Positions 1-26,466 of a stretch of DNA of 26,466 nt are shown here, piece after piece (the first letter of the stretch is position 1; every line of letters starts with the position of its first letter). A program made the translations under genes and the position numbers. The stretch is from the IMG/VR virus record IMGVR_UViG_3300005764_000071, positions 1 to 26,466 of that record; one strand, written 5' to 3'. This stretch comes from a virus (Duplodnaviria; Caudoviricetes). The notes under the pieces were generated by a model. The model was given only the letters and a program-made list of their open reading frames with translations, was not told where the DNA came from and ran no database searches.

Positions 1-2
1 AC

Positions 3-119
3 ACTCAGCTCGAGGCCGCCATCAACCGCCATCACATGGCAATCATCGAACGCAAAGAGGCCGAGCAAGGCGAGCAGGCGAGCGAGCAGGAGCCGCCCAA
101 TGAGCGAGAGCAGGCGTGA
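3..119 (+). CDS. 3' end of an upstream gene (partial), hypothetical
   Basis: Open frame TQLEAAINRHHMAIIERKEAEQGEQASEQEPPNEREQA ending TGA 117-119, overlapping the next gene start. Confidence 0.5.
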   Translation, partial: TQLEAAINRHHMAIIERKEAEQGEQASEQEPPNEREQA

Positions 120-345
120 GCAATTTTCAGTGGCGCAATTTTTCGAGGACGGGAGCCACGAATACGTGCGCCGCTATGTCAGCGGCGAGGAAGCGATGCA
201 AGCATTCAAACACTACACGCGATCGGTGGGCGCCAAGCACGGTTTCGTCAAGCGCGTGATGATCATGGACGGCGGCGACCTCGTCGTCGTCGAATGGCAG
301 TACGGCAAAGGCGTCACCTACGATGATGGGATGATGACCACGTGA
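100..345 (+). CDS. Hypothetical phage protein (81 aa)
   Basis: AGGAG SD upstream; GTGA overlap with next gene; globular-looking sequence. Confidence 0.8.
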   Translation: MSESRREQFSVAQFFEDGSHEYVRRYVSGEEAMQAFKHYTRSVGAKHGFVKRVMIMDGGDLVVVEWQYGKGVTYDDGMMTT

Positions 346-668
346 GCGGAGTGTCCGAGAACCGGGAAAAGTTTGCAGCGCTCATGCATGTAGCCTTTGG
401 TCTGGTCGGCGAGGCGATGGGGTGGCCGACGAGAAACGTGCGTGCTTGGTTGGCGCTCAAGAGCGGGCACTGCGATGCAGTGCGGTGGCCGTCCGACAGC
501 GCGAGACTTTTCGTGCCGCACAGCATGGCGGACATGACTCGAGCGGAGCTTGAGGTTTTTTGGGACGACGCGCGTGAGATCATCCGGCGGGAAGTCATCC
601 CTTATGTCGACGCCCGCGCCGGCGAGGAGATCGGCTTCCGCATCGATGATTTACGGAATGTGTCGTGA
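342..668 (+). CDS. DUF1367/NinB-like hypothetical protein
   Basis: Motifs R-x-WL-x-LKSGH-x-D and P-x-S-x-x-DM-x-x-x-E-x-x-x-F resemble DUF1367-type phage proteins; coupled GTG start. Confidence 0.55.
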   Translation: MSGVSENREKFAALMHVAFGLVGEAMGWPTRNVRAWLALKSGHCDAVRWPSDSARLFVPHSMADMTRAELEVFWDDAREIIRREVIPYVDARAGEEIGFRIDDLRNVS

Positions 669-752
669 CACCTTCCGCTTGTGCCAACACGCCGAAGTCA
701 CGACACGGGCCGCGCCCAGCCTTCCCACCGGAACACGTGGTCGGGCGCGGCC
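660..752 (+). ncRNA. Candidate structured RNA: two adjacent hairpins with shared loop motifs (strand assumed from operon)
   Basis: Perfect 10-bp stems 660-669/697-706 and 708-717/743-752 separated by one G; both enclose CCTTCC...AACACG. Confidence 0.5.
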
Positions 753-779
753 AACCTTGCAACGAGGGAAATCCCGGCA

Positions 780-1010
780 ATGACCATGCAGACCAAACGC
801 GCGGACAGCCTCGACATCATGCTTTGCGAGAACAAGCAATGTGGGCTCGTTCACATCGTGCTGTATGACGAAAACCGCGAGGTGTTTGCTGAAGCCGCGT
901 TTGAGCCCACGCACGAATGGGAAAACGACTTTAACCGCGTGCTGGGCGACGTCTGCCGCATGCTCCGCGCGCGCCAGAAAACAGCAACAACATCGCCGGT
1001 AGCACACTGA
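780..1010 (+). CDS. Hypothetical protein (76 aa) with C-x4-C-x3-H motif
   Basis: ATG 780 after GAGGGA; in frame with ORF 681-1010, whose upstream part is occupied by the hairpins; TGATG coupling to next gene. Confidence 0.7.
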   Translation: MTMQTKRADSLDIMLCENKQCGLVHIVLYDENREVFAEAAFEPTHEWENDFNRVLGDVCRMLRARQKTATTSPVAH

Positions 1011-1294
1011 TGATGGAAGGTCCCAGAAATTGGCAAATGGCGTCGCAGGATGGCCCCCATCTTGCTGGCGGCTCGCGGCGGCAGCAGCGGATCGTCGAGG
1101 TGCTCTGGGTGCAGCACTGCCAGGATCCGCAGACGCTTGTGAGCGGGCAAGAGCTTGGCCTGCGCACAGGCATCAGGCGGCCTGGTCCCGACGTTCCGAT
1201 GGCACGCATCAAATTGCGCCGGATGGGCTGGGACATCGAAAGCCATAACGGCCGCAACGGCGGCTTTCGCCTCGTGCGGTGGTTCGGAGAATAG
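1010..1294 (+). CDS. Winged-helix DNA-binding protein (HTH_11-like)
   Basis: VSGQELG...IKLRRMGWDIESHNGRNGGFRL matches BirA/HTH_11-type winged-helix pattern. Confidence 0.6.
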   Translation: MMEGPRNWQMASQDGPHLAGGSRRQQRIVEVLWVQHCQDPQTLVSGQELGLRTGIRRPGPDVPMARIKLRRMGWDIESHNGRNGGFRLVRWFGE

Positions 1295-1345
1295 GCAGGA
1301 CGCGATGAAAGCAACCGTCTAGCCATCAAGAGAGGAGGACGAAGC

Positions 1346-1903
1346 ATGTCCATATTAGCGCGACGCGGCGGCAACGCCCAAGACAAGAAAGCCGAGCCCC
1401 CTGCAATGCCGCGAGCCGCACCGCCCGCAATGGCGGACCCGCGCACCATCCATCCGGCCGTGCAGGAGCACGCAAAGGCGGTTTCGAACTTGTACGACGA
1501 GAATGAGCGCCTGCACGCACTCGTGCAGAAATTGCGCAACGACATTGAGGTCAAGGGTCAGGTCTTGGAGGACAAGGATCGCACGATCGATGCTGAGCGC
1601 GCGCGCCTGGCTGCAAGCGACCGGCTGAAAGAGGCATATCTGCGCTTTGCCCAAGAAATTCTCACGCGCGGGGAGGATGTGTGCAATCGGATCGACGATG
1701 TGCGCAGTCAGACAACCAAGATGCTCGACGATGTGCGCAGTCAGATGGCGAAAGTAATTACACGCGCGATGGAAGTTGCGCAAAACGCTGCGCCTCCGAC
1801 GGAGGAGCTTGAACGCGAGATCAAGGCGATCATCGCCAATGCCGAAAACAGCGAGAACGACCAAGAGAGCCATGCCAATGGCGGCAGCCAGCCCAGCGCC
1901 TAG
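1346..1903 (+). CDS. Coiled-coil hypothetical protein (185 aa)
   Basis: Strong SD GAGGAGG; long helical charged heptad-like sequence. Confidence 0.85.
   Translation: MSILARRGGNAQDKKAEPPAMPRAAPPAMADPRTIHPAVQEHAKAVSNLYDENERLHALVQKLRNDIEVKGQVLEDKDRTIDAERARLAASDRLKEAYLRFAQEILTRGEDVCNRIDDVRSQTTKMLDDVRSQMAKVITRAMEVAQNAAPPTEELEREIKAIIANAENSENDQESHANGGSQPSA
1692..1745 (+). repeat. 21-bp direct repeat with 33-nt period inside coiled-coil gene
   Basis: TCGACGATGTGCGCAGTCAGA at 1692-1712 and 1725-1745 (DDVRSQ twice). Confidence 0.9.
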
Positions 1904-2144
1904 CCTGCCCAAGCGCGTGCTTGCGCTGTTCAGGCGCACCGCCCGATCCAGCAACGGCCGCGAATGGCTCAGCCTGCCCGAGCTGGCGGAGGCGTTCGAA
2001 ATCTCCGAGCGCACCATGCGCAAGCACCTCAGCAACGGCACGTTGCCGTCGCATCGCTTCGGTGCCGGCAACGAACGCATTCACCGCCGATTCACGCTCG
2101 CCGACGCCAAGGTGTTCTGGAGCCGGGTAAGCCCAGAAAGCTAA
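1872..2144 (+). CDS. Excisionase-like HTH_17/MerR-type DNA-binding protein
   Basis: WLSLPELAEAFEISERTMRKHLSNGTLPSHRFG...RRF; start uncertain (ATG 1872 or 1878 within ORF 1776-2144). Confidence 0.7.
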   Translation: MPMAAASPAPSLPKRVLALFRRTARSSNGREWLSLPELAEAFEISERTMRKHLSNGTLPSHRFGAGNERIHRRFTLADAKVFWSRVSPES

Positions 2145-2150
2145 CAAAAG

Positions 2151-2194
2151 TTAATACCTCCCGGTATTGACATCGGCAATTTTGTGATTAAATC
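2151..2194 (+). promoter_or_regulatory. Putative sigma70 promoter with overlapping palindromic operator
   Basis: AT-rich gap; TTGACA at 2167-2172, TAAATC 16 nt later; inverted repeat AATACC-N4-GGTATT (2153-2168) overlaps the -35. Confidence 0.55.
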
Positions 2195-2207
2195 CAGGGA
2201 GTTGCGT

Positions 2208-2531
2208 ATGGGTGCGGAAGATTTGCGGCTGCTTACCCCACGCGAAGTGGCCGAGATCCTGCGGGTCAAGCCGCAACAGCTGCTCGAGCTCTGCCGCGCA
2301 GGCGAGCTGAGTTACATCGACGTGGGCGGCGGGCGTAAGAAAATCCGTCGAATGTTTGAACGCCAGGATGTGGAAAAGTTCATCACTCGACGGCGGCGAA
2401 CTGAGCAGTGGGCCGCCTTGAAACGCGCACACAAGCGGCGCCCGCGTATTCCGCTCGGCATCAGCGAGCCGGTTAGCTTCGTGGAGCTGGCAAAGCGGTT
2501 GAAGGACAAAGAGAAGCCGAAAGGCAAGTAA
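2208..2531 (+). CDS. Excisionase-like HTH_17 protein, candidate recombination directionality factor
   Basis: LLTPREVAEILRV...ELCRAGELSYIDVG...RMF; very basic; AGGGAG SD before ATG 2208; upstream of integrase. Confidence 0.8.
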   Translation: MGAEDLRLLTPREVAEILRVKPQQLLELCRAGELSYIDVGGGRKKIRRMFERQDVEKFITRRRRTEQWAALKRAHKRRPRIPLGISEPVSFVELAKRLKDKEKPKGK

Positions 2532-2538
2532 GGCAACC

Positions 2539-2745
2539 ATGCCGATCATGCTGGAAAAACTCTATGACGCCTTGCGCGCGGCCAACATTCCCGACGACAA
2601 GGCGCGCGCGGCCGCAGTCGAGGTGGCGGAGTTCAAGGACGCGATCGCGGCCATGCGCACCGACCTCGCAGTGTTGAAAGGAATGGTCGGCATCAATCTG
2701 GCGCTCACACTGGTCGTCCTCGGCAAGCTGTTTCTCGGCTCATGA
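2539..2745 (+). CDS. Small coiled-coil protein with C-terminal TM anchor (DUF1640/CCDC90-like)
   Basis: LYDALRAANIPDDKARAAA head, short stalk, LKGMVGINLALTLVVLGKLF anchor. Confidence 0.7.
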   Translation: MPIMLEKLYDALRAANIPDDKARAAAVEVAEFKDAIAAMRTDLAVLKGMVGINLALTLVVLGKLFLGS

Positions 2746-2847
2746 CGAGCAAGCGCAAGCCCACCGTGCGCGCCGTTTCTGCGATCATCACGCGCCTCGA
2801 CCATTCTCACACCATGCTGTTGCGAGGAACGAGGCGGAGGAGGAGCA

Positions 2848-3207
2848 ATGAAGCTCTATGCAATACGAATGATCAAGGATCAGCAGCCGGTCGGCATCTA
2901 TTGGGCGGATGGGGTGGAGGACCTGGCAGACTCGTGCGACGAAACGGCACCGCCGCGGCTCTGCGAGTATGTGGAAATCGACAAGCCGGGAGCGGTCATT
3001 TTCGCAGGCGAATGCGGTTGGCAGATGGGCATCAATTGCGGAGAGAGTGCCAGCGACGTCGAGGAGCGAGCCGCCGATATCCACAACAGCGGGGAGATCG
3101 TTTTTGCCGACAGCCTCAACGAGGTCCTGTTCGATAGGGTCGAAGGATGGCGGCCATTCGGCAATGTGGCGTCGGTCTACGATCTCGCGGAGGAGAGCAA
3201 TGGCTAA
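2848..3207 (+). CDS. Acidic hypothetical protein (119 aa)
   Basis: Strong SD GGAGGAGGAG; stop overlaps integrase start. Confidence 0.8.
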   Translation: MKLYAIRMIKDQQPVGIYWADGVEDLADSCDETAPPRLCEYVEIDKPGAVIFAGECGWQMGINCGESASDVEERAADIHNSGEIVFADSLNEVLFDRVEGWRPFGNVASVYDLAEESNG

Positions 3208-4381
3208 GGGACTTTATCAGCAGCCGCGGTCGCCGTTCTGGTGGTACAGATTCCAGGTCGGCGGCCGACGCTTTCGCGGTTCGACCGGCAAGACTGTGGA
3301 GCGCGAGGCGCGGGTGGTCCTCGCCGACGAGCGGCAGGCACGCGAACACGAGGCATTACTGTACGCGCCCCTTAAGGGGCGCGCTGCCACGCTTACCTTC
3401 GATGAAGCCTGCCGGCACTATTGGGACGAAGTCGGCCAGCACCATGCCGGCGCTACCAAAACCGCCTGGTCGCTGAACTGGCTGCAGGCCGAGATCGGTG
3501 CTGAAACGCGCCTCGACGAAATCAATGGCGCGGTGGTCATGCGGCTCGTGAGCCGCCGGCGCGGCGAAGCGAAACAGTGTGCTGGCAAGGGCGGCAGGCT
3601 CGCGCATTCGACCGTCAATCGTTCAGTCACTGAGCCGCTGCGCAAGGTGTTGCGGCATGCAGCGAACGTGTATGAGGCCGAAATTTGTAGGATCGATTGG
3701 AAAAAATTCATGCTGCCGGAGCCGTCTGGCCGTGATCGCGAGTGCCAAATCGAGGAGGAGCGTGACCTTTTTGCGGGTTGCCGGGAGGATTACAAACCGA
3801 TCCTGCGCTTTGCGCTCTTGACCGGCCGTCGGCTCTCACATTGCGTCAACCTCAAATGGTCAGACATCGATTTCGGCAATCGTTTGATCACGTTTCGGGC
3901 ACTCAAGGGCGGTCTGGATAAACCGACCCCGATGCCAGAGGTGTTGCGCGAGTTGCTCTGGGATTTGCGCGGCCATCATCGCGAAGCCGTGTTCACGTAT
4001 CTCGTGCAAAAGGCGCGCGGAAGCCGCCGGGTCGGCACTCGCGAGCCGATCAAGCAAAGCGGGCTCTCGACCACTTGGCGAAACCTCAAACGCAAGGTGG
4101 GCGTGAAAAATCTCCGCTTCCATGACCTACGCCATACTGCAGCGTCACGTTTGTTGCGCACGCCTCACGGTAACTTAGCGCTCGTCAAGGAGGTGCTTGG
4201 CCATCGGCGAATCGAAACAACGATGCGCTATGCGCACGTGCAGAACACAGACAAGTTAGCGGCGATACAAGCGGCTGCAGAGGCAGCGCAGGCCGCCCTG
4301 GAAGCAGCGCAACTTCAAGCAGCGGTTGAAAAAGGGGTGGCCACACAAGTGGCCATACTGGCGGGGAAAAGCGAGAAATAG
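3200..4381 (+). CDS. int: Phage tyrosine integrase (393 aa)
   Basis: N-terminal arm-binding-like WWYRF...RGSTG; catalytic TGRR, K, HDLRH, LGH, TMRY motifs; GGAGGAG SD before ATG 3200. Confidence 0.96.
   Translation: MAKGLYQQPRSPFWWYRFQVGGRRFRGSTGKTVEREARVVLADERQAREHEALLYAPLKGRAATLTFDEACRHYWDEVGQHHAGATKTAWSLNWLQAEIGAETRLDEINGAVVMRLVSRRRGEAKQCAGKGGRLAHSTVNRSVTEPLRKVLRHAANVYEAEICRIDWKKFMLPEPSGRDRECQIEEERDLFAGCREDYKPILRFALLTGRRLSHCVNLKWSDIDFGNRLITFRALKGGLDKPTPMPEVLRELLWDLRGHHREAVFTYLVQKARGSRRVGTREPIKQSGLSTTWRNLKRKVGVKNLRFHDLRHTAASRLLRTPHGNLALVKEVLGHRRIETTMRYAHVQNTDKLAAIQAAAEAAQAALEAAQLQAAVEKGVATQVAILAGKSEK
4337..4358 (+). repeat. Left arm-type integrase-binding repeats (inside int 3' end)
   Basis: GTGGCCACAC (4337-4346) and GTGGCCATAC (4349-4358); same motif as the 4617-4637 pair. 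Confidence 0.75.
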
Positions 4382-4405
4382 GACCGATGTGGTCCTATTT
4401 TTCGC
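4371..4405 (+). terminator. Hairpin over integrase stop codon, probable terminator
   Basis: GCGAGAAATAGGACC-gatgt-GGTCCTATTTTTCGC, 15-bp stem with one G-U pair. Confidence 0.55.
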
Positions 4406-4428
4406 TAGTGATTTCAGGAGGTTGGCGG

Positions 4429-4475
4429 TGGTCGGGGCAGCAGGATTTGAACCTGCGACCTGGAGTACCCAAAAC
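4429..4475 (-). other. attP core: 3' part of tRNA-Pro(UGG)
   Basis: Minus strand GTTTTGGGTACTCCAGGTCGCAGGTTCAAATCCTGCTGCCCCGACCA = anticodon loop TTTGGGT, T-arm GGTTCAAATCC, acceptor strand and CCA; D-arm and 5' half absent; 48 bp after int. Confidence 0.92.
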
Positions 4476-4616
4476 GCCGGTGCCAGTCAAAATGCTCGTT
4501 TGTTCTTTTGGGCTAAATGTCTATGAAATCATTGGTTTTTCCGATTTTCGCGGTCGCGCGCGGGGTGGGTGAAAAGGTGAACAAAGGCGGCAAAAGCCAG
4601 CGTGGCAATGCAGCGA

Positions 4617-4637
4617 GTGGTCACACAGTGGTCACAC
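4617..4637 (+). repeat. Right arm-type integrase-binding repeats
   Basis: GTGGTCACAC-A-GTGGTCACAC tandem, same orientation as left pair. Confidence 0.75.
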
Positions 4638-4682
4638 TCCACAAGCGGTTCATGTGGAATAACAGAAAATGACCGCGATGTT

Positions 4683-4886
4683 TCACAAGCGTTTCGGCGA
4701 AACATCGCCTAGGTTTTCCCGTCCCGTCCCTTGGGAGACATAGTCGGTCCGGCGAGAGGGCTCGCCCGTTAGAGGCGACTGTCTCCGCTGCACCGGGACC
4801 GCAGCGATCACTTTGTTGCAGTCGACGCAGAGCCGAGTACCCTCTTGGCGCTCGGGAGCGCCGCACCACGCGCAGGGTTTTGCCAT
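4683..4886 (-). CDS. Small zinc-finger-like protein (67 aa)
   Basis: CAWC-x11-CVDC at N-terminus; TACAAT -10-like hexamer at 4912-4917 upstream. Confidence 0.55.
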   Translation of the reverse strand: MAKPCAWCGAPERQEGTRLCVDCNKVIAAVPVQRRQSPLTGEPSRRTDYVSQGTGRENLGDVSPKRL

Positions 4887-4942
4887 TGCCGTACCGTTTC
4901 CGGTTTACCGGATTGTATGCCTTTTGGGAGATTGACGGCAGC

Positions 4943-4982
4943 AAAAAAACCCGGCCGGGAGGTTGAGGCCAGCCCGGCCGGG
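4943..4982 (-). terminator. Rho-independent terminator
   Basis: CCCGGCCGGG-13 nt-CCCGGCCGGG followed by T7 on the minus strand. Confidence 0.85.
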
Positions 4983-5020
4983 CGCGAGGTATCCGAGGAA
5001 CCAAGTGTGGGTTACGCGCC
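4943..5020 (-). ncRNA. Candidate small RNA with CCUC anti-SD-like motifs
   Basis: TTCACG-N18-TAACAT (5051-5022) directly upstream; no start codon; repeated CCTC...ACCTC; ends in terminator. Confidence 0.35.
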
Positions 5021-5124
5021 GATGTTAGCTCAGGATCTTGTTTGGCGTGAAGAGGGCGATGGCTTTGGCGAAACGTGACCGCCTCCTTTAAACGCAAACG
5101 CAAGCGCAGACTGTCGCCGAAGGA

Positions 5125-5367
5125 ATGCCGACCGTGATGTGGCACGCGACCCGATCGCCCTTCCTGCATATGCTGATGTGGATCAGCGTGGCCGGAGAGC
5201 ATCAATACGTGCTCAGCTTCGACATGCTGCGCAAGGTATGGGGCGCGAGCGCAAAAACAATTGAAGGCCCGAGCGATCGGCCCCGCATCGACCTCGGTTG
5301 GAAATTTGCGACGAGCCTCGCAGCCGAGGCCGCCTGCGAGAAGCACGCACAAAGCAAACTGCAATAG
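5125..5367 (+). CDS. Hypothetical protein (80 aa), antisense to late operon
   Basis: Protein-like composition; fills gap; its stop is 3 nt from the convergent stop at 5371. Confidence 0.6.
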   Translation: MPTVMWHATRSPFLHMLMWISVAGEHQYVLSFDMLRKVWGASAKTIEGPSDRPRIDLGWKFATSLAAEAACEKHAQSKLQ

Positions 5368-5370
5368 GGT

Positions 5371-5487
5371 CTACTGATAAGGCCCCCAAGACCCGGAGAG
5401 ATAGCCGATGAGTGCAACAAAGATCATCGCTATGACCAGCACCAGAAAAATGAATATTACGACGTTTGCGCCCGAGAGCTTAGCCAT
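5371..5487 (-). CDS. Small single-TM protein (38 aa)
   Basis: MAKLSGANVVIFIFLVLVIAMIFVALIGYLSGSWGPYQ; ATG overlaps upstream gene end (ATGGCTAA). Confidence 0.65.
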   Translation of the reverse strand: MAKLSGANVVIFIFLVLVIAMIFVALIGYLSGSWGPYQ

Positions 5488-5653
5488 GGAGTGGTGGACC
5501 AAACACACGCCAGCCGAGAAGCAAGAACAGCACGAACAACAAGAGCGTGTTGCCCATGCTGACATAGGGCGTGGCCCAAACTCCGAAATGGATGATCACG
5601 CCGAATACAAACCAGATCAGCATCAGAATCCAGAACGCTAATCCGATCGTCAT
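5480..5653 (-). CDS. Small two-TM membrane protein (57 aa), not in ORF track
   Basis: MTIGLAFWILMLIWFVFGVIIHFGVWATPYVSMGNTLLLFVLFLLLGWRVFGPPLHG; GGAGGT SD. Confidence 0.85.
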   Translation of the reverse strand: MTIGLAFWILMLIWFVFGVIIHFGVWATPYVSMGNTLLLFVLFLLLGWRVFGPPLHG

Positions 5654-5657
5654 GACG

Positions 5658-5831
5658 TCACCTCCGATCGAGTAATTCAGGAGCGATTAACTCCATCAGC
5701 CGCCGCACCTCCGGTGCGAGTGTCATGGCCTGCACAATGGTCGAATAAATCTGCGGCCACAAGCGCGCGATCTCCTGGTGATGGGTGATCAGGCGCCCGC
5801 CAATGCGGACAAGGAGGCTGATGTCAATCAC
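5658..5831 (-). CDS. Small amphipathic helical protein (57 aa)
   Basis: GTG start overlapping holin-like gene end (GTGATTGA); within ORF 5658-5873. Confidence 0.6.
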   Translation of the reverse strand: MIDISLLVRIGGRLITHHQEIARLWPQIYSTIVQAMTLAPEVRRLMELIAPELLDRR

Positions 5832-5994
5832 GGTTTGGAATGATCCACACGAGAATCGGCCAGATGACAGCAAGCGCAGTCGTTACCCACTCCTCGCTGA
5901 TGCCCAACTCACGGCCCCACCACTGTTCGGCGATCACGAGCGCCCCCATGATGATTGAAACAATTGCTTTCGAATACGAGCCGATGCCATCCAT
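5824..5994 (-). CDS. Putative holin, two TM (56 aa; alternative in-frame start at 6063)
   Basis: YSKAIVSIIMGALVI...ALAVIWPILVWIIPN; GGAGG SD before ATG 5994; directly after endolysin. Confidence 0.65.
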   Translation of the reverse strand: MDGIGSYSKAIVSIIMGALVIAEQWWGRELGISEEWVTTALAVIWPILVWIIPNRD

Positions 5995-6062
5995 GCTAGC
6001 CTCCGTCGCTCCGCTTGGGCGCGGGCGAAACCATCGTGATAGTGCTGCCCAAAGCCACTGCA

Positions 6063-7829
6063 TCAGCCATCGTGCCTAATCTTGCCGACGAGCTCGTGGT
6101 CAGCCACGTCGGTTGGATTGCCGGTCGTGACGGTCACCGCAACGCCGCCTTTAGCGCGCACGATTATCTCGACCTCGGGCGCATCTTCGCTCGGCTCGGC
6201 CTCGACAACTTCCGGCGCTTTGACCACAACATCGCCGGCGACCGCGACGGCGATGTCGACCGTCGGAGCGTGCGGCTCCGGCCCTTCCGGCTCTTCCGGC
6301 TCGCCCGGCCCCGGCTCAAGCGGAGGATATGCTTCGACCAGGCCTTGGACCTGCGAGAGCAAATCGCACACGCGCTGCTCAAGGGTCACCTCCCTCCGAT
6401 TGAGCGGCCCCCAATGCGCCCGCCGCAGCCGCACGCCCACGCCGGTCATCAGCACGGCGAACGCCGGACAGTATTTCGCCAGCCATTGGTAATAGGTGCC
6501 GAGGCCGGTGCCATAGGTTTCGACCTCCGCAGCCTTGATCGGCACGTCGATGGCGAAGCTCTCGCGCAGGCCGTTTGGATCGGCACGGTATTCCTCGAAA
6601 AGCTTTTTAATCTCATTCGAAGCAGTGCTGAGATTCCACGACGCTTGAAACAAACCTGCCTCGCACGTGTCTGCCGTGGTGTTCTGTGCCCCCGGGTCCT
6701 TGCCCTTCCAATGGTTACCGGTCGATTCGCGCATGCCCAAGCCGACGAGCAGCGCGAATAAGTGCCGCAATGTATCGAGCCCGGCCTTGTCGTTGCGCAT
6801 GCCAAGCTTGGCGAATTCAGCCTTGTAATGCGTCAGCGCGTCCTTGGTGGGATCGCCGGTTTCGGCCATCGCCATGATGGTGGCAGCACCATCGCCTCGG
6901 TTATAGCGCTCGACCGCGAGCGCAAACGTCTTGGCCATGCCGAGGTAATAGCCACCCGGCGCGCGCCCGCGATTCGGCCAAGTGATCCCGTTCACGCCGC
7001 TGCGGATCACCGCTTGGTCGATGGCGCCCTCGAGCTCCTCGGCGATGCCGTCGTCGCCGGCATCGATGCGAAGCTCGAGCTCGTCCAGCAGCCGCCACGT
7101 CGTCGCGCCAACAACGCCGTCGGCGCTCACGCTGTGGGCACGTTGAAACGCCTTCACGCCCGCTTCAGTGGTCGGGCCGAAATCATTGTCATTCGGCAAC
7201 CCGAGGATGGTTTGGACTTTGCCAACATGCGCATTCTTGTCGCCGCGCTTGACCACCGGGCGCTGGCCGGGCGGCGGTTCCGGTGGCGGTGGCGTTGTCG
7301 GCACGCCGCCGATCGCCTCGGCGATGCCAGCGGCGATGCGAGAAAAATTCGTGCGGTAGAGGTCGGCGTCGATCTTGGCATCAACGAAACAGACCTCGAG
7401 CAGGATGGCGTTGGTGAGACCGTTGAGGAAGGCGAGATTATTGCGGACCTTTGCCCCTCTGTTCGTAAGCGTTGCGGCCTTGCCAATAGCTTGCGAGACC
7501 TTGCTCGCGAGCGGCTGGTTGCGCTTGTAGCAAACCTCGACGCCCATGTTGCGGGTGGTCGTCGGCTGGAAGGCGTTGAAGTGGATCGAAACGTCGAGCG
7601 AGCGCGTCTGCTTTTTGTGCCAGCTTACGATCGTCGAGAGGTTGGCACTGACGGTCTTGCTTGTGTCGTCATTGAAAGTGCTAACCGAATGTCCGGTGCC
7701 TCTAAGAATGCGCGCGAGCTCGGCGAGAAGGCGGCGGGCCTCATCGACTTCGTCGAGCCCCCATCCGGCCGGGCCTTTTGCCCCTCTGACAAACTTGCCG
7801 TGACCCGAGCTTAGCGCGAACGAGGCCAT
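6063..7829 (-). CDS. Modular endolysin: Amidase_3 + PG_binding_1 + lysozyme-like domain
   Basis: SSGHG, SIHFNA, LLEVCFVD amidase motifs; Pro linker; DNDFGPTTEAGVKAFQ...DGVVGATTW PG-binding; MRES...EAGLFQ lysozyme/transglycosylase-like motif. Confidence 0.9.
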   Translation of the reverse strand: MASFALSSGHGKFVRGAKGPAGWGLDEVDEARRLLAELARILRGTGHSVSTFNDDTSKTVSANLSTIVSWHKKQTRSLDVSIHFNAFQPTTTRNMGVEVCYKRNQPLASKVSQAIGKAATLTNRGAKVRNNLAFLNGLTNAILLEVCFVDAKIDADLYRTNFSRIAAGIAEAIGGVPTTPPPPEPPPGQRPVVKRGDKNAHVGKVQTILGLPNDNDFGPTTEAGVKAFQRAHSVSADGVVGATTWRLLDELELRIDAGDDGIAEELEGAIDQAVIRSGVNGITWPNRGRAPGGYYLGMAKTFALAVERYNRGDGAATIMAMAETGDPTKDALTHYKAEFAKLGMRNDKAGLDTLRHLFALLVGLGMRESTGNHWKGKDPGAQNTTADTCEAGLFQASWNLSTASNEIKKLFEEYRADPNGLRESFAIDVPIKAAEVETYGTGLGTYYQWLAKYCPAFAVLMTGVGVRLRRAHWGPLNRREVTLEQRVCDLLSQVQGLVEAYPPLEPGPGEPEEPEGPEPHAPTVDIAVAVAGDVVVKAPEVVEAEPSEDAPEVEIIVRAKGGVAVTVTTGNPTDVADHELVGKIRHDG

Positions 7830-7832
7830 CGT

Positions 7833-8075
7833 TTACCTCTGCGGTGGCGGTGCCGGATAGCAATTTGCCAAAAGCTCGCCGACGTATTTGCGATTCTCGT
7901 AGAGCAACTCCGTTTCTTTTTGCCGCTCTTGGTGTGCCACAACGCCCGCATAATAGAGATAGGCCAGCAAAAAGAAGTTCATCAACACCATCGCCAGCGT
8001 GAACGGCTGCGCTTTGAATGCGTCGATCAGGCTGCGCGCGGTTTGGCCAGCTTCCTCTGGGACGCCAGGATTCAC
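7833..8075 (-). CDS. Single-TM protein upstream of endolysin, possible lysis accessory
   Basis: PFTLAMVLMNFFLLAYLYY TM then charged helix; tight packing with neighbours. Confidence 0.75.
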   Translation of the reverse strand: MNPGVPEEAGQTARSLIDAFKAQPFTLAMVLMNFFLLAYLYYAGVVAHQERQKETELLYENRKYVGELLANCYPAPPPQR

Positions 8076-8078
8076 TTG

Positions 8079-8453
8079 TTACCCTTTGGCCGCGTTGTCA
8101 TGACTTGCATTCTCCAATTCCTTCAATCGCGCTGCTGGCGTCTCTGTTCCGATCTTGGTCTCTGGATCAGTTGTGTATCGCGGTGCTGCAAATGGCCCGT
8201 AGACGAGATGATGTGGTACGAAATTTGGGAACGGAATTTCATGCGGGAGTGGAGGCGGATAATCCGCATGATACTCGTCGGCGAGCGGCGCGCGTGGCGT
8301 GATTGCAGCACCGTCGCCGGGTGAACATGGTGGCGGATCGACGGCTGCGTCGGTCGGCCCCGGCGGTGCGATCTGCCACGCCGCGTGCGGCATCGGTGTC
8401 GGCGTTGTTAAAGCAGTCGACGGTGTTGGGTCTTTGCCGTTTCCATCAGTCAT
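8079..8453 (-). CDS. Pro-rich hypothetical protein (124 aa)
   Basis: GAGGTGA SD; fills gap between fibre and lysis genes. Confidence 0.7.
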   Translation of the reverse strand: MTDGNGKDPTPSTALTTPTPMPHAAWQIAPPGPTDAAVDPPPCSPGDGAAITPRAPLADEYHADYPPPLPHEIPFPNFVPHHLVYGPFAAPRYTTDPETKIGTETPAARLKELENASHDNAAKG

Positions 8454-8468
8454 TTTTGATCACCTCGC

Positions 8469-9896
8469 TTAACCGGGCACAACGATTGCACCGAGGCCGA
8501 ACACGCCGGGAATGGTACCGGGGATGGGGCCGGTTGCTTGGGACAGGTTGTGATAGAAAATCGAGTTGGTGTTGACGGCGTATTGCATTCCCGTGACCCC
8601 GCCCCAAGCATTGCTGCCGGGGCCGCCAAAAGTTGCCGCCGAGAGTGTGTTCATCCCGAGATATGCCGATACGCAATGAAAATTGTTGCTGATTAACATG
8701 CCTCCTATCAGGCCACCCCAAACGCCGCGTGACATGGTCACGGCGCCTGCGAGAGTATTGCCATTGCCCTGAAACCATGTGTTCGTACCTGGACTTTCGT
8801 CAAAGGCGAGAAGACTGTCCCGAATATCAATAAAATATCCCAACGGATTTGAAGCGAGTGCCTCGAAAGCGCAATTTCGAGTAGCGAGAGTTGTGTTATG
8901 TCCAACGAGTAGCGATCGCGCGTTCTGGCCTGCATTCATTAAAAGCATGTTTATGCCAGTTAACACGACGTTGTTGCAGCCCATGAAGGCAAGTGCGGTC
9001 CAGATACTTTCGCCAACGTAATACCTACTGAGAATGCGATAATCCCATCGCGATCCGCCACCCCACCCACCCGCGTCGCTTCCGCCGCCTGTAATCGAGA
9101 GATTGCTTCCAAATGGACCAAGGTAGCCAGCTTCGTAATGTCCTGGAATCCCTAATTTGATATTTGCCGTAAACAGCGGCGTTGCCATGAATCGCTCGCC
9201 CACGCTGCGAAACGCGCCATCAATCGTTCTGAAAGCCTTATCAGGTGTGTTACGCGTGCCGTCACCAGTCGCGTCGTTGCCGTCCGTCCTTACCCAGAGG
9301 TCAATTCCTCCTGGTCGAAATTCTGGCGGGATGCGTCCGATGATGTACCAGGCACCATCAAAAAACGCCGCCATAAAAGGTTTGAGCGGAAGTAAATCGC
9401 CGGGTTTGCATTCCGTGCCATCGTGTCTAAAAAGCGGCACATACCCCAAGCCATTCATGTTGAGTCGCACATAACCCTGATTGTAATCAGTGTCCGGCGG
9501 CATGCGCGGGACAAATGTGCAGGTCATAAAATCGGTGTAGCAAGGCGGCGGTGGATCGACGCGGAAAGTAAAGTGCCAAGGGTTCTGTTGAATGAGCATC
9601 GCAGCATGCGGCAGGCCGCGCTGGATCAGATAGCGGACGGCAGTCTCGGCATTTTGTAACGACGATGCACGGTAGCCGAGACCGGCGCGATCGGCGATCG
9701 AGGCAATCTCGCTGATCAGCGAGTTGATCACATGCGGCCGAATGCGGACGTCGCAGGCGTTGCCATAATACAAAGCATCAGTATCGACCGGCAGTCTGTG
9801 CCGATGTAGAAACGCCTGCGCCGGATAGGTCGGCAAATTGGGATTGGCGGGCAGACCACCATCAAAGTCGAGCGGGAAAATGCCTCGGCCGTTCAT
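8469..9896 (-). CDS. Tail spike/fibre: baseplate-anchor domain + putative beta-helix receptor-binding domain
   Basis: N-terminal GIFP..DGG.P...LYYG..C...NSLISE; LWVRTDGNDATGDGT...AFRTIDGA typical of beta-helix starts; Gly/Asn-rich beta C-terminus. Confidence 0.8.
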   Translation of the reverse strand: MNGRGIFPLDFDGGLPANPNLPTYPAQAFLHRHRLPVDTDALYYGNACDVRIRPHVINSLISEIASIADRAGLGYRASSLQNAETAVRYLIQRGLPHAAMLIQQNPWHFTFRVDPPPPCYTDFMTCTFVPRMPPDTDYNQGYVRLNMNGLGYVPLFRHDGTECKPGDLLPLKPFMAAFFDGAWYIIGRIPPEFRPGGIDLWVRTDGNDATGDGTRNTPDKAFRTIDGAFRSVGERFMATPLFTANIKLGIPGHYEAGYLGPFGSNLSITGGGSDAGGWGGGSRWDYRILSRYYVGESIWTALAFMGCNNVVLTGINMLLMNAGQNARSLLVGHNTTLATRNCAFEALASNPLGYFIDIRDSLLAFDESPGTNTWFQGNGNTLAGAVTMSRGVWGGLIGGMLISNNFHCVSAYLGMNTLSAATFGGPGSNAWGGVTGMQYAVNTNSIFYHNLSQATGPIPGTIPGVFGLGAIVVPG

Positions 9897-10495
9897 GCGC
9901 TCACCTTATAAAACCGTCCGGGGACAGGAGGCGCGTTAGCGGGCAATGGACCAAGTGCGGTCGGCGTGAACACTTCGCCGAAGTAACAGCACATAAATGG
10001 CACATTAGCGCGGAGCTCACCGGCAGCCATCTCCGCGCCGGTCTTAGAGAGCAGCGGCGCCTCACCGAGGCGGTTCACGTTGATGCGAACTAGGCCGACG
10101 TTCGCTTGATCGGGCACGAGTGTGAGCGTCATGAAATCGGTATATTTGACCGGTGCAGGGTCGAGCTCAATTGTGTAGAGCGTTGGCGCGCTCTGTCGAA
10201 TCATAACGCCAGAGCGCCCGCGCTCGATCAGATACATAATCGCGGTGACGAGATTTCGCAGCGAGTCAGCACGGTACGCGAAGCCAGCGCGATCGCACAC
10301 CGCTATAACTTCGGAAATGATTGAGTTGAGAACAGGCGCACGAATGCGGATGTCGCAGCCCATGCCGTAATAGAGCGGCGAGGTGTCCGGCGGCATAGCG
10401 TAGTGATCCGGCAGAAACGCCTGCGGCGGATTCTCCGGCGTTTGCGCGTTTGGCGGAATGCCACCGTCCCACGACGCTGGGAAAATGCCGCTCAT
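9893..10495 (-). CDS. Short tail-fibre anchor paralog (200 aa)
   Basis: Colinear similarity to first ~190 aa of 8469-9896 (YTDFMT.T.VP, N.G.VR.N.N.LG..PL). Confidence 0.8.
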   Translation of the reverse strand: MSGIFPASWDGGIPPNAQTPENPPQAFLPDHYAMPPDTSPLYYGMGCDIRIRAPVLNSIISEVIAVCDRAGFAYRADSLRNLVTAIMYLIERGRSGVMIRQSAPTLYTIELDPAPVKYTDFMTLTLVPDQANVGLVRINVNRLGEAPLLSKTGAEMAAGELRANVPFMCCYFGEVFTPTALGPLPANAPPVPGRFYKVSA

Positions 10496-11007
10496 AATGC
10501 TGCTGCCCTTCGCCAGATGTCGTCGACCTGCGCCACCGTCATGCCCATGACTTCGCCGAACTTATCGACTAGCGGATGATTGCGCTCGAATTCGTTCGCG
10601 CCGATCAGCAACATCTCAGCTGCGAATTTTTGATCCGGCGGTAGGGTATCGAGACCTTGCTGCATGCGCGGCGGTATGGTGCCGCGCATCGCCTCCAAAG
10701 CTTCGTCGTAGCTGATCATGCCATAGAGCGCTGCAGCCTGGAAAAATTGTCGGCGCGAGATGATCTGCGGCACAGCCGTTTTCGTCGGATCATGCGCTGC
10801 GATGACGGCGTCGAGGATGCGATTCTGTTCAGTAGTTAGATTCTCGCGGGCGAAAATTTGCCCGTCCGGCGTCCACGAAAGTGGCAAGTTGATGAGTCCG
10901 GCGGCGACGAGTTCCCCGGCAAAGTTCGGCCCAAAAACCGGCGGCGGCTCCGCCATGGGCTGGAACGGAAGGGGTGAGGTTTCGGGCGGCGGCGGCGGTC
11001 CTGGCAT
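10492..11007 (-). CDS. Putative tail-fibre assembly/accessory protein
   Basis: PQIISRRQF...EFERNHPLV...QVDDIWRRAAAL pattern common in small genes following fibre genes. Confidence 0.65.
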   Translation of the reverse strand: MPGPPPPPETSPLPFQPMAEPPPVFGPNFAGELVAAGLINLPLSWTPDGQIFARENLTTEQNRILDAVIAAHDPTKTAVPQIISRRQFFQAAALYGMISYDEALEAMRGTIPPRMQQGLDTLPPDQKFAAEMLLIGANEFERNHPLVDKFGEVMGMTVAQVDDIWRRAAAL

Positions 11008-11020
11008 TGGTCTCTTTTCC

Positions 11021-12754
11021 CTAGGTGAACAGCAGCGCTGATGCAGCGAGGCGAAACATCGACCAATTCATTCCACCAGCTACGCCACCCAATGGCGTGA
11101 AGTAGTGGTAACCCTCAGGCACCGGAGTCACCGCAAAACCGCCCAACGGTATGCCTTCCTGTAGAGTGTTGGTGCCTTGCAGCGTGGATGGCATTACGGG
11201 ATTCGGGCCGTCGATGCCGATCATCGCGAAAGCGCTGCCGTTGGCTGCTCCTCCTGGCACGGTAACAGGCCAAGCCGAGCCCGTTAACCCAACCGGAATC
11301 GTGGCATCCCAACTCACGAACTCGATTCGTCCTTCAGGATTGATCTCTATCGCATTTGCAGCCGAGGTTGTCGCACCGTCCGTATGCGGGCCTGCTAGTC
11401 CTTTCAAGCTGCGATTGAACCATGAGGCGACGAAGCGCTGGCGCAGATCGTCAGCAAATTGCGCAGAGATAGTCGTTCGTATCAACCCGATTACAGTTTG
11501 GTTATCGTCCGGCGGCATGAGAGGCGATGACGACAAAGGTAATTCTGGCGGGAGAATGTAGCCAACATCCGCTGCTGTGGCTCCCCCGAATTGCGGTGGC
11601 TGAATCAGGCGCGGAACGTAGCGCGAGTGCCCGACTGTCAAGCGCGCGCTGCAGATGTTGCCAGCATGACCATAATCGGTATTGAGCACCGCATGTCCGA
11701 GGAGGAAGGGCTGCACAAGGTCGGAAACCGCAACCGGAGATGTGGCAAGGTTTCTAACCGCGCCGTCGAGCGCTGCAAAAAGTTGGTTTCCGCGACGGAA
11801 TAGGGCAAAGTGATGCCACGTTGGCGGCTGGGCAAGAGGCCGCAGACCGATAGCAGCATTGGTAACGCCGAGGCCGGGAAATCGAACATAGAGCCAAGGC
11901 GCGCCAGCAAATTGCACCTCCGCGCGCCACACGTTGCCAGGAGCTTGAACGAGCGTGGTCCAGTTATTCGTGTTGGTGAAATAGCATTCGAAGCAAAAGT
12001 CTTGTGTGCCGAGCGCCAAATGCGGACCTGCGGGCACCTCAAGCCGTCCGCCGGCCTGAAACCATGGGCCTATTGTGAGCGGGAACAGAATGCTCGTTTG
12101 CATTCCCGGCGGGCCGCTGGTGCTGTAGCGCGGCTGAAAGCCGGCCGCCGTCTGGGCATTCCCGATTGTGAGGTTGTTCGGTCCCTGATCAAGATACGTC
12201 ATCGTCCCATCAGGAGCGTTGTCATTGCCGATCAGAAAGCGAACCTGATTCCATAACGGATCACCACGCGCGATGATTTCTGTACCTTCATTGCCGGGAG
12301 TCGTGCTCGCCATGTGAGAGGCATCTGTAAACGGTACAAAGTTCGGTGCTAATTCGTCACCGCTAGGACCGGGTACCGTCGTCAAGCACACGTAATAGGT
12401 TCTGTTGGCAGAAAGATTACCCACCACGCCGTCAACCAGCACATTAGTGTTGGGAATAGCAATGCCATCTGGCGGGAGAAACCAAACGTGGCCGTTATGC
12501 TTGACCTCCGACAGGCCGCGGAACCCCGAAAATCTCAACTCAGTCGGCGATATGTAAGACAGCAAGCCACCGAGCAACGTAACTGTTGAAGTGGGGCCGC
12601 GACCAATCTCGCGGCGGCCGAGTGCATCAATCGATGTTGGAACGCCGACCCACAGTCGTGGCGGATCACTTGCCATCTCGACCGAAAGTTGCCCCGGTAG
12701 CAATCCTACTGGCGGATTATCCGGCGTCGCCGTGCGGCGGATTTGAATCGGCAT
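11021..12754 (-). CDS. Receptor-binding fibre protein with ConA/LamG-like lectin domain
   Basis: Mtd_N-like start MPIQIRRT...LLPGQL; LGTQDFCFECY...WHHFALFRRGNQLFAALDG...GNICSARLTVG LamG-like motifs. Confidence 0.8.
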   Translation of the reverse strand: MPIQIRRTATPDNPPVGLLPGQLSVEMASDPPRLWVGVPTSIDALGRREIGRGPTSTVTLLGGLLSYISPTELRFSGFRGLSEVKHNGHVWFLPPDGIAIPNTNVLVDGVVGNLSANRTYYVCLTTVPGPSGDELAPNFVPFTDASHMASTTPGNEGTEIIARGDPLWNQVRFLIGNDNAPDGTMTYLDQGPNNLTIGNAQTAAGFQPRYSTSGPPGMQTSILFPLTIGPWFQAGGRLEVPAGPHLALGTQDFCFECYFTNTNNWTTLVQAPGNVWRAEVQFAGAPWLYVRFPGLGVTNAAIGLRPLAQPPTWHHFALFRRGNQLFAALDGAVRNLATSPVAVSDLVQPFLLGHAVLNTDYGHAGNICSARLTVGHSRYVPRLIQPPQFGGATAADVGYILPPELPLSSSPLMPPDDNQTVIGLIRTTISAQFADDLRQRFVASWFNRSLKGLAGPHTDGATTSAANAIEINPEGRIEFVSWDATIPVGLTGSAWPVTVPGGAANGSAFAMIGIDGPNPVMPSTLQGTNTLQEGIPLGGFAVTPVPEGYHYFTPLGGVAGGMNWSMFRLAASALLFT

Positions 12755-13104
12755 CAGTCGTACTCTCCGTCGTCAACCGCCAGCTTGACCCATGCGCTAC
12801 CACTGCGCAGGCTCAGCTCGTTGGTTGTGCTATTCCACCACAACGAGAACGGCGGCGGATTGGCGGGAGCGCTGGACGCGACAATCGGCACGTGCACCCA
12901 ATCGCCGTTGGAACGCCCATACACCGCATCGTCTTCGGCGTCCTCGACGGCAGTGCCGACAAACAACTCCTCCACGCCGCTCGGCGTGCCGATCCACCCG
13001 CGGACAGGACGGTCATTCAAACCCCAAGCGGTTTCACCCTCCGCCAACGTTGCCGGCGGCTTGTCCGAGTCCGTCGTGCGTTTAAGCTTGATCACTTGCG
13101 TCAA
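12754..13104 (-). CDS. Short fibre adaptor protein (116 aa)
   Basis: VIKLKRT..PATLAEGE N-domain, foldon-like DAEDDAVYGRSNGDW, WWNSTTNEL repeat, C-terminal DDGEYD. Confidence 0.8.
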   Translation of the reverse strand: MTQVIKLKRTTDSDKPPATLAEGETAWGLNDRPVRGWIGTPSGVEELFVGTAVEDAEDDAVYGRSNGDWVHVPIVASSAPANPPPFSLWWNSTTNELSLRSGSAWVKLAVDDGEYD

Positions 13105-14480
13105 TAAGTGCCCCCGTCGACAAGAGCGACCTCGAGCGGATCACCGCTCGTTCCGTCGCCAACGATCGACACGTCATCAACGGCAACCGTGCTCAAGGCA
13201 TTCGCCGCAAGCGCGAAGATTCCGGCCAAAGCCGTCTGCACATTCGTCCATGGCTGTGAATCGAGGGTCGTGATGCCGACGTTCGCGGCAGTTATAGCCA
13301 CGTGATACAGCGGAACGTGTATCCACGCCGAGCCGGTGGATACGATCCAGTCTCCGGCCTCCATCGCGACTGCCGGAGCTGCAGGAGCACCAGTGCCGGC
13401 CACTGTGACGATGACAAACCAGCCTTGATTCGTGCCGGATGCTGCGGGTAGTGGTTGGCCAACCGTGAGCGTGCCGGTGTCGGCCGACACGACCTCGTTG
13501 TCGTTGGCGTCGTAATTGCCGACAAAGCGCAACGCGCCGGCGATCGCGCTAAGCTGGCTTGTGAGCGTATCGACGTCGGCAACCAACTCATTGATTGCAG
13601 GGACAACGGTCTTTGCCGTTGTGTCGAGGTTGGCCGCGGCGTCGCCCATCTGTGAGCGCAAGCCCGCGCTGTCGATTGGGAAAACAGTGTTGGTGCCGGT
13701 GGCGATCTGTGCGGTTGTCGCCATCGTGACGCCGAGCGGGGTGGCGCTCTGGCCGTCGCCGGTGATCGGAGGATCGGTGGCGACGCCCGCGAAACCGGGT
13801 AGGGTTGCTGCTGTCCAGGCGCCACTGATGTAGACTTGCGGTCCCGTGCTCGACCACCAAATGTCACCCTCGACAGGATTGGCTGGCGCGGTCCCTCCTG
13901 TACCGCTGCGATTGCCGGTAACAGCAACCCAGGCTGTCCCGTTCCAGACTGAGAGCACGTTGGTCGTGGAGTTGAGCCACAGCTTTCCGATTGATGGTGT
14001 GCTGGGCGCAGCCGCTGCAACGGTCACGTTGGGAATGATCCAAGCGGTCCCATTCCAAACGCGCAGCTCGTTATTCGTTGTGTTGTACCAGACATCGCCA
14101 GCGTCCGGCGTACCGGGCGCGGTCGGGCCGATCTCGACGCCTTTTGATGGCGCTATCCAATCCAAGGCACCTGCGCCATCGGTTGACAGAACGTCGCCAT
14201 CGTTGCCGCCGCCGATGTCTAGGTGAGTCGGGTCAGCGGCAATGATTAAACCGGTAAAAGTCTTATTGCCGGCGACAGATTGATCGCCGCTGACCTCGAC
14301 TTGGCGAGCAGCAGAAACAAGGGTCCTGACCGCAGCGCCGTCGCCGATGTAGAGGTCGGCAACGCCAGCGGCGCTGATCGCCACCGCGGGCTCGCCCGCG
14401 ATGACTTGTCCGGGACCTGTGCCGGATGCCGGTGCGCCGGTACCCGGGATTCGTCTCTTGAACTGAATGATCTGTGGCAT
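13101..14480 (-). CDS. Tail fibre protein (459 aa)
   Basis: IIQFKRR N-motif; three P-x-x-G-x-x-W...W repeats; LDTTAKTVVPAINEL; C-terminal VDGGTY; AGGAGG SD. Confidence 0.85.
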   Translation of the reverse strand: MPQIIQFKRRIPGTGAPASGTGPGQVIAGEPAVAISAAGVADLYIGDGAAVRTLVSAARQVEVSGDQSVAGNKTFTGLIIAADPTHLDIGGGNDGDVLSTDGAGALDWIAPSKGVEIGPTAPGTPDAGDVWYNTTNNELRVWNGTAWIIPNVTVAAAAPSTPSIGKLWLNSTTNVLSVWNGTAWVAVTGNRSGTGGTAPANPVEGDIWWSSTGPQVYISGAWTAATLPGFAGVATDPPITGDGQSATPLGVTMATTAQIATGTNTVFPIDSAGLRSQMGDAAANLDTTAKTVVPAINELVADVDTLTSQLSAIAGALRFVGNYDANDNEVVSADTGTLTVGQPLPAASGTNQGWFVIVTVAGTGAPAAPAVAMEAGDWIVSTGSAWIHVPLYHVAITAANVGITTLDSQPWTNVQTALAGIFALAANALSTVAVDDVSIVGDGTSGDPLEVALVDGGTY

Positions 14481-14495
14481 TTCCGTTGCCTCCTG

Positions 14496-14759
14496 CTAGT
14501 AGATTCCCCCATCAACTCGCGGCATCGACAGGGGGTCTGCTGCCGTGCCATTGCCAGTGAGCGTGTGATCGGTTGTTACGAACGTAAGATCGCCAGGCGG
14601 CCCCTGCGGCCCGGGCTCTCCCTGCGGCCCTGGCGGCCCAATGATCCAACTGCCAAGGTTGGGTCGGGATGGCCGCAGCGGCGGAATGCAAATCGGTGCG
14701 GGCGGCGGACAGCGTGTGTAACAGCCGGCCTCATCGCGCATGTAGAACGCGCTGCTCAT
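14496..14759 (-). CDS. Small collagen-repeat fibre protein (87 aa)
   Basis: ATGA-coupled start MSSAFY; Cys/Pro N-terminus; GPPGPQGEPGPQGPPG; LTGNGTAADPL; C-terminal VDGGIY. Confidence 0.8.
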   Translation of the reverse strand: MSSAFYMRDEAGCYTRCPPPAPICIPPLRPSRPNLGSWIIGPPGPQGEPGPQGPPGDLTFVTTDHTLTGNGTAADPLSMPRVDGGIY

Positions 14760-15457
14760 GTGTACTCTCCATCGTCGATAATGCGCACCCACGAGGCATT
14801 CATTCGGCCATACAGCGTGTCGTCGTAAGGAGCCTCTTGGACGTCGCCGCCACCAGGTCCACCGCCACCGCCCGTTGTGTCGACGTAATATTTGGTCGTA
14901 GCCTCCATCGACAGGACCGGTTGACGTGCGAGAATCAGCGGGCCGGTCATCGTGTCGCCGCTGCGGTTAATCTTGCGCTCGTCAACGAGCGCGATCATGG
15001 CTGAATACGCAGCGGTGATCGCTGCAACCTCGCCATCGACAAAGGCGCGCAGCGCGGTGTTGAGCGCGCTAATTTGATCTTCGACCCATCGTCGCGTCGC
15101 GGCCTCAAGCGGTGTCTGCGGATCACGGGCCAGGAAAAGCGGCCCTTCCATCGTGTCGCCGGCGCGGTCGACCTTGAGGTCAATCGCGCGATAGATGGCG
15201 GCAATCACGTCGCGCAGCCCGGCGCCGAGGTTGTCAACGCGGTTGGCGTTCCAGGGAATGTCGAGGCCGATGTCCTTGAGCGCCAGGAGCTCGCTGAGGA
15301 CCGAATTCATTGCACAATCGGGAAGCGTGGTTGCGCAATCGTTGCCGAAGTACAGCGGTCCCTCGCCGATCACCGGATGGGTAGGACTAAAACCGTTGCA
15401 AACGTTGCCACCGGGCGGCTTGCCACCCTTGTCCAGCGGCGGAAAGATTCCCGACAT
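14756..15457 (-). CDS. Proximal tail fibre protein (Mu gp49 position)
   Basis: MSGIFP anchor domain; two GDTM.GPL.LAR.P...EA.T..[WY]V repeats; foldon-like EAPYDDTLYGRMNASW; C-terminal DDGEYT; follows gp48-like gene. Confidence 0.85.
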   Translation of the reverse strand: MSGIFPPLDKGGKPPGGNVCNGFSPTHPVIGEGPLYFGNDCATTLPDCAMNSVLSELLALKDIGLDIPWNANRVDNLGAGLRDVIAAIYRAIDLKVDRAGDTMEGPLFLARDPQTPLEAATRRWVEDQISALNTALRAFVDGEVAAITAAYSAMIALVDERKINRSGDTMTGPLILARQPVLSMEATTKYYVDTTGGGGGPGGGDVQEAPYDDTLYGRMNASWVRIIDDGEYT

Positions 15458-15509
15458 CGGCCTAACCCTTTCCGGTAAGGCCGTTTTATACGATCCGGGA
15501 TGAAACGGC
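15458..15509 (-). promoter_or_regulatory. RBS-sequestering hairpin with competing alternative stem
   Basis: CGGCCUUACC-GGAAAG-GGUUAGGCCG immediately 5' of AUG 15457; GCCGUUU/AAACGGC stem shares its 5' arm. Confidence 0.4.
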
Positions 15510-15529
15510 TAGGCGGCGAGGGGTGGGGC

Positions 15530-17323
15530 TCAAGCGATGCAGTCAGCCGGACAGCATTCATAGATGCAGTAGAGCGGCCCGCGCGGAAGTATCTGCGGCA
15601 GGAGCCACCAGAACGCCTCATACATCTCGCGGTCGTGAGGAAGATGGTACGCCGGCGGCGTCGGCAAATTACAATTTTCGGGGATAATGATGTCGCTCGG
15701 GCAAACGATGACGTTGAGCGACAGCGGCGAGTTTTCGTTGGGTGGCGCGCAGGCGACCTCGCCCATGGCCTGACCGCCCTTTGCCTGCTCGTAAGCGCCG
15801 CCGAGTTGCGCCTCAGGGTCAGGCGGGCAAGGATCGCGCGGCGGGCAATGCTGTGCGTCGCGCGCCAGCGACCACCAACCGGGGAGCGGTGCGTCACTGT
15901 TGGCGGTCTCGTTGAAGGCGCCGGCGTAGCGTAGCTTGATGTCGGCGCCCATGCGGCTGGCGATGCTGGTCAAATACTCCCAATTGACCGCCGTTTGGTT
16001 GTAGCGCAATTGCGTGATGAAGCAGATCAGGAATATGAGGATACGATCGGACCAGCCTGACCCACACGGGTCCGGATGTTTGATGCCCATGCGCGTGGCC
16101 CATTGGCGAATCAGCCGCTTAGTGGTGCACGGGTCGAGCTCGAGCAGCATCTCGCAGAGCGCGAGCACAACCTTGTAAGCCGCGGCGCCGAAGGTATCCA
16201 CGACGGCGAGTTGCGGTGCCACCGGGTCGACCTCGCACGGGATCACTTCCATTTCGCAGCAGCTACCGAGGACCATTTGCTCGCAGCCGACGCGGGCGCA
16301 ACCGACCGTGACGGCGCCGTATTGCGGCGGCACCTCGGCAATCGGCCGAGCCGTGTTGTTATAGGGGTCGCCCTCAGGCAAAAGCGAGCGGATCTGACAG
16401 ATGAAAGCAAACTCATCGATCTGGCACGGGAGCGGGCCACAACAGCCGTCCGGGATGTAGCAAAGAATGCCGGGAACGTCGGGACCGCTCGTGCTCTTTA
16501 CGTGTGGCGGCGGCGGGCATGGCCGCTCGTCCGGCGTTGGGGAGATGACTAGGACCAGCATCATGGTGCCAGTGCCGCCTGCATTCCTGGCCTCGAGCTG
16601 GACGTGGTAAGTGCCCTGCTCTCTCGGTGTTCCCAAAATGCTGCCGGTGTGCGTATTGATGGCGAGGCCATCGGGCAAGCCAGTTGCATAGAATTGCGTC
16701 GGCGCGTTGCGCGCGGTGATGACGTAAGTGAACGGCAGACCGACCGTGCCGGTGGCCGTGTCCGGGCTGGTGATTTCAGGAATGGGCGCCGGCGGCAAAG
16801 CCGGTTGCAACGTCAACGCCAGCGTCGCCGTTGCGGTGCCGACAGCATTTGTCGCACTGATCGGAATATGCCAAAGGCCGGGGTCGCTTACCGGCACTCC
16901 TGAAATCACACCGGTCGTTTCGTTGATGGAGAGACCGGCCGGCATCTCGGTGGCCTCGAAGGTGATGGGCGGATCGCCGGTTGCGGTAATTGTGTAAGAA
17001 AACCACACACCTTGCCTGGCGGTAGCGGTCAGCGGGCTCGTGATGACGGGCAACCCGACCAGCGGAGCCGGCTCGATCTGCAGGCGCAACGTCGTGGTGC
17101 CGGTGCCGTCGGCGTTGGTCGCCTCAAGCACGACATCAAAGACGCCGTCCTCCTGCGGTGTGCCGGAGATAGCGCCGGTGAACGTGTCGACGCTGAGCCC
17201 GAGCGGCAGGCCGGTCGCATCGAAGCTCATCGGGCTGTTCGTGGCAGTGATGGTGAACTCGAACGGCGTGCCGACCGTGCCAGCTGCCTCGAGAAATTGC
17301 GGGATGACGGGAATGTCGTTCAT
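15530..17323 (-). CDS. Baseplate wedge protein (Mu gp48-like) with three N-terminal He_PIG-type Ig-like domains
   Basis: Three GLP.GL.[IV]...TG.I.G.P-like repeats; then SLLPEG, ELDPCTT..LI.QW...MG, YLTSIASRMG gp48-like motifs; follows baseplate J. Confidence 0.8.
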   Translation of the reverse strand: MNDIPVIPQFLEAAGTVGTPFEFTITATNSPMSFDATGLPLGLSVDTFTGAISGTPQEDGVFDVVLEATNADGTGTTTLRLQIEPAPLVGLPVITSPLTATARQGVWFSYTITATGDPPITFEATEMPAGLSINETTGVISGVPVSDPGLWHIPISATNAVGTATATLALTLQPALPPAPIPEITSPDTATGTVGLPFTYVITARNAPTQFYATGLPDGLAINTHTGSILGTPREQGTYHVQLEARNAGGTGTMMLVLVISPTPDERPCPPPPHVKSTSGPDVPGILCYIPDGCCGPLPCQIDEFAFICQIRSLLPEGDPYNNTARPIAEVPPQYGAVTVGCARVGCEQMVLGSCCEMEVIPCEVDPVAPQLAVVDTFGAAAYKVVLALCEMLLELDPCTTKRLIRQWATRMGIKHPDPCGSGWSDRILIFLICFITQLRYNQTAVNWEYLTSIASRMGADIKLRYAGAFNETANSDAPLPGWWSLARDAQHCPPRDPCPPDPEAQLGGAYEQAKGGQAMGEVACAPPNENSPLSLNVIVCPSDIIIPENCNLPTPPAYHLPHDREMYEAFWWLLPQILPRGPLYCIYECCPADCIA

Positions 17324-17385
17324 GCTCGAATATACCCGCCGATCGCCATGACGATAACGACCAACACGATGGCGATGACATCCAT
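17320..17385 (-). CDS. 21-aa hydrophobic micro-ORF
   Basis: MDVIAIVLVVIVMAIGGYIRA; starts 5 nt after J stop, ATGA overlap with gp48-like start. Confidence 0.55.
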   Translation of the reverse strand: MDVIAIVLVVIVMAIGGYIRA

Positions 17386-17390
17386 CCTAG

Positions 17391-18581
17391 TCATTGTGCT
17401 TCATCCGACACCGAGACATCGCCGAGGATCGGCAGGTAACCGCAATCAATCACCAGGTAGGCCGCGTCCTCGCGTCGCAAGCCCTCCTCGACCTGGAACG
17501 ATACACCGCTGAAACACGGCTCGCCGGCGGCGGTGTAGACGGCGCTGCGGACGTGTTCCTTGCATATCCGACTCCCGACGCAAAACATGATGCGAAAATA
17601 GGTCTGCAGGGCCTTGGTGATGCGCTCTACGGCAACGTTGGCACAATGGCGGAAGCAGTGGCCCACGATATTGATCTTGGCGGGCCTGGCGCAGACGTAA
17701 TGGCCGGTGATCCCGACCGGCGCGATGCCCTGGCCCTTGCCGTTCTCGCTGCCGAACATCCAGCGGTCCATCTCGTTGATGACCTCAAGCGGCGGCACGC
17801 CGTAAGGCGCGGTGACGGCGTCGCCATAGACGCCCTCCATCATGGGGAAGATTTCGACGTGGGCCGGATCGCAGCAACCCTCGCATTGATCGGTGCAGGC
17901 ACGAGTCACACCGGGATAGCGCAGCGTTTGCTCGATGTACCATCGCTCGTTCGTGCTCAACACGCCGGAGGCCTCGGCCGCAAGCACGCGCGCGCGTAGC
18001 TGCTCGCAAGTCTCATTTGAGGTGCCGCCGATGAGGCCGTTGCCGATGACGATGGCATCGCCGTCGATGCCGGGAAGCGTGCTTGAAACCGTGAGCGGAG
18101 AACCTGGCACCAAGTTGAACTCGGCGCCGCCGATGGCGGCGACGACCCGGAGCGCGGCACGGCCGGAGAGGTCGAGCATGGTCGGATTGAAAGTGACGCC
18201 GGGGTCAAGCTTGTACTCGCGCGAGGCCTCGCCGACGAAGCGAATGTTGGAGGGGATAGGCGCGCGCGGCTCGCCGCTGATCGCAACGTAGCCCTTGGCG
18301 CGGGTCGCCGCCCGCATGTTGATTCCGTGCCGTGCGCTGTATTTGACGAGGTTGTCGCAACACATGCTGGCCGGGTCGTTCTCGCGCAGCGCTTGCGTCA
18401 CCCAACCGTGCATCAAATTTGTCGCGCCCGCCATGACGAACGCAAGCACGTCCTCGGTGGTCATCGGCAGCACGGGAGCGCCGCCGAGGAGGCGCTTGCT
18501 CATCTCGGTCGCAAGTTGGTCGTGAAGCTCGGCGATGCTCGGCCTCGGGAGGGTACAACTAATGTCGGTCATCACCGCCAT
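17391..18581 (-). CDS. Baseplate J / Mu gp47-like wedge protein
   Basis: RPSIAEL, GINMRAATRAKG.V, GG...ET.EQLRARVL, YPGVTRA motifs; synteny. Confidence 0.92.
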   Translation of the reverse strand: MAVMTDISCTLPRPSIAELHDQLATEMSKRLLGGAPVLPMTTEDVLAFVMAGATNLMHGWVTQALRENDPASMCCDNLVKYSARHGINMRAATRAKGYVAISGEPRAPIPSNIRFVGEASREYKLDPGVTFNPTMLDLSGRAALRVVAAIGGAEFNLVPGSPLTVSSTLPGIDGDAIVIGNGLIGGTSNETCEQLRARVLAAEASGVLSTNERWYIEQTLRYPGVTRACTDQCEGCCDPAHVEIFPMMEGVYGDAVTAPYGVPPLEVINEMDRWMFGSENGKGQGIAPVGITGHYVCARPAKINIVGHCFRHCANVAVERITKALQTYFRIMFCVGSRICKEHVRSAVYTAAGEPCFSGVSFQVEEGLRREDAAYLVIDCGYLPILGDVSVSDEAQ

Positions 18582-18745
18582 TACGCTGTCTCCGGGGGCT
18601 CGAGCTCCTCGTGCTCGGCTTCAATCCAATTGTCGACCGCGTCTTGAATGACCTGCGCGAGTTCGCCGGCGCGATCGCGCAGCGCTTTCGGCTCGTCTAT
18701 CAGGAAGTGCTGCGCCAGCTCTAAAGCAGCGATGTCGTAGCTCAT
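18581..18745 (-). CDS. Small acidic hypothetical protein (54 aa)
   Basis: MSYDIAALELAQHFL...; GGAGG SD, ATGA and TAATG coupling on both sides. Confidence 0.7.
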   Translation of the reverse strand: MSYDIAALELAQHFLIDEPKALRDRAGELAQVIQDAVDNWIEAEHEELEPPETA

Positions 18746-19440
18746 GCGGCCTCCGCAGTTGGCACCGAGCGCGGGTAGCGCTTGCCGAGCGGGTCGATGT
18801 TGGCAATGTTCTTGTACTCTTCCCAAAGGTAGCGCGAGTCGGGCATGGCCGAGCCTTGCACGGTGATGTTCACGTCGCTGGCGCCGGGGCCTTTGATGGT
18901 GATGTCCAAGCGCATGACTCGCCGCGAGATGTACCACGGGACGATGTCGATTTTCGAGGCAATGCCCCATGCTACAAGGTAGCTGATCGCCTCAAATGCG
19001 AAGTCCTTGGCTTGCATCAGCGTTTGGTTGGTGACGTGGTTCCACTGCAGCGTCCACAGCTTCGAGCCGCTGCGGAAGGCGGAACCGCGCGAGGTGACGG
19101 ACGTGTTGCCGCGGAAGGCATCGGCCCACCAACCACCAAGGCGCGGGTGCTTGATGTATGGCGGATGCTCGCCGGAATCGCGATCACCGCATTCAACCTG
19201 GCCGCGGGTGAACAGCTGCTTGATGACCCAACCGCGCAGCCAATCATTGCGGTCGAGCGTGCCCATTTTGTTGACGTGCAAATTGGGATCGCCCTCTTGA
19301 ATGCCTTCGCAGTTGGGCGGCCGGCATAGCGGGATGCGGCGCGAGGCAATCGGCGGCTGGAACAGCGGATAGCTTCGCGTCCGGCAGCGTGGCGGTGGTG
19401 GCGCGCAAATGTGTTGCGGCGGGTTATATTGAACGATCAT
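18742..19440 (-). CDS. Mu gp46-like baseplate protein
   Basis: LFT...GGWWADAF...GSKLWTL...AKDFAFEAI.YLV.WGIA motifs. Confidence 0.85.
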   Translation of the reverse strand: MIVQYNPPQHICAPPPPRCRTRSYPLFQPPIASRRIPLCRPPNCEGIQEGDPNLHVNKMGTLDRNDWLRGWVIKQLFTRGQVECGDRDSGEHPPYIKHPRLGGWWADAFRGNTSVTSRGSAFRSGSKLWTLQWNHVTNQTLMQAKDFAFEAISYLVAWGIASKIDIVPWYISRRVMRLDITIKGPGASDVNITVQGSAMPDSRYLWEEYKNIANIDPLGKRYPRSVPTAEAA

Positions 19441-20483
19441 GGTGGCGGTCCAATTCCCAAGTGGTCCTCGATCCTGATAATACGCCGCAGCAACTCGTCG
19501 TTTTTCTCCTGCTGCTGCTGCCGGTCTTGCTGCTGCTGTTGTTGCATCTGCTGCATTTCAGCCTTCATGCCGCCGCCCGTAGGCGGGCCTTCACCGCTCG
19601 AGGAGACCGACGACATCCCCATCGCCGCGGCCATACCTTTCAGCGAGATATTGCCCGGCTGCCCGCTTGCGCTCATGCTTTGCGATCCGTCTGGTGTGTT
19701 CTCGGGGAGGCCGTTTCCAGCTCCTCCAGCCACGAGCGGTACGCGCGCGGAAGGTAGCGAACCAACGCTCGCACCACCTCCGGCGATGTGATCGGAGGCG
19801 TGCTCGATTCCTTGCGTGTAGGTGTCGCCGTCGCGATACGTAGTTCCTTTGCGGACGTGCTTGCCGGCTTCAAATTGCGTCGCGTTCTGCGCTTTGATGT
19901 CGAAATTTGCATCCGTGGCACAGCCGATTCCCTTCTCGCCTTTTAGCTGGAATGTTTCCTTGTTTTGCCCCGAGACTTTCTGGTCATCACCGTCCCAATG
20001 CATCCCTGCAACCCGCCCGCTGTCCTTAGTGCGACCCTCAGATTGGCCCTCGCTAGCTGGCACGCCGGGCAATGTGCGGCCCGCACCGCCGCCCCCGCCG
20101 CCGCCTTGATCCGATTTTTTCTTGTGCCTGATGAATTGCTTTTTGTTGCCTGGCGCATAGTGGAACGCCTCCCCTTCATCGGGCTGTGGATGCTCCTCGC
20201 GATCGCCCATGACCATGAGGATGATGCGCCGCGAGGCGTCGGCACCGACATCGCAACTTAGCGTCTCGCACTTGTCGCCTGGCTTGACGTGGCTCACGTA
20301 GCCAACCGGGTGCACGATGTCGATATTATCGCTTTCGATCTCCTCGCCGAGGATCGTGCGACCCTTCAACATCTTCCCGTCGTTGTAAGTCTTCTTGAGA
20401 TAGCCGCGGCGGATCACGTTGCGCACCTTGTTCGAGAGGTGCTCCATGTGCTCCCAAGCGCGGCCAGGAATAGTGACGGTCAT
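19437..20483 (-). CDS. Baseplate central spike (Mu gp45-like) with C-terminal extension
   Basis: VIRRG...HPVGYVSH..PG...GEAFHY gp45-like N-terminus; synteny. Confidence 0.8.
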   Translation of the reverse strand: MTVTIPGRAWEHMEHLSNKVRNVIRRGYLKKTYNDGKMLKGRTILGEEIESDNIDIVHPVGYVSHVKPGDKCETLSCDVGADASRRIILMVMGDREEHPQPDEGEAFHYAPGNKKQFIRHKKKSDQGGGGGGGAGRTLPGVPASEGQSEGRTKDSGRVAGMHWDGDDQKVSGQNKETFQLKGEKGIGCATDANFDIKAQNATQFEAGKHVRKGTTYRDGDTYTQGIEHASDHIAGGGASVGSLPSARVPLVAGGAGNGLPENTPDGSQSMSASGQPGNISLKGMAAAMGMSSVSSSGEGPPTGGGMKAEMQQMQQQQQQDRQQQQEKNDELLRRIIRIEDHLGIGPPP

Positions 20484-21601
20484 GATCCGCCCCCGACGCT
20501 CGGCGAAAACGCCCCTTTCGTTTGGCCGGCACTGCCGCCGGTGTCTGCACCACCACCGCCCGAGGAGCCGAAGCCTTCTTTCGGACAGAGCGTGAGCTCG
20601 GCGTGGCGTTTGTCGCCCTCAAGCACGAACTTGACCTGCTTAATCATCAGCATGTCGTTGACTTGGTCAACCGGGATGCTGACCATATGCTGATTGCCGA
20701 CTTTCCACAGCTTGCCGCCCTCATCGCTCCACGTCGAGGTGGTGATGTCGACGGTCAGCCCGTCCGCCTGGCGCCGGCGCGCCTCCTGCTTGGCGCGATC
20801 TTTCAGCGTCTCCTTGTCTTGGTCGGTGTCGATCAGCAAATGCATCTCTTTTTTAAACTTTACGTAGCTGTCTATGGCATCGCCCATCAGTTGCTCGGCG
20901 TCCTTGCCGTATTTCTTGTCAGTCGGGATCGAATTGCCTTTGGCTTTGATTTTCGAGTGCCGCGGAGAAATGTCACGCTTGACCGACCAGAGGAGGAAAT
21001 GGCGACCAAGAATGAGCGGGCCTCCACCGCCTCCGCCTTCGCTTTCCTTCTTGGCAAGAACAACGTCACCCTCCTCGTTCTCGCTCGCAGTGAGGCCAAA
21101 TTCGCGACAAGCTCGGCGCAAAGCGCGCTCAACACTTTCGCCCTCTTGAATGATAAAGCGCTCGATCTGCCGGCCCTCATTGCTCTCGTCCTTCAATTGC
21201 GACTCGTAGCCTTCCATCAGCTTTTTCGCGACCTGTCCCGGCTTTTGCTTGTTTTCCTGGCCGGTCTTGTGATCAGGGACGCCGTCGACGATCGAGGCCG
21301 AGAGACCGCGGAATTTAAGATCGAGCGTAAACGAATTCGGTGAGCCGTGTGACGTGCGGCTATCGATTCTAAAAGTACCTGCAAGTTGGCCGTCGAGCAT
21401 AGCAGTGCCGCGCGCACCATCGATGAGCTCCTGTGCCGGGGGTGATGTGGCATTGAACATTTCCGCGCCGGGCCACGACAGCGTGATCGTTCCCTCGCAG
21501 GACATCTCGTCCTTGGCTCGCCGCAGCTCGAGCTTGATCATGTTGTCGTAATTGACACCACCACACGCGATGTAGCAGGAGCCGCGTTCCTCGAATGCCA
21601 T
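20480..21601 (-). CDS. Baseplate hub (Mu gp44-like)
   Basis: IQEGESVERAL.R, ENEEGDVV, LILG, RA..EARRR, W...G.LW.VG motifs. Confidence 0.88.
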   Translation of the reverse strand: MAFEERGSCYIACGGVNYDNMIKLELRRAKDEMSCEGTITLSWPGAEMFNATSPPAQELIDGARGTAMLDGQLAGTFRIDSRTSHGSPNSFTLDLKFRGLSASIVDGVPDHKTGQENKQKPGQVAKKLMEGYESQLKDESNEGRQIERFIIQEGESVERALRRACREFGLTASENEEGDVVLAKKESEGGGGGGPLILGRHFLLWSVKRDISPRHSKIKAKGNSIPTDKKYGKDAEQLMGDAIDSYVKFKKEMHLLIDTDQDKETLKDRAKQEARRRQADGLTVDITTSTWSDEGGKLWKVGNQHMVSIPVDQVNDMLMIKQVKFVLEGDKRHAELTLCPKEGFGSSGGGGADTGGSAGQTKGAFSPSVGGGS

Positions 21602-21604
21602 GGC

Positions 21605-22879
21605 TCACCTTGCCGGGACAGTCGCCTCGCGGCCGATAAAGAACGGCGGCATAACGGGATTATAGTGCTCGACTTCCTCATAGCGCGTGCCGTCGCCGTA
21701 GACCTTATGCGCGGCGAGCAGCGACGGCCACACACCGTGCACCGAATACTCGACGATGCCGGGCAAGCGGATGTTGGCGGAGAGCATTGCTTGCGCCGCC
21801 TCGGCTCGAGCCGCGCGGATTGCAGCAACCAGCTTGTCGTCGCACCGGCGCGTCGCCGCCGCCTCCTCCTCGTCATAAATGGCCATGATGAAATCAAGGT
21901 CTTGCAGCGCCTCACTAACCGTGCGGTAGGTGGTCGCGATGGCCACAAGCGCATAATCCCGCGCCAGCACCAAGCGCGCGGCAATGACCAGTGTCTCAAC
22001 CGACAGATTGCCAGAGATGCCCGCGTCGACGACCTGCTTGTTGAATTCGCGCAGCCGCTCGAGCGCGTCGGCATGGACGAGGCGGACGATGGCGCTGCCG
22101 TGGTCGATGGGCTCGAGCACTTCCATAAACTCGCTGTAGAGCGCGCCGCGCGGGGCAACCGGAAAGCCCATGGCCAGGCGCGGCTGTCCAGGCAGGTAGG
22201 GAATCTCCTCGAGCCGTTGCGCTCCACGCTCAAGCGCGGAGATGGCGTCGAAAGCGTCCTCCTCCTCAACCGGTTGGAGCAAGCGCGCTAGGGCAAGGCT
22301 GATGGTGGTTGCGACTTCGCCCGCCGATGGGCTCGAGCGCTCGTTAACATTCCACACGCCAAGCGCCGCCGCCGCTATCGCGGCCGAGGCGATCGAATGG
22401 ACCATCGCGATCGCCGACCCCGCGCGATACGGCGCCATGCTGTCGGCCGCCTCGACAAACTCAAAGCTAAGCCTGGTGCGGCGCACATCCTTGAAATAGT
22501 CGAGGGAGGTCGAGAGCTTGATGCAAGCGACACGCTGCGAGCCGTAGGCCGGGTGAATCAGTATGCCGGGCTCGGGGCTTTCCGCCGCCGCCGCCATGGC
22601 ACCAGTCTGCGCGATCTGGTCGCCGCCGATTAGATAGCCGGTGACCTTGAACCGGCGCGCCTTGCGCCCGAGGTCTTTCCACGCGACCCGTTCTGACAAC
22701 GGGTATTCGTAAAGATGCCCGCGCCGGCCAAACTCATCATCGGTTTCGGTACAGACGAACGGAATGCCCTTCCACGAGGCCGGCAAATAGGTGGGGACGG
22801 CCAGGGTGGTCCCGGTCCCTGGCACGACGGTCGAGGGAGTGGGTGGGCGAGGGTAGCCGGGGTCAATGCAATCGGGCAT
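21605..22879 (-). CDS. Mu gp43/N-like DNA circularisation / tube-initiator protein
   Basis: ASWKGIPF...GRR...YEYP....WKDLGR, GILIHP.YG; C-terminal PSLLAAHKVYGD..R..E...N. Confidence 0.9.
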   Translation of the reverse strand: MPDCIDPGYPRPPTPSTVVPGTGTTLAVPTYLPASWKGIPFVCTETDDEFGRRGHLYEYPLSERVAWKDLGRKARRFKVTGYLIGGDQIAQTGAMAAAAESPEPGILIHPAYGSQRVACIKLSTSLDYFKDVRRTRLSFEFVEAADSMAPYRAGSAIAMVHSIASAAIAAAALGVWNVNERSSPSAGEVATTISLALARLLQPVEEEDAFDAISALERGAQRLEEIPYLPGQPRLAMGFPVAPRGALYSEFMEVLEPIDHGSAIVRLVHADALERLREFNKQVVDAGISGNLSVETLVIAARLVLARDYALVAIATTYRTVSEALQDLDFIMAIYDEEEAAATRRCDDKLVAAIRAARAEAAQAMLSANIRLPGIVEYSVHGVWPSLLAAHKVYGDGTRYEEVEHYNPVMPPFFIGREATVPAR

Positions 22880-24993
22880 TAGGTTGCGCTGTCTTTGCCG
22901 GTCGAGGCACCGCCGCCGCCGGCTCCGGCCACGTTCACGTTAACATTGACCTTGGCAGCGGAGATGGCGGCGGCCGCTGCAGCACCGATTGCGCTGCCAA
23001 TGGCGCCAGGGTTGACCGCGCCTTGGAACGCCGAACCAGCGGCAGCACCGGCGGCCGAGAGCCCGGCGGTGGCCGTGCCCGAGAACGAGCTTCCGGCCGC
23101 AGTGCCGGCCGCTGCACCGCCGGCCTGCATTCCCGCCGAGGCGGTGCTGCCGATCTGCTCGCCGACGCCGGCGCCAGCGGTCTGAATGCTGCTTGCCGCG
23201 GTGCTGCCGATCTGCTCGCCGACGCCGGACATGTCGGGGACCTTGATTTCCGTCGCCTCGATCGCCGCCTTGAGCTCGGACACGTCGGGTTTGACCGGCA
23301 CCTCCGGCGCTGCCGCAGGTGTCACCTCCGCAGGCGGTGCCTCCGGCTTGGCACCACGAACCCAATCCCAAGCCCGCTTGAGAACGTTGCTGCCTTGCTC
23401 CTGCGCTTCCGTCTGCGTTTGGATATTTGTGAGAGCCCGGTCTGATTGCTGCGTGATCGCTTGATGCTGTGCGTCCCCCGCCTCCTTCGCCCGGTCTGCT
23501 ATTTCCCCATAATCTTCGCGCAGCGCCGAATTGAGATTTTTGAGTCCTCCGATGAAATCGCCACCCGCAATTTGGCCGAGTGCGCCAGCGACAGCTTGAA
23601 GTTGCCGGAAGGCGCCAGCAATGCCGCTGATCACGCCAGCCACGCCGCTCGCCGCTGCGCTCAACATCTTGAACGCCTCGGTCACGCCAGTGACGGCCGC
23701 GCTAACGTCGATGCCCTCGATAGCTGTCCTAAACTCCTCGAGCTTGGCCTTGAATGCGTCAGTCTGAATACCCTCGGCCGCGCCGCCGAGTATTTCTTGT
23801 AGCTTGGTGGTGATAGTGGTGCCGATCGCCGTCATCTCCGGCGCGATATTGAGCAGGCTTTGCCGCAGTTTCTCGCCGATGTCGGTCCATCCCGTTGTCG
23901 CCTGGCGCCCGATTTCGTCGCGCATCGCTGTAAACACGCCGATGACGCCAGCTTTCATCTGCTCAAAGGCAACGCCGGCCTCGGCTGTCTCCGCCGGCGC
24001 CATCGCCGGGACCTTCAATTGCGCGGCCTCGCGCGCCTCGCGCGCTTGCGTCATCGCCTGGTCGACTTGGGTTGCCGTCAAGACCGCAAACTGGTTGGCG
24101 AGCCGTTGTGGGAATGCCTGGTGAAGCGCATCAAAGAATTGCGTCATCGTGCTTTGCGCAGCGGTTCTAGCTTCCGGTGTGTCCGCTTCGGCGACCTGCG
24201 CCTGTAATTCGGCACGCCGCTGCGCGATGCGCCTTGCAATTGCGAGTGGCTCGCGCGTTTCCTCCTCGGTAATGCCGAGCGTCTCGAGCAGCGGCAATTT
24301 CTTTTCGGATGCGAGCGTCTTTTGTATGCCAGCAAAACTGCGCTCATAACCTTTGCCGAATAGTTGCGTGCCGGCTTCCCACTTGTCGCTCGCATCATCC
24401 CACGTTTCGCCGGTGCGTGCGGCAATGCTGGCGATTCTCTGGCCCTTTTGCGCTGCTTCGCCGGCCCAATCGAATGAGCTCTTGAGGAGCTCGACCGCCT
24501 TAGCTGCGCCCCATAGCGCGCCGAGGGCGAGTGTCACACCGCCGAGCGATGCTGCAGCTTGCGCCGCTGCTTCGGCCATCCCGCCGATTTGGCCGACTAT
24601 TGCGCCAGCTTTCTCGCCGATGTTTGCTCCCCACTGCTCCCACTGCGCGACGACGTCGGTCGGCGGTGCCGGCGCCTCCGGCGCGATCGGCGCAATGCGC
24701 TCGCCGCGCTCGGCACGGAACGCGGCGATGGCTTCCGGGGTACGCCGGGCGAGTTCCGCTGCCCATTCCTCCTCGCTCGGCGGCTTCGCCGTCGCGGTTA
24801 TCTCGCTCATTTTGAGGATGCGCTGCGACGTTTCCTCGGCTTGCTTTCCGAGGGCCTCAATTCCTTTGCCGCTTTCTACCGCTGCCGTGCCCGCCGACGA
24901 TTTCAGTGAGTCGAGCGAGCTCTTGAGCGCCTCGACCTTCTCTTGGCCGGTAACGTTGACGGTTAGGGTTGCAGTCGATTGAACGTCGGCCAT
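22879..24993 (-). CDS. Tape measure protein (704 aa)
   Basis: Long Ala/Gly-rich helical protein between chaperone and gp43-like gene. Confidence 0.88.
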   Translation of the reverse strand: MADVQSTATLTVNVTGQEKVEALKSSLDSLKSSAGTAAVESGKGIEALGKQAEETSQRILKMSEITATAKPPSEEEWAAELARRTPEAIAAFRAERGERIAPIAPEAPAPPTDVVAQWEQWGANIGEKAGAIVGQIGGMAEAAAQAAASLGGVTLALGALWGAAKAVELLKSSFDWAGEAAQKGQRIASIAARTGETWDDASDKWEAGTQLFGKGYERSFAGIQKTLASEKKLPLLETLGITEEETREPLAIARRIAQRRAELQAQVAEADTPEARTAAQSTMTQFFDALHQAFPQRLANQFAVLTATQVDQAMTQAREAREAAQLKVPAMAPAETAEAGVAFEQMKAGVIGVFTAMRDEIGRQATTGWTDIGEKLRQSLLNIAPEMTAIGTTITTKLQEILGGAAEGIQTDAFKAKLEEFRTAIEGIDVSAAVTGVTEAFKMLSAAASGVAGVISGIAGAFRQLQAVAGALGQIAGGDFIGGLKNLNSALREDYGEIADRAKEAGDAQHQAITQQSDRALTNIQTQTEAQEQGSNVLKRAWDWVRGAKPEAPPAEVTPAAAPEVPVKPDVSELKAAIEATEIKVPDMSGVGEQIGSTAASSIQTAGAGVGEQIGSTASAGMQAGGAAAGTAAGSSFSGTATAGLSAAGAAAGSAFQGAVNPGAIGSAIGAAAAAAISAAKVNVNVNVAGAGGGGASTGKDSAT
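23141..23228. repeat. 31-bp direct repeat with 57-nt period in tape measure C-terminus
   Basis: GCGGTGCTGCCGATCTGCTCGCCGACGCCGG at 23141-23171 and 23198-23228 (GVGEQIGSTA twice). Confidence 0.9.
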
Positions 24994-24996
24994 GTG

Positions 24997-25766
24997 TCAC
25001 GCCTCGAGGTCTTCCTCGTCGACCGCTCCTTGCTCCCTCATGGCCTTGTTGCGCTTCATGACGGTATCCCAAATCCGGGCAGCGCGTGCGATGGTGAGAT
25101 GGTCCCAGGACCCCGGCGGCCAACGATACTGCAGCGCTAGATAGTGGAAGTTTTCTTCCACCGTCCGCGCGACCTCACGAGCTTTCCCATGATGCGGGAC
25201 CTTATAATGAGGTAGTCGGTGTAATCGAGGTTATCGATGACTAGATCGGTCATCGGCAGGTTAACACCGACCAGCGTTCCGAACGTGCGCATGAATGCGC
25301 GGAATTCCTCGGCGCTGCCGGCTGGCGCGTCAAGGAATTCACTGATTTCGCCGAGCCGCCGCGCCTGAAACGAAATTTGCGTAATGTTTATCGGCTCCGG
25401 GTCCTCTTCGCCGCGCCTCAACGTGACCTTTTCGCGCAAGGTATAGAACAGGGGCGATGTCACGCCGTCGCCATTCTCGGGAGAGAGTTCAAAGCCTAAA
25501 ACGTCCTTACCGAGCGACGCAGCGCAGTCTGAAATCTCCGCCGCGTCGGATGCCTCGAGTTCGGTGGCCTTGAATGCAACCGTGTTGCCGCCGTTAACAG
25601 CACGGCAACAGCTTGCGACAAAATGCTCGAGTTGGTCTCGCGCCCGAAGTCCAACGAGCGGCAGCAGGTCTTTGGCTCTTGGTCGGTAGACAACAATCTC
25701 GCGCGACGTGCCACCGGCAATAGGAACGTCCTGCTGGAGGTCAAGCCGCGCGTACTCCTCGGCCAT
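24997..25766 (-). CDS. Frameshifted tail assembly chaperone (gpGT / P2 E+E'-like, about 256 aa)
   Basis: -1 frame after GGGAAAG reads 61 aa including YLALQYRWPPGSWDHLTI..A.RIW, ending TGA 3 nt before the tape measure ATG. Confidence 0.85.
25137..25766 (-). CDS. Tail assembly chaperone (Mu gp41-like, 209 aa)
   Basis: Between tube and tape measure; RPRAKDL and IDNLD..DY motifs. Confidence 0.85.
   Translation of the reverse strand: MAEEYARLDLQQDVPIAGGTSREIVVYRPRAKDLLPLVGLRARDQLEHFVASCCRAVNGGNTVAFKATELEASDAAEISDCAASLGKDVLGFELSPENGDGVTSPLFYTLREKVTLRRGEEDPEPINITQISFQARRLGEISEFLDAPAGSAEEFRAFMRTFGTLVGVNLPMTDLVIDNLDYTDYLIIRSRIMGKLVRSRGRWKKTSTI
25182..25188 (-). other. -1 ribosomal frameshift slippery site G GGA AAG
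   Basis: Same heptamer as lambda G-T, in the correct X XXY YYZ phase, 14 codons before stop. Confidence 0.85.
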
Positions 25767-25775
25767 GGCTCACCG

Positions 25776-26150
25776 TTACGCTTGCAGTGGCAAGAGCTCG
25801 GTCATCTCGTCCATGATCATCTCGACGGCCTGCAGGTTGGTCTTGGTGTCGTAAGTGTCCTGCGAGATGTTGGAAGCGTGCTCGGTCGAGAACGTCCGCC
25901 CGTCGCAGAGTTCGACCACCATGGCCACGTCGCAAAGCTCTTGGATCTGCCGCACATACATGTCGATCGGCACGAGCAGGGTGGCGTTCACTTTTGGATT
26001 TCTCTTTTCCATTGTGAACTCACCGTAGTGCGCCTCGCTGCGGTTCTGATCCGACACCAAGACCGTCACGTCGCCGTCCGATTGCAGTCGCATGGTGCGC
26101 CCGTTGATGACGAAGTTCAGAACGCCCTTGCATTTAATGCAGAATGCCAT
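25776..26150 (-). CDS. Tail tube protein (124 aa)
   Basis: Immediately after sheath; Mu gpM-like size and beta-rich pattern (NF.ING, VVEL.DG..F). Confidence 0.85.
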   Translation of the reverse strand: MAFCIKCKGVLNFVINGRTMRLQSDGDVTVLVSDQNRSEAHYGEFTMEKRNPKVNATLLVPIDMYVRQIQELCDVAMVVELCDGRTFSTEHASNISQDTYDTKTNLQAVEMIMDEMTELLPLQA

Positions 26151-26156
26151 GGCTCA

Positions 26157-26466
26157 TCACCTCTGGAACGTGCCACCGCCCGGCACGTAAGAGCCCGGTA
26201 ACAGCACCGGCGGGATGCATGCGAACTCCGGCGACGCATCGATCGTGGTCGCGATGCGGGCGAGTTGATTGACGAGGTCGATGTCGAGCAGAACGTTGAC
26301 ACGATTCGGGTCGCAGAAATTCGGCGTATTGGTGCGCTCGACGCGGACCATGCGCTCGAGGTAGCCGGGGTCCTCCACCGTCCACCCGAGTTGCGTGCCG
26401 CGCAGCCACGCCAGAATGCTCGCCTGCAGGATGCGCGGAGACACCGCACGTTTCCCGGGAGGGATC
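26157..26466 (-). CDS. Tail sheath protein C-terminus (partial, Mu gpL-like)
   Basis: VER...DPNRVNVLLDIDLVNQL motif; frame stays open to window edge. Confidence 0.88.
   Translation of the reverse strand, partial: IPPGKRAVSPRILQASILAWLRGTQLGWTVEDPGYLERMVRVERTNTPNFCDPNRVNVLLDIDLVNQLARIATTIDASPEFACIPPVLLPGSYVPGGGTFQR

What the first reader, a model, noticed from the sequence alone, without database searches (positions are those of the whole stretch)
11021..15457. Plug-and-socket chain of fibre proteins with complementary terminal motifs
Seen: four consecutive genes end in the same acidic-aromatic motif (IIDDGEYT, RVDGGIY, LVDGGTY, AVDDGEYD); three consecutive genes start with the same basic motif (IIQFKRR..IAGE, VIKLKRT..LAEGE, IQIRRT..LLPGQ). 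The baseplate-anchored and collagen proteins have only the C-motif, two middle proteins have both, and the lectin-bearing protein has only the N-motif, as expected for base, extenders and tip. Known: the N-motif resembles the Mtd N-terminal domain of Bordetella phage BPP-1. Inference: the D-[DG]-G-x-Y tail docks into the basic N-domain, giving an interchangeable connector that could build variable-length, combinatorial or self-polymerising fibres. I know no description of this as a general system.
Basis: partly seen in the sequence, partly recalled or inferred. Interest (0 to 1): 0.85.

Follow-up and report, generated by a model that had tools for sequence, protein, structure and literature searches.

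The report
T4-type peptide joints chaining phage fibres
Four neighbouring tail-fibre proteins of this phage end in a short acidic peptide that is predicted to clip into a small cap domain at the start of another fibre protein, the same sequence pair found where phage T4's gp36 meets gp37, so multi-protein fibres are likely built as ordered snap-together chains whose wiring may be partly readable from sequence.

Summary
Observation confirmed: four genes end in D-[DG]-G-x-Y and three begin with an Mtd_N/gp37-like domain. The pairing is general. In viral contigs sampled by the N-motif alone, 46 of 77 ORFs directly upstream end in the motif, against 2 of 383 other same-strand ORFs. A 3+3 complex prediction docks one tail on one N-domain (score 0.91, best control 0.59; the mark was met by 116 of 157 solved and 2 of 215 mismatched pairs, roughly applicable). 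In three relatives the base is fused to a tip and has no terminal plug. T4 gp36/gp37 carry the same pair, so this is a variant of a known joint; ten paper searches found no motif-level description. The scan noted it before on at least four other genomes. Plugs look position-specific (an extender's incoming plug equals its own in 4 of 37; socket Trp co-varies with loss of the plug aromatic), which argues against free interchange or self-polymerisation. One relative has one base and five socket-only tips. Binding is predicted, not measured.

The parts
14756..15457 (-). A: root 1. N-terminal baseplate anchor like Milano short tail fibre gp31, two gp36-like repeats, C-terminal plug; no socket
   Evidence: hhalign to Milano gp31 prob 84.7, E 6.7e-6, Cys41 aligned to Cys38; weak match to T4 gp36 149-186; no socket score
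14756..14782 (-). plug of A (IIDDGEYT + stop)
   Evidence: replaced at this point by a fused tip in L370, L371, L373
14496..14759 (-). B: root 2. Cys-rich N-terminus of unknown attachment site, short collagen run, plug; no socket
   Evidence: homologue P0163 (73%) keeps three Cys and ends IDGGTY
14496..14519 (-). plug of B (RVDGGIY + stop)
   Evidence: last 29 aa 45% identical to those of C
13101..14480 (-). C: long extender, socket plus plug
   Evidence: socket 17.5 bits on leave-out profile; C-like proteins ending DGGTF precede a D/E-like socket in L383, L384, L385, L387
14310..14480 (-). socket of C
13101..13124 (-). plug of C (LVDGGTY + stop), the peptide docked in the complex prediction
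12754..13104 (-). D: short extender or adaptor, socket plus a plug with the same five residues as A's
   Evidence: homologue P0002 ends MDDGVY
12940..13104 (-). socket of D
   Evidence: 24.4 bits on leave-out profile; model pLDDT 86.9, nearest viral models are gp37 N-termini; docked
12754..12780 (-). plug of D (AVDDGEYD + stop)
11021..12754 (-). E: tip, socket only, with a probable LamG-like insert at about 11648-12019
   Evidence: region 165-387 is 28% identical to a clear LamG domain on the wedge protein of L370
12590..12754 (-). socket of E
   Evidence: 32% identical to D's over 43 aa; 59-75% to six sockets of L368 and L369
9893..10495 (-). G: second protein with the same baseplate anchor, no plug or socket
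   Evidence: 33% to A over 99 aa, 48% to H
8469..9896 (-). H: third protein with the baseplate anchor, no plug or socket
   Evidence: blastp to Milano gp31 E 1e-4
10492..11007 (-). F: conserved 171-aa protein after the tip gene, possibly an assembly chaperone (inferred from position only)
   Evidence: PHROGs of unknown function; 61% homologue after the tip genes in L369
15530..18581 (-). Cys-rich baseplate wedge (Ig repeats) and baseplate J genes that the anchors would bind
   Evidence: J is 28% identical to those of phages 7-7-1, OLIVR4 and Milano; 24 and 15 Cys

Best explanation
The C-terminal D-[DG]-G-x-Y peptides are likely plugs predicted to add a parallel beta-strand to the first strand of the trimeric Mtd_N/gp37-type cap of another fibre protein, joining trimers head to tail as at the T4 gp36-gp37 joint. 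Steps: (1) motifs, gene order and co-occurrence are shown. (2) Three plugs on one socket trimer, with the socket's Lys/Arg strand against the plug's Val-Asp-Gly-Gly, is predicted for the C-to-D pair only. (3) A's attachment to a Milano-type baseplate wedge, probably by a disulfide, is inferred from homology. (4) The wiring is inferred: most likely two finite fibres sharing one tip, A-E on the baseplate and B-C-D-E rooted elsewhere through B's cysteines, with D converting C's plug into A's plug type (about 45% for this exact wiring). (5) Plug variants probably set the order and stop the chain, so length is encoded by genes and not by polymerisation.
For: N-motif-only sample: 46 of 77 ORFs directly upstream of a socket gene end in the plug, against 2 of 383 other same-strand and 0 of 440 antisense ORFs; plug-only sample: the next gene has a socket in 77 of 109. 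Complex: score 0.91, best of 3 controls 0.59, three runs agree in 100% of contacts, partner pLDDT at least 94; the mark was reached by 116 of 157 solved and 2 of 215 mismatched pairs, counts only roughly valid for this 3+3 job; contacts lie on plug residues 22-30 (plus residue 9) of 30 and socket residues 1-10, 14, 16, 25. Natural fusions: 3 of 5 A homologues aligned continue into a tip domain exactly where the plug starts; in L370 that continuation matches E from residue 58, just after the socket. The other two (L368, L369) keep DDGE[VY] and are followed directly by E-type sockets. T4 gp36 ends QDFGYY and gp37 scores 52 bits on the socket profile; gp36 C-end binds gp37 N-end (PMC9603124, PMC3004832, passages). 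Co-variation: aromatic plug before 70 of 84 Trp-less sockets but 1 of 35 Trp-bearing sockets. Not a ribosome-binding-site effect.
Against: No binding was measured. Only one plug-socket pair was modelled, and an unrelated 30-mer scored 0.59 against the same socket trimer, so the model is permissive there. 32 of 109 plug genes have no socket gene right after them and 9 of 78 longer loci have none at all. 14 of 84 Trp-less and 14 of 35 Trp-bearing sockets have no recognisable plug upstream. E-like sockets follow DGGTF plugs in other phages, so the DDGEY-to-E specificity is not established. L368's plug ends in Val, so the aromatic is not invariant. Sampled contigs are related to each other, so counts overstate independence. 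B's attachment site is unknown.
Confidence: 0.85

Rival explanations
1. Same connector, but promiscuous: any plug fits any socket, so C and D homopolymerise and fibres have variable length and mixed composition.
For: C and D each carry both halves. D and E sockets are 32% identical. E-like sockets follow both DDGEY and DGGTF plugs. L369 has one base with two tandem plugs and five socket-only tips, which must share or compete. A self-polymerising base-(extender)14-tip neck fibre exists in cyanophage A-1(L) (PMC10966104, section 8).
Against: An extender's incoming plug equals its own in 4 of 37; incoming plugs start D-G-G for 26 of 28 tips but 19 of 37 extenders. 69 of 118 loci with both halves hold one root, one extender and one tip. 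In the window each extender's outgoing plug differs from its incoming one. The A-1(L) proteins carry neither motif.
Confidence: 0.2
2. Single chain A-C-D-E from the baseplate, with B an alternative or vestigial root feeding C.
For: A is the only plug donor with a recognisable virion anchor; B is 87 aa with one close homologue.
Against: In the two closest unfused relatives A directly precedes E-type sockets with no extender, A and D share the same plug, and root-extender-tip cassettes like B-C-D occur on their own in other phages.
Confidence: 0.25
3. The tail motif works inside its own protein (trimer-closing or chaperone-binding signal) and is only genetically linked to Mtd_N genes because fibre genes cluster.
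For: Fibre genes cluster; some plug genes have no socket nearby (9 of 78).
Against: The motif is enriched in the directly upstream gene and not in other genes within 3 kb (1 of 247), co-varies with the next gene's socket class, and is lost where base and tip are fused.
Confidence: 0.08
4. The D-G-G codons are kept because they act as the Shine-Dalgarno site of the overlapping next gene.
For: In the window the plug codons of A, C and D lie at ribosome-binding distance from the next start; where they do so elsewhere, GGA/GGG codons are common.
Against: 61 of 70 plugs sampled lie out of that range, with free synonymous codons, and the plug is as frequent at gaps of 15 nt or more (44 of 52) as at overlaps (9 of 12). 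B's plug has a separate AGGAGG downstream.
Confidence: 0.03

Closest known systems
Phage T4 long tail fibre, gp36-gp37 joint
   Same: gp36 ends in a D-x-G-x-Y peptide and the next gene, gp37, begins with a socket scoring 52 bits; trimer joins trimer, C-end to N-end (PMC9603124, PMC3004832, passages). A also shares a weak repeat match with gp36.
   Different: T4 uses it once (gp36-gp37) in the genes examined; here four plugs and three sockets, two roots, a Mu/Milano-type baseplate. The passages read describe the joint at protein level only, not the peptide.
Bordetella phage BPP-1 Mtd (Pfam Mtd_N, PF18454) and streptococcal phage hyaluronidase HylP N-terminal cap
   Same: A profile of the socket family finds only these in the PDB by sequence (E 1e-8 to 3e-3). 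Bbp9, directly upstream of mtd, has three D-x-G-x-hydrophobic motifs, one terminal; two Mtd trimers per fibre are reported (PMC2408619, passage).
   Different: Solved only as free trimers among the hits; the window's sockets are too diverged to hit Mtd_N; no diversity-generating retroelement seen in the window; Mtd-type sockets go with a different plug class.
Cyanophage A-1(L) neck fibre gp82-(gp81)14-gp80
   Same: Base, extender and carbohydrate-binding tip from three adjacent genes, joined head to tail (PMC10966104, section 8).
   Different: Different modules: no socket motif or terminal plug in the three proteins; its extender self-polymerises, which the counts here do not favour.
Agrobacterium phage Milano / 7-7-1 short tail fibre gp31 and disulfide-linked baseplate
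   Same: Anchor of A, G, H is homologous, with the wedge-linking Cys aligned; baseplate J 28% identical.
   Different: No socket or plug found in the first 50 kb of 68.5 kb of Milano; Milano has one such anchor gene there, the window three.

Membership tests
T4 gp36-gp37-type joint | N-terminal domain homologous to that of gp37 | tested here: met
   One leave-window-out profile scores gp37 52 bits and D, C, E 24, 17.5, 6.8; D's model is nearest to gp37 models, probability 1.0, TM 0.65, E 0.04
T4 gp36-gp37-type joint | Upstream gene ends in D-x-G-x-aromatic | tested here: met
   gp36 QDFGYY; A-D
T4 gp36-gp37-type joint | Trimer-to-trimer binding through these two parts | tested here: inconclusive
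   Predicted for C-D only, 0.91 against 0.59; not measured; T4's own pair was not modelled
Pfam Mtd_N (PF18454) | Score above the family's cut-off | tested here: not met
   None of the window's three N-domains matches at E up to 1; nor does T4 gp37 1-100. 32 of 54 aligned rows match at E up to 0.1: related, not a formal member
Pfam Mtd_N (PF18454) | Same fold as the Mtd/HylP cap | tested here: inconclusive
   HylP is the top Foldseek row but E 0.39; VIA Z 2.8 (HylP) and 2.7 (Mtd), no row at Z 5 or more; profile-level homology E 1e-8 to 3e-3
A-1(L)-type self-polymerising bead fibre | Homologous head-to-tail module | tested here: not met
   gp80-gp82 show neither motif on reading
A-1(L)-type self-polymerising bead fibre | Extender present in many copies per fibre | not testable with these tools
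   Needs stoichiometry; indirect counts argue against
Milano gp31-type baseplate-anchored fibre | N-terminal anchor with the wedge-linking cysteine | tested here: met
   Prob 84.7, E 6.7e-6 over 47 columns, Cys41 to Cys38; Cys38 bonds to wedge proteins (PMC10811340)
LamG / concanavalin A-like lectin tip | Laminin_G_3 match above cut-off in E | tested here: inconclusive
   18.6 bits against cut-off 27.6; homologous stretch in L370 scores 47.8; single-sequence model unusable

The most novel reading that the evidence does not exclude
The T4 gp36-gp37 joint is one instance of a widespread, sequence-readable assembly code for phage fibres: orthogonal plug-socket classes (a socket Trp standing in for the plug's aromatic), position-specific plugs that order and end the chain, adaptor proteins such as D that convert one plug type into another, and bases that display a mixture of alternative tips (five in L369) on one virion or across a burst.
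Probability: 0.45. Interest if true: 0.8.

Novelty: new variant of a known kind. Interest (0 to 1): 0.62.

Why it matters
How separately encoded fibre proteins find each other is known for few phages, and the T4 gp36-gp37 joint has long been described only at protein level. A nine-residue plug and a 50-residue socket make it directly testable with peptides. The socket profile matches 24,500 cluster representatives, mostly unnamed proteins, so the rule would assign many uncharacterised genes to fibre positions (root, extender, tip). It would also explain how receptor-binding tips are swapped as whole genes, and it offers a small trimeric snap connector for protein design.

Tried and rejected
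PDB sequence searches with D, E and the first socket profile found nothing real. Fold searches of the monomer socket gave no PDB match at E 0.001 or Z 5; weak rows in phage virions (crAss001, 7-7-1, A-1(L)) were not resolved, so a solved like complex is not excluded. Single-sequence model of E was unusable (pLDDT 31.5). No relatives of D or C by peptide-pattern scan of viral contigs. tblastn of a 56-aa socket against cultured phages gave no match, a sensitivity failure, since T4 has one. A-1(L) neck fibre checked as a precedent and rejected as non-homologous. Shine-Dalgarno explanation rejected. No long DNA repeats suggesting a shuffling system in 8000-17400. Strict DDGEY-to-E specificity could not be shown. 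In bacterial and archaeal genomes only 12 of 120 pattern matches were true junctions against 102 of 124 in viral contigs. No expected value was obtained for the 4-of-37 count. The paper search was uninformative (its term matched mtDNA).
Full report
Setting. The window is the whole record held. Its right part is a minus-strand tail module of a contractile-tailed phage: tube, tape-measure-sized gene, hub, spike, wedge and baseplate J, fibre genes, endolysin; an integrase lies on the left. Baseplate J is closest to Agrobacterium phages 7-7-1, OLIVR4 and Milano at 28% (8 records matched), and the baseplate proteins are cysteine-rich like Milano's disulfide-linked ones.

Observation. Confirmed as written. 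I call the genes A (14756-15457), B (14496-14759), C (13101-14480), D (12754-13104) and E (11021-12754). A to D end in D-[DG]-G-x-Y, the plug; C to E start with I-[QK]-x-[KR]-R followed by G-[EQ], the socket. Only 5 of 324 stop-to-stop ORFs in the window end in a loose form of the plug, four of them A to D. A profile of 51 sockets from other contigs scores D, C and E at 24.4, 17.5 and 6.8 bits and does not score A or B.

Co-occurrence. A pattern for plug, stop and socket start found an estimated 620 stretches in viral contigs; 102 of 124 matches examined were real junctions carrying the unselected G-[EQ] motif. Since that pattern presumes the result, I sampled each half alone. By socket pattern only (estimate 5,900 stretches; 127 returned, flanks for 80): 52 of 113 profile-positive genes with an upstream ORF have a strict plug there. 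Within the flanked loci, 46 of 77 ORFs directly upstream of a socket end in it, against 1 of 247 other same-strand ORFs within 3 kb, 1 of 136 beyond, and 0 of 440 antisense. By plug pattern only (estimate 2,900): the next gene has a socket in 77 of 109 cases with enough sequence (8 of 117 dropped), and 69 of 78 loci of 4 kb or more hold one on that strand. The profile was trained on sockets that follow plugs, and contigs are related, so these are strong but not independent counts. The profile matches 24,500 of 1.84 billion representatives; 27 of the best 150 end in a plug themselves. In cellular genomes 12 of 120 matches were real.

Mechanism. Three copies of D's socket with three of C's last 30 residues scored 0.91 in a complex prediction, best of 3 controls 0.59; runs agreed in 100% of contacts, partner pLDDT at least 94. 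The mark was reached by 116 of 157 solved and 2 of 215 mismatched pairs, counts that hold only roughly for a 3+3 job with my own alignments. Contacts lie on the last nine residues (plus one) and mainly the first ten of the socket, in register 3:23, 5:25, 7:27, which I read as parallel strand addition, each plug touching two socket chains. The 0.59 control shows the model will also lay an unrelated peptide on this trimer with fair confidence. By sequence the PDB holds only free Mtd and HylP trimers of this family, so recall of a like complex is unlikely but not excluded.

Natural controls. Five homologues of A were aligned (L372, L378, L379 duplicate others). L370, L371 and L373 are 54-59% identical to A up to the plug and there run on into a tip domain; in L370 the continuation matches E from residue 58, so base and tip are fused with plug and socket both absent. 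L368 ends DDGEV and is followed by an E-type socket. L369 ends in two tandem DDGEY and is followed by five socket-only tips, the fifth split in two frames as read. Neither has B, C or D between A and the tip. Root, C-like extender and D/E-like socket occur as a cassette in L383, L384 and L385. B-C-D therefore looks like an insertion between A and E.

Specificity. Splitting sockets by a Trp a few residues after the Arg (a split chosen), the upstream plug ends in an aromatic for 70 of 84 Trp-less sockets and 1 of 35 Trp-bearing ones; 20 of those 35 have a plug with a small residue instead. That fits the Trp and the aromatic filling one site (inference). Among Trp-less sockets with a recognised incoming plug, it starts D-G-G for 26 of 28 tips but 19 of 37 extenders (Fisher p 3e-4, not corrected for kinship; 12 of 13 and 7 of 14 clusters), and equals the extender's own plug in 4 of 37. 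One root, one extender and one tip is the layout in 69 of 118 loci holding both halves, a count that includes overlapping and truncated loci. This points to ordered, finite chains. In the window, incoming and outgoing plugs also differ at C and at D, and A and D share theirs. I therefore favour A-E on the baseplate and B-C-D-E rooted elsewhere, at about 45%. Against strict specificity, E-like sockets follow DGGTF plugs elsewhere.

Anchors. A, G and H share an N-terminal domain homologous to Milano gp31, with A's Cys41 aligned to the Cys38 that bonds to wedge proteins. B has no such domain and no socket; its three cysteines are kept in its one close homologue, and its site is unknown.

Rival from DNA. 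The plug codons of A, C and D sit at ribosome-binding distance from the next start, but 61 of 70 sampled plugs do not, and their codons vary freely.

What is known. Earlier notes of this scan (eight shown, at least four genomes) describe the same system on other DNA and gave me the T4 lead, which I tested: gp36 ends QDFGYY, gp37 starts with a socket scoring 52 bits. PMC9603124 and PMC3004832 (passages) state that gp36's C-end joins gp37's N-end, without naming residues. BPP-1 Bbp9 carries three related motifs upstream of mtd; PMC2408619 (passages) reports two Mtd trimers per fibre. A-1(L) has a self-polymerising base-extender-tip fibre (PMC10966104, passages and section 8) built from other modules. 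Passages of PMC12796354, PMC10811340, PMC12143355, bioRxiv 10.64898/2026.05.12.724579 and 10.64898/2026.03.06.709160 do not describe the peptide; the last fits the T4 distal rod at low resolution, and its figures and supplements, which I could not see, may show the joint. Ten full-text searches found no motif-level description; subscription journals are largely outside that library.

Verdict. A real and widespread connector, a new variant of the T4 gp36-gp37 joint and not a new kind. This window adds a passing complex prediction, fusion controls, signs of a plug-socket code and a two-root layout. Binding, wiring and stoichiometry remain unmeasured. Interest 0.62.

Noticed in passing
L369:4161-11482: Close relative in which the base ends in two tandem plugs and is followed by five socket-only tip genes of at least two different architectures; the fifth is split across two frames as read.
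   Followed up: partly
window 8469-10495 and 14756-15457: Three paralogous baseplate anchors (A, G, H) in one phage; G is reduced to about 125 aa in L369 and L370, suggesting a spacer or cap that shares the fibre-binding sites.
   Followed up: partly
window 15530-17323; L369:1202-3676; L370:5436-7907: The wedge protein has three Ig repeats before a Cys-rich core; relatives add about 230 aa in front, a LamG domain in L370 that is homologous to the insert in tip E. L372 has only the core.
   Followed up: partly
L001:4599-6125 (BPP-1 Bbp9): Two internal and one terminal D-x-G-x-hydrophobic motifs, which might account for the two Mtd trimers reported per fibre.
   Followed up: no
window 17391-18581, 15530-17323, 18742-19440: Cysteine-rich baseplate like Milano's disulfide-locked one, in a phage that also carries an integrase (2909-4381).
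   Followed up: partly
model of window 12940-13101: Best fold matches by VIA-align were collagen XV and XVIII trimerisation domains (Z 4.7, rmsd 2.7, 48 aligned; Z 4.1), too low to call.
   Followed up: no
L414, L462, L470, L406, L430, L460: True plug-socket junctions in bacterial genomes, among them Paenibacillus and Clostridia records, possibly prophages or tailocins.
   Followed up: no
window 6063-7829: 588-aa endolysin: amidase, peptidoglycan-binding domain and a further domain matching a PHROG of unknown function.
   Followed up: no
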